Assembly: GCA_965223235.1 (NCBI GenBank)
Contig: CBDCVV010000016.1
Span: 92,108 to 156,107 of the forward strand
DNA: 64,000 nucleotides
Reading direction: 5' to 3'
DNA from: Longimicrobiales bacterium
GTDB taxonomy: Bacteria; Gemmatimonadota; Gemmatimonadetes; Longimicrobiales; Gaopeijiaceae
Part shown: in pieces, positions 1-64,000 of the stretch
Numbering within the stretch: the first letter of the stretch is position 1
Layout: the number at the start of each line of letters is the position of its first letter
Translations under genes and position numbers: made by a program
The notes under the pieces: model-generated
Databases searched by the model: none
What the model was told of the DNA's origin: nothing
The model's input: only the letters and a program-made list of their open reading frames with translations

Positions 1-85
1 CGCGTCGGGTTCTCGATACGCTAGTGGACTCAGCGCGCCGTCCAGTCCTCTAGGTCATCGAATCGCAACTGTATGGGGAGGGTCG

Positions 86-1777
86 ATGCGGAGTAGCCTT
101 CGCGCCGCGGTCGGAGTCGTCATGCTCGGCTCGGTGTGGATACCAGCTGTGGTGTCCGGCCAAGAAGCGGACGTGTCCGCACTCGAGGACGGGGTCTCCG
201 AGCTAACTCGTGTGCAGCAGGAGTTGAGCCGGATCGCGACGTTGACGGAGGAAGGCGCGGATTCGACGCTCGTTGCCCTTCAGCTCTGGCTACGGTGGCA
301 AGAACACCATCGAGCCGTGCGCCGGCTGGCCGACGTGCTCAGCGCCACCGACGGTGGTGGAGAGGCCGCACGTACATCACTCCGGTCGGCGCTCTCGGAT
401 GAGCTGGGCGCCTTTCCTCCCTGGGTGGGTCGTCTCGACGGCGCGGCGACCCGACTGAGGGATGCGAGTGCCGGCAGCGCGGGCTCGGACCGGGTAGCGT
501 TGGAAGTCGACTTGAGCCGGTCCGTGGCTCGCGCAGATACGCTCATCATGTCGATCGGCGACGCGGTCGAATGGTCCGACTCCCTCGGTTTCCCGATCGG
601 CTCGGCGGGTACGCAACTTGAGACCACTCTACGCGAGCGAGCGAGGCTCACGAACGCGCTCGTAGAGGAGTCTCTCTTCCAGATCGAAGATTTTCGGGAG
701 CGACGCTCCGTCGTAGGAATCGACACGACATCTGTCGACCTGACCGTAGCTGCGATTCAGGAGCGTCTAACCACGATGAGTCGGAGTCTCGAGATCACCG
801 CCACGGAGCTCGAGCGACGCGGAGTGGACGCTTCCGCGTACAGGCAGACCGTCGTCATGGCGACCGGTGCCCTCACCCCGGAGGACCTCAATACCCAGGT
901 GATTGGTGGCTTGGTATCCGAGTGGTGGGAACGGGCGTCGTCTTGGGTGCGGGAAAACGCCGGCTCGATGTTGATGCGCCTTCTTGGCATCGTGGCAGTC
1001 ATCTTTGCCGCATCACGACTGGTCGGAGTCGCGCGCGGGTTGGCGAAGCGACTCGTGGATCGGTTCACACTAACGAGCCTGATCCAGAACCTCGTGGTAT
1101 CCGGCGTCGGAAAGCTCGTCTGGCTTGTAGCCCTGTTCGCGGTCCTCTCGCTCATGGGCTTCGATCTGGGGCCGATGTTGGCCGGTTTGGGGATCGCCGG
1201 TTTCGTGATTGGCTTCGCGCTGCAAGACACGCTGTCGAACTTCGCGGCCGGAATGATGATCATGATCTACCGGCCCTTCGATGTTGGCGACTTTGTGACG
1301 GCTGGCGGAGTCACCGGGGATGTCCAGGACCTCACGCTTGTGTCGACGCTCATTCGGACCCGAGACAATCAGCGCATCATTGTCCCGAATGCGAGCGTGT
1401 GGGGGCAGGTCATCAACAACGCGACCGCGGAGTCGATCCGGCGCGTGGATCTTGTATTCGGAGTGTCGTACTCCGACGATGTCGATCGCGCGCGGGAGGT
1501 TTTGGAGTCCGTTCTGGCGCAAGACGACTTCGTGCTCGACGATCCCGAACCCGTCGTCCGTGTGAGCAACCTGGGCGCATCTTCTGTCGACTTGGTATGC
1601 CGCCCATGGTGCCGAACCGATGACTATTGGGAGGCGTACTGGAGCGTGACCCGCGCGGTCAAGAAGAGATTCGACGCGGAGGGCATCTCCTTCCCCTTCC
1701 CGCAACGGGATGTGCATCTGTACCACGAGACGTCCATCCCTCCCCTCGATCCGTTTTCTGGAAAGCCGACTGAATGA
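86..1777 (+). CDS. mechanosensitive ion channel (MscS family) protein
   Basis: 563-aa ORF. Signal-like N-terminus, long soluble region and TM helices, then the MscS core motif FALQDTLSNFAAGMMIMIYRPFDVGDFV. GGAGGG lies before the ATG. Confidence 0.85.
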   Translation: MRSSLRAAVGVVMLGSVWIPAVVSGQEADVSALEDGVSELTRVQQELSRIATLTEEGADSTLVALQLWLRWQEHHRAVRRLADVLSATDGGGEAARTSLRSALSDELGAFPPWVGRLDGAATRLRDASAGSAGSDRVALEVDLSRSVARADTLIMSIGDAVEWSDSLGFPIGSAGTQLETTLRERARLTNALVEESLFQIEDFRERRSVVGIDTTSVDLTVAAIQERLTTMSRSLEITATELERRGVDASAYRQTVVMATGALTPEDLNTQVIGGLVSEWWERASSWVRENAGSMLMRLLGIVAVIFAASRLVGVARGLAKRLVDRFTLTSLIQNLVVSGVGKLVWLVALFAVLSLMGFDLGPMLAGLGIAGFVIGFALQDTLSNFAAGMMIMIYRPFDVGDFVTAGGVTGDVQDLTLVSTLIRTRDNQRIIVPNASVWGQVINNATAESIRRVDLVFGVSYSDDVDRAREVLESVLAQDDFVLDDPEPVVRVSNLGASSVDLVCRPWCRTDDYWEAYWSVTRAVKKRFDAEGISFPFPQRDVHLYHETSIPPLDPFSGKPTE

Positions 1778-2502
1778 GGAATCTGGTGCGTGCCTGCTTC
1801 GTCCTGCTGGCGTTGGCCGCGGCAGCGTGTGGGCCGGAGGAAGGGACCGACAAGGCTCCGGAGCCGACTGTCGAGGTCGGGCCGGAGGCTCCTTCCTCGT
1901 CGACCACAGTACTTAGGGGTTTCCTAGAGTTGGGTCCCGAGGTCCGCCGTCTCACGGTGTGCGGAGAAGAGGATCCACTTTGGGTCATCCCGATCGACGG
2001 GGTGACGCAGGCGTACGACGAACTGGCTCGGGATCCGTACGATCCGGTTTTCGTAGAGGTAGACGCGACTCTAGGACCGGCACCCGAAACTGGCTTCGGA
2101 GCGGATCATGCGGGGCTGGCGACGTTGCGCGCGCTCCGGCGAGCCGAAGCCGCTTCGGAGGGATTCGGTTGTGAGGAGGACTTGTCGTCCTTCGTCTTTA
2201 GAGCCGCCGGACAAGAGCCGTTCTGGCACCTTCGGGTGACACCGGCGGCCGTGATTCTTTCCACGCCCGATGTCCCGGAGACGGTGTTCGACCCGGCCGC
2301 GCCCGTGTTCAGAGATGGCGGGTGGGACTACGCCACGTCCGCTAGCGGCCCGGAGACGCTGACTCTGCAGCTCGAGGTCCGCCCCGGACGATGTCGCGAC
2401 TCGATGTCCGGTGCCTGGTTCTCGTGGGACGCCACCCTCCGGGTCGGCGACGAAGTACGCGTAGGGTGTGCCTGGGAGGGTGGGTTGGCCCCTAGGCAGT
2501 AG
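1774..2502 (+). CDS. hypothetical lipoprotein (COG3650-like C-terminal half)
   Basis: 242-aa ORF with an ATGA overlap onto the upstream gene. Lipobox-like LALAAAACG. The C-terminal FRAAGQEPFWHLRV...CRDSMSG pattern is recalled from COG3650-type lipoproteins. Confidence 0.5.
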   Translation: MRNLVRACFVLLALAAAACGPEEGTDKAPEPTVEVGPEAPSSSTTVLRGFLELGPEVRRLTVCGEEDPLWVIPIDGVTQAYDELARDPYDPVFVEVDATLGPAPETGFGADHAGLATLRALRRAEAASEGFGCEEDLSSFVFRAAGQEPFWHLRVTPAAVILSTPDVPETVFDPAAPVFRDGGWDYATSASGPETLTLQLEVRPGRCRDSMSGAWFSWDATLRVGDEVRVGCAWEGGLAPRQ

Positions 2503-2511
2503 CCACTGCCT

Positions 2512-4281
2512 TCAGATTCGCGCCTGAACCGTGTAGAGCTGGTGATACCTGCCTTCCTTCGCGATAAGCTCCTCGTGCTTACCACGCTCCACGATGTGTC
2601 CGTCTTCCAGAACCAGGATCAGATCGGCTCGCTGAATCGTAGACAAGCGGTGCGCGATCACGATCGTGGTTCGGTCACGAAGCAGGTCGTCCAAGCTCGC
2701 CTGGATGAGCGCTTCGCTCTCCGTGTCGAGGCTCGAGGTCGCTTCGTCGAGAAGTAAGATGCGGGGATTGGCCAGGAGTGCCCGAGCGATGGTAACGCGT
2801 TGTCGTTGCCCCCCGCTCAACTTGACTCCGCGTTCCCCGATGACCGTCTCCAAGCCGTCTGGGAAACGATCTGAGAACTCGGTGACGTACGCTTTGGCCG
2901 CTGCCTCATCCACTTCAGCGTCCGAGGCTCCAGGTCGCGCGAACCGAAGGTTCTCCCGGATCGTGCCATCGAAGAGGAAGTCCTCCTGGAAGACGAGGCC
3001 CAGCTGCTTTCGGTAGGTCGACAGTTGCACGGTACGGAGGTCGACTCCGTCGACGAGTACGCGTCCGGAGTCCGGCGTGAGGAAGGAGGCCGCGAGCCCC
3101 GCCATCGTCGACTTACCGGAGCCAGAACTTCCGACCAAGGCGACGACCATCCCGGGGGCGGCCTCGAACGACACCCCCTTCAGAACTGGCTTGTCTTCTT
3201 CATATGCAAAGCGGACATCATCGAAGATGATCGTCCCCTCAACCTCCGGCATGGTGACGGTGCGCGCGGGGTCGTCGTCTTCCCGCTTCCATGCGAGTAT
3301 CTCCGCCGTGCGATCAAGACCGGCGAACGCCTCCGTCATCTGGGTTCCGATATTCGCCATCTGAATCACCGGCGCGATCAGGTAGCCGAGAAAGAGCATG
3401 AACGCCACGAGGTCCCCCGTGGAGATGACGTCCTGGCTGACCAACCAACTCCCGTACCCCAAGACCATTACGGCCGCGGTTCCCATGAAGAGCGTTCCGA
3501 GCGCCGTGACAGCCGTCGACGTGGTGAGGGTTGTCTTCACGTTGTCGAAGATTCGTAGAACGCCGGTCAGGAAGATCTCGCCCTCCTTCTCGATGGCGTG
3601 GAACCCCTTGATCACACGAATCCCACCGAGCGCTTCGGTAAGTCGTCCCGTCACCTCCGCTCGGATCTTGCCACGCTCGCGGAACGCCGGTCGGAGGGTT
3701 TTGAACGCGCGCGTCGACACGAACCCGAAGGCCGCGAGCGGGACCAGTGCCATCGTCGTCATGACGAGGTTCGTTCCAACCAGAAACGCGAAGGCAGCGA
3801 TGGCCGTGACCGTTCCACCTACGAGCTGGACGAGACCTGTGCCGACCAGATTCCGCACCCCCTCGACGTCATCCATGATGCGGGACACGAGCTCCCCGGT
3901 CTTCGTGTTGTCGAAGACCCGAACGGGTAGCTGGAGCACGTGTTGTTGAACTTGCGCTCGAAGGTGAGCGATCAAGTTCTGGGCTTCGACGGAGAGAAGA
4001 ATCGTCAGTCCGAACGACGTCGCTGCCTGGATCATGATGGCAACGGTCACCGCCCCGAGGATCGGGTAGAGCTGCGTCGGGTCGCTCGGGGGCTGCCCTG
4101 ATCCCGGTGGCGGGAGGGCATCAACGATGTACTTCGAGGCCAGCGGGAGTGCGAGACCGGACACTCGGTTTACGAAGATCAAGAGCAGGCCGAAGCTCAG
4201 TAGCCTCTTCCGAGGCCATATGATCTCCCGGAAGGCGTGCCGGAGCGAAGAGCCCGAGATCTTTTTCGACGGTTTCGACAT
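2512..4281 (-). CDS. ABC transporter, fused permease/ATP-binding protein (ABCB/MsbA-like exporter)
   Basis: 589 aa. Six-TM N-terminal half, Walker A GSSGSGKST, ABC signature LSGGQRQRVTIARAL and Walker B ILLLDEATS. Confidence 0.9.
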   Translation of the reverse strand: MSKPSKKISGSSLRHAFREIIWPRKRLLSFGLLLIFVNRVSGLALPLASKYIVDALPPPGSGQPPSDPTQLYPILGAVTVAIMIQAATSFGLTILLSVEAQNLIAHLRAQVQQHVLQLPVRVFDNTKTGELVSRIMDDVEGVRNLVGTGLVQLVGGTVTAIAAFAFLVGTNLVMTTMALVPLAAFGFVSTRAFKTLRPAFRERGKIRAEVTGRLTEALGGIRVIKGFHAIEKEGEIFLTGVLRIFDNVKTTLTTSTAVTALGTLFMGTAAVMVLGYGSWLVSQDVISTGDLVAFMLFLGYLIAPVIQMANIGTQMTEAFAGLDRTAEILAWKREDDDPARTVTMPEVEGTIIFDDVRFAYEEDKPVLKGVSFEAAPGMVVALVGSSGSGKSTMAGLAASFLTPDSGRVLVDGVDLRTVQLSTYRKQLGLVFQEDFLFDGTIRENLRFARPGASDAEVDEAAAKAYVTEFSDRFPDGLETVIGERGVKLSGGQRQRVTIARALLANPRILLLDEATSSLDTESEALIQASLDDLLRDRTTIVIAHRLSTIQRADLILVLEDGHIVERGKHEELIAKEGRYHQLYTVQARI

Positions 4282-4451
4282 GGTCGCGGAAGATACACTA
4301 TCATTCCCACTCTGCGGACTGTGGGCCTGAGGAACGGGTGGCGTCCCCTTGGGACCTATTCTCGCCCCGTGTAGCTTTTCGCGTTCCTCCCACTGGTTCT
4401 GGCACCCGAGCGAGCTCGGGACGCGGGACGGTGAAGCCCCGAAGATGAACT

Positions 4452-6905
4452 ATGGTCCACGATGATCGGGACGGGTACGACCCGTCGGAAGTCGAAGAGA
4501 AATGGCAGCGCCTCTGGGACGAGCGGGGCACGAATACGCACACGCTGGAGGAGCTACGGGACGCAGAGGACCCGTTCTATAACTTGATGATGTTCCCGTA
4601 TCCCTCGGCTGAAGGGCTACACGTCGGGAACATCTACGCCTTTACGGGAGCCGACGCTCACGGGCGATACCAGCGTCTCTTGGGAAAAACGGTGTTCGAA
4701 CCCATGGGTTTCGACGCGTTCGGAATTCACTCCGAGAACTTTGCGCTGAAGATCGGGACCCACCCGATGGACCTGATCCCTTCGAACATCGAGAACTTCA
4801 CCCGCCAACTCCGGCGGATGGGGGGGATGTTCGATTGGCAACACGCCGTCGACACCACCGATCCCGCGTACTACAAGTGGACCCAATGGCTCTTCCTCCA
4901 ATTCTTCAATAACGGATTGGCGGAGCGGAAGGAGGCGCCGGTCAACTGGTGTCCTTCCTGCATGACCGTGCTGGCGAACGAGCAGGTGATCTCGGGTCTC
5001 TGCGAGCGCTGTGACACTCCGGTCGAACAGCGGCGGATCGCCCAGTGGTTCTTCAAGATCTCAGAATACGCGCAGCGCTTGCTCGACAACCTGAGCCACA
5101 TCGACTGGTCGCAGAAGACACTCAAACAACAGAACAACTGGATTGGTCGGAGCACCGGTGCTCAGCTGCACTTCCCGGTTGTCGATGCGAACGGAAGTGA
5201 GACGGGGGTCCGTGTCGAGGTGTACACGACTCGCCCCGATACTGTGTTCGGTGCGACGTATATCGTCCTTTCTCCGGAACATCCGCTCGTGGAGTCGGTG
5301 GTCGACGACGGATTGCGTGCACCTGTGTACGCGTACATCGACACCGCGGCGAAGAAAGACCTGGTCGCCCGCCAGAAGACGGACAAGACGAAGACTGGGG
5401 TCCCGACGGGGGGCTTCTGTCGCAACCCGGCGAATGGCGAGCTAGTACCGATCTGGGTCGCCGACTACGTCCTCATGGAGTATGGGACCGGGGCGATTAT
5501 GGCCGTGCCCGGCCACGACGAGCGCGACTTCGACTTCGCGACCCAGTTTGAGCTACCGATCGTTCGGGTCGTCGCGGGCCCCGACGACAAGGTGGATTCA
5601 CCGCTGGAGGAAGCGTACGTCGGACCGGGCTCTTTGGTGAACTCGGGCGACTTCGACGGCATCGACGTGTCGGAGTCCGTCGAGGCCGTTACGGCGTGGG
5701 CTGCCGAGCAGGGTTGGGGTGAAGCGAAGGTGAATTTCCGGTTGCACGACTGGTGCATCTCCAGGCAGCGGTATTGGGGACCACCGATCCCGGTGGTTCA
5801 CTGCGACGCGTGCGGTCCGGTCGGAGTCCCGGAGGACGAACTGCCTGTCGTGCTACCTCGGATCGATGACTTTCGGCCGGATGACTCCGGGATCAGCCCG
5901 CTTGCTCGGGTGGAGTCGTGGTACCGCACGACGTGTCCGAAGTGCGGCGCTGACGCCCGAAGGGAGACCGATGTTTCGGACACCTTCCTCGATTCGAGCT
6001 GGTACTTCCTCCGGTACCCGTCGACCGACTTCGACGATCGTCCATTTGACGAAGGACTGCTGAAGAAGTGGTTGCCGGTCGATACCTACATCGGTGGCAA
6101 CGAGCACGCCGTCTTGCATCTGCTCTACTCTCGGTTTGTGACTATGGTGCTGAAGGACCTCGGGCACCTCGACTTCGAAGAGCCGTACGATGTCTTCCGT
6201 GCCCACGGAACGATCACGCACGAAGGCTCGAAGATGTCGAAGAGCCGGGGCAACGTCGTTCTGCCGGATCCGCTGATCCGCGAATTCGGGGCCGACACCT
6301 TCCGTATGTATCTCATGTTCCTAGGGCCCTTCGAGGAAGGTGGTGACTACCAGTCGACGGGTATCCAGGGCCCATACGGCTTTCTTCACCGACTATGGAA
6401 TACGGCGTTGTCAGCCACGGACGGAGAGCCGGATGCCGACGTCACGCGAAAGCTCCATCAAACGATCGAGAAGGTGACCGAGCAGATTCCTCAGCTCGGG
6501 TACAACACGGCGATCGCGGCGCTTATGGAGTACCTGAATACAGTGCGTGCGGGAGGCCGGAGTGCTGTGCGGGCCGAGGTAGAGCCGATTGTGGTCATGG
6601 TTGCTCCCTTTGCCCCTCATATCGCGGAGGAGCTTTGGGAGAGGCTCGGTCATTCAGAGAGCATCTTTTCCGGAAGAAATTGGCCGGAATTCGATCCGGA
6701 GAAGACGATCGAATCGACGGTCGAGATCGCGATCCAAGTCAACGGAAAGTTGAGGGCTACGGTCTCGATGGCGGTCGACGCGACGGAGGAGGCGGTGGTC
6801 TCAGCGGCCAAAGCAGAAGAGAATGTCTCGAAGCATCTCGAAGGAAAGACAGAGCGACGCGTGGTCTTTGTCCCTGGCCGGCTCGTGAACTTTGTCGTCG
6901 GCTGA
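4452..6905 (+). CDS. leuS: leucine--tRNA ligase
   Basis: 817 aa. Class I HIGH-like region (PSAEGLHVGN), KMSKS motif (KMSKSRGN) and the CP1/editing region typical of bacterial LeuRS. Confidence 0.95.
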   Translation: MVHDDRDGYDPSEVEEKWQRLWDERGTNTHTLEELRDAEDPFYNLMMFPYPSAEGLHVGNIYAFTGADAHGRYQRLLGKTVFEPMGFDAFGIHSENFALKIGTHPMDLIPSNIENFTRQLRRMGGMFDWQHAVDTTDPAYYKWTQWLFLQFFNNGLAERKEAPVNWCPSCMTVLANEQVISGLCERCDTPVEQRRIAQWFFKISEYAQRLLDNLSHIDWSQKTLKQQNNWIGRSTGAQLHFPVVDANGSETGVRVEVYTTRPDTVFGATYIVLSPEHPLVESVVDDGLRAPVYAYIDTAAKKDLVARQKTDKTKTGVPTGGFCRNPANGELVPIWVADYVLMEYGTGAIMAVPGHDERDFDFATQFELPIVRVVAGPDDKVDSPLEEAYVGPGSLVNSGDFDGIDVSESVEAVTAWAAEQGWGEAKVNFRLHDWCISRQRYWGPPIPVVHCDACGPVGVPEDELPVVLPRIDDFRPDDSGISPLARVESWYRTTCPKCGADARRETDVSDTFLDSSWYFLRYPSTDFDDRPFDEGLLKKWLPVDTYIGGNEHAVLHLLYSRFVTMVLKDLGHLDFEEPYDVFRAHGTITHEGSKMSKSRGNVVLPDPLIREFGADTFRMYLMFLGPFEEGGDYQSTGIQGPYGFLHRLWNTALSATDGEPDADVTRKLHQTIEKVTEQIPQLGYNTAIAALMEYLNTVRAGGRSAVRAEVEPIVVMVAPFAPHIAEELWERLGHSESIFSGRNWPEFDPEKTIESTVEIAIQVNGKLRATVSMAVDATEEAVVSAAKAEENVSKHLEGKTERRVVFVPGRLVNFVVG

Positions 6906-6962
6906 CCCGATCGAAGGTCCGCAGCTCGGTGACTGCCTCCCAACTTCTACTCTTAGTGTGAC

Positions 6963-8996
6963 ATGAATTCCACGCAGAAGCTGGCAATCGACGCCATCCG
7001 CGTTCTATCGATGGACGCTGTTCAGAAAGCGAACTCTGGCCATCCGGGTACTCCGATGGCGTTGGCGCCGGTCGGCTACGCGCTTTTTCACGGGCAGTTG
7101 CGGCATAACCCACGGGATCCCGGCTGGGTGAACCGTGATCGCTTCATTCTCTCCGTCGGGCATGCGTCGATGCTCATCTACTCACTACTCCACCTCAGTG
7201 GGTACGACGTGAGCGAGGAGGACATTCGCAACTTCCGCCAATGGGGCTCTCCGACTGCCGGGCATCCCGAGTTCGGGCATGTGCCGGGTGTGGAGATGAC
7301 CACAGGTCCGTTAGGGCAGGGGGTCGCTACGTCTGTCGGGTTCGCGCTCGCCGAGCGCTGGCTTGCCCGTCGGTTCAATCGGCCCGGCCACGAGATCGTG
7401 GACCACCACACCATCGCGCTTTGCTCCGATGGCGACGTGATGGAGGGTGTGTCTCATGAGGCGGCTGCCATCGCGGGTCATCAGGGGCTCGGAAAGCTCA
7501 TCTGGATCTTCGATGACAACCGTATCACGATCGAAGGAGGTACGGACCTCTCGACCTCCACGGACCAGGGGGCTCGTTTCGAGGCTTATGGGTGGCACGT
7601 CGTGCGCGTCGACGATGGGAACGACGTCGCCGCGATTGAACGAGCGATCACCGAAGCGAAGGCCGAGCGCGTTCGTCCGACGCTGATCGTCCTCAGGACG
7701 ACGATCGCGTACGGGAGTCCCGGCAAAGCGGGTACCTCGGCCTCGCACGGTGCCCCGCTCGGTGAAGACGAGATCGAGGCCACCAAGAAGAATTTGGGAT
7801 ACCCGTCGCTCGAGCCCTTCTACGTCGACCCTGCGGCGCGTGACCATTGGAAGGAGACCGTGGCCCGGGGTGAGACAGCGCAGTCCGAGTGGAACGACAC
7901 TTTCCAGGCTTATTCCGCCGCACACCCGAGTCTGGCTGCAGAATTTCTGCAGATGGTCTCAGGAGCCCTCCCGGAGGGTTGGGATGCGGACCTTCCGACC
8001 TTCGCCGATGCCGAGGGGCCGGATGCGACTCGGGGGTGGTCTGGCAAGGTGATCCAAGGGATCGCTGCTCGTGTGCCGAACCTCGTCGGTGGCTCTGCTG
8101 ACTTGGGCGGATCGAACAAGACGGACATCAAAGGAGCGGAGAGCCTTCTCCAAGGGAGCCCGGATGGTCGCGTCGTCCACTACGGCGTCCGGGAGCACGC
8201 CATGGGGGCGATCATGAACGGGATGACGCTTCATGGTGGCCTCCGACCGTACGGTGGGACCTTCCTCATCTTCTCCGACTACATGCGGCCCGCGATCCGG
8301 CTGGCCGGCCTCATGGGGCAACCGGTCGTCTACGTCTTCACCCACGACTCGATCGGCCTCGGAGAGGATGGACCCACGCACCAGCCGATCGAGCAGCTCG
8401 CGACTCTTCGTGCGATCCCTAATGTCTTGGACCTCCGGCCCGCCGACGGTCCGGAGACCGCTGAAGCGTGGCGCGTCGCCATGGAGAGGAGTAGCGGCCC
8501 GTCCTTCCTCGCGCTGAGTCGCCAGAAGGTACCGCTGCTCGACCGCACGAACGGCGACGATGATCACCTGGTTGCCTCGGCGACCGGCCTTCGGAATGGA
8601 GCCTACATCCTAGTAGAGGCCGACGGCGGAGATCCGGAGTGCATCTTGATCGCGAGCGGGACCGAGGTCGGCCTGGCCCTCGAGGCAAGGAACGTCCTCC
8701 AGGAGGCGGGCACCGCGACACGCGTCGTGAGCATGCCGAGTTGGAAGCTCTTCGAAGAGCAGACCGCTGCGTACCGAGATTCGATCCTTCCCCCCTCTGT
8801 TTCTTCGCGAGTTGCGATCGAAGCTGGGAGCACCTTCGGGTGGCGCCGCTGGGTCGGTGACCGTGGTCGGTGCGTCGGGTTGGACTCTTTCGGGGCCTCT
8901 GCACCAGCGGAGGTCCTCTTCGAGAAGTTCGGGTTCACGACAGAAGCCGTCGTTTCGGCCGCCCGCGAGTCGCTTGCGGAGGCTCCCGCTTCGTAA
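6963..8996 (+). CDS. tkt: transketolase
   Basis: 677 aa. N-terminal [26 protein letters not shown] plus the GDGDVMEG-like ThDP motif ([13 protein letters not shown]), diagnostic of transketolase. Confidence 0.95.
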
Positions 8997-9026
8997 CCAA
9001 GAGGTGACCGCGACGTAGGAGTTCGC

Positions 9027-9758
9027 GTGAAGCCAGGACTCCGTGTTGCCGTTTTCGCCGGTCTTACTTGGGTCGGTCTGCACCCGAGTGTCGGGTATGC
9101 GCAGACGATTCAGGGCAGAGTCGTGGAGCGGGGGAGCGAGGAGGGGATCCCTTCGACACTCGTCCGACTCGTTTCCGACGCGGGGGAGGATCATTCGATC
9201 ACAGCCGCGGACTCTTCCGGTTTCTATGAACTCCGTGCTCCCCAGCCCGGAACGTTCCGTATCGTCGCCGAGCGCATCGGCTTCGACGACTTCGAGACCC
9301 CTTTACTCTCCGTCGAGAACCCCGACGGCGTGTATCCGGTCGACCTCCTCATGGACCGATCACCGGTCCCGATTCGTGGACTCGAGGTCACGGCAGAGCA
9401 AGTCGACCAACGTCTCAAGTCGATGACCGGGATCGACCCCACATCGATGAGGTGGCGACCTCTCACGCGGCAGGATCTCATCGGGCACGCGGAGCGAGCG
9501 CACGACCTCACCTCTTTAATGCGTTGGAGGAGCTTCGCGGCGATCGAGGTGATCGTGTACGACGACGGCCCCTGTTACCTGATGCGGAGGTACCGACTGT
9601 GCCTGCCCGTCTACCTCAACGGTTTCCGCCTCTCGGCCGACCTGTACGACATCGTCCCACTCGACATGCTACAGGCCGCCGTTGTGATCTCCCCCACCGA
9701 GTCGACGATCTACCCGGAGGGCGGGGTGCTCCTCTTCACCGACGGTTGGATTCGGTGA
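9027..9758 (+). CDS. secreted CarboxypepD_reg-like domain protein with plug-like C-terminus
   Basis: 243 aa with a signal peptide. GRVVERGSEEGIPSTLVRLVS...GFYEL is the carboxypeptidase-regulatory-like fold pattern. The C-terminal VYLNG...PLDMLQAAVVI resembles a TonB-receptor plug segment. Confidence 0.6.
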   Translation: MKPGLRVAVFAGLTWVGLHPSVGYAQTIQGRVVERGSEEGIPSTLVRLVSDAGEDHSITAADSSGFYELRAPQPGTFRIVAERIGFDDFETPLLSVENPDGVYPVDLLMDRSPVPIRGLEVTAEQVDQRLKSMTGIDPTSMRWRPLTRQDLIGHAERAHDLTSLMRWRSFAAIEVIVYDDGPCYLMRRYRLCLPVYLNGFRLSADLYDIVPLDMLQAAVVISPTESTIYPEGGVLLFTDGWIR

Positions 9759-9766
9759 GGCGGGGC

Positions 9767-10540
9767 GTGAACTCTCGGTGCGAACGCCGCGACCGGACCC
9801 TGTTGAGGCTTGCCGGCGTTCCCGTCGCTCTCTGCTGCGCGCTCGTGGCGCTGCCCGGAAGTGTTGTCGCCCAAACCTTCGAAGGGCGTGTGCTCGAGCA
9901 GCGTGGTGAACGGCCGGTGAGCACGGCGCTCGTGCGACTCCTAGACGACGAGGGTGGGGAGGTGGCTCTCTCGATCGCGGACTCGGCCGGGTTCTACAGA
10001 GTCTCCGCCGGTGCGCCCGGCGTGTATCGTCTCGAGGCCGCTCGGCTCGGATTCCATCGCGTGGAGAGCCCGCTGCTCGAGGCTGGGTCTGAGGATGGCG
10101 TGTACCCCATCGACCTCCTCATGACCGCCGCACCCGTCGAGTTACCCGGCTTCACGGTTCTTACGAACAGGGTCCCGGACGAGGTCGCCGATCGGCAGAT
10201 CCAGCTGATGACCGGGTTGAGCCCGCGGTCATTGCGAGTCGAGCCCATCCGCTATGAGCGTCTCCTCGACCACGCAGAACGAGGACATGACCTCGAAGCG
10301 ATGATGCGGTGGACGAACGAAGCTGGAATCGTGACACGGTCCACCACCGATGGACCCTGCTTTCAGGTACGTGGCCGGAGCTGTCTGCCGGTGTACTTGA
10401 ACGGTGCGGCCATCAGTCTCGAGATCGTGAGCGTGATTCCACTCGACATGCTACACACCGCGGTCATCCTCTACCCGAACGAATCTGCAGTGTACAATGC
10501 AGGAGCGATCCTCCTCTATACGGAGGGGTGGGTTCGGTAG
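9767..10540 (+). CDS. paralog of the 9027-9758 protein (CarboxypepD_reg-like, secreted)
   Basis: The GTG at 9767 gives a signal peptide (LLRLAGVPVALCCALVALPGSVVAQ). It is collinear with the upstream gene over its full length (GFY, DGVYP.DLLM, CLPVYLNG, PLDML). The longer ORF from 9452 overlaps the upstream gene. Confidence 0.6.
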   Translation: MNSRCERRDRTLLRLAGVPVALCCALVALPGSVVAQTFEGRVLEQRGERPVSTALVRLLDDEGGEVALSIADSAGFYRVSAGAPGVYRLEAARLGFHRVESPLLEAGSEDGVYPIDLLMTAAPVELPGFTVLTNRVPDEVADRQIQLMTGLSPRSLRVEPIRYERLLDHAERGHDLEAMMRWTNEAGIVTRSTTDGPCFQVRGRSCLPVYLNGAAISLEIVSVIPLDMLHTAVILYPNESAVYNAGAILLYTEGWVR

Positions 10541-10649
10541 AGCCCCCCGGTTGCGGGCAGTATCAAAGCGAAGAGGCCACGCTTGCCCCAGGGGTTGGAA
10601 CGGTCGTACGCTGCGCCCATGACGCTCCTCCCCCCCTAAGGAGTACTTC

Positions 10650-11210
10650 ATGGGCTTTCTCCTCTCCATGTGGCTTCCGATCGTCCTTTCGGGCGTCGCG
10701 GTATTCGTCGCGAGTTCTGTCATTCACATGGTGCTCGGGTACCACAAGCACGACTTCACCCCCGTACCCGATGAAGAGGCCGCCCGGAATGCGATGCGGC
10801 CCCTGGCCATTCCACCCGGTGACTACGTCATCCCTTATGCCGGCAGCATGGAGGCGATGAACTCAGACGAGTACAAGGCGAAGGTATCGGAGGGGCCAGT
10901 GATCTTCTTCACCGCGCTGCGGTCGGAAGACATGAGCAGCATGGGAACGCAGCTGACCCAATGGTTCGGGTACTGCGTCTTCGCGAGCGCGGTAGCCGCG
11001 TATGTGGCTGGCTTCGCTCTGGCTGGCGGTGCCGACTACATGGGAGTCTTTCGCATCACGAGCGTCGTCGCATTCTGCTGCTACGCGATGGCTCACCCTC
11101 AACGGTCGATCTGGTACAAGCAGAAGTGGGGCACTACCGGTCGCAACATGTTCGACGGTCTCGTTTACTCGCTCCTCACGGGCGGAATCTTTGGCTGGCT
11201 GGTCTCCTGA
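10650..11210 (+). CDS. hypothetical integral membrane protein
   Basis: 186 aa with about four hydrophobic helices. AAGGAG RBS 7 nt before the ATG. No family recognised. Confidence 0.5.
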   Translation: MGFLLSMWLPIVLSGVAVFVASSVIHMVLGYHKHDFTPVPDEEAARNAMRPLAIPPGDYVIPYAGSMEAMNSDEYKAKVSEGPVIFFTALRSEDMSSMGTQLTQWFGYCVFASAVAAYVAGFALAGGADYMGVFRITSVVAFCCYAMAHPQRSIWYKQKWGTTGRNMFDGLVYSLLTGGIFGWLVS

Positions 11211-11228
11211 GTCACTCTGGCCCTGGGG

Positions 11229-12044
11229 TTAGGGACCCTCGGCCGATCCTCGCCTCGCGATCTCCAGTAGTTCATCGGAGTCGATCTCTCCGACGAGTGC
11301 TTGCTCTACGGACGGGGACGCCCACGTGACGACTGGCATGACCGGAGCGGTGCCCGGGCGATGCGGGGAGATCGCAGGTAACCGCGACGTCGAACCCTCT
11401 CTTGGTACCACGTAATGGGAGATCTCGAGATCTCCCTTCTTGTACACGATCATCGCTCCCCGCCGCCCCTCGAGTAGACAGATTTCGGCTCGCTCGAGGC
11501 TGAGGCCGGCGAGTTGGATCGGTCGAATTCGGAAGCCGAGCTCACGTTCGAGGAATCGAGTCACTTGGGCCGGATCGTTCGTGACGATGTGATCCTCACC
11601 GACCGCTCGTCGGAGGTAGTCTTCGACGAAGACATCGCCCGGAGCGTACGACGTGGGTGCCGGGGCGCGCACGATCGTGATACCGGCTACCACAACCGCT
11701 ATCGCCACAATCAAAGCCACCCATTCGCGCCGTCTATGTACCGGCAGCGGCGATTGGATCCGATCCACTTCCTGAGGGGCATCGATCCGGAAACGAGAGG
11801 CCGACTCTTGCTGGACACCACCCGGCTGCCGAAGGGCGGCCTCGATCTCGCCTCGAAGTGCCTTCGGCGCTTCCACATCCTTCGCGCGATCGTACGCATC
11901 CAGAAGGCGCCTGTCTTGGCGGAAGTACGACACGCAGCACTCGCAGGTGGCCAAATGCTCCCTGGCTGCCTGCAAGTCGTCTCCCACGATCCGCAGTCTT
12001 TCTGGCGGCCAAAGGAGTTGGCGAGCTCGCTGGCAATCCATCAC
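11229..12044 (-). CDS. putative zf-HC2 anti-sigma factor (single-pass membrane)
   Basis: 271 aa. The N-terminal C..A...L......L......HL..C..C pattern (MMDCQRARQLL...HLATCECC) is followed by one TM helix (WVALIVAIAVVVAGITIV). Confidence 0.6.
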   Translation of the reverse strand: MMDCQRARQLLWPPERLRIVGDDLQAAREHLATCECCVSYFRQDRRLLDAYDRAKDVEAPKALRGEIEAALRQPGGVQQESASRFRIDAPQEVDRIQSPLPVHRRREWVALIVAIAVVVAGITIVRAPAPTSYAPGDVFVEDYLRRAVGEDHIVTNDPAQVTRFLERELGFRIRPIQLAGLSLERAEICLLEGRRGAMIVYKKGDLEISHYVVPREGSTSRLPAISPHRPGTAPVMPVVTWASPSVEQALVGEIDSDELLEIARRGSAEGP

Positions 12045-12127
12045 GTACTGATCCTGACCCCGTTTCTACATTCACTCGGCCCGCTTTGGCCGGCTCCCAT
12101 CCAATACAAGCAAGGGAGATTTGGTTC

Positions 12128-12952
12128 TCACGACGCCTTGCTCAACTCCCCGAGAGCGGGAGGAAGCGGAGGAGCGCGTCGCGTCGGGGGCGCGTCGGGT
12201 CGCCGAGCGTGGACCGGTTCATGGTACATCCGATTCGGGAGGCAGCCGGCCCGGCGGGCCCACTCCCGCCACGACGGACCGTGACCGCCCGCTCCGCCCG
12301 TCAACCAATCAGCAGCGTGGGCCATCTCGTGTAGGAGAGTGTCGATTCGCTCGGCACCGTTCCCAGGGAGCATCAGGTCCACGTTGAGAGCGATCTCGTC
12401 CACGCGTCGTTGTCCGTCTTCGGATTCAGACGGGAGCATGTGTCCGAGGCGGGAGGACATGCGTTCGCTCAATCGTATGGGGACGTCGGCTGGGAGTATG
12501 TTGTCAAAGCGCGTAGTGTTGAAGTACGTGTACGCTGCGCGCAGGTAGGTCCGCTGGCCATCCGTACCGCAACAGCGAGTGCCGGCCTTGGTGGCGTCAC
12601 TCGCCGCGTCAGCGCGAGCCTTCGCGAGCGCCCGAATCAGGGTGGGCCACTCAACGATCATCTTGGAAGCAGCTTTCGCTTCGCGGGACCCGGTGCCCCC
12701 TTCTCGTACCACTGTCGCGAATGCGTCGAGGAGTGCGGCGTCAGCTTCGCCGTAGGCGGCGTGGACGTTGAGAACCGTTCCCCGCTGCGTCAGCGACCAG
12801 ACGGTGCTGCGGTTATTCCGGAATGATACGCGCCTTATTCGCGTGGCGCCGCGCAAATGGAGTGCGTGCAGGAAGTCAGCCGTTGTCATGGTCTTACGGC
12901 ACTGTCCGAGTGCTCGGAGTGAGATCGACTCATACACCGCATATAGTATCAC
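12128..12952 (-). CDS. SprT-like zinc metalloprotease domain protein
   Basis: 274 aa. HEMAHAADW (HExxH) followed by GHGPSWREWARRAGC, as in SprT-like domains. The start could instead be M22 at 12889. Confidence 0.7.
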   Translation of the reverse strand: MILYAVYESISLRALGQCRKTMTTADFLHALHLRGATRIRRVSFRNNRSTVWSLTQRGTVLNVHAAYGEADAALLDAFATVVREGGTGSREAKAASKMIVEWPTLIRALAKARADAASDATKAGTRCCGTDGQRTYLRAAYTYFNTTRFDNILPADVPIRLSERMSSRLGHMLPSESEDGQRRVDEIALNVDLMLPGNGAERIDTLLHEMAHAADWLTGGAGGHGPSWREWARRAGCLPNRMYHEPVHARRPDAPPTRRAPPLPPALGELSKAS

Positions 12953-13016
12953 CGGTCAGTTGGTCGTACAGGATACAGTAGTCGTCTATGCCGCTCCTAT
13001 TGCGTACCGAGGCCGG

Positions 13017-13694
13017 ATGCTGTTTCGTTCGATTGACCCCACACTCACCGGCACGGACAATCCAGTTCTCGGAGGAACACTCGTGGCGACTCGTAAGAAG
13101 AAACCTGCGGCCAAGAAGAAGACTGCCGCCAAGAAGAAGCGGGCAACGAAGAAGCCGGCCACGAAGAAGGCCTCCGGCGCGAAGAAGCGTCCGTCCCGGA
13201 AGACGGCACCGCGCAAGAAAGCCGCCAAGAAGGCGGTAGCGAAGGCCAAGAAGAAGGTGGCCAAGAAGAAGGCTGCGGTGAAGAAAGCCGCAAAGAAGAC
13301 GGTGAAGAAGACTAAGAAGACGGTCGCGAAGAAGAAGAAGACCGTCGCAAAGAAGGCCAAAAAGACGGTGAAGAAGGCCAAGAAGACCGTCGCGAAGAAG
13401 AAGAAGGCCGTCGCGAAGAAGAAGGCCACCAAGAAGAAGGTTGTAGCGAAGAAGAAGGCTACCAAGAAGAAGGCCGCCAAGAAGAAGGCCGTGGCGAAGA
13501 AGAAGACCGCCCGTAAGAAGCCTGCGGCGAAGAAGAAGACCGCTCGCAAGAAGCCGGCGGCCAAGAAGAAGACTGCTCGGAAGAAGCCCGCGGCCAAGAA
13601 GAAGACTGCTCGTAAGAAGCCTGCGGCGAAGAAGAAGACTGCTCGCAGAAAGCCCGCGGCCAAGAAGAAGACCACTCGGAAGAAGAAGAAGTAA
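13017..13694 (+). CDS. histone H1-like Lys/Ala-rich nucleoid-associated protein
   Basis: I chose the ATG at 13017 because the ORF from 12768 overlaps the divergent gene. Most of the protein is K/A/T/P repeats ending in about 6 copies of AKKKTARKKPA. Confidence 0.7.
   Translation: MLFRSIDPTLTGTDNPVLGGTLVATRKKKPAAKKKTAAKKKRATKKPATKKASGAKKRPSRKTAPRKKAAKKAVAKAKKKVAKKKAAVKKAAKKTVKKTKKTVAKKKKTVAKKAKKTVKKAKKTVAKKKKAVAKKKATKKKVVAKKKATKKKAAKKKAVAKKKTARKKPAAKKKTARKKPAAKKKTARKKPAAKKKTARKKPAAKKKTARRKPAAKKKTTRKKKK
13494..13691 (+). repeat. 33-bp in-frame tandem repeat, about 6 copies, inside the H1-like gene
   Basis: gcgaagaagaagaccgcccgtaagaagcctgcg and close variants start at 13494, 13527, 13560, 13593, 13626 and 13659. 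Confidence 0.85.
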
Positions 13695-13716
13695 GCCGAT
13701 CCGGTCGAGCAGCACC

Positions 13717-13758
13717 GGGGGCGTCGGCACCGTGAAGGTGTCGGCGCCCTCTTTTTTA
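13717..13758 (+). terminator. rho-independent terminator after the H1-like gene
   Basis: About 13-bp GC stem (ggggcgtcggcacc / ggtgtcggcgccc, two G-U pairs), followed by tctttttt. Confidence 0.75.
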
Positions 13759-13802
13759 AGTCGGGCGCGTGAGTGGCAACCGCCGAATGTCGATGAGATG
13801 CG

Positions 13803-15113
13803 ATGAATCACTTCGTTAGCACGCGGGGAGGTGAGGCTGTCTCCTTTCGGGAGGCCGTGTTACGGGGACTCGCGTCGGACGGGGGTTTGTTCGTGCCGGC
13901 GGAGGTCCCGGAGTTGTCGGAGGCGTGTGGGCACAAGAGCGTGACCAACTTCGATGAACACGCTCGCCTCGCGACGCTCCTCGCCCTCCCTGGCGAGACT
14001 GGCGCTTCGGCGGTTCGCGTCGTGCGTCGCGCGTTCAACTTTCCCGTCCCGCTGATCGAGGTCGACTCTGGGGTCTTCGTCTTGGAGCTGTTTCACGGCC
14101 CGACAGGGGCGTTCAAGGACTTTGGCGCACGTTTCATGGCCGGCGTGATGGGGGAGTTGCTCTCTGCCGGCGACCCAACGCGGACCGTGCTCGTGGCTAC
14201 CTCCGGCGACACCGGTGGCGCCGTCGCGAGCGCTTTTTCGCCAACGAGGTCTGTCCGTACAGTCGTGCTCTTTCCGCGGGATGGGATCTCGCTTCGACAA
14301 CGAAGGCAGATGACCACGCTCGACCGCGTCACCGCGTGCGCCGTCGATGGGTCGTTTGATGACTGTCAGCGGGTAGTCAAGGAAGCGTTCTCCCACGCTG
14401 AGCTAGTAGAGTCGTGGGGACTTACGGCGGCGAACTCCATCAATGTGGCGAGACTCGTTCCGCAGGCGTCGTACTACCTTTTCGCCGCGAACAAGGTTGT
14501 GACCAAGATGGGTCAGGCGCCCCATTTCGTGGTCCCCAGCGGGAATCTCGGGAACTTGTGCGCGGGGTTGCTTGCCGCACGAGCGGGAATGCCACACGCT
14601 GGCTTCACCGGGGCGACGAATGCGAATCGAACGCTGGTGGACTACGTCGAGGGCGAGGACCGACGCGTTGCACCTGCTTCGACGATCTCGTCGGCGATGG
14701 ACGTCGCGGTGCCCTCCAATCTCGAGCGCATCCGATGGTTGCAGGATGGGGGGCTGAGTACGCGAGAGGACCTTTCCGCCGTAGAAGTTTCCGATGAGGA
14801 GACCCGCAGAACCATTCGGCGTGTTTATGAAGAGCGGGACTACGTGCTGGATCCTCACAGTGCGGTTGCCTACGCAGCGGCCGTGCGCTCTCGGTCTGAC
14901 GGGAGGGCCGGCCCTATTGTCGTTTTGGCGACAGCTCATCCCGCTAAATTCCCCGACGTCGTGGAGAACGTGATTGGTAGCGAAGTCGCCGTACCCGAAG
15001 GGCTATTTCCTCCCGATTCCAAAGCTGAGCATATGATCGATCTAGATCCGACACTCGAAGCGTTGCGCTCGGTCTTGGAGCAGAGTGGACGACGCCGGGC
15101 GACCGTCGAATGA
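13803..15113 (+). CDS. thrC: threonine synthase
   Basis: 436 aa. STRG start motif, PLP-lysine context GPTGAFKDFGARFMAG, overall ThrC length. Confidence 0.9.
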   Translation: MNHFVSTRGGEAVSFREAVLRGLASDGGLFVPAEVPELSEACGHKSVTNFDEHARLATLLALPGETGASAVRVVRRAFNFPVPLIEVDSGVFVLELFHGPTGAFKDFGARFMAGVMGELLSAGDPTRTVLVATSGDTGGAVASAFSPTRSVRTVVLFPRDGISLRQRRQMTTLDRVTACAVDGSFDDCQRVVKEAFSHAELVESWGLTAANSINVARLVPQASYYLFAANKVVTKMGQAPHFVVPSGNLGNLCAGLLAARAGMPHAGFTGATNANRTLVDYVEGEDRRVAPASTISSAMDVAVPSNLERIRWLQDGGLSTREDLSAVEVSDEETRRTIRRVYEERDYVLDPHSAVAYAAAVRSRSDGRAGPIVVLATAHPAKFPDVVENVIGSEVAVPEGLFPPDSKAEHMIDLDPTLEALRSVLEQSGRRRATVE

Positions 15114-16048
15114 GTCAACCACTTTCGCGAGGCGCCGTACGTGTACCCTCGTCGACATCAAATCTCGGTTCTGGATACGACACTCTCGGGTTAGCACTCC
15201 GGCGCTACTTGACGGCGCGGTTCGAGCCCGACGAGAGCGGGGAGCTGCGAGTGCTCCGCTCCGGGTCTCTCGCTTCGCTCGAAGAGGACCCGTCGAAGGA
15301 CCTCGTGGCTGTGGCCATGAGTCGGGTGTTGGACGCCGAGGGGCGTACACCGTCGGGCACTCTGACTCTGGAGTCCGACATCCCCGTCGCTCGAGGGCTG
15401 GGCAGCTCCGCGGCGGCGGTCTTGGCCGGTTATGATTTGGCTCGTCAGGCACTCGGGTTGGGACGCGACGACGACGGCGCGTTCGCAACCGCCCTCGGCC
15501 AAGAGGGACATGGAGACAACGCTGCACCGTGTCTCTTCGGCGGATTGCGAGCGGTGTCCCAGACTCCGGAGGGACCCGTGGTGGTGCCCCTACCACTCAG
15601 TCCCGAGATCGGGTTCGCATACGCGGCTCCTGCGGGACGGATCAGTACTCGAGAGGCTCGGGAGATTCTCCCGGCGCGGGTGAGCCATCGAGTCGCTGCC
15701 CACGCTTTGGGCCGACTCGTGGCTCTGGTGCGAGGCCTAGAGACGGGGGATCGCGAGCTGCTTCAGATCGGTCTCAGAGACGAGCTACACGTACCACACC
15801 GCCTGGGGCTTATCCCTGGTGCGACAGCTGCGATCTCCGCGGGTTTAGATGCAGGGGCGTGGGCGATCACCGTGTCGGGCGCAGGGTCGGGTCTAATCGC
15901 GGTGTGCGATCCGGCGGACGCGACCGGGATCGGGCTTGCGATGCGGGAGTCGTTTGATGCGGGCCGTGGAGATCCCGAGTGCGTCGGATTCCCGGTCTTA
16001 CCGTGTGCCGTCGGGCTGACGCGCGTGGCCGCCGATGGGGACGCCTAG
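15110..16048 (+). CDS. thrB: homoserine kinase
   Basis: 312 aa with an ATGA overlap onto thrC. GHMP kinase motif PVARGLGSSAAAV. Confidence 0.85.
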   Translation: MSQPLSRGAVRVPSSTSNLGSGYDTLGLALRRYLTARFEPDESGELRVLRSGSLASLEEDPSKDLVAVAMSRVLDAEGRTPSGTLTLESDIPVARGLGSSAAAVLAGYDLARQALGLGRDDDGAFATALGQEGHGDNAAPCLFGGLRAVSQTPEGPVVVPLPLSPEIGFAYAAPAGRISTREAREILPARVSHRVAAHALGRLVALVRGLETGDRELLQIGLRDELHVPHRLGLIPGATAAISAGLDAGAWAITVSGAGSGLIAVCDPADATGIGLAMRESFDAGRGDPECVGFPVLPCAVGLTRVAADGDA

Positions 16049-17409
16049 GAGCGCCAGCGGACGAGGCCTCGGCAGCCCCAAGCGAGGTAGATGTTGCTCA
16101 TGAGACGACCTGCCATGAAGGCAGAGAACGCGGCGGTTGCTCCGACCCACTCCAAGCCGAAGCCGAGTACGGTAAACGTGCCTGCGACCGTGAGGACTTC
16201 GAGGGCACTCGCTATTGTGATGTGGTGAGTTCGCCGGCTCTCCACGAGTAGGGCTCGCTGCAACGAGAGAAGAACCGACATCGCGGGGAGCGCGACGATG
16301 ACCCGGGCAGGGGTCAGCGCGAATCCTGCGAGTTCAGGCCGTAACCCGGAGATTCCCTCGAAGTACACATCTGACAGAGGTGTGAAGGCGACAAACGCCA
16401 ATCCCGCCGATGTGGCGAGGCCGAGCGAGATCGCGAAGGTGCGGAGCTCGGCAAAGTGCTCGAACCCTTCTCCCATGAGGGCGATTGCCGTGTCCTGGAA
16501 GGCGAGTCCCATGGAACGGAAGAAGAACGAGAGGGAGTGCACGACCGGAAAGACCGCGAGTGATTCCACGGGGGAGACGGATCTGCCCATGAAGAAGGTG
16601 AGGATCGGCTGGACGGTCAGTCCGATGAGCGAGGTCAAGGCAAGCGGCCAGTAGAAGCGCGCCAAGTCGCTGTAGGTGAGCTCTTCTCCCTCCACGTCGG
16701 GATAATCCCCCCGCAGGAAGCCGCGTACCGTTTCCGCAGCCATGAACCGGGCGACGATCGCCTCGACCGTTACGCCAGTGCCGAGAGCCAGCGCGCCCAC
16801 CCAAGCACCTGGAATGTCGAGGAGGAGGTAGCCGGCGAGCGCTGCGATGACCATGGCAACGAGGCGGATCCCCGTCCCGTACGCGACGAGCGCGGTCTTC
16901 CCCGACCGGATCAGGACTCCCTGAAGAAAGCGTCGGTAGCCGATCGCGCTCGGCCAAGGTAGGTAAAACCAAAGGGCCCCGTACGTGAGATCCGCGACCT
17001 CACGCGGTACCCCCATGAGGCCCACGATCAACGTCTCGTAGACCGGGGGGATCAGTGCGACCAAGAGGACAATCGTGGTCCCGAGGCACAGCGCCCTGGC
17101 GAAGTTGCGGAGCTTGAGGAAGCTGGTGCGGTCTTTCACCACTGAGGTGGCCGCGCTCATCAGCATGATGACGGGAGCCTCGATCAGGATCGCGACCGCG
17201 AACGCCACGCCATGAGCAGCGAGATTGAAGGTCGGATCCGAAAGGCGCGCAATGATCGCGGCCAGAAAAGGACCTTCCGTCGCCATCATGACCCACGTAG
17301 CGGCCAACGGGAGCCAGAAGCGGAAAATGGACCGCTGGGTCCGCACTGTCGGAGCGGGCACGAGTGCTCGGATTTTGGCGGGTGACCGCGACGGACCAAC
17401 CTCGCGCAA
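16045..17409 (-). CDS. polytopic membrane transporter-like protein (MOP/MATE-like, tentative)
   Basis: 454 aa with about 12 predicted TM helices. The family assignment rests on general resemblance only. Confidence 0.45.
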   Translation of the reverse strand: MREVGPSRSPAKIRALVPAPTVRTQRSIFRFWLPLAATWVMMATEGPFLAAIIARLSDPTFNLAAHGVAFAVAILIEAPVIMLMSAATSVVKDRTSFLKLRNFARALCLGTTIVLLVALIPPVYETLIVGLMGVPREVADLTYGALWFYLPWPSAIGYRRFLQGVLIRSGKTALVAYGTGIRLVAMVIAALAGYLLLDIPGAWVGALALGTGVTVEAIVARFMAAETVRGFLRGDYPDVEGEELTYSDLARFYWPLALTSLIGLTVQPILTFFMGRSVSPVESLAVFPVVHSLSFFFRSMGLAFQDTAIALMGEGFEHFAELRTFAISLGLATSAGLAFVAFTPLSDVYFEGISGLRPELAGFALTPARVIVALPAMSVLLSLQRALLVESRRTHHITIASALEVLTVAGTFTVLGFGLEWVGATAAFSAFMAGRLMSNIYLAWGCRGLVRWRS

Positions 17410-17517
17410 TGGGGTGTGGTGTTGAAGGGGGAGTCGAAAGCGACCTGATTGTGTGACCTTTCGGTCTTAGGTCGTCAGATTAGTTGACCAGACAAGCAAT
17501 CAGTTTTCGGAGGCGAG

Positions 17518-18168
17518 ATGCATCGACGTGTGTTGGGAAGTGTGATCATGATGGGGCTCATGGCCGGGTGCGGCGGGGATGACAACACCACGGGACCCAC
17601 GCCGCAGACGGCCGTGGCACTCCAGAGCGGGGACGGTCAGACGCAGACCGTCGGGCAGGCGCTCGCGAGTCCGGTCGTGGTACGGGTGTCACGAGATGGC
17701 CAGGCGCTACCCGGCGCGACCGTGAGTTGGTCCGTGACCGCGGGTGGAGGGTCAGTGAACCCGGCTTCGTCGACTACGGATGGGAGTGGGTTGGCATCGA
17801 CCACGTGGACGTTGGGTCCTGCGGTGGGTGCCAACACGCTAGAGGCGGCGGTTTCGGGAGCTACGAATTCGCCCGTGTCGTTTTCCGCGTCCGGTGAGTC
17901 AGCCACGTTGCCGACGACGGCTTCGGTGACGGTCGGAGCCGGTGGCAACAACTTCAGTCCGACATCTGTCTCGATCGCGACGGGTGGCGAGGTTACGTGG
18001 ACTTGGGCGGCTGGCTCCGTCGACCACAATGTCACCTTCTCGAGCGGCTCGAACTCGGCGACGCAGGATGGGGGAACGTTCCAGAGGACGTTTCCGACTG
18101 CTGGGTCGTTTGACTACCTCTGCACGATTCACGGTGCTGCCATGTCGGGGACGGTAGTGGTGCAGTAG
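17518..18168 (+). CDS. lipoprotein with one Big_1-like Ig repeat fused to a cupredoxin (plastocyanin-like) domain
   Basis: 216 aa with lipobox LMAGCGG. The GDGQTQTVGQAL...GGGSV...TWTLG repeat matches those of the 41.3-45.8 kb gene. The C-terminal H(DHNV)...YLCTIHGAAM gives a type-1 copper ligand pattern (H, C, H, M). Confidence 0.7.
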   Translation: MHRRVLGSVIMMGLMAGCGGDDNTTGPTPQTAVALQSGDGQTQTVGQALASPVVVRVSRDGQALPGATVSWSVTAGGGSVNPASSTTDGSGLASTTWTLGPAVGANTLEAAVSGATNSPVSFSASGESATLPTTASVTVGAGGNNFSPTSVSIATGGEVTWTWAAGSVDHNVTFSSGSNSATQDGGTFQRTFPTAGSFDYLCTIHGAAMSGTVVVQ

Positions 18169-18193
18169 TGGGGAGCGAGACTTCGTCTAAACC

Positions 18194-18226
18194 AGAGCCC
18201 CTCGGGCCAGAGACCGGAGGGGCTCT
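18194..18226. terminator. GC hairpin between convergent genes (member of a recurrent hairpin family)
   Basis: agagcccctc / gaggggctct is a 10-bp stem; the loop is gggccagagaccg. The same core recurs at 21599, 21786 and 21969. Confidence 0.55.
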
Positions 18227-18295
18227 TTACGGAATGCGAAGGGTGGGTATCCCGCGGGAGGAGCTCGAGGGGGCTCAGAGGGGTGTCGACGAGAG

Positions 18296-18595
18296 CTAGA
18301 CGGCGGCGCCTTCCCACATCGTGTCGAGTGCGGCGCGCGTCTCCCGCAGTGCTCCGCGCCCAGCAGGTTCGACAGAGAAGTACTTCTTGGCACGTCCCCC
18401 ACGCTCGGAGCTCGGTGGTCCGAGCTCGTAGGTCAGGTACCCCTTATTAGCGAGCCGACGGAGGGCGGTATAGACGGCTCCGTACGAGACGTCTCGGCCA
18501 GTGCGTTGCTCGATCTCCTCACGGATCTCCATGCCGTACGCACGGTTCTCGAGACGAATGACCGCAAGAAGGACCAGCTGCTCGAACTCTCCCAT
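18296..18595 (-). CDS. PadR family transcriptional regulator
   Basis: 99 aa: MGEFEQLVLLAVIRLENRAYGMEIREEIEQRTGRDVSYGAVYTALRRLANKGYL is a typical PadR winged helix. Only this terminal part of the 331-aa ORF is credited. Confidence 0.85.
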   Translation of the reverse strand: MGEFEQLVLLAVIRLENRAYGMEIREEIEQRTGRDVSYGAVYTALRRLANKGYLTYELGPPSSERGGRAKKYFSVEPAGRGALRETRAALDTMWEGAAV

Positions 18596-18597
18596 GA

Positions 18598-21243
18598 CTA
18601 CTCCGATCGCAGCGCAACAACGGGCGATACCCGGACGGCCCGAGCGGCGGGCAGCACCGAGGCCGCGATCGCCGACGCTCCCAGCGCAAGGGATCCGAAC
18701 AGCACCGTAACCACCTCGGCCGCTCCGACACCATAGACGAACGATTCGATGACCCGGGTCGAACCCCACACACCCACGAGCCCGAACCCGATGCCCCAGA
18801 TGGCCAGCCGCACACCACGCTTCAACACCAAGCTCACGATCCCACCCCCAGCTGCTCCGAGTGCCATCCGAATTCCGAGCTCGCGGACGCGCCGAGAGAC
18901 GAAGTAGGAAACCGTACCGTAGATCCCTGCCGCCGCCAGAAAGAGCGCCGCGATCGCGAATACGGCGACCAGCGTGGTATAGAAGCGTCGTTGGGCCAAG
19001 GCCCGATCGACCCGCTCCGCCATAGTGCGTATCGCACCGGGGGGCTGCGTCGGGTCGACGGCCGCGACCGCCCCACGGACGCCATTGACGATCTCGACCG
19101 GATCCACGTCTGCTCCTATCACAACGAAGCCGGAACCACTCCAACCCTGGTTGAACGGGAGATAGGCTTCGCTGAGCGGCTCCTGCTCCATACCCCACTG
19201 ACGGACGGTGGCGACCACTCCGACCACTGTTAGCCACGGTGGGTTCGAGTCGAAGCCGAACTGCTTGCCGATGGGGTCCTCTCCCGGCCATACGTCCTCA
19301 GCCATCTGCTGGTTGATCAGGACACCCACGGCACCCGTGGCCGTGTCCGCTGCCTCCAGCAAGCGTCCCCTGAGGAGCGGGATACCCATGGCTTGGAAGT
19401 AGTCACCGAATACGCTCGAGACCTCGACGAGCGGCCCCTCACTACTACTGGCTCGAGTAGGGGCGTCCGCGAGCTGGACATTGCCGTTCGACCCTCCGGC
19501 TAGAGGCAGCTTGCTTACGAAGCCGACCTCTCGTACACCCGGAATCGCGTCGACCTCGTCAAGGATCTCCTCGTAGAACCGCTGCATGGCTCCACTGGCC
19601 TCGTACCGAGGGCCCGAGGCGTTGAGGGCCATCGTCAAGACCCCCCGAGTAGAGAAGCCCTGCTCCTGCCCCCTGACGTTCGCGTAGCTGCTGACGAGCA
19701 CCCCAGCGGCGTTGACCAAGATCAAGCCGACCGCGATCTGCACGACGATGAAGGTGTCACGCATGCGCTCCTTCTTCGGAGCCAGCGTCGAATGGCCGCC
19801 CTCCTTCACTCCGGAGGCGACGTCGGTCCGGGAGGCCAGGAGGGCAGGTAGGACGCCGAATACCAGCGACGTCGCTACGGAGGCGGCCACCGCAAAGAGT
19901 AGAACCGTTCCGTCGACACCGATCTGGTCGACACGGGGCACTGTAGGTGGGAGCAGGGATCGGAGTCGGTCAACGGCAAAGAAGGCCACTCCGATCCCAC
20001 CGACTGCCGCGATCGCCGAGAGAACAACGCTTTCGGCGAAGAGGAGACGGACCAGAGTGCGCCGGGAAGCCCCGAGGGCCGTCCGCACCGCCAGCTCACC
20101 CTCTCGCCCGGCTGCACGCGCCAGCAGAAGTCCGGCGACATTCGCACATGCGATGATGAGAACGAGAGCGGCAGCGGCCAGCAGCGTTCTGAACTGGGTG
20201 CCAGCCTCCCCATATCGATACTCGTGCGCGGTCTGCACGAGTGCGCCCCAGCCGCTGTTCGTTTCCGGATACTCGGCTTCGAGCTCAGCGGCGATGCGTT
20301 GCATATCCGCTCGCCCTGACTCAACGGGCACTCCGTCGCGGAGTCGAGCGATGACCGGATAGCTGTGGTTACCACGGCCCCCGTCGAAGAGCTCGTTGGG
20401 AAAGGGAGTGAAGAGCTCGTGGCTTCTGAGGCTACCCCAAGGCGAGGGGACGTCGAACCCCTCCGGCATGACACCCACGACCTCGTGCACCTCGCCGTTG
20501 ATCTCGAGACCTTCGCCGAGGGCGCCGGGCCGACTGTCGAAGAGTCGCCGCCAAAGAGCGTGGGTCAGAACAACAACCCTCGCTCCGTTCTGATCAGACT
20601 CCAACAGCGGCCGCCCATGGAGAGGCGGCACCTCCAGGACGTCGAAGGCGCTCCCGGTCACGGCGGTTCCATATACACGCTCGGCTTTATCGAGTCCGGT
20701 GAGATTGAAGAACCCGGGTCGAAGTGCAGCCATGCCTTCGAAGCTCCGCTGGCGTTCGACGAAGTCGAGGTAGTCCGGTCCGGATGCAGGGCCGCAGCAC
20801 CCGAAGGCCCCGAGCCCCATGACGACGACGATCTCCTCCGACTCTGGAAGGTCCAGAGGGTCGAGGAAGACCGCCTTGTACACACCGAAGAGTGAGGTCG
20901 TGAAGCCGACACCGACGGCGAGTGTCACCGCGATTGTGGCTGAAAATCCAGGGCGCCTAAGAAGCGCCCGTAGTGCTAGTCGAAGATCGTTTCCCCACAT
21001 GGCTATCCCCTCCCCCATCGGTTCTTCGCGCCGGAAGGCGTCGGCCTGTTCCGAGCACCAGGCGCGGAAGGCGGGCGCGAGCGACCGCACCGCCTGAGCG
21101 CGGTACCAAGCCCGCGCGGCGTGCTTACCGCGATGGGCGTGTCGCCGCCGGTACTCTTCCTCCGCGTCACCTCGGACTGCGTCGCGGTCCTCTGGGGCGA
21201 GGAATCTCCCAAGTAGCCACACCCACACCCTTCCCGGCTTCAC
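18598..21243 (-). CDS. duplicated FtsX/MacB-like ABC permease (ADOP-type)
   Basis: 881 aa from a GTG start with a GGGAGG RBS. Two MacB-periplasmic-plus-FtsX modules. The N-terminal leader (LAPEDRDAVRGDAEEEY) is typical of PadR-linked permeases. Confidence 0.85.
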   Translation of the reverse strand: MKPGRVWVWLLGRFLAPEDRDAVRGDAEEEYRRRHAHRGKHAARAWYRAQAVRSLAPAFRAWCSEQADAFRREEPMGEGIAMWGNDLRLALRALLRRPGFSATIAVTLAVGVGFTTSLFGVYKAVFLDPLDLPESEEIVVVMGLGAFGCCGPASGPDYLDFVERQRSFEGMAALRPGFFNLTGLDKAERVYGTAVTGSAFDVLEVPPLHGRPLLESDQNGARVVVLTHALWRRLFDSRPGALGEGLEINGEVHEVVGVMPEGFDVPSPWGSLRSHELFTPFPNELFDGGRGNHSYPVIARLRDGVPVESGRADMQRIAAELEAEYPETNSGWGALVQTAHEYRYGEAGTQFRTLLAAAALVLIIACANVAGLLLARAAGREGELAVRTALGASRRTLVRLLFAESVVLSAIAAVGGIGVAFFAVDRLRSLLPPTVPRVDQIGVDGTVLLFAVAASVATSLVFGVLPALLASRTDVASGVKEGGHSTLAPKKERMRDTFIVVQIAVGLILVNAAGVLVSSYANVRGQEQGFSTRGVLTMALNASGPRYEASGAMQRFYEEILDEVDAIPGVREVGFVSKLPLAGGSNGNVQLADAPTRASSSEGPLVEVSSVFGDYFQAMGIPLLRGRLLEAADTATGAVGVLINQQMAEDVWPGEDPIGKQFGFDSNPPWLTVVGVVATVRQWGMEQEPLSEAYLPFNQGWSGSGFVVIGADVDPVEIVNGVRGAVAAVDPTQPPGAIRTMAERVDRALAQRRFYTTLVAVFAIAALFLAAAGIYGTVSYFVSRRVRELGIRMALGAAGGGIVSLVLKRGVRLAIWGIGFGLVGVWGSTRVIESFVYGVGAAEVVTVLFGSLALGASAIAASVLPAARAVRVSPVVALRSE

Positions 21244-21323
21244 CCGTACCTCCCGTCGGCATCATATGCGACACAGTGTATCATATACATCTAGACACGA
21301 CAATCGTCGATTGGGTTGCGAGC

Positions 21324-22001
21324 GGGTAGGCGGAGGGTCACCGAGTGGGCGCCTCGGCTCGAACCCTCGACCTAGGTGCGGGGGTTCTCTCGACGGGCAG
21401 GTATGCAAAACCCTCTCAGATCTTGCGCGATCTGAAGGGGCTTCAGCGGAATGCGAGGGATGGAGCTGCGGTCGGCTACGCCGATCCTCGCTCGTCTCGG
21501 CGAGGGGCGGGTAGGCGGAGGTCACCGAGTGGGCGCCTCGGCTCGAACCCCTCGACCAGGGTGCGGGGGTTCACCGACCTCCGGGCGGGCGTGCGAAAGC
21601 CCCTCAAGGCCAGAGACCTGAGGGGCTTTGACGGAGCGCGAGGGATGGAGCTGCGGTCGGCTACGCCGATCCTCGCTCGTCTCGGCGAGGGGCGGGTAGG
21701 TGGAGGTCACCGAGTGGGCGCCTCGGCTCGAACCCCTCGACCTAGGTGCGGGGGTTCTTTTGAATACCTGACGGTTATGTGAAAACCCCTCAGGCCAGAG
21801 ACCTGAGGGGCTTTTACGGAGCGCGAGGGATGGAGCTGCGGTCGGCTACGCCGATCCTCGCTCGTCTCGGCGAGGGGTGGGTAGGCGGAGGTCACCGAGT
21901 GGGCGCCTCGGCTCGAACCCCTCGACCAGGGTGCGGGGGTTCACCGACTTCCGGGCGGGCGTGCGAAGGCCCCTCAAGGCCAGAGACTTGAGGGGCTTTT
22001 A
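21324..22001 (-). repeat. tandem array of about 3.7 x 185-bp tRNA-Ser(CGA) echo units
   Basis: gggtaggcggagg recurs at 21324, 21509, 21694 and 21879. The tRNA 3' 15-mer cggagcgcgagggat recurs at 21447 (degenerate), 21632 and 21817, and the real gene starts at 22002. Confidence 0.9.
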
Positions 22002-22084
22002 CGGAGCGCGAGGGATTCGAACCCCCAAGTCCTTTCGGACGCTCGCTTTCGAGGCGAGTGCATTAGCCATTCTGCCAGCGCTCC
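22002..22084 (-). tRNA. tRNA-Ser (anticodon CGA)
   Basis: Manual cloverleaf: GGAGCGC acceptor, anticodon arm CUCGC-CUCGAAA-GCGAG, long variable arm GUCC-GAAA-GGAC, T arm GGGGG-UUCGAAU-CCCUC. No encoded CCA. Confidence 0.9.
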
Positions 22085-22161
22085 TGATACCGTAGCGCGG
22101 GCGCGGTGGGGATCGCGAATCCACGCGGTGCGGATAGTTAGGCCGGTGTGGAGGTTGATTG

Positions 22162-22231
22162 CGCGGCTCGAACCTGCGGTTCGAACCGGAACCACATACT
22201 GACTTTGTCTAATATCGGGGTGCCCGGATTC
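22162..22231 (-). repeat. echo of the tRNA-Pro(CGG) 3' end plus its downstream flank
   Basis: 22162-22231 parallels 22293-22362. The shared sequence is cggctcgaacctgcggttcgaacc...ctgact...taatatcggggtgcccggattc. Identity to the gene ends after ggattc, inside the T-loop. Confidence 0.8.
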
Positions 22232-22345
22232 ATCTCGCTCACGCTCGATGGTCTCGCGGTAACCAGTCTGACTGAAGCCGATGAAATGGGCCGCTCGGCT
22301 CGAACCTGCGGTTCGAACCCGGATCCACTTGCTGACTCTTCCTAA

Positions 22346-22419
22346 TCGGGGTGCCCGGATTCGAACCGGGGACCTCTGCGACCCGAACGCAGCGCTCTAC
22401 CGGACTGAGCCACACCCCG
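22346..22419 (-). tRNA. tRNA-Pro (anticodon CGG)
   Basis: CGGGGUG acceptor, anticodon arm CUGCG-UUCGGGU-CGCAG, T arm CCCGG-UUCGAAU-CCGGG. 74 nt. Confidence 0.9.
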
Positions 22420-22439
22420 GACTACTCGGGTACCTGCAC

Positions 22440-22633
22440 CGACGGGGTGGGATTGAGCTGCGGGCGGCCATGCCGCCCTCGCTCCACTCGCGAGTCACCA
22501 CAGCAGGTACTCGCGTAGACCACCTGTCGCTCGAGTCGAACTCACGCGGCATCCTGCTTCGCAGTCTGCGTGGGTTCGAACGGGAGGGTCGTCGTGACTC
22601 TCTCGTCCACATTCTTCAGTGACTCTTTCAGAA
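22440..22633 (-). repeat. tRNA-Ser(GGA) echo unit
   Basis: gacggggtgggatt at 22441-22454 equals the 3' end of the gene at 22634. It is followed by gagctgcg, a 7-bp hairpin gggcggc-cat-gccgccc and ctcgc-tccactc-gcgag. An inverted T-arm-like gcgtgggttcgaac lies further on. Confidence 0.8.
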
Positions 22634-22716
22634 CGGACGGGGTGGGATTCGAACCCACGCGGACAATGTCCACACGATTTCCAATCGTGCGCCTTAAGCC
22701 ACTCGGCCACCCGTCC
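22634..22716 (-). tRNA. tRNA-Ser (anticodon GGA)
   Basis: GGACGGG acceptor, D-loop GCCGAGUGG, anticodon arm CACGA-UUGGAAA-UCGUG, long variable arm, T arm GUGGG-UUCGAAU-CCCAC. Confidence 0.9.
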
Positions 22717-22754
22717 AAGATGCGGCCGCAGGACTTCTGGCCGACTCTCCCGTT

Positions 22755-22936
22755 GAGGGAGTGGGATGGGCTCGCTGCGCGAGCCGCGTCGCGGAGCACC
22801 AGGGTGGTGCTTCGCGTGTTCGGGCGGGCCGCTCGGCTCAAACCCACTGCCGTCCTCGCTTCGCGAGTCCGGGTGGGTTCGAACTGGATGGTCTTGCGAC
22901 CGAGTTCGTCCACATGGCTTCTCGCGATGCGTTCAA
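22755..22936 (-). repeat. tRNA-Ser(GCU) echo unit
   Basis: gagggagtgggat at 22755-22767 equals the 3' end of the gene at 22937. It is followed by a 7-bp hairpin ggctcgc-tgc-gcgagcc. The unit also contains gccgctcggctcaaaccc, ctcgc-ttc-gcgag, gggtgggttcgaac and tcgtccacat, shared with the Ser(GGA) unit. Confidence 0.8.
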
Positions 22937-23020
22937 CGGAGGGAGTGGGATTCGAACCCACGCGGTGCAAGCACCAACGCCTTAGCAGGGCGCCGCCTTA
23001 AGCCACTCGGCCATCCCTCC
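22937..23020 (-). tRNA. tRNA-Ser (anticodon GCU)
   Basis: GGAGGGA acceptor, anticodon arm GCGCC-CUGCUAA-GGCGU, long variable arm, T arm GUGGG-UUCGAAU-CCCAC. Confidence 0.9.
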
Positions 23021-23030
23021 CTTCGAGCTA

Positions 23031-23103
23031 TAGCCCTGCTAGGGCTCGAACCTAGACTCTTCGGAACCAGAATCCGACGTGTTGCCAGTTACACCACAGG
23101 GCT
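23031..23103 (-). tRNA. tRNA-Gln (anticodon CUG)
   Basis: AGCCCUG acceptor, anticodon arm UCGGA-UUCUGGU-UCCGA, T arm CUAGG-UUCGAGC-CCUAG. 73 nt. Confidence 0.88.
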
Positions 23104-23120
23104 AAGAAAACAAAACCGAG

Positions 23121-23193
23121 AGCCACCAGTCGGACTTGAACCGACGACCCCGTCATTACGAGTGACGTGCTCTACCAGCTGAGCTATGGTGGC
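23121..23193 (-). tRNA. tRNA-Thr (anticodon CGU)
   Basis: GCCACCA acceptor, anticodon arm CGUCA-CUCGUAA-UGACG, T arm GUCGG-UUCAAGU-CCGAC. Confidence 0.9.
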
Positions 23194-23202
23194 AACCAGA
23201 AG

Positions 23203-23275
23203 TGGAGCCGAGGGGAATCGAACCCCTGACCTCAGCGTTGCGAACGCTGCGCTCTCCCAACTGAGCTACGGCCCC
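23203..23275 (-). tRNA. tRNA-Ala (anticodon CGC)
   Basis: GGGGCCG acceptor with G3:U70, anticodon arm CAGCG-UUCGCAA-CGCUG, T arm AGGGG-UUCGAUU-CCCCU. Confidence 0.9.
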
Positions 23276-23345
23276 GTACACGCCGCCCGTAGGGGCGGGC
23301 CGAGGGACGTGAGCGGTCCATAGCCCACAGAACTCGGCAGATTCA

Positions 23346-23419
<74 letters not shown>

Positions 23420-23443
23420 GACACCCGACTGTCAGGTCCTTCA

Positions 23444-23517
23444 TGCGCCCGGGAGGACTCGAACCCCCAACCTCCTGATCCGTAGTCAGGCACTCTATCC
23501 AATTGAGCTACGGGCGC
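23444..23517 (-). tRNA. tRNA-Arg (anticodon ACG)
   Basis: GCGCCCG acceptor, anticodon arm CCUGA-CUACGGA-UCAGG, T arm GGGGG-UUCGAGU-CCUCC. Confidence 0.9.
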
Positions 23518-23551
23518 TTTAACGCGAGCTCCGCCTTTGGACTCACGCCCC

Positions 23552-23682
23552 CTCTTGAGGGGTGAGACCCGAGTGCGTCGCAAGGCGGGCAAGGCGACGC
23601 GATCGAGGCGTACTCTTGTACGCCGCAGTGAGCGGAGACCGTAGCCCAACGCCGCGAGGCGCCGGAGATCACCCCTCAAGAG
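23552..23682 (-). other. 131-nt multi-stem structured spacer closed by 14-bp terminal inverted repeats
   Basis: ctcttgaggggtga (23552-23565) is the reverse complement of tcacccctcaagag (23669-23682). Internal 7-bp stems are gcgtcgc/gcgacgc and ggcgtac/gtacgcc. The element abuts the 3' end of tRNA-Leu(GAG). Confidence 0.6.
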
Positions 23683-23766
23683 TGCCCACGACAGGACTCG
23701 AACCTGTACGCCGTTTCCGGCACTGGTCCCTCAAACCAGCCTGTCTACCAATTTCAGCACGTGGGC
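23683..23766 (-). tRNA. tRNA-Leu (anticodon GAG)
   Basis: GCCCACG acceptor, anticodon arm CUGGU-UUGAGGG-ACCAG, long variable arm, T arm ACAGG-UUCGAGU-CCUGU. Confidence 0.9.
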
Positions 23767-23796
23767 TTATGAACTAACCGCCCGGGTGGGCGACAA

Positions 23797-23881
23797 TGCT
23801 CGAGGAGGGACTCGAACCCTCACGGGGTTAACCCCCACAGGGTCCTGAACCCTGCGCGTCTACCAATTCCGCCACCCGAGC
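23797..23881 (-). tRNA. tRNA-Leu (anticodon CAG)
   Basis: GCUCGGG acceptor, anticodon arm CAGGG-UUCAGGA-CCCUG, long variable arm, T arm GAGGG-UUCGAGU-CCCUC. Confidence 0.9.
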
Positions 23882-23923
23882 CCGCGATCGGTACTTCGGG
23901 CTTGCGGCGCCCGGGTTCCGACA

Positions 23924-23996
<73 letters not shown>

Positions 23997-24056
23997 CTCC
24001 ACACGACCTAGGGAGCCGCCTCCAGGGAGACGACTCCGTTTGTCAAATAACCTGAG

Positions 24057-24130
24057 CGGGGCTGACGAGACTCGAACTCGCGACCTCCGGTGTGACAGAC
24101 CGGCACTCTAACCGACTGAGCTACAGCCCC
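24057..24130 (-). tRNA. tRNA-Asp (anticodon GUC)
   Basis: GGGGCUG acceptor, anticodon arm CCGGU-CUGUCAC-ACCGG, T arm GCGAG-UUCGAGU-CUCGU. Confidence 0.9.
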
Positions 24131-24173
24131 AGGTTGTAAACAGCTGCCCTGCTTTTACTGCGGTCCTGCAAAA

Positions 24174-24245
24174 TACCCCGACGGGGAATTGAACCCCGAT
24201 TGCCAGGTTGAAAACCTGGTGTCCTAACCATTAGACGACCGGGGC
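24174..24245 (-). tRNA. tRNA-Glu (anticodon UUC)
   Basis: GCCCCGG acceptor (two G-U pairs), anticodon arm CCAGG-UUUUCAA-CCUGG, T arm CGGGG-UUCAAUU-CCCCG. Confidence 0.85.
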
Positions 24246-24261
24246 TCCTATTCCCGACGTA

Positions 24262-24334
24262 CAGGCCCGGAGGGACTCGAACCCCCAACCCCCGGTTTTG
24301 GAGACCGGTGCTCTACCAGTTGAGCTACGGACCT
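24262..24334 (-). tRNA. tRNA-Trp (anticodon CCA)
   Basis: AGGUCCG acceptor, anticodon arm CCGGU-CUCCAAA-ACCGG, T arm GGGGG-UUCGAGU-CCCUC. Confidence 0.9.
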
Positions 24335-24378
24335 CTAGCTCTCTTTTACCACATCCGCCGCGAGCGACGGTTTCCTCA

Positions 24379-24451
24379 TGGCCAGGGGCGGAATCGAACC
24401 GCCGACACCATGATTTTCAGTCATGTGCTCTACCAACTGAGCTACCTGGCC
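24379..24451 (-). tRNA. tRNA-Phe (anticodon GAA)
   Basis: GGCCAGG acceptor, anticodon arm CAUGA-CUGAAAA-UCAUG, T arm GGCGG-UUCGAUU-CCGCC. Confidence 0.9.
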
Positions 24452-24456
24452 CAGAC

Positions 24457-24491
24457 AAAAAACCCGCCCGGACCCTTTCGGCTCGGACGGG
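24457..24491 (-). terminator. rho-independent terminator inside the tRNA cluster
   Basis: Minus-strand read: CCCGUCCGAGCC-GAAA-GGGUCCGGGCGGG followed by UUUUUU, immediately upstream of tRNA-Phe. Confidence 0.7.
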
Positions 24492-24617
24492 AGTCAGCTC
24501 CGGAGAGATCGGTCTTACCGATCCTCCGCTCCCGCCCGCTGCCGCGGGCTCCACGAGTCGGAAACGATCCAGAGATCGGTACTTTGCACACCCGCTCCTT
24601 CAACGTTGCCGAACGTG
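24492..24617 (-). ncRNA. candidate small RNA between two terminator-like hairpins (unknown family)
   Basis: About 125 nt, bounded by the hairpin at 24618-24641 and the terminator at 24457-24491. Internal hairpins are cgatc-tctg-gatcg and gatcggt-aag-accgatc. No credible ORF and no match to SRP, 6S or tmRNA motifs that I can recall. Confidence 0.3.
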
Positions 24618-24641
24618 GGAAACGCCGCCCTTCGGCGGCGC
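24618..24641 (-). terminator. terminator-like hairpin just after tRNA-fMet
   Basis: Minus-strand read: CGCCGCC-GAAG-GGCGGCG followed by UUUCCC. 7-bp GC stem with a short U run. Confidence 0.45.
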
Positions 24642-24653
24642 TTCACAAACAAA

Positions 24654-24727
<74 letters not shown>

Positions 24728-24738
24728 ACAGGACGGAG

Positions 24739-24768
24739 AAGTTAGTCGAATCGCGGAGACGTGGTCAA
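24739..24768 (-). promoter_or_regulatory. candidate sigma70-type promoter for tRNA-fMet
   Basis: Minus-strand read: TTGACC, an 18-nt spacer, then TAACTT. The -10 hexamer ends 11 nt before the mature tRNA 5' end. Confidence 0.4.
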
Positions 24769-24837
24769 CCCGTTTCTTACGGCGGAAAGGAGCGCACATT
24801 GTACCCTGTCCGACTCCCACTAGGAGGGTGGTGACCG

Positions 24838-26073
24838 ATGCTTAGCTCCGTCTTCATGGATTTGGCCACGGCGCTCGGGTTGGGTCTGCTGGTGGGTCTT
24901 CAGAAGGAGCGGGCCGAGTCACCCCTGGCGGGCCTGCGCACGTTTGCGCTGGTTACCCTGAGCGGTTCTATAGCCGCGATCGTCGGAGAGGCCACGACGC
25001 CGTGGGTTGTTGTTGGTGGATTGCTGACAACGAGTGCGCTCATGGTGACGGGGAACGCCGTCCTTATGAAGGCCGAGGGCACGGACGCGGGCCAGACGAC
25101 GGAGGCCGCCGTGATCGTGATGTATCTGGTCGGCGCACTTGTGGTCGTCGCGCCCCGCGAGGTGGCGATTGTGTGCGGGGCGACCACCGCGATGTTGCTC
25201 CACCTTCGGGAAGAACTGAGAACGTGGGTGGATCGACTCAGCGATCGCGACGTGCGGGCGATCATGCAATTCGCCGTGATCTCGCTCGTGATCTTGCCAG
25301 TACTTCCCGATCAGGCGTACGGCCCTTACGAAGTGATCAACCCACGTCAGGTCTGGTGGATGGTTGTTCTGATCGTGGGGCTTAACCTCGCTGGCTACGG
25401 AGCTTTCCGACTCATGGGCGCGCGTGCGGGCACGGCCCTAGCAGGCGTGCTAGGCGGCGTGATATCGAGTACCGCGACGACTGTTTCCTATGCGCGACAG
25501 ACTAAGGCCGAGGGAGGGATGGAGGGCACCGCCGCCCTCGTAGTTTGGATCGCGTCTGGAGTCGTGTTCGTGCGTCTCTTGGTCGAGATCGGGGCCGTGG
25601 CTCCCGACTTTCTCCCGGTCGCGGCGGGCCCGTTGGTTGTGATGTTGGTGGTCTTCGCAGTGTTGGCTGGGTTGGTATGGCGGTCCGCGACGACCCCGGG
25701 TGAGATCCCTCTAGAGCCCGGAAACCCGACAGAGTTACGCCCCGCCATCTTCTTTGGCGCTTTGTACGCGTTCGTCCTCTTCATCGTGGCGGCCGGTCAG
25801 GACCTCATGGGAGACGCCGGGTTGTACGCGGCGGCCGCGGTCTCGGGGCTTACCGATGTGGATGCCATCACGTTATCCACGTCACGTCTCGTCGATACCG
25901 ACCGACTCGACCCCGATGTCGGGTGGCGCCTCGTCCTGATCGCGGTTCTTTCGAACCTGGTGTTCAAGCTCGGTCTGGCCGCGACCCTGGGCAGCCGGGA
26001 CTTTGCGAAGAAGCTCGGAAGGCTGGGTGCTGTGGCGCTCGCAGCGGGAGTGGGGATCTTGCTCCTCTGGTGA
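24838..26073 (+). CDS. MgtC/SapB-family plus DUF4010-type integral membrane protein
   Basis: 411 aa, polytopic. The N-terminus LGLGLLVGLQKERAESPLAGLRTFALVTLSG is typical of MgtC/DUF4010 proteins. GGAGGG RBS. Confidence 0.7.
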   Translation: MLSSVFMDLATALGLGLLVGLQKERAESPLAGLRTFALVTLSGSIAAIVGEATTPWVVVGGLLTTSALMVTGNAVLMKAEGTDAGQTTEAAVIVMYLVGALVVVAPREVAIVCGATTAMLLHLREELRTWVDRLSDRDVRAIMQFAVISLVILPVLPDQAYGPYEVINPRQVWWMVVLIVGLNLAGYGAFRLMGARAGTALAGVLGGVISSTATTVSYARQTKAEGGMEGTAALVVWIASGVVFVRLLVEIGAVAPDFLPVAAGPLVVMLVVFAVLAGLVWRSATTPGEIPLEPGNPTELRPAIFFGALYAFVLFIVAAGQDLMGDAGLYAAAAVSGLTDVDAITLSTSRLVDTDRLDPDVGWRLVLIAVLSNLVFKLGLAATLGSRDFAKKLGRLGAVALAAGVGILLLW

Positions 26074-26080
26074 GACGGTG

Positions 26081-26358
26081 GCCCAGCCGCATGCTGCGGC
26101 TGGGACCACCTATCGGGACGGCCGGATGTTGCTGCACGAGGCTCGGGCAGACGGTGGTTGAGAACATGGGCGTGCACCGATCCGGCGGTAGAAACAAGAA
26201 AGGCCCCAGCCGCATGCTGCGGCTGGGACCATCAATCGGGACGGCCGGATGTTGCTGCACGAGGCTCGGGCAGACGGTGGTTGAGAACATGGGCGTGCAC
26301 CGATCCGGCCGTGGAAACAAGAAAGGCCCCAGCCGCATGCTGCGGCTGGGACCACCCA
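26081..26358 (-). repeat. tandem array of about 2.3 x 123-bp tRNA-Pro(GGG) echo units
   Basis: tcgggacggccggat occurs at 26113 and 26236, and at 26359 in the real gene. The hairpin cccagccgca-tgc-tgcggctggg occurs at 26082, 26205 and 26328. Identity to the gene stops after ggat, inside the T-loop. Confidence 0.9.
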
Positions 26359-26432
26359 TCGGGACGGCCGGATTCGAACCGGCGACCCCCTGAACCCCAT
26401 TCAGGTGCGCTACCGGGCTGCGCCACGTCCCG
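26359..26432 (-). tRNA. tRNA-Pro (anticodon GGG)
   Basis: CGGGACG acceptor, anticodon arm CCUGA-AUGGGGU-UCAGG, T arm GCCGG-UUCGAAU-CCGGC. 74 nt. Confidence 0.9.
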
Positions 26433-26633
26433 TCTTCCGCGAACCGCCGGAAGGGACGACAAGCTACCTAATCAGGTAGATGTCGGGAACCATCGGGCCG
26501 CAGTGCTCTCTGGGTCCATATGGATGGCGGAGCTCCGCGGAGTCGGAGCAACCACGAGCTCGCCGGACACAGTCCTAGGGGGTAGAGAAGCACTCACCGC
26601 AGCTGGCGATCCCCTCAGTCCGGAGTCGACCGT

Positions 26634-27857
26634 ATGGTCACCGACCGCGTCTTGGTTTGCCTCGCCCTGTTCCTCTTGGTGTGCGCTTGTGGAGACGCCG
26701 ACTCGCTGGCAAGCGATTCCGACCTTGCCGGGACGGATGGGTCACCCCTTGAGTCGAAGATCGTCGAGAACGCCGGTTCGGGTGCTTGGGGGGCAGATGA
26801 TGCCTGGCGCTTGGAGGAGGTCATGGCCGCTGGGACTGGCTCGGGGTCAGAGAGGCCGTTTGGGGATGTTTCCGGGCTCGACGTGGATGAGGCCGGCAAC
26901 GTGTACGTGGCGGACAAGCTCGCGCAGGAGATCCGTGTCTTTGATGGGGCCGGGAACCCGCTTCGAACGATCGGCCGGGCAGGTTCGGGGCCGGGGGAGT
27001 TTGGGGGAAACATCGGCGGCGTCTTCGTTATTGGCCAAGAGTTGATTGTTCCTGATGTCGCTAATCAGCGGGTATCACGCTTCGCGTTGTCCGGGACCTT
27101 CATCGATTCTCGCCGAGTGAGTGCCGAGGCCGGGGTTCCGATTCGGTGGGATGTCGCGGACGGCCGCTTGGTGGCTCAACGCCGCAGGGTGGTGCCGGGA
27201 GATCGTGATGTGGTCGAGGGCGACCGGATCGTATCGCTGACTCCTCCTGAAGACACACTGGTCCTACTGCCGCCTGGCCAGGCCGTCCAGATCACCGGGG
27301 AGGGTCCGATCATCCGTCAATTCCATCCTGAACCGGTCTGGGACTCGACGTACGACGGGCGGCTCGTCATTGCCATGACAGACGAGTGGCGCTTCGTAGT
27401 TCGCGACGCCGGTGGCCGCGTGGAATGGGTGGCGACTCGACCGATGGAGACCGCGCGGACATCCTCCGCAGATCGTGACGCCGTGCGTACATCGCTGAGA
27501 GAGATGTACACACGACAAGGCATCCCGGCTGCGGCCAGGGAAGCCGTGATCGATCGCATGGAGTTCGCCGACCGACTTCCCGCTCTGACGTCGGTGATCT
27601 TCGGTCCCAATGATTCGCTGTGGGTCCGCCACTTCGTCGCGCCCTCGACTTCCGAAAGAGGACGCACACGAGTCCTGGTGGAGGAGATGGGGTCCACGGA
27701 TTGGAGTGTGTTCGACGCGACAGGCCACTACTTAGGGGACGTGTCGTTCCCCACAGACTTCACTCCCGTACAAGTTGTGGATGACCGCTTCTACGGAGTT
27801 GTGTTCAACGAGCACGACGTCCAATCCGTTCGCAGCTACCGCGTGGTCACCGAGTAG
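26634..27857 (+). CDS. beta-propeller (NHL/6-bladed-like) lipoprotein
   Basis: 407 aa with lipobox LLVCACG. GSGPGEFG-type NHL-like repeat signatures. Confidence 0.55.
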   Translation: MVTDRVLVCLALFLLVCACGDADSLASDSDLAGTDGSPLESKIVENAGSGAWGADDAWRLEEVMAAGTGSGSERPFGDVSGLDVDEAGNVYVADKLAQEIRVFDGAGNPLRTIGRAGSGPGEFGGNIGGVFVIGQELIVPDVANQRVSRFALSGTFIDSRRVSAEAGVPIRWDVADGRLVAQRRRVVPGDRDVVEGDRIVSLTPPEDTLVLLPPGQAVQITGEGPIIRQFHPEPVWDSTYDGRLVIAMTDEWRFVVRDAGGRVEWVATRPMETARTSSADRDAVRTSLREMYTRQGIPAAAREAVIDRMEFADRLPALTSVIFGPNDSLWVRHFVAPSTSERGRTRVLVEEMGSTDWSVFDATGHYLGDVSFPTDFTPVQVVDDRFYGVVFNEHDVQSVRSYRVVTE

Positions 27858-27916
27858 CCGTTCCCTGACATACCGCGGTACCTTGACTGCTGAGAGCAGA
27901 GGAAATCGGAGGGAGG

Positions 27917-28516
27917 ATGTTGGTGTTTCGTGCACAACTGGAGCGAGTGGCGTCCGTAGTGCTCGTGGCGATTGTGGGGGCCGCGTGTGCCGATCAGCCG
28001 AATGAACAGGCGACAGGGACGGAGGATGCCGCCCCTGTGGTCGAGCTATCGGGGGCTGAGGCCGCGTTCGCCACGGCTACCGACCTCGGTATCCGGAATG
28101 CCCGACACCCTATGGACGATGTCGTCACTGCCGGACAGCCGACGGAGGAACAGATGGTTGCTCTGGTGGAGTCGGGTGTTCGTCACGCGATCTCGCTGCG
28201 GCCAGCGTCTGAAGATGGAGCGGGGTGGGAGGAGGCCCACGCAGAGGGAGCCGGGTACGACTTCGCTCGACTCCCGATCTCGGGTGCGGAGTCGCTGACG
28301 CGCGAGACGGTCGAGGAGTTCGCGGCCCTCCTCGACGAGGCGGGGGGCGAGCCGACTCTCTTGTACTGCGCGAGCAGTAATCGGGTTGGCGCGCTGGTCG
28401 CTCTTAAGGCGGCTTGGATCGATGGAGCAGATCCGCAGGATGCGTTAGAGCAGGGGCTCTCGGCCGGGCTCACGCGGCTGGAAGCGCCGGTCCGTGGCCT
28501 CCTGGGAATCGACTAG
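27917..28516 (+). CDS. secreted DUF442/phosphatase-like (sulfur-transferase-associated) domain protein
   Basis: 199 aa with a signal/lipobox (VAIVGAACAD). The active-site-like loop YCASSNRVG resembles the CxxxxR loop of DUF442 proteins. Confidence 0.5.
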   Translation: MLVFRAQLERVASVVLVAIVGAACADQPNEQATGTEDAAPVVELSGAEAAFATATDLGIRNARHPMDDVVTAGQPTEEQMVALVESGVRHAISLRPASEDGAGWEEAHAEGAGYDFARLPISGAESLTRETVEEFAALLDEAGGEPTLLYCASSNRVGALVALKAAWIDGADPQDALEQGLSAGLTRLEAPVRGLLGID

Positions 28517-28581
28517 CCGATACCCAGCGCTCGAAGTTTCGAGGCGAGCGGGGGCCTGGGCCGCGACCGAGACGGTCCTTC

Positions 28582-29322
28582 TTACCGGACCGAGAGCGCG
28601 GGCACGGGCGCGAGGATCACTTGCCGCGTCCCGACGATGAGGCGGTCCATGGCGCGACGTGCGGCGACGGCCTCCCACGCAGTCCAGAACGACTCGTATT
28701 GCCCCAACGACTCGAAGCCGAACGTTCTGAGGTAGCTCCAGTCATCTGCGACTAAGAAGCGCCCTGTCGAGGAGTGGATGTTCTTATCGCGCTCGAAGGA
28801 GACGGCCTCGAGCGTGGCCTGCTCGAAGGCACGGGCATCCTTCGGCGCGACCCGGTACCACACGAAGGCGACGAGCGGCGAATCGGTCGGATCTCCGACC
28901 CCCAGGGATGGGAGCATGCGCACGAACTGGTCATGATGGGAGGCAGAGTGGGCTCCGATGGCGCCATAGAGCGCTCCAATGCTCTTTCCTTCCCGCCCGG
29001 CAATCGCGCGCAAAGAGTCATTCGATTCGTCCATCCCGGCCATCCCCTCGAATGAGCTCACGACGACCAGGTCGAGCGGGACGGGGCTCTCCACTTCGCG
29101 AAATGCCCGGAAGGAGCGCATCGCGACGTCTTGCCGGTAAAGCGCCAGCACCTCGTCCCGATAGATACCGATCGCCTCGGCGCTCTGGCCGGGGAGGAAG
29201 GAGAAGGTGACGAGCTGCCGGACCTCTCCCTCGAATGGGGCTTGGCCCGCGGCACTTGGCGGGCCGGACATGAGTCCGGACCCTACGAGGGCGACCGTCG
29301 CGAGGAGATGTGCCCGCCTCAC
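28582..29322 (-). CDS. hypothetical secreted protein
   Basis: 246 aa with a signal peptide ending SAAGQ. No family recognised. Confidence 0.4.
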   Translation of the reverse strand: MRRAHLLATVALVGSGLMSGPPSAAGQAPFEGEVRQLVTFSFLPGQSAEAIGIYRDEVLALYRQDVAMRSFRAFREVESPVPLDLVVVSSFEGMAGMDESNDSLRAIAGREGKSIGALYGAIGAHSASHHDQFVRMLPSLGVGDPTDSPLVAFVWYRVAPKDARAFEQATLEAVSFERDKNIHSSTGRFLVADDWSYLRTFGFESLGQYESFWTAWEAVAARRAMDRLIVGTRQVILAPVPALSVR

Positions 29323-30551
29323 CGGGTACCGGCGGGCTCAATGCGGAGGATGGCGGTTGGGGGGCCGTCTTCCCAACGCGTACCGCCGTCGAGTGCGATG
29401 TAGATGAAACCGTCGGGCCCCTCCCGGATGTCCCGAATTCGCCCGACGTCTTGGAGCACGGTCTCGGTCCGAACGACGTCGGTACCATCGATGCGCACCC
29501 GATCGAGTTTTTGGCCCCTCAGTCCCCCGACGAACATGTCGCCCTTCCATCGGGGGAAGGCGTCTCCTTGGTAGAACATCATCCCGCTCACTCCGATCGA
29601 CGGAACCCAGACGTGCGTGGGTTGAGCCGTCCCTTCGAGGTGGGTCCCGGCATGGATCGCCGAGCCGGTACGGTAGTTCACCCCATACCCGACGACAGGC
29701 CAACCGAAGTTTGCGGCCGGTTCCAGCAGATTGAGTTCGTCTCCTCCCTGAGGCCCATGCTCATTGAGCCACACCAGGTCCGTCGCTGGATCGACGGCGA
29801 GTCCCTGGGCATTCCGGTGTCCGTAACTCCAGATCTCATCGCGTGCTCCATCGACATCGACGAACGGGTTGTCCTGAGGCACCCGACCGTCGTCGTGAAG
29901 GCGTACCGTGGTTCCATTGTGGTTGGTGAGATCTTGCGCAGGGTGGGCGGAGAGATCCCCCTCGGACGGCCACTGCCGATCTCCTAGAGTGACGTAGAGG
30001 AAGTTCGAGCCGTCGAAGGCGAGTCGCCCCCCCCACATCGAGCTACGCTCCGTTCCGTTTGGTGAAGCGTCAGCGTGAAAAATCTCCTCCACGTCCGAAA
30101 GGCGCTCCCCATCGAAGCTCCCTCGAATCACGGCGAGGTTGCCCAGCGAGTCCGCGTCGGGCTTCACATAGCTGACGTACAGGAGTCCGTTGTTCTCGTA
30201 GTCGGGATGAAGGACTACGTCCCGTAGGCCTGCTTGCTCTAGTCCGTTCATGGCGCGGGCGCCACGCCCGAGGGCCGCGACCGGCGGGAGCCCGGCGACC
30301 GGCGTCTCGAGTAGCTGACCGTCTCTCACGATGCGAAGGTCACCCGGGCGTTCAGTCACCAAGAGGTCGCCGTCCGGGGTGAAGGCCATCGCGAACGGAT
30401 TGATGAGCCCTTCGACCACGGTCGTCACCTTGAAATCATGCTCCGCTGAGCGGATGACCGACGCGTCGGACACAGGTGCTTCGGGTGCCGGCGTGCATCC
30501 ACTTGAAGCCATGACGACAAGCGCGGCGAGCGGCAGCGACGGGTGATTCAT
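29319..30551 (-). CDS. PQQ-dependent sugar dehydrogenase (soluble glucose/sorbosone dehydrogenase family)
   Basis: The beta-propeller pattern includes HGPQGGDELN, GWP..GYG and GRIRDI..GPDG. The start at 30551 gives a lipoprotein signal (LAALVVMASSGC). The ORF is open up to 30638. Confidence 0.75.
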   Translation of the reverse strand: MNHPSLPLAALVVMASSGCTPAPEAPVSDASVIRSAEHDFKVTTVVEGLINPFAMAFTPDGDLLVTERPGDLRIVRDGQLLETPVAGLPPVAALGRGARAMNGLEQAGLRDVVLHPDYENNGLLYVSYVKPDADSLGNLAVIRGSFDGERLSDVEEIFHADASPNGTERSSMWGGRLAFDGSNFLYVTLGDRQWPSEGDLSAHPAQDLTNHNGTTVRLHDDGRVPQDNPFVDVDGARDEIWSYGHRNAQGLAVDPATDLVWLNEHGPQGGDELNLLEPAANFGWPVVGYGVNYRTGSAIHAGTHLEGTAQPTHVWVPSIGVSGMMFYQGDAFPRWKGDMFVGGLRGQKLDRVRIDGTDVVRTETVLQDVGRIRDIREGPDGFIYIALDGGTRWEDGPPTAILRIEPAGTR

Positions 30552-30728
30552 CGAGATTCGAGTCACGGTCTTTACAGGGTCCGGTAGCGGGCGTGGGAGG
30601 GGTGATGAATACCCGTGTGGGCGCCGTCGGGAAAGCACGCGTGCTGATGAGTCCCCATCCCCCGCGACCGGTGGCGAAACGGGATCGAGGTGGCCAGCTT
30701 CTCACAGATTCCAACGCAGGAGGGGAGT

Positions 30729-32006
30729 ATGACTCTCATGAGACAGAAGCGTTTCACGGTGCAGGTAGCGTCCATCCTCGGGCTGGCGGTGCTCGCGACT
30801 GCCTGTGCCGAACAGGCTGCGACACCAGAGCCGTCCGATGCGACGGTGTTCGAGGGCGCCCGACTCATCGTGGGCGACGGATCCGTAGTCGACAACGCAG
30901 TCTTCGTTGTCGACGATGGTTCGATCACCGCTGCGGGTGCCGCAGGCACGGTGGAGGTGCCTGAGGGAGCCACTCATGTCGACTTGAGCGGCCGGACCGT
31001 GATGCCCGCCCTCGTCAACGCGCACTTCCATCTCTCTTCAGATGGGGCAGAACGGATCCGCCAACTCCGCCACCTGGCCTACTACGGATCGAGCGCGGCG
31101 ATTAGTCTCGGGCTCGACGACGGTGTGATGGGGTTGGTCATGAGGGGCGGGACGATTCCTTCTGGTGCTCGATCCCAGAGTGCGGGACGGGGAATCACGA
31201 GCCCGGAACCCGGACGGTCTGAGGTCCCCCACTGGGTCACGACCCAGGACGAGGCGAGGGAGGCGGTCCAAGAACTCGCGGCTCAGAACGTCGACTTCGT
31301 GAAGGTCTGGGTGGATAGCCGCGGTGGGCAGTACGAGCGACTCTCTCCGGAACTTTACGGTGCTGTCATCGACGAGGCCCACGCGAACGGACTCCGTGTG
31401 ACGGCCCACGTCTTCACACTCGAGGATGCGAAGGGATTGCTCGAGGCCGGAGTCGATGCCTTCGCCCACGGCGTTCGTGACATGGATGTCGATGACGCCA
31501 TCGTCGAGATGTGGACGAGTAGACCGGACGTGGTGCTCGTCCCCAACCTGCCCGGTCCGGGCGTGCCGGTAGACGTGGCTTGGCTCGGCGGTTCGTTGCC
31601 GGCCGAGACTGTGGAGCAGATGGCTTCTGCGCAAAGAGAAAACCCATCTGCACAGGCGGCTTTTGGAATTCAGGCCCGGAATCTCGTGCGTCTACATGAA
31701 GCGGGTGTGAAGATCGCGTTCGGTACCGACGGAGGGTCGCCGTGGGCCGTGCATCAGGAATTGGAAGACATGGTGCGCGCGGGGATGAGCCCGAGCGACG
31801 TGATCGTCGCAGCGACGAAGAATTCGGCAGAGCTACTTCGAATCGACGACCTAGGTACGATCGCCCCCGGCATGAGCGCCGACTTCGTCGTCCTGGACGC
31901 CAATCCGCTCGATGACATTACGAACACTCGCCGGATCGCCGCCGTGTGGATCGGCGGTCATGAGATCGACCGAGCATCGATAGGGGCGCAGTTCCGAGGG
32001 GAGTAG
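30729..32006 (+). CDS. amidohydrolase family lipoprotein (metal-dependent hydrolase)
   Basis: The ATG at 30729 follows AGGAGGGGAG. Lipobox LATACA. Contains the VNAHFH metal-binding motif and a C-terminal GTDGG...D pattern. Confidence 0.75.
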   Translation: MTLMRQKRFTVQVASILGLAVLATACAEQAATPEPSDATVFEGARLIVGDGSVVDNAVFVVDDGSITAAGAAGTVEVPEGATHVDLSGRTVMPALVNAHFHLSSDGAERIRQLRHLAYYGSSAAISLGLDDGVMGLVMRGGTIPSGARSQSAGRGITSPEPGRSEVPHWVTTQDEAREAVQELAAQNVDFVKVWVDSRGGQYERLSPELYGAVIDEAHANGLRVTAHVFTLEDAKGLLEAGVDAFAHGVRDMDVDDAIVEMWTSRPDVVLVPNLPGPGVPVDVAWLGGSLPAETVEQMASAQRENPSAQAAFGIQARNLVRLHEAGVKIAFGTDGGSPWAVHQELEDMVRAGMSPSDVIVAATKNSAELLRIDDLGTIAPGMSADFVVLDANPLDDITNTRRIAAVWIGGHEIDRASIGAQFRGE

Positions 32007-32019
32007 CCGGTTCTCCCGC

Positions 32020-33522
32020 TCAGTTCGGAGTGGCGAGCGCCTCGAGGAATGCGTTCCCATACCGCTCCAACTTCGCGGGGCCGACGCCGGGCACATCGAG
32101 GAGCTCGGCGTCGGTCCGCGGCCGGCGGACTACCATTTCACGAAGCACGGCGTCGCTAAAAACGATGTAGGCCGGTACTCGCTGCCGCTCCGCGAGATCC
32201 TTCCGAAGTGACCGGAGTTGCTCGAAGAGTTCCTCCCCGGCCGCGTCCAGCGACACCACGTCGGACTTGGAGCTGGTACGAGCTCGCTTGATGGAACGGG
32301 TCGCCGCGGGTCCGGCCAGCTCCTCTACCCGTTCCCCGGTACAAACGTCGCACGAGGTGCCACAGCTCCCCGACTCTTCGTCGAAGTACCGAAGAATACC
32401 CTGATGTCGGCACGCCCCGGAGTCGACCATCCGAAAGAGGGCTACCGTCTTATCGTGCTTGAGGCGGGCCACATCGGCGGGTAGGTCGGCGAGGAAGCGT
32501 TCGTGCAGCTTCACGTCCGCCCACGAATAGAAGAGAAAGCAGTCGCTGGGGAGTCCATCTCGTCCAGCTCGACCGATCTCTTGATACCACGATTCGATGT
32601 CTTTCGGCATGTCCCGGTGTATCACGAAGCGCACGTTCGACTTGTCGATTCCCATTCCAAAGGCCACCGTCGCGACGATCACATCGACGTCGTCGTGTTG
32701 GAATGCTTCTTGGTTGCGCTTCCGTGATTCCGAGTCGAGTCCGGCGTGATAGGGCAGGGCGTTGACTCCCTGGTGGCGGAGGAAGTCTGCGGTTTGCTCC
32801 ACAGCTTTTCGACTCGAGCAGTACACGATCCCAGACTCGCCGGCGTGTCTTCGGACCAAACCGAGGATTTCTGAGCGCGTATTGCCGACCCCCTTCTTTC
32901 GGCATCCGACCCGGAGGTTCGGTCGGAAGAACGATCCCTTGTAGCCCGCGGGCTTCGACATGCCCAACTGTCTTAGGATGTCACGAGCTACGGGGCGCGT
33001 TGCGGTAGCTGTGAGGGCGAGGACAGGGACGCCCAGGCGCTCTTTGAGCCCACGAAGCTGCCGGTACGAGGGCCTGAAGTCGTGGCCCCATTGGCTGATA
33101 CAATGCGCCTCGTCTACTACTAGGAGGGAGATCGGGCACTTGGCCATGTAGTCGCGGAGCCGTCCGTCCAAGCCTTCCGGGGCCATGTAGACGAGTTCGA
33201 GCCGCCCCGCTCTGAGCGCGTCGAGCCTTCGCTCACGTTCGCTACCCGCGAGAGACGAGTTGATCTCGACGGCTTCGAAGCCGTAGCTGCGAAGGGAGTC
33301 GACCTGATCCTTCATCAAGCTGATGAGTGGTGAGACGACCAGCACCGTACCCGGCATCATCTTCGCCGGGAGCTGGTAGGTCAGCGACTTGCCCGCCCCG
33401 GTGGGCATGACGCCAATGCAGTCCTTCCCGGCGAGGACCGCGTCGACGATTTCGAGTTGCCCGGGTCGGAAATGATCGAAGCCGAAGGTGTTCTTCAGTG
33501 CTTCGTGCGGATCCGTCGTCAC
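32020..33522 (-). CDS. recQ: ATP-dependent DNA helicase RecQ
   Basis: 500 aa. Motifs [28 protein letters not shown], the Zn-binding Cys cluster and a C-terminal HRDC. Its GTG start overlaps the kinase stop (GTGA). Confidence 0.9.
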
Positions 33523-36188
33523 TCTGGAGTTCCCTCGGACGGTGTTGAAGTCAGCTCCGCGGCGGCGTCGGGACGGCCCGTTGCCTCGTACAGTTCGACG
33601 AGTCGGCGGTGAGCGGTCCGCGTGCGGCCTGCTTCTGGGCCTTGTCCCTCCAAGAGGGTCTCGTAGGCCTCGACGAGGAGAGGCTCAGCTTCGGCATAGC
33701 GTTCCTGGTCCATTAGCGCCGCGGCCAGGTCACTCATGGCTTCGCCAATGTGTCTGTGCCCCGCGGGGAGGCCGTCCACCCGGAGCTCCAACGCTTCCCG
33801 TAGAAGCGCCTCGGCTTCTTGAGGACGGCCCAGACGCCGATATACCGTGGCGAGTCCCACGCGGGGGAACGCCCGGTTCGGGTGTCCCGGTCGCATGGCT
33901 TCCTCTTGCAACGCGATGGAGCGGAGGAAGTGTCGCTCGGCTTCTTCCAGCTGCCCGACCTGACTGAGTTGCGTCGCGAGGTTGTGGTACGTCGCGCTCT
34001 TCGAAGGATGGGGTTCTGGATAGATCTGCTCCGTTACAACCGCCACTTCCCGATACGCAGCAAGCGACTCCTCCTGGCGTCCCATGTTGGAGAGCAAGAT
34101 TGCGTACGACGAAAGCGTATTCGATACGTCTGGATGGTAGGGGCCAAGCACTTCTCGGCGGATCTCGAGCGCCTCCAGGTAGAGCTGTTCAGCCTCCTCG
34201 TAGGCCCGTCGGTCTCGCAGGAGGGCGGCGAGCGATCGGGCCGCCCCGGCCACGTCGGGATGTCGAGGGCCGAGGGCGAGCCTCTGCGCCTGGAGTGCTC
34301 CTCGTAGCATGGGCTCGGCTTCTTCGAGTCGATCCATCTGGCGCAACATGTTGCCCCGGTTCCGGAGTACCGAGATCAGTCGCGGGTCATCCGAGGCGAC
34401 GTTGGGTTGAAGCTGAGCGAGTGCCTGGAGGTACACGGAGTCTGCTTTCTCGTACCGACCGTCGGTCTCGAGCAAGAACGCGTACTGGCCCATTGCGTCC
34501 CCGAGGCGTGGATCCGTAGGCTCGACCGCCCCTCGCAGGGAGACGAGAGCCTCAAGGAAGTGCGCCTCGGCTTCGGCCATTGCGCCTCGATCTTGGATCG
34601 TGGCAGCGAGGGAAAGACGAGTTGATGCGTGCTCGATGCTCGTCGCGCCGTACGTTTCTTGGCTCAGTTCCGATGCCCGGGCCAAGAGAGGTTCGGCGTC
34701 TTCCGCCAAGCCGATCGATGAGTAGACCTCGCCGATCACCCGGAGCATCGTTGCCTGGACCTCCGGCTGCCCAACGAGCCCTTCGTCGATGCGCGCCGCA
34801 CCGGCATCAAGGAGCTCTCGTGCTGTGATTGTGGCTCCTAGCGACTCCTCCGGGTCGGCGACTTCGAAGAGTCCTTGCAGGAAGTCCGCGACCTCTCCGG
34901 CCTTGGCTGCTTCCGTTTGTGCGCGATCGCGTTCGTTCGCGAGCCGCGCGGTGTAGAACGCTACCAGTGTGGAACTCGTGAGAAGCACCGCGGCGGCAGC
35001 TCCGATGGCCCACGCATGACGCCGCACCGCCTTCTCGAGCCGGTAACCGAGCGTCGCCGGGCGGGCACGGACGGGGCGGCCGGACAGGTGTCGATCGAGA
35101 TCGTCCATCAACTCCTGGACGGATCCGTACCTGTGAGTGGGCTCCTTGCGGAGTGCCTTCAGGCAGATGACGTCGAGGTCGCCCCGGAGTCGGTTACGCA
35201 ATCTTCGGGTGTCCGTGCTCCTCAGAGCCTCGAAGGTAGGCGCGTCGTGGTCGATCGGCGTGTCTTCACCGACCTTCGTGCTTGGGCGAGGTGGATCGAC
35301 GCTGCAGACGACGCGCTCTAGCTCGGTCGCGCTTCTCGCCTCGAATTCGTACGGTCGCAGCCCAGTCAGGAGCTCGTAGAGGATGATGCCCAGAGAGTAG
35401 ACGTCCGTCGCGGTGCCCACCGGTTCACCGCGCACTTGCTCGGGCGAGGCATAGGCCGGTGTCAGGGCGAGCAGCTTGGTGCCTTCCTTGGCCATCTCTT
35501 CGTCATCGGGGACGATGAGCTTGGCGATGCCGAAATCGAGAAGGCGGATGCTCCCGTCTTCCGTGGCCAGGATGTTGTCCGGCTTCAGGTCCCGATGCAC
35601 CACGAGGTTGGCGTGGGCGTACACGACTGCGGCGCAAACCTGACGGAAGAGGGCCAGTCTCTCGTCCACGGATAGACGCTCTTGGTCGCAATACTCGTCG
35701 AGCGGGATCCCCTCGACGAACTCGAGAACGAGGTAGGGCTGCCCTTGATCCGTGACTCCGCCATCGAGGAGTGTGGCGATGTGTGGGTGCTGAAGCCGCG
35801 CGAGGATCTGGCGCTCTCTCCGGAAGCGTTCAACGAGAATCGGAGAGGCCAACGGGCTGTGCAGCACTTTGAGTGCGACGGTCTGATCGAACACACCGTC
35901 CGCCCGCTGGGCGAGGAAGACTCGCCCCATGCCGCCGCGCGCATGCTCGCGGACGATGCGGTATCGGCCGACCCTGGTGCCCTCGAGGCCCGACTCCGCT
36001 CCGCCCTCTTCCGCTGCCCCGAAGTCGTCGACGATCTCATCATCAGAGGAAATGAGCTCCAGGACTTCCTCTACGAGAGACGGATCGTCGGCACACGCCT
36101 CCCTCAAGTATCCTTCGCGGGCCTCTGGGGCCTGCTCGAGCGACTCGTGGAAGAGCTGGCTTAGCCGCTTCCAGCGATCTTGGTCCAC
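33519..36188 (-). CDS. serine/threonine protein kinase with C-terminal TPR repeats
   Basis: 889 aa. Hanks motifs [19 protein letters not shown] and SPEQ, one TM helix, then about 450 aa of TPR-like repeats. Confidence 0.9.
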
Positions 36189-36320
36189 GCTCCCTCCGAA
36201 CGCGCGGGTGAGGTCGAAATCTAGCAGGGTCGGTCGACTTCAGCGTCGCCGCCTGGCACGAAGAGTCCGCACGGTTAGGATCCCACCGGGAAACTGGTTC
36301 ATGAATGATGGAGGCGTCGG

Positions 36321-37259
36321 ATGAAGACTCGAATGCGTGTTTGGGTCGCGGTGTTTGGCCTGCTGTGCGCTACGCCGGCCGTGGGTCTTGCTCAGGCCAA
36401 TCCGCTACCGACGGTGGAGAAGGTCCGCAACTACCTACCTCACATGACGGTCCCGGAGGTGCAAGCGCTACTGGCCCGATCGGACATGGTCATCATCCCG
36501 GTCGCCTCCCTCGAGCAGCATGGCCTCCACTTGCCGATCGGCACCGACTACCTGAATGGAGTGGAGCGCGCGAAGCTCATCGCGCAGAGGGCCGACGTGC
36601 TCGTTGCTCCGATCTTGCTGCCCGGCCAATCGCCGTACCACATGGGCTTCGAGGGCACCATCACATTGCCGTCGCCGCTGATTCAGGAGGTGTACGTGGA
36701 GGCGGCGAAGAGTCTGATGCAGCACGGCTTCAAGCGCTTCTTGATGCTCAATGCCCACGGAGGCAACACCGCGACCACCCGGTTCATCGTCGATCGGATC
36801 AACCAAGAGACGGAAGGAATCGCGGTCGACCTCGGATCCGTGCTCGGCCCCTTTCGAACGTCGCCGCCGCCACGAGGCGACTCCGGCCCTCCGGTCTTCG
36901 ATCGCCATGGAGGGACCCCGGAAACATCTAGCTCGATGTACCTGATCCCAGAACTCGTCCAGCTCGAGGCGGCGATTCCTGCCGAGCTCACCTTGCCTCC
37001 GCACATGGAGGCGATGCTGCCCGACGTGGTAGGCGGCGACCCGACGGCGCTCGCCGTTTTCTTGGCTGAAGGGTTGAAGGATGCCGCTACCGGTAAGGGT
37101 ACTTCGGCTGCGGAGATGTCCACGACAGGGGTGTGGGGGGTCAGAGATCCGGGAGAGTCGACGATGGAGCGCGGGCAGGCGGATACTGAAGCCTTGGTCC
37201 AAGCCGCTGTTGCCTTCATCGAGCGTTGGAACGAGCTACGACCTCCGGGGACCCGCTAA
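36321..37259 (+). CDS. creatininase-family amidohydrolase with signal peptide
   Basis: 312 aa. PVASLEQHGLHLPIGTDY and LNAHGGN are creatininase family motifs. The N-terminus VWVAVFGLLCATPAVGLAQA looks like a Sec signal. Confidence 0.8.
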   Translation: MKTRMRVWVAVFGLLCATPAVGLAQANPLPTVEKVRNYLPHMTVPEVQALLARSDMVIIPVASLEQHGLHLPIGTDYLNGVERAKLIAQRADVLVAPILLPGQSPYHMGFEGTITLPSPLIQEVYVEAAKSLMQHGFKRFLMLNAHGGNTATTRFIVDRINQETEGIAVDLGSVLGPFRTSPPPRGDSGPPVFDRHGGTPETSSSMYLIPELVQLEAAIPAELTLPPHMEAMLPDVVGGDPTALAVFLAEGLKDAATGKGTSAAEMSTTGVWGVRDPGESTMERGQADTEALVQAAVAFIERWNELRPPGTR

Positions 37260-37421
37260 AGCCGAGGATCGATGCGACTGACCGATGTGGATTCGCTTGC
37301 AGCTACTTTCGCTCGTCGTCAACTTCGAAGGTGATCCGGTGAGTGGCCGAATCCCGTACTCCTTAGCGGACCTGAGACTTGGTCGACTCGCTCTCCTCCG
37401 ATACACCCGTAACCTCGACGC

Positions 37422-39854
37422 ATGACCTCCCCGCCTAGCTGTCCCCGTTGTGGGACCCTGATCGCTGGCGATTCGCACTTCTGTAGGAAGTGTGGGTCCG
37501 ATGTGACTCAGCACCTGTCGGGTGGGGCTGTCGCATCTCAAGGGGACCCGAACGCCACGGTTGTGGCCCCGTCCGATGCCACCATTGCGGCGAATGCGCC
37601 CACGGCTGTCCTCGGGAGTGCGAAGGACGTACACGCCTCGATGCTGGAGAATCTCCGGTCTGCTACGCTGGGCGAGTACGATGTGCTCAGTGAGCTGGGT
37701 CGCGGGGGCATGGCCACGGTCTTCCTCGCCCACGACATCGCACTCGATCGGAAGGTCGCGATCAAGGTCATGGCGCCGCACCTCCTCGAGGGTGACGGGA
37801 TGGTCGAGCGCTTCAAGCTCGAGGCTCGTACCGCGGCCCAGCTGTCCCACCCGCACATCATCCCGATCTATGCGGTCAAGTGGACGGACAACACGATCTA
37901 CTTCGTGATGAAGTTCATCGAGGGCCGCCCTCTTGACGACATCATCAAGAAGATGGCGCCACTCCCGATCCCTATGGTCAAGGACATCCTGACCAAGGTC
38001 GGTGGCGCCCTTGGGTACGGACATCGCCGAGACGTCGTCCACCGGGACATCAAGCCCGCCAACATCATGATCGACGAAGAGGGAACACCGATCGTGACCG
38101 ACTTCGGAATCGCGAAGGTCGCGACCGAGGGCGTGGGCCTGACCATGACCGGCACAACGATCGGTACGCCCTCATACATGAGCCCCGAGCAGTGCGAAGC
38201 TCGTGATGTCACGGGCGCGTCCGACCAGTACTCGCTCGGTGTGCTCGCGTGGGAGATGCTCACGGGTCGCGTACCGTTCGAGGGTAAGACCGCGGTGTCG
38301 ACGATGTACAAGCACTGCCACGAGAGCCTGCCGCCGCTCTTGGACGGTCGCCCCGACTGCCCACCAGATCTTCTGGAGACGGTGGAGCGGATGCTGGCGA
38401 AGGACCCGAAGGATCGGTGGCCTACGCTCGAGGCGGCTATCAAGCGGCTCGGTCCCGACGCGACGATGTCGTATGCCGACCCCGTGCACAGCCAACTCGT
38501 GGATTTGGTGAAGCAGGGGGATCATCGTGAACTGCTCGCGAGGATCCAGACACCGCGCAGCCCGATTCCGGTTGGCCGAGTCGGGGAGTCGACGCCCGCG
38601 CCGGCGACCACGGGGCCCGCCGCCGCAGGTGGGAAGAGAAGTTGGGTGGCGGCTGCGGCGGCCGTAGTCATTCTGGGCGGCGGAGGCACACTCGCGGTAC
38701 TGCAGCCGTGGGCGGCGGGTGGTGCGGACACCGCGATCGAACTCAACGATCCCGATGCCGGGGAGTCCAACGCCGTGGCTGGCGGTGGTGGCCAGCCCCT
38801 AGAGCCGGGCAATGAGGGAGACAACGTCGGGTCGGAGACCGATGCGGGCTCCCTCGCAGAGGGTGGCGAGTCCGAAGCGGGGCCGGACGCAGGGGGCGGG
38901 GAGGCACCCGAAGAGGTCCCACCCGATCCCGAGCCTGAGGTCAACACCGGTGGCAGCGGTGGGTCGGGTCCGAGCTCACGCCCGCCGCCCACGCCCACTC
39001 CGGTCGCTGTCGCATCCGTGGTGCTGGACGGAGTTCCCGATCGTGATCTAGCCGAAGGGACGAGCTATTCGGTGGCTGCGATCGCTCGTGACGCCTCTTC
39101 GCGTACACTCTCCGGGCGTACAGCTACGTGGTCTTCGTCGAACTCGGGAGTGGCCGAGGTCCGAGGTGGCCAGCTCATCGCGAGGTCGCCCGGGACGGCG
39201 ACGATCACCGCGACGATCGAGGGGGAGTCGGCTAGGGCAAGCGTCACGGTGGTCGCCGAGGCGGTCAGCTACGTCACGTTGGAACCGGAGACGCTCTCTC
39301 TCACGGAAGGCGACAACAGCCGTCTGAGGGCTCTCGCCTATAGTGCCGGGGGTGAACCGTTGGCACTCGAAGGTCGGACCGTCTCCTGGAGTTCTCTCGA
39401 CGAGACGGTGGCGACGGTCGGCCAAGACGGAGTCGTACGGGCAGTGGCAGCCGGTGATGCTACAATTCAGGTCTCGATCGACGGGGTGACCGAGACCGTA
39501 ATAGTGCGCGCCTCTCGGGCGCTCGTGAGCGCCCAGACCGCCGCCCCACAACTCATCCAACGGTTCGCCCGCGCTCTAGAGGCGAAGGATGTGGGTCAGA
39601 TCCGGGCCGTGTTCCCCGAGATCGGCGAAGCGCAGCTCCAGGGCTTTCAGCAGCTCTTCGACGCCTTCGACGCGATCGACGCTGACCTGACCGTCGGCCG
39701 CGTGGATGTCACAGGTGATGGGCTGGCAGTCGCGACTGCGAACGGGGCGTACCACCTCACGAATGGAGGGGACGTCACCGATCAGCCGATCTCGCTTACC
39801 GCTGATCTGGAGCGCAGGCCCAGCGGAGCGTGGGTGATCCGAGCCCTGCGCTAG
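37422..39854 (+). CDS. serine/threonine protein kinase with N-terminal zinc ribbon and extracellular Big_2 domains
   Basis: 810 aa. CPRCG...CRKCG, Hanks motifs (HRDIKPANIM, DFGIAK, SPEQ), a TM helix, a G/E/P-rich linker and two Big_2-like repeats (SSNSGVAEV / SLDETVATV). Confidence 0.85.
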   Translation: MTSPPSCPRCGTLIAGDSHFCRKCGSDVTQHLSGGAVASQGDPNATVVAPSDATIAANAPTAVLGSAKDVHASMLENLRSATLGEYDVLSELGRGGMATVFLAHDIALDRKVAIKVMAPHLLEGDGMVERFKLEARTAAQLSHPHIIPIYAVKWTDNTIYFVMKFIEGRPLDDIIKKMAPLPIPMVKDILTKVGGALGYGHRRDVVHRDIKPANIMIDEEGTPIVTDFGIAKVATEGVGLTMTGTTIGTPSYMSPEQCEARDVTGASDQYSLGVLAWEMLTGRVPFEGKTAVSTMYKHCHESLPPLLDGRPDCPPDLLETVERMLAKDPKDRWPTLEAAIKRLGPDATMSYADPVHSQLVDLVKQGDHRELLARIQTPRSPIPVGRVGESTPAPATTGPAAAGGKRSWVAAAAAVVILGGGGTLAVLQPWAAGGADTAIELNDPDAGESNAVAGGGGQPLEPGNEGDNVGSETDAGSLAEGGESEAGPDAGGGEAPEEVPPDPEPEVNTGGSGGSGPSSRPPPTPTPVAVASVVLDGVPDRDLAEGTSYSVAAIARDASSRTLSGRTATWSSSNSGVAEVRGGQLIARSPGTATITATIEGESARASVTVVAEAVSYVTLEPETLSLTEGDNSRLRALAYSAGGEPLALEGRTVSWSSLDETVATVGQDGVVRAVAAGDATIQVSIDGVTETVIVRASRALVSAQTAAPQLIQRFARALEAKDVGQIRAVFPEIGEAQLQGFQQLFDAFDAIDADLTVGRVDVTGDGLAVATANGAYHLTNGGDVTDQPISLTADLERRPSGAWVIRALR

Positions 39855-39881
39855 TCACCCTCGCTCGACTCGAAAGCGCGG

Positions 39882-41174
39882 CTAGAAGGGGAAGTCCATT
39901 CCCAGCGTCCAGATGTAGTCTGGCTGCAGACCGGCGTTCGTCAGCGGGAAGAGCCCGTTCGCGTATAGAACCATTCCTTCGCGCACCGTGAACTTTCCGC
40001 CGACCGAGGCGCGCCAGAGGTCGGTCTGAAGGTCGGGGATGTTTGTCGCCGGGATCAACCGCGTGAACGGAGTCTCGTAAGAGAGTGGCTCCGGGAGGGG
40101 GAAGGTGGCGTCTCCTACCTGGATCTCTCCCTCGAGTCCGACCGCGAGCGTGGCCCAATCCGTCATGAGGTTGTCGAAGGCGGTGCGGACGAGTACCCGG
40201 TCGTTGATGTTCTCGGAGCCAGACGCGAGATATCCGAGGTTCAGGTGGGGTGAGAACGTCCCGAGCTGGGCCGAGTAGATTCCCATTGCACGGATCTCCG
40301 TGGCACCTGAACCGAGAAGGTTGGCTTCGTCCCCGGTCGGTAAGCGCACCTCTGCCAGGAGCCCGCCACCCATCACCGACCCCTGACCAAAGTTGATCTT
40401 CAGTCGGGTGGCGATGTCGCCGATTCCCGATGCCGCCCCGTCCATCGAGGCGCTCGCCCTCAGCACTGGATCGACAGCATCCCCGCCGAACCGATGGAGT
40501 GCGGGCTCGCCGAACGGCAGAACCTGGGCGTCGGAACGACCCCGTACCGACGTACGGACGATCGGGATCGCGACACCGAGGTCGATGAAGTCCGTCAGCC
40601 CGACCGTCCCCGAAAGGGTCCCCACCGTCACGCTGACGTCCATCGCCATCCGCAGGTTGATCACGTCGTTCTCGAAAGGTGGATCTCCGAGGATGTCATT
40701 GTCACCGACGGAGTGGGAGAAGTTCAGTTCGAGCGCCGACAGAGGAGCTCCGTTCAGCGAGGTGAACTTCATCCCGGTCGCACTGAAACCCAGGAAGAAT
40801 CGTCCACGGCCGAGCGTTTGCGCTCGTTCTCCGAAGATCGGGCCAGCCGAGGTGGATGTACGAACCGGGACGCCGCCCACGAAGGAAAACGTGGCGCCTC
40901 CCGAGGTAGCGCTCACCGGGACACTCGATGTGGCTCGACTGATGGCGTCGGTAAAGAAGGAGATGACGGCCGCGTTACCCTCGCCGAGCGAAGGGAGAAA
41001 GTGGTCACCGTGTGTATTGTCCACATCGAGGCAGAGCGGTTCGCCGCACGTGCCGAACGTGAAGAGCTCCTGTTCCACTCGATCGCGCAGTCCCGTGGAC
41101 TGAGCGGCCACGTCTGAGACGACGATAAAGGCCAAGAAGAGCGAGGCGGCTACTGGGAGAAGCCTTCGGGGCAT
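39882..41174 (-). CDS. outer-membrane beta-barrel protein (MetA/phenol-degradation-like transporter family, tentative)
   Basis: The start at 41174 gives a signal peptide (LLPVAASLFLAFIVVSDVAAQ). Alternating beta-strand pattern with a C-terminal ...GMDFPF aromatic terminus. Confidence 0.55.
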   Translation of the reverse strand: MPRRLLPVAASLFLAFIVVSDVAAQSTGLRDRVEQELFTFGTCGEPLCLDVDNTHGDHFLPSLGEGNAAVISFFTDAISRATSSVPVSATSGGATFSFVGGVPVRTSTSAGPIFGERAQTLGRGRFFLGFSATGMKFTSLNGAPLSALELNFSHSVGDNDILGDPPFENDVINLRMAMDVSVTVGTLSGTVGLTDFIDLGVAIPIVRTSVRGRSDAQVLPFGEPALHRFGGDAVDPVLRASASMDGAASGIGDIATRLKINFGQGSVMGGGLLAEVRLPTGDEANLLGSGATEIRAMGIYSAQLGTFSPHLNLGYLASGSENINDRVLVRTAFDNLMTDWATLAVGLEGEIQVGDATFPLPEPLSYETPFTRLIPATNIPDLQTDLWRASVGGKFTVREGMVLYANGLFPLTNAGLQPDYIWTLGMDFPF

Positions 41175-41339
41175 CGGATACTCCACGGGTTCGGGTCGGT
41201 AGCGAAGCTTAATGTTGGTCCCGACCTGGGAGCAATCGGCCGGTCTGCTCGAGAGGTGGGGCCGGTGAGCGGAGTCTCCCCTCCTTGCTCCTCTCATCGA
41301 GCGTTCCTACCGTCCAAGAATGGGGACGCGCGTCGGCGA

Positions 41340-44300
41340 ATGGACAGTCCCTTCCCTCCATATGCGGTGAATCGTGTGAGTCAGCTTCCCCAGCTCCGCC
41401 TCCGTCGGCCTCGCCTTCGCTCTCTTCTCCTGATGGGATCGGTCGCCGTCTTTGCGGCGTGTGGTCCGGACTTCGTCCAGGAGATCACGGAGTCGAACAT
41501 CGAGTTCCTACGCGTGTCCCCCGACACGGCGCTGATCCCGGTTGGAGGGACCGCCACAGTGCAGGCGCTCGCACTCGATGGGACCGGCGCCCTGATCGCG
41601 ACGGCCTCGATCGGTTGGCAGGTTGCCGACCCCTCGATTGCGACGGTGGCGGATGGCTTGGTGACGGGCGTGTCCGTCGGGACCACGACTGTTACTGCGT
41701 CTGTAGGCGGCCTGACGGCTCAAGCGACGCTCGTTGTCGATCTGCCGCCAGAGATCGCGGTGAGCATGGACACCGTCGACTTCTCGCATGTGGCGGGAGC
41801 GGCCGATCCGACGCCGGTTGACGTCGACGTCAGCAACGTGGGAGCGTTCCCACTGGCCGGGTTGGTGGTCGACTCCATCACATATGGTGCAGGCGCGACG
41901 GACTGGCTGCAGGCAACGCTCAGTAGCCCGGCGGCGCCCTCGGTCCTCTCGCTGGCGCCGATGTTGGCGGGGGTGACTACGGCCGGGTCGTACGAGGCGG
42001 TCGTCACGCTCGTGGGCACCGACGCTGTGAATGCCCCACTCGATCTGATCGTGCGACTCACAGTTTCTGCCGCAGCCGCCTCGATGATCGATCTCTTCGA
42101 GGGCGATGGACAGACCGCAACGGTAGGGGCGGCAGTCGCGACTCCACCGGCCGTCGTCGTAACCGATGCGTTCGGAAACGGCGTGGGAGGCATCGATGTG
42201 GTGTTCACCGTGATGAGCGGGGGCGGCTCTATTACGGGTGGAAGCGTGGCGACCGACGCGGCTGGCGTCGCTCGGGTTGGCTCGTGGACGATGGGAACTG
42301 CCAGCGGGGAGAACACGCTCGCGGCGGCGGCCGGTGCCTTGGGGCCTGTGATGTTCACGGCGACCGCGGGGGCGGGAGCCGTCAGCGGGTTGGAGCTGAT
42401 CGGTGGTGATGGGCAAAGTGCGACCGCTGGTACCGCTGTTGTGGTGGCTCCTTCAGTGAGGGTGTTCGACGCCTTCGACAATGATGTCGAAGGAGCCGCG
42501 GTGGACTTCGTGGTCACCGGAGGTGGTGGTGTGGTGGCGGGGAGTCCGGCTGTATCGGATTCGGATGGACTCGCTACCGTGACCTCGTGGACGCTTGGTG
42601 CGGCAGTGGGTGCCAACGAGCTCACGGCCAGCGCGGCGGGTACGGCAGATACGATCGTCTTCTCGGCCACCGGCGTGGCTGGTTCAGCAGCTTCGATCGC
42701 CTCCGCCTCGGGCGATGCCCAATCGGATAGTGTCGGGGCCACCTTGGCGTCGCCGTACGTCGTCGTCGTCACCGACAGCAATGGCAACCCCGTCAGTGGC
42801 GTCACGGTCTCATGGGCTGTTACGGGGGGCGGTGGGTCGATCGGGAATCTCTCCTCCACGGACGCTTCGGGGATGGCGTCGGCAGTGCACACTCTGGGTA
42901 CCGTCGCCGGGGCGCAGACCGTCGAAGCGTCTTCGTCGGGGCTTGCCGGGTCCCCCGTCACCTTCTCATCCACGGCTACCGCCGGAGCGCCCGCATCGGT
43001 CGTCGTCGACGCGGGCGATGCCCAAAGTGGAGTCGCTGGCTCTGCTCTACCGACCGCCCCGTCCGTGGCGGTGTCTGACCAGTTCGGGAACCCGGTCGCC
43101 GGCGTAGCCGTCGACTTCGCCGTGACCGGCGGTGGTGGCTCTCTGACTGGAGCGTCCACTTCGACGAACGCGTCCGGTATCGCGTCGGTTGGGTCGTGGA
43201 CGCTCGGCGAGACTGCCGGCGCCAACGCGCTCTCTGCCACCGTAGTTGGCCTGATTCCGGTCGCCTTCTCGGCGACGGGGACGGCCGGCGCGGCGACCCA
43301 GCTCGTGCTCGAGACCGGAGACGGTCAGAGCGCGATCGCGGGGAGCGACGTGCCCACGCCGCCTGCGGTCCGCGTTACGGATGCCTTTGGCAACGGGGTT
43401 GTGGGAGTCTCGGTGACCTTCACCGTGACGAGTGGTGGTGGATCGCTGACTGGTGCTACACCCAGCTCGGCGGCGGATGGTATTGCCACGGTCGGTAGTT
43501 GGACGCTTGGCGCGGCGGTCGGGGTCAATACGATGGAGGCAGTCGCCGCCGGGATCGCCGATACCGTTGCTTTCTCTGCGACTGGCCTCGGTGGGAACGC
43601 CGAAACGATCGCGCTCTTCGCCGGTGATGCTCAGACCGATACCGTGGGCGCGACACTGGCGGTGGAGTACGCAGTGCGGATCGCGGATACCAACGACAAC
43701 CCGGTCCAAGGCGTCCCCGTCACTTGGACCGTGACCGGTGGCGGAGGGTCCATCACACCGGTGTCGAACACGGACGCGAGTGGTATCGCTACGGCTACCC
43801 GCGTTCTCGGAACGACCGCAGGTACTAGCAACCAGACCGCCGAGGCGTCCGTCGGTGGACTTACCGGTTCGCCCGTGCAGTTCACGGCGAGCGCGACGCC
43901 CGGAGCTGTCGCTCAAGCTTCGGTGAACGATGGGGACGGCCAGAGCGCGCCGGTCGGGACAGCCGTCGCGACGCCCCCGTCGGTCTTGGTAGCCGACCAG
44001 TTTGGTAACCCGTTGAGCGGTGTGACGGTGGACTTCGCTGTCACCGGAGGTGGGGGCAGCGTGACCGGCGCCAGTGCCGCAACGAACGGCTCCGGAGTGG
44101 CGACCGTGGGCTCGTGGACTCTCGGTGCCACGGCTGGCGCGAACTCGCTGCAAGGCACCGTAGCGGGGCTGAATCCGGTGAACTTCAACGCCACTGGGAC
44201 GGCCGGGGCCGCAACCCAGCTCGTGCTCGTCGCCGGAGATGGTCAGTCCGCTATCGCGGGGAGTGCCGTCGCGACCGAGCCGTCTGTACAGGCGCTCGAC

Positions 44301-45767
44301 GCGTCGGACAACCCGGTCGAGGGAGTGACGGTAACCTTCGCGGTCACGAGCGGCGGTGGGTCCCTCACGGGCGCGACACCCTCGACGGCTGGCGACGGAA
44401 CCGCGACGGTCGGTAGCTGGACGCTTGGGCCGACCGTCGGATCGAACACGCTGAGGGCGACCGTGCCGGGCGTAGCGGATACGATCACCTTCACCGCCAC
44501 AGGGCTGACGGGTCCCGCCGCGATCCTCTCGATGAGCGGAGGAAACGGTCAGACGGGCACGGTTGGAACGGTGCTCCCGATCGCCTACACCGTCCTGGTC
44601 ACGGACGCGAACGGGAACCCTGTTTCGGGAACGAGTGTGACGTGGTCGGTCACAGGCGGAGGTGGTTCGATCACCTCCTCTTCGTCGTCGAACGCGAGCG
44701 GAATCGCTTCTGCGACGCGGACGCTCGGTACGACGGCCGGGACGCAAACGGCCAACGCCTCGGTCGGTGGACTCAGTGGATCTCCCGTGGGCTTTACCGC
44801 GACCGCTCAGGCAGGGACTGCCACGTCGATGGTGGTCAGCGCGGGGAACTTCCAGTCGGCCACGGTGAACACGGCTGTCTCGACCGATCCTCGTGTCTTG
44901 GTTCGAGACGCCTTCAACAACCCAGTGGCGGGGGTCTCCGTCAACTTTGCTGTCACGGCTGGTGGGGGCTCTGTGAGCGGCGGGTCGACGAGTACGAACG
45001 CGAGTGGACTGGCCGCGGTAACGGCTTGGACGCTCGGGACGACCGCCGGGACAAACAACAACCAGCTGACGGCTAGCTCCAGCGGGCTCAGCAACGTCGT
45101 CTTCACAGCGACCGCCACCGCCGGGTCAGCGGCTTCGATCTCGATCCAATCCGGGAACAACCAGACTGAGGACGTAGGCTCCGCAGTGACCAATGACCCC
45201 ACGGTCTTGGTCGAGGATGCGTTCGGGAATCCGGTGTCGGGGCAGACGGTGACGTTTACTGTGATTGCGGGGAGTGGATCTGCCACGGGGAGGTTCCCCT
45301 CGACCAATGCTTCGGGGATCGCGAGTGTGGGCTCGTGGACGCTCGGTAGTGGGGGCACGATGTCCTCGACCGGTACGTTCACGAATACACTGCGGGCCAG
45401 TGCGAATGGCAACATCGTGAACTTCAGTGGAACGGGTCGCTACTCCTACCAGACGCATGTCAATCCGATCTGGAGCTCGAACTCACAGGGGACGTGCACC
45501 GGGTGTCATGGCTCCTCTGGAGGGTTGACCCTAAGCGGGACGGCAGCGGCGAATTGGCTCGATCTCGTGAATGTCACGGCGGTATGTAACGGGTCGATCG
45601 ACCGCGTCGACTCTGGGGGCGGCACGGCCGCCGAGAGCACAAGCGCGCTCATGCAGAAGCTCGACAATGCTGGCTGCGGAGGTCCGATGCCGGGCGCGAC
45701 GCTTCTGACGACCACGGAGCGCAACATCGTCCGAGCGTGGATCCGAAACGGGGCGCCCTTCAACTAG
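41340..45767 (+). CDS. giant surface lipoprotein: 11 Big_1-like Ig repeats plus a C-terminal PSCyt1-like CxxCH domain
   Basis: The ORF is open from 41256; candidate starts are 41340 and 41367, and there is a lipobox VFAACG. Eleven repeats of about 100 aa are anchored by GDGQ/GDAQ...GGGS...SWTLG. The C-terminus is CTGCHGSSGGLTL...MPG...WIRNGAP. Confidence 0.7.
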   Translation: MDSPFPPYAVNRVSQLPQLRLRRPRLRSLLLMGSVAVFAACGPDFVQEITESNIEFLRVSPDTALIPVGGTATVQALALDGTGALIATASIGWQVADPSIATVADGLVTGVSVGTTTVTASVGGLTAQATLVVDLPPEIAVSMDTVDFSHVAGAADPTPVDVDVSNVGAFPLAGLVVDSITYGAGATDWLQATLSSPAAPSVLSLAPMLAGVTTAGSYEAVVTLVGTDAVNAPLDLIVRLTVSAAAASMIDLFEGDGQTATVGAAVATPPAVVVTDAFGNGVGGIDVVFTVMSGGGSITGGSVATDAAGVARVGSWTMGTASGENTLAAAAGALGPVMFTATAGAGAVSGLELIGGDGQSATAGTAVVVAPSVRVFDAFDNDVEGAAVDFVVTGGGGVVAGSPAVSDSDGLATVTSWTLGAAVGANELTASAAGTADTIVFSATGVAGSAASIASASGDAQSDSVGATLASPYVVVVTDSNGNPVSGVTVSWAVTGGGGSIGNLSSTDASGMASAVHTLGTVAGAQTVEASSSGLAGSPVTFSSTATAGAPASVVVDAGDAQSGVAGSALPTAPSVAVSDQFGNPVAGVAVDFAVTGGGGSLTGASTSTNASGIASVGSWTLGETAGANALSATVVGLIPVAFSATGTAGAATQLVLETGDGQSAIAGSDVPTPPAVRVTDAFGNGVVGVSVTFTVTSGGGSLTGATPSSAADGIATVGSWTLGAAVGVNTMEAVAAGIADTVAFSATGLGGNAETIALFAGDAQTDTVGATLAVEYAVRIADTNDNPVQGVPVTWTVTGGGGSITPVSNTDASGIATATRVLGTTAGTSNQTAEASVGGLTGSPVQFTASATPGAVAQASVNDGDGQSAPVGTAVATPPSVLVADQFGNPLSGVTVDFAVTGGGGSVTGASAATNGSGVATVGSWTLGATAGANSLQGTVAGLNPVNFNATGTAGAATQLVLVAGDGQSAIAGSAVATEPSVQALDASDNPVEGVTVTFAVTSGGGSLTGATPSTAGDGTATVGSWTLGPTVGSNTLRATVPGVADTITFTATGLTGPAAILSMSGGNGQTGTVGTVLPIAYTVLVTDANGNPVSGTSVTWSVTGGGGSITSSSSSNASGIASATRTLGTTAGTQTANASVGGLSGSPVGFTATAQAGTATSMVVSAGNFQSATVNTAVSTDPRVLVRDAFNNPVAGVSVNFAVTAGGGSVSGGSTSTNASGLAAVTAWTLGTTAGTNNNQLTASSSGLSNVVFTATATAGSAASISIQSGNNQTEDVGSAVTNDPTVLVEDAFGNPVSGQTVTFTVIAGSGSATGRFPSTNASGIASVGSWTLGSGGTMSSTGTFTNTLRASANGNIVNFSGTGRYSYQTHVNPIWSSNSQGTCTGCHGSSGGLTLSGTAAANWLDLVNVTAVCNGSIDRVDSGGGTAAESTSALMQKLDNAGCGGPMPGATLLTTTERNIVRAWIRNGAPFN
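42101..44840 (+). repeat. intragenic higher-order repeat: 3 copies of an about 910-bp unit (three Ig domains each)
   Basis: Domains 1-3, 4-6 and 7-9 are collinear in an A-B-C pattern. Repeat anchors lie near 42101, 43011, 43930 and 44841. Confidence 0.7.
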
Positions 45768-45787
45768 GGCAGCAAAGTTCTACAGCC

Positions 45788-45836
45788 GAGACAACCGGCC
45801 CGGAGACCCTACCGGATCTTCCGGGCCGGTTGTCTC
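45788..45836. terminator. perfect 16-bp hairpin between convergent genes
   Basis: gagacaaccggcccgg / ccgggccggttgtctc with a 17-nt loop. It overlaps the last codons of the minus-strand ORF that ends at 45809. Confidence 0.5.
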
Positions 45837-47197
45837 GCGCCACCTTGCTCGAGCACCAGCCCGTCTACGGCGCCATCTTCACCCTTCGTGAAGGTGATCT
45901 CCGCCTCGACGACGCGCAGGAAAAACGTGTCTTCCGATGCGGCGAACACTGGGAAGCGGGGCTGGCCGGTGGCCTGTACGAAGAGCGCCTCATCCTCGTG
46001 GGTGACGACAATCGTAAAGTTCGGAGCCAGTTCGTACTCGCCGACGTAGCTCTGCAAGATCGATTCAGCGACCGCGACTACTTCGCGCTCTGGAGTCGGC
46101 TCCGGCGGAGCAGCGAGCGGAAAGCTTGAGTCGAGCAGATGAAAACCGATGTCGTCCGCCCCGTGTCCGGAGTTGGTCAACACGACCACACCGACCTCTC
46201 GCCCGGGGTCGAAGCCGATGAACGTGCGAAAGCCCCCGGTGCCACCGTTGTGCCAGACGATCGTGTCTGCTTCTGCCTCACGTCGCACCCAATTGAAGCC
46301 GATCCCCATCCCCGGTGAGAGCTCGTTGCGGCGTGCGTGACTGTCGCGCATCGCGCGCTCGAGATCCGAGGTGGGCGCCCCCACATTCGCGGCCAGAAAC
46401 TTCAGCATGTCTTCGGTGCTCGACCGGATCGCGCCCGCCCCCGCAAGCGTCGGGACGTCCCAGAGCGATGTCGGGTTCGACTGTTGGTCGTGGCCGACGA
46501 CCATGTTCTCCTCGGTCACGCCGGACAGGGTGATCGTGGAGTGATCCATCCCGAGCGGTTCGAAAATCCGCTCACGAACGAGCGTCTCGTAGTCGGTGCC
46601 GGCGGCACGGGCCAACGCATGTCCCAGCAGGCCAACCCCCAAGTTCGAGTACTCTGCTTCCACTCCGATGTCGCGGCGCAGCTCGTGGCTCCCTAGGAAG
46701 TCGTACATCATGTCGACCGTGTAGTCGGCGTACGGATTGGTCAGGTCTTGGGGGGCCATATTCCCAGGGAGGCGCGGTAGCCCCGACCGGTGCGTAGTGA
46801 GGTCGAGTAGCGTGACCTCGCGCCCCGCGCGGGAGGGCATTCGCACGGACGTCGGTAGGTGCTCTGCTACTCGATCGTCGATTCGGACCTCACCTCGCTG
46901 CGCCATCTCCGCGAGAAGAACACCCGTGAACGCCTTGGTGATCGACCCGATCTCGAAGACGGATTGTGGCCCGAGCGGTCGAGCGCCGGGTCCGGCTTCG
47001 CCCGCCCACACGATCCTTGTTGAGCCGTCCGCTTCCATCACACCCACGACGATCCCTACGGCTCGCCCCTCACTGACCCGCTCTTCGAGGATGGCCTCGA
47101 TCTCGGAATCGGCCGGGAAGTGCTGAGCCACAAGGGGCTCGGCTCCAAGCGTTGAGAAAGCGACAGCGACGGCGAGGAGGTGGCGAACGGGGCGCAT
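45809..47197 (-). CDS. serine hydrolase, beta-lactamase (class C/esterase) family, secreted
   Basis: 462 aa with a signal peptide. SxxK motif (GSITKAF), plus a C-terminal extra domain. Confidence 0.8.
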   Translation of the reverse strand: MRPVRHLLAVAVAFSTLGAEPLVAQHFPADSEIEAILEERVSEGRAVGIVVGVMEADGSTRIVWAGEAGPGARPLGPQSVFEIGSITKAFTGVLLAEMAQRGEVRIDDRVAEHLPTSVRMPSRAGREVTLLDLTTHRSGLPRLPGNMAPQDLTNPYADYTVDMMYDFLGSHELRRDIGVEAEYSNLGVGLLGHALARAAGTDYETLVRERIFEPLGMDHSTITLSGVTEENMVVGHDQQSNPTSLWDVPTLAGAGAIRSSTEDMLKFLAANVGAPTSDLERAMRDSHARRNELSPGMGIGFNWVRREAEADTIVWHNGGTGGFRTFIGFDPGREVGVVVLTNSGHGADDIGFHLLDSSFPLAAPPEPTPEREVVAVAESILQSYVGEYELAPNFTIVVTHEDEALFVQATGQPRFPVFAASEDTFFLRVVEAEITFTKGEDGAVDGLVLEQGGARQPARKIR

Positions 47198-47303
47198 GGC
47201 TACTCAGGTCGGACGGGGGCGCTTCGACGTGGTACCGTACGAGCCGTGCAGGTCTATCGTTCCAGATCCGCTACAGGCGCCTCGCCGCGCGGGCCTCACG
47301 GTC

Positions 47304-47342
47304 TACGAAAACGCAGGGCCCGGCCGCAAGCGACCGGGCCCC
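47304..47342 (-). terminator. rho-independent terminator after the spondin-like gene
   Basis: Minus-strand read: GGGCCCGG-loop-CCGGGCCC followed by UGCGUUUUCG. Confidence 0.55.
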
Positions 47343-47376
47343 GCCAAGCACCCATCGAGCGTAGGCTAGGCCGGGG

Positions 47377-48714
47377 TCACGACCCGATCGGTGTAATCGT
47401 GACCCGGATGACCTCGTTGACGGCAGGGTACGTGAAGCCGTCGTTCACCTCGACCACGTCCCCGTTCTCGTCCGTCCCCGTGTCAGGACCCGACTGCCTC
47501 GGTGCCTGGTTCAGGCCTGCGCCGGGGAGCTCGTTCACCTCGGTCCCGGCGTCCCAGAGCATGAACTGACTGGTGACATCCCCATTCACGGGTGAGTCGC
47601 CGTTGAAGAGGCTGATGCCTTCATCACCCGCGGCGAAGAAGAGGTCGTTCGATTGCACGAGCATGGTAGCGAACGAGAGGCGGTCCCCGACCTCCGCGGT
47701 CACCTGGAAGGAGTAGCTGTCGCCGGGGAAGGCCGGGGCGGGGCCGGCCGCGCCGTCCGGCGTGTTGAAGACTCCGCTCGACAGGACGGCGGGGTTCGCC
47801 GCGAGTGAGGTCCCGAGCATCGACGGATCTCCGTCTTCGGCGACAGCCTCCAATCCGTCACCAAAGTCGGCTGCCCCGTCATCGAAGAGGACCATCGGGA
47901 GACGGTGCACCGCGAAGGCACCCGGTGCGATCGGCGTCGTGAGACCGGTACGTCCCTCGACTTCCGTGCCGAGGCCCGAGGGATCTCCGTCTTCCGCGAT
48001 CGCGGCCAGTCCTTCACCACGTTCGTCAGACCCGACGGTGAAGAGCGGGTCGGCACCGCTATGGACGACCCATACGCCAGGTGCGAGCGGGACCGGGTGC
48101 GTCATGCCATCGGACGTCATGAGCGTGGTCGCATCGCTGACGTTCTCGATCCGGACGGTGAACGTCCAGTCGTTGACCGGGGTGATCGTGGCTTGAATCA
48201 CATCGGTCAGGGCTGGGATGTTCGTCCAGCTGTCCTCCGCTAGACGGACCGTCGTGTCGTCATCTGCGGCGCCCGTGTCGGGTCCGCTCTGCCTGGGGGC
48301 CTGATCCGCTCCGAGTCCGGGTTCTTGGTCTTCTTCAGATCCCGCGTCCCATAGGTAGAGCTGGTCCGTAACATCTCCGCTCACCTGCACGCCGTTGTCC
48401 CAAAGCGCGATGCCCATTCCATCGGGGGCGTAGAACCAGTCGTTCGACTGAACGAACATGGTGGCGAAGGTCAGATAGGATCCGGGGCCCGCGGTGATAT
48501 CGAACTCGTACGCGTCGCCCGGGAAAAGGGGGCCGGGGCCCGCCGCCCCGTCGGGAGTGTTGAAGACGCCAGCACTGAAGAAGTCGTACGCCATCGACAC
48601 GTTCTCGACAGTAACCTCGAACTCTTGTGTATTCGGCGGACTCACACCGTCGTCGCAAGCGACGATCCCGACGCTCAATCCGGTGACAAGTGCCGTAGCC
48701 AACTTGGTGTTCAT
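47377..48714 (-). CDS. lipoprotein with three Spondin_N-like domains
   Basis: The ATG at 48714 follows GGAGGAG. Lipobox VGIVACD. A module recurs three times: GVFNTPDGAAGPGP.FPGD.Y.F...ATM.VQSND.F. Confidence 0.6.
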   Translation of the reverse strand: MNTKLATALVTGLSVGIVACDDGVSPPNTQEFEVTVENVSMAYDFFSAGVFNTPDGAAGPGPLFPGDAYEFDITAGPGSYLTFATMFVQSNDWFYAPDGMGIALWDNGVQVSGDVTDQLYLWDAGSEEDQEPGLGADQAPRQSGPDTGAADDDTTVRLAEDSWTNIPALTDVIQATITPVNDWTFTVRIENVSDATTLMTSDGMTHPVPLAPGVWVVHSGADPLFTVGSDERGEGLAAIAEDGDPSGLGTEVEGRTGLTTPIAPGAFAVHRLPMVLFDDGAADFGDGLEAVAEDGDPSMLGTSLAANPAVLSSGVFNTPDGAAGPAPAFPGDSYSFQVTAEVGDRLSFATMLVQSNDLFFAAGDEGISLFNGDSPVNGDVTSQFMLWDAGTEVNELPGAGLNQAPRQSGPDTGTDENGDVVEVNDGFTYPAVNEVIRVTITPIGS

Positions 48715-49015
48715 GGTCTGGATCTCCTCCAACCCTGGGGGTGACACGCAGTCACCTGTTTCAAGTCGTGCGAACAGGCCAGTGGAGAAGAACGAAGAGT
48801 GCCAGGGTGTCCGACGGGAGCACGGGAGGTGGTAAGGCGTTGTGGCCAAACGATATACCCGTCCGATACCGTCCTCTGTTGGCGTGAGACAACTGTTTCA
48901 CGAAACGTTTTGGCGTGTCTGTGAAACGCGGGTGCAACGTTGTTTGCGTCGATGTCGTTCAGTAACGTCGGGACCGAAGGGGTTGGTGCCGACTCAGATG
49001 GATGGAGAGAGCCGC

Positions 49016-49723
49016 ATGTGGCGAGGGATGTTCTGCTGGGTGCTTTGCTGCGTGATCGTCGCGTGCGGTGGGGACGATCCCGTAGCTCCGCCGACGTTGC
49101 CGGGTGTCGGCCTCATCGCTTTTTACCCGTTTGATGCGGACGCTTCGGATGCGGGAGGTTCCGCCCGAAACGGCACACTCCTGGGCGGAGCGGCGGTGAG
49201 CGATGGTGTAGTGCTCAGAGGGAACGACGCCGATGGCGTCAGCCTGCCCGCGAGCGTTCTTGCCCAACGCAACTCGTTCACGATCTCCGTATGGGTGCGC
49301 CTAGCCGAGATCAAGACGGCGAACTACATCCTCAGCGCTGCGAACGATCAACAGGCGAAAGAGTTCGGCATTTGGTACGAGGACGCTACGGGCGCCTGGA
49401 ATGTCGGCTTCGACGGAGACGTCGACGCCGAGATCGTGGATGCGCGCATCCGTGACAATGGGTGGCACCACCTCGCCGTCACACGCTCCGGTGCCCTTGG
49501 CCTCGTCTACCTCGATGGAGCGCAGATAGGCTCGCCCGAGGTCTTCTCGGACCTTCCGCTCTTTATCGATACCGGAGGGCTCATCCTCGGTCAGGATCAG
49601 GGCGGTGTAGGTAGCGGATTCGATGCGTCCGTTTCGCTGAACGGCGCTCTGGATCAGCTCCGTGTTTACAGCAGAGCGCTCGACGCTGCCGACATCCTCT
49701 TGCTAAGCCAAGAGGAGCGATAG
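49016..49723 (+). CDS. LamG/concanavalin-like jelly-roll domain lipoprotein
   Basis: The ATG at 49016 follows GGAGAG. Lipobox VIVACGG. F.F.....D.SG..NG.L.G...., FTISVWV and GWHHLAVT are typical of Laminin_G_3. Confidence 0.55.
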   Translation: MWRGMFCWVLCCVIVACGGDDPVAPPTLPGVGLIAFYPFDADASDAGGSARNGTLLGGAAVSDGVVLRGNDADGVSLPASVLAQRNSFTISVWVRLAEIKTANYILSAANDQQAKEFGIWYEDATGAWNVGFDGDVDAEIVDARIRDNGWHHLAVTRSGALGLVYLDGAQIGSPEVFSDLPLFIDTGGLILGQDQGGVGSGFDASVSLNGALDQLRVYSRALDAADILLLSQEER

Positions 49724-49732
49724 CGCTCGCGC

Positions 49733-51040
49733 TCAGCTCATCTGTGCGACGCCCACTTGGGCCAAGACGATGAGCAGAACGCGCTGGACCCCTAGCGGGC
49801 CATCGACATTCCGGAACCACTCGTCGAGCGAGTGAGCTCCGACACCCTGCCCACCACCACCGATCGTGATCGCCGGGATCCCCATCGAAATGGGGATGTT
49901 CGAGTCCGTGCTCGAACGCCCGAAGGTCGGCTCCAGACCCATCGCGCGGGTGACGGCTGCCGCTTGCTGCACGTAGGGATCGTCTTCAGCGATCTCTCCA
50001 GATGGGCGGTCACCGATCAAGTCCACGTCGACGGTGAGTGGTTCACCGCGAGTGCGCAGGTCGTTCTCCTCGGCCAACGCGTGCTGGATCGCGCCCTGCA
50101 AGATGGCGTCGACCGCGTTGAGGGTCTCGACCCCGTGAGAGCGCATGTCGATCTCCATCCATGCCTCGAACGGCACGGAGTTTACCGAAGTGCCTCCTCC
50201 GATTCGTCCCACATTGTAGCTCGTCCGGAAGGGTGCATTGCGCGTATAGGGATCCGCTCCGTCTTGGAAGTAGCGAATCGCTCGACCCATCGCGTGCGCC
50301 GGGTTGGCGAGACCGAATGCGCCCCAAGAGTGGCCGCCGGGGCCCTGGAACGTGACCCGGTAGCGGTGCGAGCCGAGACCCATGTGCGTGATACCAGTCG
50401 CGCCCGTTCCATCCACCGAGATGAACTGATCGATTCGGGGCCCGCCATCTCTGAAGAGATGCTTTACGCCGCGGAGGTCTCCTAGACCCTCTTCACCCAC
50501 GTTTCCAATGAAGAGGATGTCTTGCTCTGTGCGAATCCCGGCCTCGTTCATCGACCGAAGAACGGCGAGTATTGCAGCGAGTCCACGGGTGTCGTCCGCG
50601 ATACCCGGCGCGAAGAGTGTGTCGCCGCGAACCGTGATGCTCACGTCCGTTTCGGGTGGGAACACGGTGTCCAAGTGCCCGGCGATCGCCAACGTCTCCC
50701 CGTCTCCGGTCCCTCTCCGAAGGCCGATCACATTCCCTACTTCGTCTACCCACGCGCTGTCTACGCCGACTTCGAGCAGCATCTCCAAGAACGCGGCACC
50801 ACGGGCTTCTTCCATGAAGGGAGGCGCGGGGATCTGTGTGAGCGTCCTCAGGTCGTTCATCGTCTGCTCGTCCGTCTCCTCGACGTGGTCGAGCGCTGCT
50901 CGTACCACGGGATGTTCCATCAGGCGACGAATCTGCTCGTCGTAGTCGGCGGGCGACTGAGCAGCTACTGGGGCAGTGGAGCCGGCCACGACGGCAGTGA
51001 GAAGAAGGCTGGCTACGGCGGGGGAGGTGCGGAGGCGCAT
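49733..51040 (-). CDS. M20 family metallopeptidase (secreted)
   Basis: The start at 51040 gives a signal peptide. Contains AGHLDTV and NVGEEGLGDL metal-binding motifs of M20/ArgE/DapE-type enzymes. Confidence 0.8.
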   Translation of the reverse strand: MRLRTSPAVASLLLTAVVAGSTAPVAAQSPADYDEQIRRLMEHPVVRAALDHVEETDEQTMNDLRTLTQIPAPPFMEEARGAAFLEMLLEVGVDSAWVDEVGNVIGLRRGTGDGETLAIAGHLDTVFPPETDVSITVRGDTLFAPGIADDTRGLAAILAVLRSMNEAGIRTEQDILFIGNVGEEGLGDLRGVKHLFRDGGPRIDQFISVDGTGATGITHMGLGSHRYRVTFQGPGGHSWGAFGLANPAHAMGRAIRYFQDGADPYTRNAPFRTSYNVGRIGGGTSVNSVPFEAWMEIDMRSHGVETLNAVDAILQGAIQHALAEENDLRTRGEPLTVDVDLIGDRPSGEIAEDDPYVQQAAAVTRAMGLEPTFGRSSTDSNIPISMGIPAITIGGGGQGVGAHSLDEWFRNVDGPLGVQRVLLIVLAQVGVAQMS

Positions 51041-51165
51041 GGGATTCAGTTCGGTACGGGAGGATCGATGCCACGGCTCGAATGTACGACACAACCGGTG
51101 GCTTGCTGAAGTCGAGCCGCCTGTGTCGATTCACGACACTGACCCACATCCGGACACGGCACGAT

Positions 51166-52644
51166 ATGAACGACTCCCTCCGATTCCGCTCTCTCGCACT
51201 CGCGCTGCTCATGGGCGCGCTCCTCTCACCTTCCGTGAGCGCACAGGATGCCAAGAGCGAGATGGCTGCCTTCATCGACGCGAACGCCGACTCCTTTGGT
51301 GAAGTCGCCCAAGAGATCTGGGAGCTGGCCGAGGTTGGCTACATGGAGACCGAGTCGTCTGACTTGCTCCAGGCGACCCTTCGCGCAGAGGGCTTCGAGA
51401 TCGCTTCCGGTGTCGCGGGCATCCCGACCGCGTTCGTAGCGTCGTTCGGGGGTGGTGGACCCGTCATCGGCATCATGGGCGAGTACGACGCTCTTCCGGG
51501 CATCAACCAGAGCCGATCGGCCGAACGTGACCCCATCCCCGGGAAGATCGCCGGCCACGCATGCGGCCATCACCTTTTCGGTACCGGCTCCGTTGCGGCG
51601 GCGATCGCGGTCAAGCGCTGGTTGGAGGCGACCGGCACGCCGGGCACGATCCGGGTGTACGGCACCCCTGCCGAGGAAGGGGGCGCGGGTAAGGTGTACA
51701 TGGTTCGCGCGGGACTCATGAACGATGTCGACGTCATGCTGCACTGGCACGCGAGCTCACAGAACAGCGCGAGTGCATCGTCTTCGTTGGCAAACAAGTC
51801 GGCGAAGTTCCGCTTCTACGGCCAATCGGCCCACGCCGCCGGCGCGCCGTGGAGGGGTCGCTCCGCGCTCGACGGTGTCGAAGCGATGAATGACATGATC
51901 AACATGCTGCGCGAGCACATGCTCCCGGCGAGCCGTGTGCACTACGTGATTACCTCGGGAGGATCGGCTCCGAACGTCATTCCCGATTTCGCCGAGAGCT
52001 ACATCTACGTCCGGCACCCAGATCCAGAGGAGGTGCGAAAGCTTTTCGATCGGATCGTTCTCACCGCGGAGGGAGCGGCGATCGGCACGGAGACGCGGAT
52101 GGAGTACGAGGTCATCCATGGCATCTACAACGTCCTGCCCAATGAGGCGCTGGGGCGCGCGATGCACGCTAACCTCTCGCGGGTTGGCGGCGTCGAATAC
52201 GATGCCGAGGAGCGACGGTTCGCGGAGATGATCCACGCGACTTTCCCGGACGGTACACCCGGGCTCGAGTCAGCTCAGCGGGTCCAGCCCTTCGAGGTGA
52301 TTGAGACCGGGCAGGGTGGGTCGACCGATGTGGGCGATGTGAGCTGGGCTGTACCCACGGCAGGGCTCGGCACCGCGACGTGGGTACCGGGAACCTCTGC
52401 GCATTCGTGGCAGGCGGTGGCTGCGGGCGGAACGACCATCGGGAACAAGGGGATGATTAACGCCGCGAAGACGCTGGCGTTCACCATGCATGACCTGTTT
52501 ACGACCCCTTCGCTGATCGAAGCCGCCCAGGATGAGTTCCTTCGGCGTCGTGGTCCGAACTACATCTACGAGCCGCTACTCGGAGATCGCGACCCGCCGC
52601 TCGACTACCGTGCGAGCGTGGTCGGCGGAGGCAACGGTCGCTGA
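51166..52644 (+). CDS. M20D amidohydrolase (AbgB/aminobenzoyl-glutamate hydrolase B-like), secreted
   Basis: The ATG at 51166 gives a signal peptide (LLMGALLSPSVSAQ). HACGHH, PAEEGGAGK and GSTDVGDVSW motifs. Confidence 0.8.
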   Translation: MNDSLRFRSLALALLMGALLSPSVSAQDAKSEMAAFIDANADSFGEVAQEIWELAEVGYMETESSDLLQATLRAEGFEIASGVAGIPTAFVASFGGGGPVIGIMGEYDALPGINQSRSAERDPIPGKIAGHACGHHLFGTGSVAAAIAVKRWLEATGTPGTIRVYGTPAEEGGAGKVYMVRAGLMNDVDVMLHWHASSQNSASASSSLANKSAKFRFYGQSAHAAGAPWRGRSALDGVEAMNDMINMLREHMLPASRVHYVITSGGSAPNVIPDFAESYIYVRHPDPEEVRKLFDRIVLTAEGAAIGTETRMEYEVIHGIYNVLPNEALGRAMHANLSRVGGVEYDAEERRFAEMIHATFPDGTPGLESAQRVQPFEVIETGQGGSTDVGDVSWAVPTAGLGTATWVPGTSAHSWQAVAAGGTTIGNKGMINAAKTLAFTMHDLFTTPSLIEAAQDEFLRRRGPNYIYEPLLGDRDPPLDYRASVVGGGNGR

Positions 52645-52663
52645 CATTGTGCTTCGGTCGGGG

Positions 52664-53002
52664 TCAGCCGGCTTTAGCTTCGCGGCTGGCCTCGATCGCA
52701 GCGTGCCCCCATCGCACCAGCGTGGGCGCGTCGTTCAGAACCTCGGCTGGGACAGAGTAGTACGGCATGCGGCCGTGCCGTTCGCTTCCAGCGTCGTCGA
52801 AGAGCGTCTGGTTCGACGGTCCCGCTCTTAGGAAGATGGCGCCCGTCGAGTCGACAATGCCGAACATCGTCCCGCCACAGAACACGCCTACTCCACCGAA
52901 CATCCTGCGACCGCTGACGTCCCCGCATTCGCTGAGCGCCTCGATAAGGCTGCTTGCGGCGGACTCTACGGCCGGATTGAAGTTGGCTCCCCTTTTCCCC
53001 AT
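52664..53002 (-). CDS. TfoX N-terminal domain protein
   Basis: 112 aa from the ATG at 53002. The RRMFGGVGVF motif is typical of TfoX_N. Confidence 0.6.
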   Translation of the reverse strand: MGKRGANFNPAVESAASSLIEALSECGDVSGRRMFGGVGVFCGGTMFGIVDSTGAIFLRAGPSNQTLFDDAGSERHGRMPYYSVPAEVLNDAPTLVRWGHAAIEASREAKAG

Positions 53003-53128
53003 GAGGTTTTCCTTGCTCCTGAGTACCGTACGGTGACAGTACACTCTTGGGATGGCACGTGTCGAAGATGGTGGGCGGCCGAATCGTACGGGAGGTGAGA
53101 GGTGCCATGAGGGCGAACAGTACTGTTA

Positions 53129-53815
53129 TTGAAGGGACACAGCGTGGATGAACGTCGCTTCTCCGACCGGCAGGTGCGGGAGATTCTGAAGCGGGCTGTT
53201 GAAGAGGTGCCGACCAAGGCCCTCGCGTCGGGCGACGGCCTGACCTTGGCCGAGCTGAAGGAGGTTGGCGCCGAGGTCGGAATCGATGCGGACCGGATGG
53301 AGCGTGCCGTCCGATCGCTGGAGGGGGATCGCCCCACTCCGGCGCGTCGAATCTTGGGCGCCTCGAATGTCTTGAACGTCGAGCGGTCTGTTCGTGGCGA
53401 GTTAGGGGAAGACGACTCCGTCGACGTGCTGGCCTCGATCCGGAGACATTACGGCAAGCCCGGCAAGGTCTCCGAGGTCGGGGGTGGGCTCGAGTGGTCG
53501 ACGACGGGTGAGGCGGGGGAGCGTCTCATCTCGATCTCCTCAAGAGACGGAGTGACGCGCGTGTCAGGGACGTCCAACATCTCTCAACTGGCGATCGTCA
53601 CCTTCTTGCCTGCCACGATCATGGGGACGATGGCGACCATCTTCGGGGTCGTCGACGGTGCGAACTCGGGGTCGCTGCCCCAAGTGCTCCTCTTCCTGAC
53701 CATCCTACCCGTGCTGCTCACACTCCTTAGGCTCGTGTGGGGACGCATCTCGGCTTGGGAAGAGGACAAGCTTCACTCTGCCGTCGCCGAGGTCGCCGGG
53801 TTTATTCAGGAGTAA
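53129..53815 (+). CDS. hypothetical membrane protein
   Basis: 228 aa. Soluble N-terminal region, then two C-terminal hydrophobic helices. No family recognised. Confidence 0.4.
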   Translation: MKGHSVDERRFSDRQVREILKRAVEEVPTKALASGDGLTLAELKEVGAEVGIDADRMERAVRSLEGDRPTPARRILGASNVLNVERSVRGELGEDDSVDVLASIRRHYGKPGKVSEVGGGLEWSTTGEAGERLISISSRDGVTRVSGTSNISQLAIVTFLPATIMGTMATIFGVVDGANSGSLPQVLLFLTILPVLLTLLRLVWGRISAWEEDKLHSAVAEVAGFIQE

Positions 53816-53831
53816 GCGACCCGCCGGACCG

Positions 53832-55304
53832 CTATGTGCGCCATGGGTATGGGGGCCGTTGAAGGTGCCAATCCGTCTGGTCCTGGAATGCCATCCCAAA
53901 GTCGAGTACCGACTGGTCGTCGAAGGCGGACCCCACGACTTGGAGGCATAGCGGCAGACCGTCCGGGTCGAAGCCGCACGGGATGTTCAGACCCGGTTGA
54001 CCGACCAGATTCGCGATAGAGTTCAGCCTGGGTGTGGCGCCACCTACATCCGCTGGTGGCTCCCACTCGTGACGCGCAGGGATCGGCCATCCGTTGCTGA
54101 CCTCCCGCATCGCGGCTCCGTTCGGCCAGGTGGGGGCTACCACGGCATCGACCCCTGCCACGAGTGCGTCGACCTCTCGGGTGAGCTGACTGCGGATCCG
54201 CTGTGCAGTCAGATAGTCGGAGGCGGGCATCATGCGACCAGCCATCCACCCCGCAGCCCGATCCTGGTTGAAGGAGAACATCCCGGCGGCCGAACCGTCC
54301 GCCAAGAGCGGCTCGAAAATCGTTCCGCTCTCTACCGTGACGATCGTCGTAAAGAGCGCACCGGTTGGATACGTCGGAAGATCGATCTCCACGATCTCGA
54401 CGCCCATCGCCTCCCATACATCGAGCGCCTGCTGAAAGACCTGTCTGTTGTGATCGGATTGGCTGAGCAAGAACTCGGGCCGATGTACCCCGAGGCGGCG
54501 GCCCGACATCGAACCCGGCTCCGACCGGAAGGTGAAGGGGCGGTCCGACGACGAGTTGTCGCGTGCGTCGAAACCGATGATCTGTTCGAGCACGTAGCCG
54601 CAGTCCTGTGCGGACCGACCCACCGGTCCGATTTTGTCGAGACTCCACGAGAGTGGCATGCACCCGTGTCGTGAGACGCGGGAGAAGGTGGGGCGCAGAC
54701 CCGTTGCCCCCACGGCAGACCCCGGAAAGACAATCGAGCCGCCCGTCTCGGTGCCGATCCCGAACCCGATCAACCCAGCGACGGCCGCCGAAACGGTTCC
54801 GCTCGACGACCCGAACGACGTGCGGTCCAACTTCCACGGGTTGAGCGCCGAACTCGTGTTTCCGCCCGCAAACTCGCCGAGCGACATCTTTGCCATGAGC
54901 ACGGCCCCGGACTCCTCGAGCCGGTCGATGACCGCCGCGTTCCGATCCGGGACCCGATCGTGAAAGATGCCTGAGCCCCAAGTGGTCCGAATGCCGGCCG
55001 TGTCGAGCAGGTCTTTCACTCCGTAGGGGATACCATGGAGAATGCTGCGACGTTGTCCGGCCCGCAGCTCCGCGTCCGCGCGCTCCGCCGACGCCAACGC
55101 TTCGTTGCGGGCGATGGTGACCATCGTCGCGAGTTTGCCGTCATGATCCGAACGAGGCTCGCTGGGTAAGGGGAACGGTGGCGTGTCCAACTCTTCAGCC
55201 CGCTGGAGGTACATCTCGGTTAGCTCCACCGAGGTGAGCGTCCCCGCGTCGAGACGCGATGCCAACTCCGGGATCGTCAAGTAGTGCAGGGGAGTCTCCT
55301 GCAT
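53832..55304 (-). CDS. amidase (amidase-signature family, GatA-like)
   Basis: 490 aa. The amidase-signature region includes GGNTSS...GSSSGTVSAAVA. No N-terminal signal peptide. Confidence 0.85.
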   Translation of the reverse strand: MQETPLHYLTIPELASRLDAGTLTSVELTEMYLQRAEELDTPPFPLPSEPRSDHDGKLATMVTIARNEALASAERADAELRAGQRRSILHGIPYGVKDLLDTAGIRTTWGSGIFHDRVPDRNAAVIDRLEESGAVLMAKMSLGEFAGGNTSSALNPWKLDRTSFGSSSGTVSAAVAGLIGFGIGTETGGSIVFPGSAVGATGLRPTFSRVSRHGCMPLSWSLDKIGPVGRSAQDCGYVLEQIIGFDARDNSSSDRPFTFRSEPGSMSGRRLGVHRPEFLLSQSDHNRQVFQQALDVWEAMGVEIVEIDLPTYPTGALFTTIVTVESGTIFEPLLADGSAAGMFSFNQDRAAGWMAGRMMPASDYLTAQRIRSQLTREVDALVAGVDAVVAPTWPNGAAMREVSNGWPIPARHEWEPPADVGGATPRLNSIANLVGQPGLNIPCGFDPDGLPLCLQVVGSAFDDQSVLDFGMAFQDQTDWHLQRPPYPWRT

Positions 55305-55306
55305 GG

Positions 55307-55594
55307 TTAGCCTCGCCTGAAGATCGTGAGCGGTTGCTCGTCGGGTGAGAGTTCGAAGGCCCGAAGCTGTTGTGAGATCCGCGTCCGACTCTCTACGGCC
55401 GCCCTTAGCCTCTCGAACTCGGACGGTTCGTCGTAGATGCCGCGCGGGCCTTGGGCGTCGAGCAGGGTGCGAAGGGTGTCGTCAGACACCCCTCCCGTTT
55501 CGGCCATCTCGCCGCACGCGGCCTGCCAAGCGACAGCCAAAGCGCCAGCCCCCGCGCCGGCCATCTTGGTGAACTGCCGGCGGTCTAGCGTCAT
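55307..55594 (-). CDS. small Tat-signal protein, possible GatC/AtzG-like amidase partner
   Basis: 95 aa with the twin-arginine motif DRRQFTKMAGAGAGALAV. Its stop lies 2 nt before the amidase ATG. Confidence 0.55.
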   Translation of the reverse strand: MTLDRRQFTKMAGAGAGALAVAWQAACGEMAETGGVSDDTLRTLLDAQGPRGIYDEPSEFERLRAAVESRTRISQQLRAFELSPDEQPLTIFRRG

Positions 55595-55764
55595 GGGGCG
55601 GGTCCTCGTTTAGGGAATGCGTGGCTGTGTCCGACGACTGGGCGCGATCATACGCGGCCCGGCCCGAGGTGAGCAAACCGTTGCCGTGTGAATCGGCGTC
55701 CCTACCTTCTCGCGCCGACTCGATCCTCTCTGATGCACTGCCTGGTGCGGGAAGCACGATCGAA

Positions 55765-56601
55765 ATGACGAACCCGACTGATTCGTTGGAGGCCCTCTCC
55801 AGCTCGTTGCGCGGGGTCGACGCAGTCGTCACCGGCGCCAGTCGGGGCCTCGGCCTTGGCTTCGCACGTGTGCTGGCTGCCGCTGGAGCCCGTGTCTGGA
55901 TGACCTCCGAGCTCGAAAGCGAGCTTCACCAAGCGGCCGACCAGGTGGTAGCGGAGGGAGGCGCCGTCGAGGTGCGGGTAGTGGATCTCCTCGATAGGGA
56001 CGAGGTCGCGGACTTCGCGATCGATGTCCGTGCCAAAGCCTCACGTCTTCGAGCCGTGGTCAACGCCGCGGCGATCCTCGAGTTCGTCAGTGGACGAGAG
56101 ATGACCGCAGATCACTGGGATCGCACGATTGCGATCAATCTCACGGCGCCTATGCTGTTGACTCGGGATCTCCTTCCCGGGCTGGCGCGAGATGGAGGTT
56201 CGATCATCAACGTGAGTTCGCGTGCGGGCATAGAGGGATTTGTGGACGAATCGGCTTATTGCGCCTCGAAGTTCGGCTTGGAAGGGCTGACGCGGTGCCT
56301 TGCCCTGGAGCTCGCGGATGCCGGAATCAGCGCGAACACACTCAGCCCTGGTGTGCGCATCAAGCCTACCTCGCTCACCACGGAGGATGTCGGTTCGGTA
56401 TCCCCCGAAGAGCGGGCGGAGTGGAATGATCCCGTCATTCTCGCCCCGGCCTTTCTCTACCTTGCCTCGCTTCGGGGGAATCCGAGCGGGTACCGCTTTG
56501 ACGCCTTCGCCCTCACTCGGGCCTTGGAGAAGCATGGACCGGAGTACGTGTCCGGACGTCCCGCCGAATTCGCACAATGGTCACCGCCTACTAATAGCTG
56601 A
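55765..56601 (+). CDS. SDR family oxidoreductase
   Basis: The ATG at 55765 gives VVTGASRGLG (a TGxxxGxG variant). Catalytic YCASK. Confidence 0.8.
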   Translation: MTNPTDSLEALSSSLRGVDAVVTGASRGLGLGFARVLAAAGARVWMTSELESELHQAADQVVAEGGAVEVRVVDLLDRDEVADFAIDVRAKASRLRAVVNAAAILEFVSGREMTADHWDRTIAINLTAPMLLTRDLLPGLARDGGSIINVSSRAGIEGFVDESAYCASKFGLEGLTRCLALELADAGISANTLSPGVRIKPTSLTTEDVGSVSPEERAEWNDPVILAPAFLYLASLRGNPSGYRFDAFALTRALEKHGPEYVSGRPAEFAQWSPPTNS

Positions 56602-56609
56602 GAGCTCAG

Positions 56610-58025
56610 ATGTCTGATTTATGGATTCGTGGTGGGACGGTAGTGTCCGCGACCGGTCGGGAGGACGCTGATGTCCTCGTACGAGACGGCGTCATCGAAC
56701 GGGTGACACCGCGAAGCGAGGCACAGGGAAACGAGCCGACGAATGGTGCTCGTGTGATCGAAGCCGAGGGATGCTTGGTCATGCCGGGCGGGATCGACAC
56801 CCATACGCACCTCGCCCACCCCATCGGGCGTCTGGGCGTCACGACGGCCGATGACTTCTACACCGGGACCGTCGCCGCGGCGTACGGAGGCGTTACGTCG
56901 ATCGTCGACTTCGGGCTCCAAGAGCGAGATGGATCTTTGATCGAGGCGAAGGACGCGCGTCTCGACTTGATCTCGGCCGACACGATCATCGACTTCGGTT
57001 TCCATATGATCGTGACCGATGTAAACGACGCCGTCTTGGCTGAGATGGTGCATCTCATCGGGGCCGACTTCCCGTCGTTCAAGGTCTACATGACGTATGG
57101 GGACAAGAAGATCGGAGACGACGATCTGATTCTCCTGCTAGAGGTTGCCGGTGCGAACGGCGGTTTGATCTACGCACACTGTGAGAACGACTGTGCGGTG
57201 ACCCACCTCATCCAACGGCACCTGGCCGAAGGCAACACCGGACCCGCATTCCACGCTCCCTCACGTCCCCCCGAAGTGGAAGCGGAGGCGACCAACCGAG
57301 CGATCATGCTCGCCGAGGTTGCGGGAGCACCCATCTGTATCGCCCACGTCACGTCGGCCGGGGCCGCGCGACACGTCGAGGCGGCCCGAGAGCGGGGCGC
57401 CCCCGTTACAGCGGAGACGTGTCCCCAGTATCTCGTGCTCGACGACTCCGTCTACGATCCCGACAAGGGGTGTGAGGTAGCGAAGTTCGTCTGTAGTCCG
57501 CCCATGCGAGACCGTTCTCACATCGACGCTCTCTGGGAGGCTCTAGCTGCCGGATCGATCCAACAGGTCTCGTCCGACCACGCCCCTTTTCGGTACGAAG
57601 GCCAGAAGACGGGGGGGTGCGACAACTTCACGGAGATCCCCAACGGCCTCCCGGGCATCGAGACCCGTCTCCCCATCCTCTTCACCGAAGGCGTGGCTGC
57701 AGGTCGTATCAGCGCCGAGCGATTCGTCGAGCTCACCGCGACGGCGCCCGCGCGGATCTTCGGTCTTAGAGGGAAGGGGGTCATCGAGGCTGGGGCGGAC
57801 GCCGACGTGATCGTCGTCGATCCCAATCGAGAGGTGTCCATCGACCCTAGTATGCTTCACTCCGAGGTCGACTACAGCCCGTATCAGGGGATGCGGTTGA
57901 AGGGTTTCCCGACCCACACGGTCTCGCGCGGAGAGGTGATCGTCTCCGAGGGTACGTTGGATGCGAAGCGGGGCAGAGGTCGCAGGATCAGCCGTCCGCC
58001 GATTCAGGTCGACTCGCTCCCGTAA
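56610..58025 (+). CDS. dihydropyrimidinase / D-hydantoinase (cyclic amidohydrolase)
   Basis: 471 aa with MPGGIDTHTHL, FKVYM (the carboxylated-Lys context) and SDHAPF motifs. Confidence 0.85.
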   Translation: MSDLWIRGGTVVSATGREDADVLVRDGVIERVTPRSEAQGNEPTNGARVIEAEGCLVMPGGIDTHTHLAHPIGRLGVTTADDFYTGTVAAAYGGVTSIVDFGLQERDGSLIEAKDARLDLISADTIIDFGFHMIVTDVNDAVLAEMVHLIGADFPSFKVYMTYGDKKIGDDDLILLLEVAGANGGLIYAHCENDCAVTHLIQRHLAEGNTGPAFHAPSRPPEVEAEATNRAIMLAEVAGAPICIAHVTSAGAARHVEAARERGAPVTAETCPQYLVLDDSVYDPDKGCEVAKFVCSPPMRDRSHIDALWEALAAGSIQQVSSDHAPFRYEGQKTGGCDNFTEIPNGLPGIETRLPILFTEGVAAGRISAERFVELTATAPARIFGLRGKGVIEAGADADVIVVDPNREVSIDPSMLHSEVDYSPYQGMRLKGFPTHTVSRGEVIVSEGTLDAKRGRGRRISRPPIQVDSLP

Positions 58026-58033
58026 CCGGGCCC

Positions 58034-59038
58034 CTAGCCCTCCGGAATGAGGTCATCCCGCACCTCATCGATGATTCCGAAGAAGCAGCACCACTCCCCC
58101 TCGAGCACGGAGGGCCGTGAACGTAGTCCGAAGACGACCCCCTCTTGAGGTGCGACCACGGCTCCTGCGACGTCGCCGTACAAGTCGTAGACCTGACCGA
58201 GCGGGGTGCCCGCGGGCATGGAGGTCTCGAATGTCATCTCGGCGTCACCAACCCACATTCCCGAGGCGGGTGCGAGAAGTGCCTCCTGATGTCCCATTCG
58301 CCATTCGGACGCGTAGTTAGCATCTCCCGGGAGCATGCCGTAGTGCCGCATGACGTTGGCGTACCCCGCCGCCAAATCGTTCGCGATCGTGTGGAAGTCG
58401 CTCGTGAGGGTGCGACAGTTTCCGCCGAGCTCGACCGTGATACCGCCTTTGCCTAGCTCAGCCATCTTCGACGAAGGGTTGGCTCCACCCACGCCGCTCT
58501 TGAAGACGAGATCCCAAGCAGGACCCATCGCCGCAGCGAGCTCGAGGCTTACCGCATTGTCTGCCGCGAAAATCATATGAGCGAGGTAGGAGTGCTCTCC
58601 TCCCGAGTGGATCGCGATCTGGAGATCACACGCGTCCTTCATCGCCATCCAGTGGGCCCACGCGGCTCGCTCCGTTGGGTATCCGTCGGCGCGGCCCGGG
58701 TACATCCGATTCATGTCGTACGTAAAGGAGTCGAGCGGATCCCCCCTCTTGCCGGCGGCGAACGCCGGCACATTCATCGCAGGTACGCCGACGACGGTTC
58801 CTGAGACGCTCCCAGCGTCGAGCTCCTCGAAGAGTCGGAAGATCGAGAAGGCGCCCTCGGGTTCGTCGCCGTGCGTGGCGCCATTGATCCACAGGGTCGG
58901 ACCGTCGTGGGCGCCGTGGCAGACGAGAAGCGGGATCTCTCTTTCCCGTCCCTCTGCGACTGATCCGAAGGTGATCGCCGCGCGTCCAATGGTCCCGGGC
59001 TCGATCGAGCCGTTGCCGATGACGAAGGGATCTCTCAT
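58034..59038 (-). CDS. succinylglutamate desuccinylase/aspartoacylase family (M14-like) zinc hydrolase
   Basis: 334 aa. The GATHGDEPEG zinc-binding motif is characteristic of the AstE/AspA family. Confidence 0.7.
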   Translation of the reverse strand: MRDPFVIGNGSIEPGTIGRAAITFGSVAEGREREIPLLVCHGAHDGPTLWINGATHGDEPEGAFSIFRLFEELDAGSVSGTVVGVPAMNVPAFAAGKRGDPLDSFTYDMNRMYPGRADGYPTERAAWAHWMAMKDACDLQIAIHSGGEHSYLAHMIFAADNAVSLELAAAMGPAWDLVFKSGVGGANPSSKMAELGKGGITVELGGNCRTLTSDFHTIANDLAAGYANVMRHYGMLPGDANYASEWRMGHQEALLAPASGMWVGDAEMTFETSMPAGTPLGQVYDLYGDVAGAVVAPQEGVVFGLRSRPSVLEGEWCCFFGIIDEVRDDLIPEG

Positions 59039-59156
59039 GAGGGGGGTCCACCGTGGAGTCGAGTTGGCCCGACAAGAAAAGTGATTTCCGTGAAGAAGAA
59101 CAGGGACTTCAAATCCGCAACACTGAGCCGTCTCAGCAGTCCGTGGCGGCGGTTCG

Positions 59157-60470
59157 TCAGGGCCTCTGACCGCCCCGTCCGAAGTGAAGGTCTGCGAAGT
59201 CCATGAAGCGGTCCCAGTCGTATGCGGTCAGGTCGTGCCCGCCCGACCTCAGGTGGTAGCCAACCGTGTGCTGAAGAGACGTCCCGACTCCCGGCCAGAC
59301 TCCCGAGGGAATCGGATCTCCGCCGAGCAGGGTGAAGACCGGACCTGCATGGAAGGCAGACAAGAACTCGCCACGCGGGTCGGCCCATCGGTCTTCTATG
59401 GCGCTGGCGACGTACACCGGACGTGGCGCGATGAGAGCGAGGAGCATGTGTTGGTCGAAGGGGAGATCGGCTTCGCGCTCGCCGTACTCCTTGAACGAGT
59501 CATTGAACCAGTGGGGGAACACGGTGTTGATACGAGCGACCGTCTCGCCGTAGCGTCGCCGGGAAAGAGCTGCGCCTCCCGCTCCCGAGTTGTTCGAGAT
59601 GACCATGGCGAAGCGTTCGTCCTGCGCTCCCGCCCATAAAGCGGCTTTCCCCAATCGGGAGTGCCCCGCGACCGCGACGCGCCGTGCATCGACTTCGGGG
59701 TCCGTCTGGAGGTAGTCCATCGCCCGACTCAGGCCCCACGCCCAGACCCCGATCGCTCCCCACTCCCCAGTCTCGGCCACGCCAGCGGCGAGGCTTCGGA
59801 GCCCCTCGGACGCCCCGCCCTGGAAGTCGGGCTCGACCTGGCCGTAGTGGAGGGTCGCCAGTCCGTACCCTCGCTCGACGATCTCTTCCACCGGCCACCG
59901 CCATGCGCGGACTCCACGCGTCGCCTCGGTCGCCCGATGCTCTACGATCCCGAACTCCGGATTCTCCTGCATCCACGCGCGCGTGAGGTGGATCTCCGGG
60001 TCGGGGTGGATGCTTGCGTTCCCGTAGTAGTTGAGGGCCAAGAAGATGGGGATGGGCGCGTCCGCCGAGGCCGGGAGATAGATGAGGAGGTCGACGCTGC
60101 GAGCCGTTGATCCCTCTCCGATCGAGAGCTGCACCTGACGACGTAGCGCCCTGCCGTCGAAGGCAGGTCCCTCGGAGCGTAGTTCGAAGTCGATCGAGGG
60201 CGAGGTGGCTGGCGTCGCCCCGAACATGTGGTTCTCGAAGAGGGTGAGAACTTCCTGGCGGCGCGCTACCCAACCGTCCGGCGTTGCGACCGGAGCCCCG
60301 GCATCGGAGACCAACGGATCGGGTAGCGAGTACGCGGGAACACGACTCTCGTCATAGTTTGGGACGAAGGCGTTCGAGCTCGGTTGGCCGTGATCCTGGC
60401 AGGCGGAGACGACCAGGACGAGTACGCCTAGGGCTACGGAGTTGGGCAGTGGCGGATGAGGCGAGAACAC
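59157..60470 (-). CDS. alpha/beta hydrolase, glucuronoyl esterase (CE15)-like lipoprotein
   Basis: 437 aa with lipobox VVSACQ. GHSRLGKAALWAG resembles the CE15 G-C/H-S-R-x-G-K nucleophile motif. Confidence 0.55.
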   Translation of the reverse strand: MFSPHPPLPNSVALGVLVLVVSACQDHGQPSSNAFVPNYDESRVPAYSLPDPLVSDAGAPVATPDGWVARRQEVLTLFENHMFGATPATSPSIDFELRSEGPAFDGRALRRQVQLSIGEGSTARSVDLLIYLPASADAPIPIFLALNYYGNASIHPDPEIHLTRAWMQENPEFGIVEHRATEATRGVRAWRWPVEEIVERGYGLATLHYGQVEPDFQGGASEGLRSLAAGVAETGEWGAIGVWAWGLSRAMDYLQTDPEVDARRVAVAGHSRLGKAALWAGAQDERFAMVISNNSGAGGAALSRRRYGETVARINTVFPHWFNDSFKEYGEREADLPFDQHMLLALIAPRPVYVASAIEDRWADPRGEFLSAFHAGPVFTLLGGDPIPSGVWPGVGTSLQHTVGYHLRSGGHDLTAYDWDRFMDFADLHFGRGGQRP

Positions 60471-60616
60471 GTGGGGCGCGGGGGCATTCTATGAGCGAGG
60501 GGTGTGTCCACCTTCGGACGGGACTGCCGCTTTGGCTAGTCCTTGTGGGGAAGTCGCCCCGGTCGGCACGTTACCTTGAGCACGAGCGCGCCCGTCGACC
60601 CGCCATTCGAGGTCCG

Positions 60617-61597
60617 ATGACCGAAGTCCCGATCCGAAACCCTGAAGGGGTCTACGGTACGCTCTGGCGGCTGATACAAGTATCCGCTCTCTCGGGCGCG
60701 GTAGTCCTCCTGGTGGCGCTCGTAGTCACGCCAGCACCGACGCTCGACGTACTGTGGAACGCGGTGATTCCGCTGCTTCCTGCGACGTTCCTCGTGAGCC
60801 CGACGCTATGGCGGAACGCATGCCCCTTGGCGTCGATCAATAAGACGATCGGAGATCGGTGGGGGCAAAGGAGTATGTCCGCCGGGGTCGTGAGCGCGGG
60901 TGCCGTCGGTGTAGTCTTGCTCTATCTTCTCGTGCCCGCTCGAAGGTTCCTGCTGAACAGTGACGGGACTGCGCTCGCCGTGGTGATCGGCGTGCTAGCC
61001 ATCGCAGCCGCTGTGGCTGGGGTGCTGTTCACATCGAAGGCTGGCTTCTGTAACTCGATTTGCCCCGTCCTTCCGGTCGAGCGGCTCTATGGCCAGCGCC
61101 CGGTAATGGACGTCGCGAATGCCCGGTGTGCTCCGTGTATCCTGTGCACTCGACGCGGGTGTGTGGACCTGGCACCGACGAAGTCCGTGGCCCAAGTGAT
61201 CGGTCCGCATCGTAGAGACCGCCGTTGGCTATTCACGCCCTTCGGAGCCTTCGCAGCGAGTTTTCCGGGCTTCGTACTCGGCTACTTCACCGCTGCGGAT
61301 GTCCCTCTGGCATCGGCGCCGTCGGTGTACGCCCACGTGTTCTCATATGCAGGGGCCAGCTTTCTCCTCGTGGGTCTAGCGACCGTCCTCGGGGTCGCCA
61401 AAGCGCAGCGTTTCGTCCTTTTGAGCGCAGCGTTATCGGCGGTCTTGTACTACTGGTTCGCCGTCCCGGGGATGGTAGACGTACTCGGGATGCCAGATAT
61501 CGGGGTCGCCATCCTGAGAGCCGCCTTCTTGGCTCTTGTCGGCTTCTGGGTGATGAGACCCACCTCCACCACCCAGGTGCGCCACCTACCGATCTAG
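60617..61597 (+). CDS. polytopic membrane protein with a Cys-rich (4Fe-4S-like) loop
   Basis: The ATG at 60617 avoids overlap with the divergent gene. About 8 TM helices. The loop is CNSICP...CAPCILCTRRGC (C-x2-C-x2-C-x4-C). Confidence 0.4.
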   Translation: MTEVPIRNPEGVYGTLWRLIQVSALSGAVVLLVALVVTPAPTLDVLWNAVIPLLPATFLVSPTLWRNACPLASINKTIGDRWGQRSMSAGVVSAGAVGVVLLYLLVPARRFLLNSDGTALAVVIGVLAIAAAVAGVLFTSKAGFCNSICPVLPVERLYGQRPVMDVANARCAPCILCTRRGCVDLAPTKSVAQVIGPHRRDRRWLFTPFGAFAASFPGFVLGYFTAADVPLASAPSVYAHVFSYAGASFLLVGLATVLGVAKAQRFVLLSAALSAVLYYWFAVPGMVDVLGMPDIGVAILRAAFLALVGFWVMRPTSTTQVRHLPI

Positions 61598-61604
61598 CGG
61601 GTCT

Positions 61605-62306
61605 CTAGCGTTCGAACTCGAGGTCGACCAATGCCCGCGCGGCCTCAACCCGGGCTCTCACGATCGGGAGCTCCTGCTGATACATGCCTGCGATGACGAC
61701 GATAGAGGCCCACCCGGCCGTCGCTGTTTCGGAGCTTCGACTCGTACGGAGAAAGGCTCGGAGTCTTTCCGGGTCTGACTCGGTCCCGGTGAGGACGCGG
61801 AGGGCACCCGCCGGATCTTGGGTTTCGAAGACCGACAGCAGGAGATCCCATCCGCCGTCCTGAATCACGCGATCTTCCTCGCCTAGATCTCCGAACGCCG
61901 CAGGTAGGCCGGCCAGCCCAGAGCGTGTCTCATTGGACTCTAGCTCAGGCAGGTAACCTCCAGCCAGAAAAGCGTTGAGCGCACCGAGTTCGGGCGTCAC
62001 GGTCTTGATCTCCATCCCCCCGAGAAGAGCTCGAAGCTCCTCGTCGGGCAGAGTGTCTATGTCCGCCGGGGTCAAGGCGATATAGCGGGCAAGGCCCTCG
62101 AGAGCGGCGCCATTGCCTTCGATCACACTGTCGAGTTGTGCGAGGTTGGCCGTGAGCTCCGTCCGCACGGCCGCGAGTGCCTCGAGCGCCTCACTTCGTT
62201 GCACCTGTCCTTCCCACCATGCGTCGAGGCCAAACGCGACGAGGATCGCCGCCAGAACCGCACCCGTTTCGCGGAGGAGCGCCTTCCATCCGGTGGGACT
62301 AACCAC
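61605..62306 (-). CDS. hypothetical membrane-anchored protein
   Basis: 233 aa with one N-terminal TM helix (VLAAILVAFGLDAWW). No family recognised. Confidence 0.35.
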   Translation of the reverse strand: MVSPTGWKALLRETGAVLAAILVAFGLDAWWEGQVQRSEALEALAAVRTELTANLAQLDSVIEGNGAALEGLARYIALTPADIDTLPDEELRALLGGMEIKTVTPELGALNAFLAGGYLPELESNETRSGLAGLPAAFGDLGEEDRVIQDGGWDLLLSVFETQDPAGALRVLTGTESDPERLRAFLRTSRSSETATAGWASIVVIAGMYQQELPIVRARVEAARALVDLEFER

Positions 62307-62312
62307 GACTCG

Positions 62313-63920
62313 CTACCGCACTCGCACGGAGTACGAATCTCCAGTCACCATCCGCACGACCTCCCCGTTCTCTTCGACGAACCGCACGACCTCTCCAACG
62401 GGTCCGCCACCGGTTGGTGCGAGCATTCGGAACGTACCGTCACCCACGGGCTCCAACTCCGTCGGTGCATTGATGCTCGTCGCCCAGGGGTTCATCGTGA
62501 CCAGCCTCCGGTTCAGCACCAGAACACGGGTCTCACCGCCGCGGCTGCGGTACACGCCCGCGAAGCGCGCCCAGTCGGGATCCCACATCGGTTCCACCGA
62601 CTCTTCGGCCGTCGCTCCGGCGACGGCCTCGCCCACGGTTCTCATCAGCTCTCGAGCGATTTGAGACGGGTTGGAGTCATTCGTGTTCGTGAGGACGACC
62701 ACACCCACCTCGGAATCGAGTTGGATGGTGGTGTTCGTGGTATAGCCCGGATATCCGCCTCCGTGCCCGACGTAGAGCTTTCCGTCCACCCGATTCACGC
62801 TGAATCCGATCCCTTGGCCTCGGGTCCACGTGTTCTCCAACATCCGTACGCGGTGCATCTCCCGGAGTGACGCAGTGCTGAGGATGCGGTCGTTACCTCG
62901 TGGGCCGGTACGGAACTGAGCCGAGACGAAGCGTGCCATGTCTTCGACCGTGGACGTAAGCCCGGTCGCCGCGGCCATCCCCCTCGCGTCCACAAAAGGG
63001 AAGACTTGTCGCGAGCCGTCGGGCATACGACGGCCGTACCCGGTGGCGAGTCCAGGATCGTCGATGTCGACACTCGTAGCAGACATGCCCAAAGGGCCGA
63101 AGATGTTCTCTTCGAGGTACTCCGCCCACGAGAGCCCGCTGACCTCTTCGACGACCATCCCCGCGATCGTGTATGCGAGGTTCGAGTACTTCCATCGGAC
63201 CTCGGGTGAGAAAGGCGCGACCCGCTGAGGCATCAACTCCCGCACCTCTTCGGCGGTCGGGAAGTCGAAGTCTGTCCAATGCGGTCCTGCCTCGCGCGGG
63301 AGCCCAGAACTATGCGTCAACAGGTGTTCGATCGTGACCGGAGGGTCGTCTGGTGAGCCGCCTGCGAAGGTGAACCAAGGAAGGTACTCCGTGACCGGGT
63401 CGTCGAGGCGGACCTTGTTCTGCTCACGGAGCTGCATGATCGCTGCGGCCGTGAACAGCTTGCTGTGCGACGCCATCCGAAAGCGGGTGTCTGTTCGCAT
63501 GGGGCGACGTTCGTCCGTGTCGGCGTAGCCGAAGCCTTCTGCCCACACGAGGTCGTCACCGGACACGACACCGACCACGATTCCAGGCAGCCCGCGAATC
63601 TCGATCTGGCCTTCGAGCCACGCCGAGAACAGATCGACTTGCGCCCGCACCTCGGGGTCATCGAGGGGGTTCTGACCCAGGGCGTGTGGGGGAGCCGCCA
63701 GGGAGATGAGCAGGGCGGGAACCGCCACGAGGTACGGCAGCAGTGGATTGACCCTGCGGAGAGGCGAGGACAAGGCGACCTCCAGGCGAATTTCGTGTGA
63801 AACGGGACGGAAGCTTCGTACCCTGAGTCTAGAGATTGACCCTTCCGTGGGCGAGCTGGTGCTCCAACTCCCTATGGGGTGGGGAGGGTTGGCTACCTCG
63901 ACGGGAGAGCGTCCACCCAT
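62313..63920 (-). CDS. serine hydrolase, beta-lactamase family with C-terminal extra domain
   Basis: SxxK motif (ASHSKLF). The signal-like PALLISLAAPPHALGQ suggests the true start is internal and non-ATG. Confidence 0.75.
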   Translation of the reverse strand: MGGRSPVEVANPPHPIGSWSTSSPTEGSISRLRVRSFRPVSHEIRLEVALSSPLRRVNPLLPYLVAVPALLISLAAPPHALGQNPLDDPEVRAQVDLFSAWLEGQIEIRGLPGIVVGVVSGDDLVWAEGFGYADTDERRPMRTDTRFRMASHSKLFTAAAIMQLREQNKVRLDDPVTEYLPWFTFAGGSPDDPPVTIEHLLTHSSGLPREAGPHWTDFDFPTAEEVRELMPQRVAPFSPEVRWKYSNLAYTIAGMVVEEVSGLSWAEYLEENIFGPLGMSATSVDIDDPGLATGYGRRMPDGSRQVFPFVDARGMAAATGLTSTVEDMARFVSAQFRTGPRGNDRILSTASLREMHRVRMLENTWTRGQGIGFSVNRVDGKLYVGHGGGYPGYTTNTTIQLDSEVGVVVLTNTNDSNPSQIARELMRTVGEAVAGATAEESVEPMWDPDWARFAGVYRSRGGETRVLVLNRRLVTMNPWATSINAPTELEPVGDGTFRMLAPTGGGPVGEVVRFVEENGEVVRMVTGDSYSVRVR

Positions 63921-64000
63921 CGAGTCATCCGCTCCACCTGCTCCTCGTCTGGAAGCCTGCCGCGGCCGGCCGACAGATTGTCCACCATGTGCGCCGGATC

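Follow-up and report, generated by a model that had tools for sequence, protein, structure and literature searches.

What are the short units that stand in tandem behind a tRNA-Pro(GGG) gene of a Longimicrobiales bacterium, each of them containing a piece of that same tRNA? We have analysed the whole surrounding stretch of 64,000 nucleotides (contig CBDCVV010000016.1, positions 92,108 to 156,107; hereafter the window) together with related loci from other Gemmatimonadota. The units appear to be recently duplicated, decayed copies of a repeat family of tRNA and tmRNA flanks that is spread across this phylum and is apparently undescribed.

Anatomy of the array behind tRNA-Pro(GGG)

The tandem array extends from 26082 to 26373 with a period of 123 nt (Tandem Repeats Finder; 2.4 copies, 96% matches, score 549). 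In a repeat search of the window the 123-nt unit was recovered twice (97%), and a 46-nt block made up of hairpin, 8 nt and tRNA fragment three times, at an exact spacing of 123 nt. The fragment, tcgggacggccggat, lies at 26113, 26236 and 26359, the last copy being the 3′ end of the tRNA-Pro(GGG) gene, and the tandem spacing reported in the initial annotation is therefore real. Read on the minus strand, each copy consists of a segment equal to tRNA nucleotides 59–73 (the echo), a terminator hairpin, an inverted copy of part of the echo (ACGGCCGGAT), a 52-nt insert and the next echo. This bears out the anatomy first proposed (echo, hairpin, inverted segment), while the 78 nt once taken as unique sequence are actually a 15-nt T-rich tail, the 10-nt inverted echo and the 52-nt insert. 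The features are as follows.

26359–26432, minus strand: tRNA-Pro(GGG) gene (ARAGORN; Rfam tRNA, 61.9 bits; sequence)
26373–26359, minus strand: reference echo, the last 15 nt of tRNA-Pro(GGG), ATCCGGCCGTCCCGA, tRNA nt 59–73 (sequence)
26315–26353, minus strand: hairpin 1, intrinsic-terminator-like, GGTCCCAGCCGCAGCATGCGGCTGGGGCC and then TTTCTTGTTT (terminator scan, 13 pairs, 10 G-C; hairpin pattern)
26303–26312, minus strand: inverted echo of unit 1, ACGGCCGGAT, reverse complement of tRNA nt 59–68 (sequence; longest inverted match, 10 nt; RNA fold)
26251–26302, minus strand: insert X of unit 1, 52 nt (inner helix TGCACG/CGTGCA; 3′ end CGTGCAGCAAC)
26236–26250, minus strand: echo 1, ATCCGGCCGTCCCGA (repeat search, sequence)
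26192–26230, minus strand: hairpin 2, intrinsic-terminator-like, with a T-rich tail (hairpin pattern; terminator scan)
26180–26189, minus strand: inverted echo of unit 2, ACCGCCGGAT, one mismatch against the perfect complement (sequence)
26128–26179, minus strand: insert X of unit 2, identical to that of unit 1 (copy comparison)
26113–26127, minus strand: echo 2, ATCCGGCCGTCCCGA (repeat search, sequence)
26082–26104, minus strand: hairpin 3, without a T-rich tail, separated by 8 nt from the convergent gene's stop codon (hairpin pattern)
24838–26073, plus strand: convergent gene for an MgtC/DUF4010 membrane protein, the outer limit of the array (homologues with PF02308 and PF13194)

The hairpin CCCAGCCGCA/TGCGGCTGGG occurs three times against none expected (100 shuffles), and on the minus strand two of the three copies are then trailed by TTTCTTGTTT. 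These two tailed hairpins (26353–26325 and 26230–26202, with 13 pairs, 10 of them G-C) were the strongest terminator-like sites between 21200 and 26800 in the terminator scan, and by their G+C-rich stem-loop and T tract, oriented like the upstream gene, hairpins 1 and 2 would qualify as intrinsic terminators. Between the two units there are 4 differing positions (96.7% identity), and no two of the three 8-nt spacers of the array share a sequence. The 10-bp inverted match noted initially (ACGGCCGGAT/ATCCGGCCGT), in which the palindrome CGGCCG makes up 6 of the 10 bases, is perfect only in the tRNA-proximal unit. The echo copies carry no CCA, and the echo begins directly after TTCGA, downstream of an intact gene, which is the architecture of the family described below. 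For the convergent MgtC/DUF4010 protein the best homologue has 80% identity (Gemmatimonadota/Longimicrobiales), with no exact match on record. A resemblance of the insert to the end of the MgtC gene (shared AGACGGTGG) was discarded as not significant, 129 of 2000 shuffles scoring as well.

A family of units in tRNA and tmRNA flanks

Behind four other tRNAs of the window there are related units too, as the initial annotation had sensed in speaking of more than a single local duplication. In the intact units the echo is preceded by a core of about 82 nt, constant in length and with ca. 35 invariant bases, for which we used a covariance model (R1) with helices P1, P2 and P3 and the invariant bases CGAG..GAGA.GAGCGAGGATCG..CGACCG.AGCTC. 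This model finds six significant copies in the 64-kb window (33–88 bits), after the four other tRNAs and all of them in tRNA flanks. Copies of the core and of its relatives in the window are listed here.

21322–22016, minus strand: array of 185 nt × 3.8 after tRNA-Ser(CGA), each unit with echo ATCCCTCGCGCTCCGT, hairpin and intact core (Tandem Repeats Finder)
21816–21922, 21631–21737 and 21446–21552, minus strand: cores of the Ser(CGA) array (covariance model, 85.7–87.9 bits)
21271–21368, minus strand: truncated core of the Ser(CGA) array (covariance model, 13.3 bits)
22214–22309, minus strand: core and echo AATCCGGGCACCCCGA after tRNA-Pro(CGG) (41.8 bits, E 4e-9)
22438–22545, minus strand: core and echo after tRNA-Ser(GGA) (65.8 bits)
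22752–22847, minus strand: degenerate core and echo after tRNA-Ser(GCT) (32.8 bits, E 8e-7)
26433–26640, minus strand: decayed remnant of an upstream element, keeping ..CCGCGGAGCTCC/GCCATCCATATGGACCC..GGTTCCCGAC (comparison with L142, L058, L122 and others)

The structure of the core is strongly supported by covariation. Across 125 copies 97.8% of the pair cells were paired and 14 of the 15 pairs had changed on both sides, a level reached by none of 500 shuffles, with slid controls giving 21–43% paired; in locus L005 a variant of the P1 helix is fully compensated. The helices of the family have no wobble preference (9 G.T vs 10 A.C among 1666 pair cells), and all hairpins carry C-GNA-G triloops. 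The right-end hairpin P2 is conserved and the left end consists of the P1 helix and a variable hairpin. Direct head-to-tail dimers (L033, L054, L012) define the ends of the core, which has an invariant GA on its left (mostly as TCGA or CTGA) and on its right an AT conserved in at least 90%, with clean junctions. The site, exactly between GA and AT, is in the T-loop (58/59) or in the anticodon loop (31/32) of a partial tRNA copy, arranged as tRNA 32–58, core and 59–73 in L083, and as tRNA 1–31, core and 32–45 in L013 and some ten other contigs. An element of the latter type stands in front of tRNA-Pro(GGG) in relatives, and its remnant is the one kept upstream of the gene in the window. The nearest neighbour of a core can be the core at a different tRNA of the same contig (L005, L127). 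A 4-nt target such as TCGA predicts copies genome-wide if the core is mobile, which is at odds with the location of all six significant copies of the window in tRNA flanks.

After tRNA-Pro(GGG) we found from none to two units (13 distinct loci), each formed by echo, own hairpin, T-run, ACGGCSGGAT, insert and echo, and genomes without any unit at this place exist. The same order of hairpin, T-run, inverted echo, insert and echo is seen at the orthologous locus in L001, L013, L038, L058, L074, L096 and L114, with a full core at this position in L001, L013 and L074, and in L013 with a further bare echo 45 nt past the unit. The terminators differ in sequence even inside one array (L038, L058), and the insert is not conserved, its length going from 19 to about 110 nt across genomes. 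The T-run, the inverted echo and a CG(Y)GCAG vestige are common to the insert of the window and to those of L058, L114, L038, L096 and L001. With the covariance model the Pro(GGG) units reach 6.7 bits (E 4.1, at 26112–26152 and 26235–26275), that is, there is no recognisable core, and of the family's parts they retain just hairpin, inverted echo, echo and CGYGCAG vestige. In the window this vestige is the CGTGCAGCAAC at the end of the insert, corresponding to GACCGCAGCTCC at the 3′ end of the family core; homology of insert and core is suggested here by position and by 8 of 11 bases of the vestige, without a significant score.

Other genes are affected very selectively. Units also follow tRNA-Pro(CGG/TGG), tRNA-Ser, tRNA-Cys, tRNA-Arg(CCG) and tmRNA, with up to three echoes after other tRNAs on related contigs, and echoes were limited to Pro, Ser, Cys, Arg(CCG), Val (1 of 12) and tmRNA. 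In L031, a contig from an uncultured Gemmatimonas, the gene with a core behind it is tRNA-Pro(TGG). None of 11 other tRNA types, each sampled 11–18 times, was followed by a unit. There were no echoes after Met (0 of 18) nor after Phe, Trp, Glu, Asp, Leu, Thr, Gln and Arg(ACG), save for one tRNA-Trp match, the lone distant one of L018, 3221 nt away. We dropped the tRNA-Trp-fragment loci with GTCCC repeats as a possible attachment-site arm, no recombinase being found in L008, L018 or L025; those of L008 stand upstream of a gene for a MacB-like permease. At syntenic sites the module has stayed perfectly conserved between genomes that share only 65–80% identity in their MgtC proteins, a conservation that could equally mean a function at the level of the host.

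Searches for a known counterpart gave little. A permissive Rfam 15 search (E up to 5) of the window and 23 related loci found only tRNA and tmRNA and left units and cores uncovered, and by eye the core gave no consistent match, nor any Rfam support, as a degenerate class II tRNA, K-turn, hammerhead or BHB intron. Plasmids, phage records and IMG/VR had no matches (0). The literature searched contained no paper with the motif, and a paper on Gemmatimonadota chromosomes mentions uncharacterised repeats of 90 and 150 bp (PMC11237797).

Possible origins of the units

The explanation that we favour, and to which we give about an even chance, is that the 123-bp units are DNA-level remnants of a small, hairpin-rich and probably mobile non-coding element, with duplications derived from the target and amplified by unequal recombination. 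The echo would be the right-hand flank of an interrupted partial tRNA copy and the inverted echo a fold-back copy of the same DNA, each unit would bring its own terminator, and the core would be a small non-autonomous insertion element, probably handled as folded single-stranded DNA. Gains and losses of units in an array would come from unequal homologous recombination of the echo and hairpin repeats (46 nt, 96–100% identical in the window). At tRNA-Pro(GGG) the core may have decayed past recognition first and the unit may have been duplicated afterwards, at a time recent enough for the 96.7% identity, the outcome being three presumptive terminator hairpins stacked between two convergent genes.

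We liken the core to a mobile insertion element because it has defined ends, no terminal inverted repeats, no target duplication and an invariant GA at its left, and also because of a subterminal bulged hairpin with a foot that pairs with the last bases of the element, the head-to-tail dimers and the similarity of cores within a genome. The DNA-level origin is suggested by the echo without CCA, the rare G.T pairs, the C-GNA-G triloops and the trailer bases in the inverted copy; since the inverted copies of L026 and L034 take in trailer bases that are not part of the tRNA, they would have been copied from DNA and not selected base by base. Against mobility, we know of no transposition chemistry that explains an intact gene accompanied by a direct and an inverted partial copy. 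Pfam scans of genes neighbouring the units gave MacB/FtsX, PadR, beta-propeller, peptidase and carbonic-anhydrase proteins, with no transposase, integrase or nuclease among the few neighbours tested. A more daring form of the idea, which seems to us somewhat unlikely, is an undescribed class of non-coding, hairpin-rich elements homing to GA/AT in tRNA and tmRNA loops and keeping the gene intact by copying a segment both directly and as a fold-back, in which the echo is perhaps a guide (RNA or ssDNA) and the 123-bp units are fossils. Reverse transcription of a mature tRNA was rejected as a source, since there is no CCA in the echoes and the copied DNA takes in trailer, terminator and promoter-like sequence. 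It is known that m1A58 stops reverse transcriptases, and the echo boundary is at nt 59.

The initial annotation held that each unit can fold into a long closing helix, and named the lack of this helix in homologous copies among what would speak against it. The helix is in fact kept in homologous copies after tRNA-Pro(GGG), where L013, L034, L038, L058 and L096 have, like the window, an inverted echo not shorter than 9 nt (ACGGCCGGAT is also present, read directly, in L001, L114 and L117), and in L058 it tracks the T-stem variant of its own tRNA, ATCCCGCC being paired with ACGGCGGGAT. We consider it unlikely, all the same, that the unit represents, now or in the past, a small structured RNA produced together with the tRNA, having a minihelix-like closing helix, processing by tRNA enzymes and its own terminator. 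It would account for a helix recurring at the same locus in independent assemblies and growing to 14–17 bp in L034, L028 and L044, where it closes a five-way junction, for a terminator kept in every unit while its sequence changes even within an array, for a better fold than that of shuffled sequences (z = −2.7 with the insert only, −3.8 with a whole unit) and for the covariation of the core; moreover, T-loop motifs tolerate insertions at position 58/59. However, a strong terminator precedes every unit, and therefore little transcription would be expected to reach it, the helix is mismatched in the distal unit and absent from Ser- and Arg-type units, and in the window it leaves CCCGA unpaired, so that there is no acceptor-stem mimicry. 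Free variation of the insert in length and sequence, genomes with no unit, the lack of a wobble (G.U) preference and of any Rfam family match do not support a folding RNA either.

Tyrosine integrases have their classical sites precisely at T-loop and anticodon-loop boundaries and in tRNA and tmRNA genes, and the units might be scars of serial integrations at the tRNA 3′ end, each having brought nt 59–73 and a terminator, with the bodies later deleted and the core as an arm. The different hairpins within one array, as expected of independent arrivals, the bare extra echo of L013 and the fragments of L083 and tRNA-Trp, which reach from the anticodon loop as far as the 3′ end in the manner of classical attachment sites, fit such a history. 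Still, echoes in about 150 loci are 49–781 nt apart, no pair exceeding 800 nt save one 3.2-kb case that holds only beta-propeller genes, the neighbouring genes tested include no integrase and the viral, phage and plasmid searches were empty; the core splits the T-arm rather than adjoining an intact one, anticodon-type units duplicate the 5′ half and promoter-like spacer instead of the 3′ part, and one core serves about ten different tRNA sequences, all of which makes serial integration quite unlikely. A purely local accident, by slippage or template switching at the T-arm and terminator palindrome with no inserted element, would suit a simple and nearly identical 123-bp tandem in which a single long interrupted palindrome comprises echo, hairpin and inverted echo and no core is recognisable. 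We find it improbable, as the architecture recurs at the orthologous locus of many genomes with other hairpins and inserts, several with the full core, and at nine other gene types, with nt 59 as constant start of the echo and the CGYGCAG vestige kept just before it.

It is very improbable that core and echo are the scaffold and guide of an RNA of the TnpB/TldR/Cas12 kind, the 14–16-nt echo directing a protein encoded elsewhere to the tRNA gene at a match preceded by the conserved GA (T-C/T-G-A). In both T-loop and anticodon-loop types a conserved hairpin module does stand 8 nt before a target-identical segment of 13–16 nt, anticodon-type matches end after about 14 nt even with more tRNA sequence to hand, there is an invariant base pair before the target, and the architecture is that of an IS200/IS605 right end. 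But no TnpB, IscB or Cas gene adjoins any copy tested, no guide-RNA family of Rfam matches, a guide against an essential gene 100–200 nt off would be self-targeting, the core is short for a scaffold and the Pro(GGG) units have none. As for an expansion of the repeat during assembly, breaks close to the tRNA cluster are frequent in related assemblies (L001–L004 start 140–260 nt before the MgtC gene), yet the copies differ at 4 positions and in all three spacers, similar arrays appear in many independent assemblies and one such unit is in a chromosome record (L013, OZ245038.1), so that this explanation is hardly credible.

If the element of our favoured reading is mobile, it would be a site-specific one landing in the most conserved loops in biology without destroying the genes, and would imply a duplication or fold-back chemistry undescribed for bacterial insertion elements. 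If it is instead an RNA or DNA structure of the host, a strongly covarying motif, phylum-wide and tied to the expression of tRNA and tmRNA, is absent from Rfam. In either case the units break metagenome assemblies at tRNA clusters, and they would also create spurious ORFs and alter termination of tRNA operons. The message of the Pro(GGG) locus itself is modest, its sole evident effect, judged from sequence, being a probable stacking of three terminator hairpins between convergent genes.

Comparison with known systems

Like the intrinsic terminators of tRNA operons, the hairpins have a G+C-rich stem of 10–13 bp and a T-rich tract, after the tRNA and after each echo, and differ in being stacked three times inside a larger repeat, the third without T tract. 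Intergenic VNTRs such as the mycobacterial MIRUs also are tandem units of 100–190 bp with copy number varying between related genomes; however, the present units contain the end of the adjacent gene and belong to a family specific to tRNA and tmRNA flanks. With archaeal T-loop introns and the tRNA-like domain of tmRNA they share the insertion in a T-loop or anticodon loop, and some closing helices equal acceptor plus T stems, whereas the interrupted copies are fragments beside an intact gene, without splicing motif and in bacterial hosts. A minihelix is seen in L034 and L026 (15–17 bp); the window has instead a 10-bp helix (T stem and three acceptor pairs) with CCCGA unpaired and unit 2 mismatched.

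The attL/attR repeats of tRNA and tmRNA 3′ ends are similar in having downstream of an intact gene a partial 3′ copy that begins within the T-loop or anticodon loop, in the classes of gene targeted and in the possibility of tandem accretion. The direct repeat of the 3′ part is thus present here, but the repeats are only 50–800 nt apart with neither recombinase nor cargo between them, the partial T-arm is split by a core and accompanied by an inverted copy, and one type duplicates the 5′ half. As regards TnpB/IscB/Cas12 guides, the echo abuts a conserved hairpin module, no nuclease gene lies near the copies tested and no guide-RNA family of Rfam matches.

The last comparison is with PATEs (derived from IS200/IS605) and with the REP/REPIN sequences of Y1 transposases, which are also small, non-coding and free of terminal inverted repeats and target duplications, have a subterminal imperfect hairpin with a bulged base and a 4-nt pairing of foot and end, show a short conserved sequence at the left alone, and are orientation-specific with triloops of DNA type. 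The left and right hairpins of the core are, in contrast, unlike each other, its copies are confined to tRNA-like loops and not scattered, and its flanks carry direct and inverted target duplications, with no transposase among the neighbouring genes tested. It departs from REP, BIME and REPIN sequences in being multi-helical rather than a single palindrome and in having all its significant copies of the 64 kb in tRNA flanks. With PATEs the core shares the absence of terminal inverted repeats and target duplication and the insertion 3′ of a fixed sequence, and lacks similar subterminal hairpins at both ends. By this analogy, we infer that its closest known relative in kind would be a hairpin-ended miniature element of the IS200/IS605 type.

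The 123-bp array behind tRNA-Pro(GGG)

The 123-bp repetition is real. Tandem Repeats Finder returned a 123-bp repeat at 26082-26373 (2.4 copies, 96% matches, score 549), a repeat search gave two full copies at 97% and a 46-nt block found three times at an exact spacing of 123 nt, the hairpin pattern occurred three times against none expected, and two of the three array hairpins were the strongest terminator-like sites of the region. The array so measured bears out, save for small details, the initial annotation, which had described two tandem units, each with a hairpin, unique sequence and a tRNA 3' fragment. Below, an echo is a direct copy of tRNA nt 59-73 and an inverted echo its (partial) reverse complement.

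Features of the array after tRNA-Pro(GGG)
26432..26359, minus strand: tRNA-Pro(GGG) gene
26373-26359, minus strand: tRNA 3' end (echo 0), ..TTCGA followed by ATCCGGCCGTCCCGA
26358-26351, minus strand: spacer, 8 nt
26350-26328, minus strand: hairpin 1, CCCAGCCGCA-GCA-TGCGGCTGGG
26327-26313, minus strand: T-rich tail, GCCTTTCTTGTTTCC
26312-26303, minus strand: inverted echo of unit 1, ACGGCCGGAT
26302-26251, minus strand: insert X of unit 1, 52 nt
26250-26236, minus strand: echo 1, ATCCGGCCGTCCCGA
26235-26128, minus strand: hairpin 2, tail, inverted echo and insert, ordered as in unit 1
26127-26113, minus strand: echo 2, ATCCGGCCGTCCCGA
26104-26082, minus strand: hairpin 3, without T tract

Units 1 and 2 differ at four positions (96.7% identity), one of them a mismatch in the distal inverted echo (ACCGCCGGAT). 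The convergent MgtC/DUF4010 gene (24838-26073) has its stop codon 8 nt from the end of hairpin 3. A resemblance between the insert at 26128-26160 and the last codons of this gene (26040-26081), with AGACGGTGG and a loose GGAT.TTGCT in common, was not significant against shuffles (6%) and was discarded.

Related units and their core

As the initial annotation had held, the phenomenon is wider than one locus. Ser(GCT), Ser(GGA), Pro(CGG) and Ser(CGA) close the 17-tRNA cluster at 22002-24728, and behind each of them stands a copy of its own nt 59-73, starting directly after TTCGA. These cluster-tail units have conserved sequence in common, for example GGTTCGAGCCGAG and, immediately 5' of the echo, GAGCGAGGATCGGC..GCCGACCGCAGCTCC. 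A covariance model built from copies of this hairpin-rich element, the core, found six significant cores in the window (33-88 bits), each of them in the cluster tail. Behind Ser(CGA) lies a 185-nt array of 3.8 copies (21322-22016, minus strand) with the following cores.

Cores of the Ser(CGA) array
21446-21552, minus strand: intact core
21631-21737, minus strand: intact core
21816-21922, minus strand: intact core
21271-21368, minus strand: truncated core

In this array two unit subtypes alternate, so that a period of 370 nt fits better than 185 nt, and the units (intact core, echo and hairpin) are far better preserved than those of tRNA-Pro(GGG). A possible operator region is the A+T-rich stretch at 21250-21320, which has inverted repeats (tgtcgtgtctagatgtatatgatacactgtgtcgcatatgatg) and separates the array from a MacB-like permease gene; the ORF at 18296-19291, overlapping the permease ORF, has a weak PadR match (PF03551, 46.7 bits). 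Long AAGAAG-rich tandem repeats at 13095-13685 (periods 15-99 nt) are consistent with a lysine/alanine-rich repeat protein. The order of the cluster (Met, Phe, Trp, Glu, Asp, Ala, Leu, Leu, Arg, Val, Ala, Thr, Gln, Ser, Ser, Pro, Ser) is kept across Gemmatimonadota contigs (the window, L005, L038, L039 and L096), and several assemblies break at or near it.

In an alignment of 43 copies the core is discrete and always of the same length, about 82 nt, with the left end (G/A)CCGAGCGGCC, a hypervariable middle and an invariant right part, CCGCGAGA-s-GAGCGAGGATCG-(hairpin)-CGACCG-s-AGCTC(C/A). Its left-flank pair is GA in all copies and its right-flank pair AT in at least 90%. The ends are defined by direct head-to-tail dimers in three contigs, L033 (1085-1257), L054 and L012, where ..GCAGCTCA abuts GCCGAGCGG.. 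and any flank is missing.

Three contexts are seen for the core, all of them inside tRNA-like loops. In the T-loop type it stands between ..GGTTCGA and ATCC.. (T-stem 3' strand, acceptor 3' strand, nt 73); in the anticodon-loop type, seen in about 10 contigs, between nt 1-31 of tRNA-Pro(GGG) (..CACCTGA) and nt 32-45 (ATGGGGTTCAGGGG); in L083 between nt 32-58 and 59-73. The anticodon-loop element occurs in one or two copies in front of an intact tRNA-Pro(GGG), each with its own promoter-like spacer copy. Cores with an echo of the tmRNA 3' end also lie within about 150-180 nt downstream of four tmRNA genes (L065, L095, L113, L126). From this position within loops it follows that a partial gene copy, interrupted by the core, adjoins the intact gene, and that the echo forms the right flank of this copy.

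Some further occurrences may be mentioned. The upstream element is syntenic in L013, L038, L039, L041, L053, L058, L096, L112, L117, L122 and L142, with a remnant in the window, and runs promoter-like spacer, nt 1-31, core, nt 32-45 and an inverted copy of ca. nt 42-50 (CGACCCCC); its module shows perfect conservation between diverged contigs, a possible sign of function rather than mobility. A shortened, reverse-oriented core sits in the T-loop of a tRNA-Trp 3' fragment in L008, L011, L015, L016, L017, L018, L025 and L120. This fragment spans the anticodon loop to the 3' end; behind it comes a run of GTCCC repeats, which in L008 stands upstream of a MacB/FtsX-type permease gene, and the flanks on the other side vary between contigs. 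The hairpin module is also found away from tRNA genes, 5' of a GGGGGGAAGG..CCCCCC hairpin (L037, L067, L077, L102), within a GGTAG/CTACC stem (L046, L061), and in L071, L085 and L105.

The tRNA-Pro(GGG) units themselves scored only 6.7 bits (E 4.1) with the covariance model. Where their insert aligns with those of L058, L114, L038, L096 and L001, the likeness is confined to the T-run, the inverted echo and CG(Y)GCAG, a vestige 3-5 nt before the echo that corresponds to the core 3' end. Intermediate deletion derivatives (L114, L096) and full cores (L001, L013, L074) occupy the same position in relatives. Taken together, the low score, the vestige, the intermediates and the full cores tell us that the locus holds decayed family members, one recently duplicated; the upstream anticodon-type element of the window is likewise reduced to a remnant (26433-26640).

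The fold and the closing helix

RNAalifold gave three helices for the core. On an alignment of 125 copies from 84 loci retrieved by the model, 97.8% of pair cells were paired and 14 of 15 pairs had changed on both sides (158 such cells); since the alignment was fitted to the model it leans toward the structure, but the margin is wide, with none of 500 shuffles reaching the observed values and slid controls 21-43% paired. One helix, P1, has fully compensated variants (GGCGC/GCGCC, GACCGCGG/CCGCGGTC and, in L005, CGTTTGCGA/TCGCAAACG), every hairpin has a C-GNA-G triloop, and the 1666 pair cells contain 9 G.T and 10 A.C, the one as rare as the other. Together these features show that the fold is real and under constraint, and they hint weakly at its being read as DNA, not RNA.

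Behind Pro and Cys genes, units of the long form adopt a five-way junction that the inverted echo closes by pairing with the echo, this helix reaching 14-17 bp in L034, L028 and L044. Inverted echoes of at least 8 nt occur in 22 of 62 units and of at least 10 nt in 12 of 62 (against 1 of 310 mismatched controls), only in Pro- and Cys-type units; Ser- and Arg-type units have an inverted copy of nt 44-58 instead. The inverted echo has two possible partners: it can reach over the terminator to the 3' strand of the tRNA itself, or over the insert to the next echo. The inverted copy reaches into trailer bases in L026 and L034, and echoes lack CCA. On these grounds the closing helix seen in the initial annotation is indeed conserved, but as a templated DNA fold-back, which is not by itself proof of selection on an RNA. 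The structural reading of the initial annotation is correct in part.

Origin of the units

The reading we favour, at about even odds, sees in the tRNA-Pro(GGG) units the DNA-level remains of a small, structured insertion element plus target-derived duplications, amplified by unequal recombination. The proposal does not account for the step that leaves the gene intact and supplies both a direct and an inverted copy of part of it. That the units are instead a functional tRNA-linked RNA, with the constrained fold on its side and the DNA hints against it, seems to us unlikely, and a guide-RNA-like role for module and echo very improbable. Echoes follow Pro(GGG) at 9/17 loci, Pro(CGG) at 5/13, Pro(TGG) at 3/4, Ser(GGA) at 6/13, Ser(CGA) at 5/12, Ser(GCT) at 3/13, Ser(TGA) at 3/4, Cys at 5/8, Arg(CCG) at 3/4 and Val at 1/12, as well as tmRNA. 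There were none after Met (0/18), nor after Phe, Trp, Glu, Asp, Leu, Thr, Gln or Arg(ACG) of the same clusters, with the sole exception of one tRNA-Trp 3' match at a distance of 3221 nt (L018).

Scars of serial integrase events are slightly less likely than the RNA reading: echo spacing is <800 nt throughout save for this 3.2-kb case, whose interval has no recombinase, and IMG/VR, phage records and plasmids gave no matches. Purely local slippage is less probable again. At 13 distinct tRNA-Pro(GGG) loci there are 0, 1 or 2 units downstream, hairpins and inserts vary even inside one array (L038, L058), and a T-stem variant of the tRNA in L058 is mirrored in its echoes and inverted echoes; in L005 and in L127, cores at different tRNAs of the one contig are mutual nearest relatives and the echoes stay locus-specific (a small sample). 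An assembly artefact is scarcely credible. By its MgtC neighbour the window belongs in Gemmatimonadota/Longimicrobiales (best matches 80% identity), and related contigs have the same tRNA cluster with the same kind of units. One module-pattern scan of GTDB genomes gave 24 stretches, mostly Gemmatimonadota, and one of metagenomes >120, roughly half genuine.

No Rfam 15 family matches the units or cores, and the core motif is absent from papers in the literature searched. The tRNA-Pro(GGG) locus is itself a fossil of modest interest; it points to a strongly covarying, apparently undescribed element family at T-loops and anticodon loops of Gemmatimonadota tRNA and tmRNA genes that deserves further study. 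To return to the insertion element, a comparison with the PATE type of IS200/IS605, hairpin-ended and single-strand-handled, leaves unexplained that the left end of the core is unlike, that the core is confined to tRNA-like loops and that no enzyme was identified. The likeness lies in the defined ends, the fixed left flank, the lack of inverted termini and of target duplication, the head-to-tail dimers, the resemblance among copies of one genome, and a subterminal hairpin with a bulge, the foot of which (GAGC) pairs with the element end GCTC.
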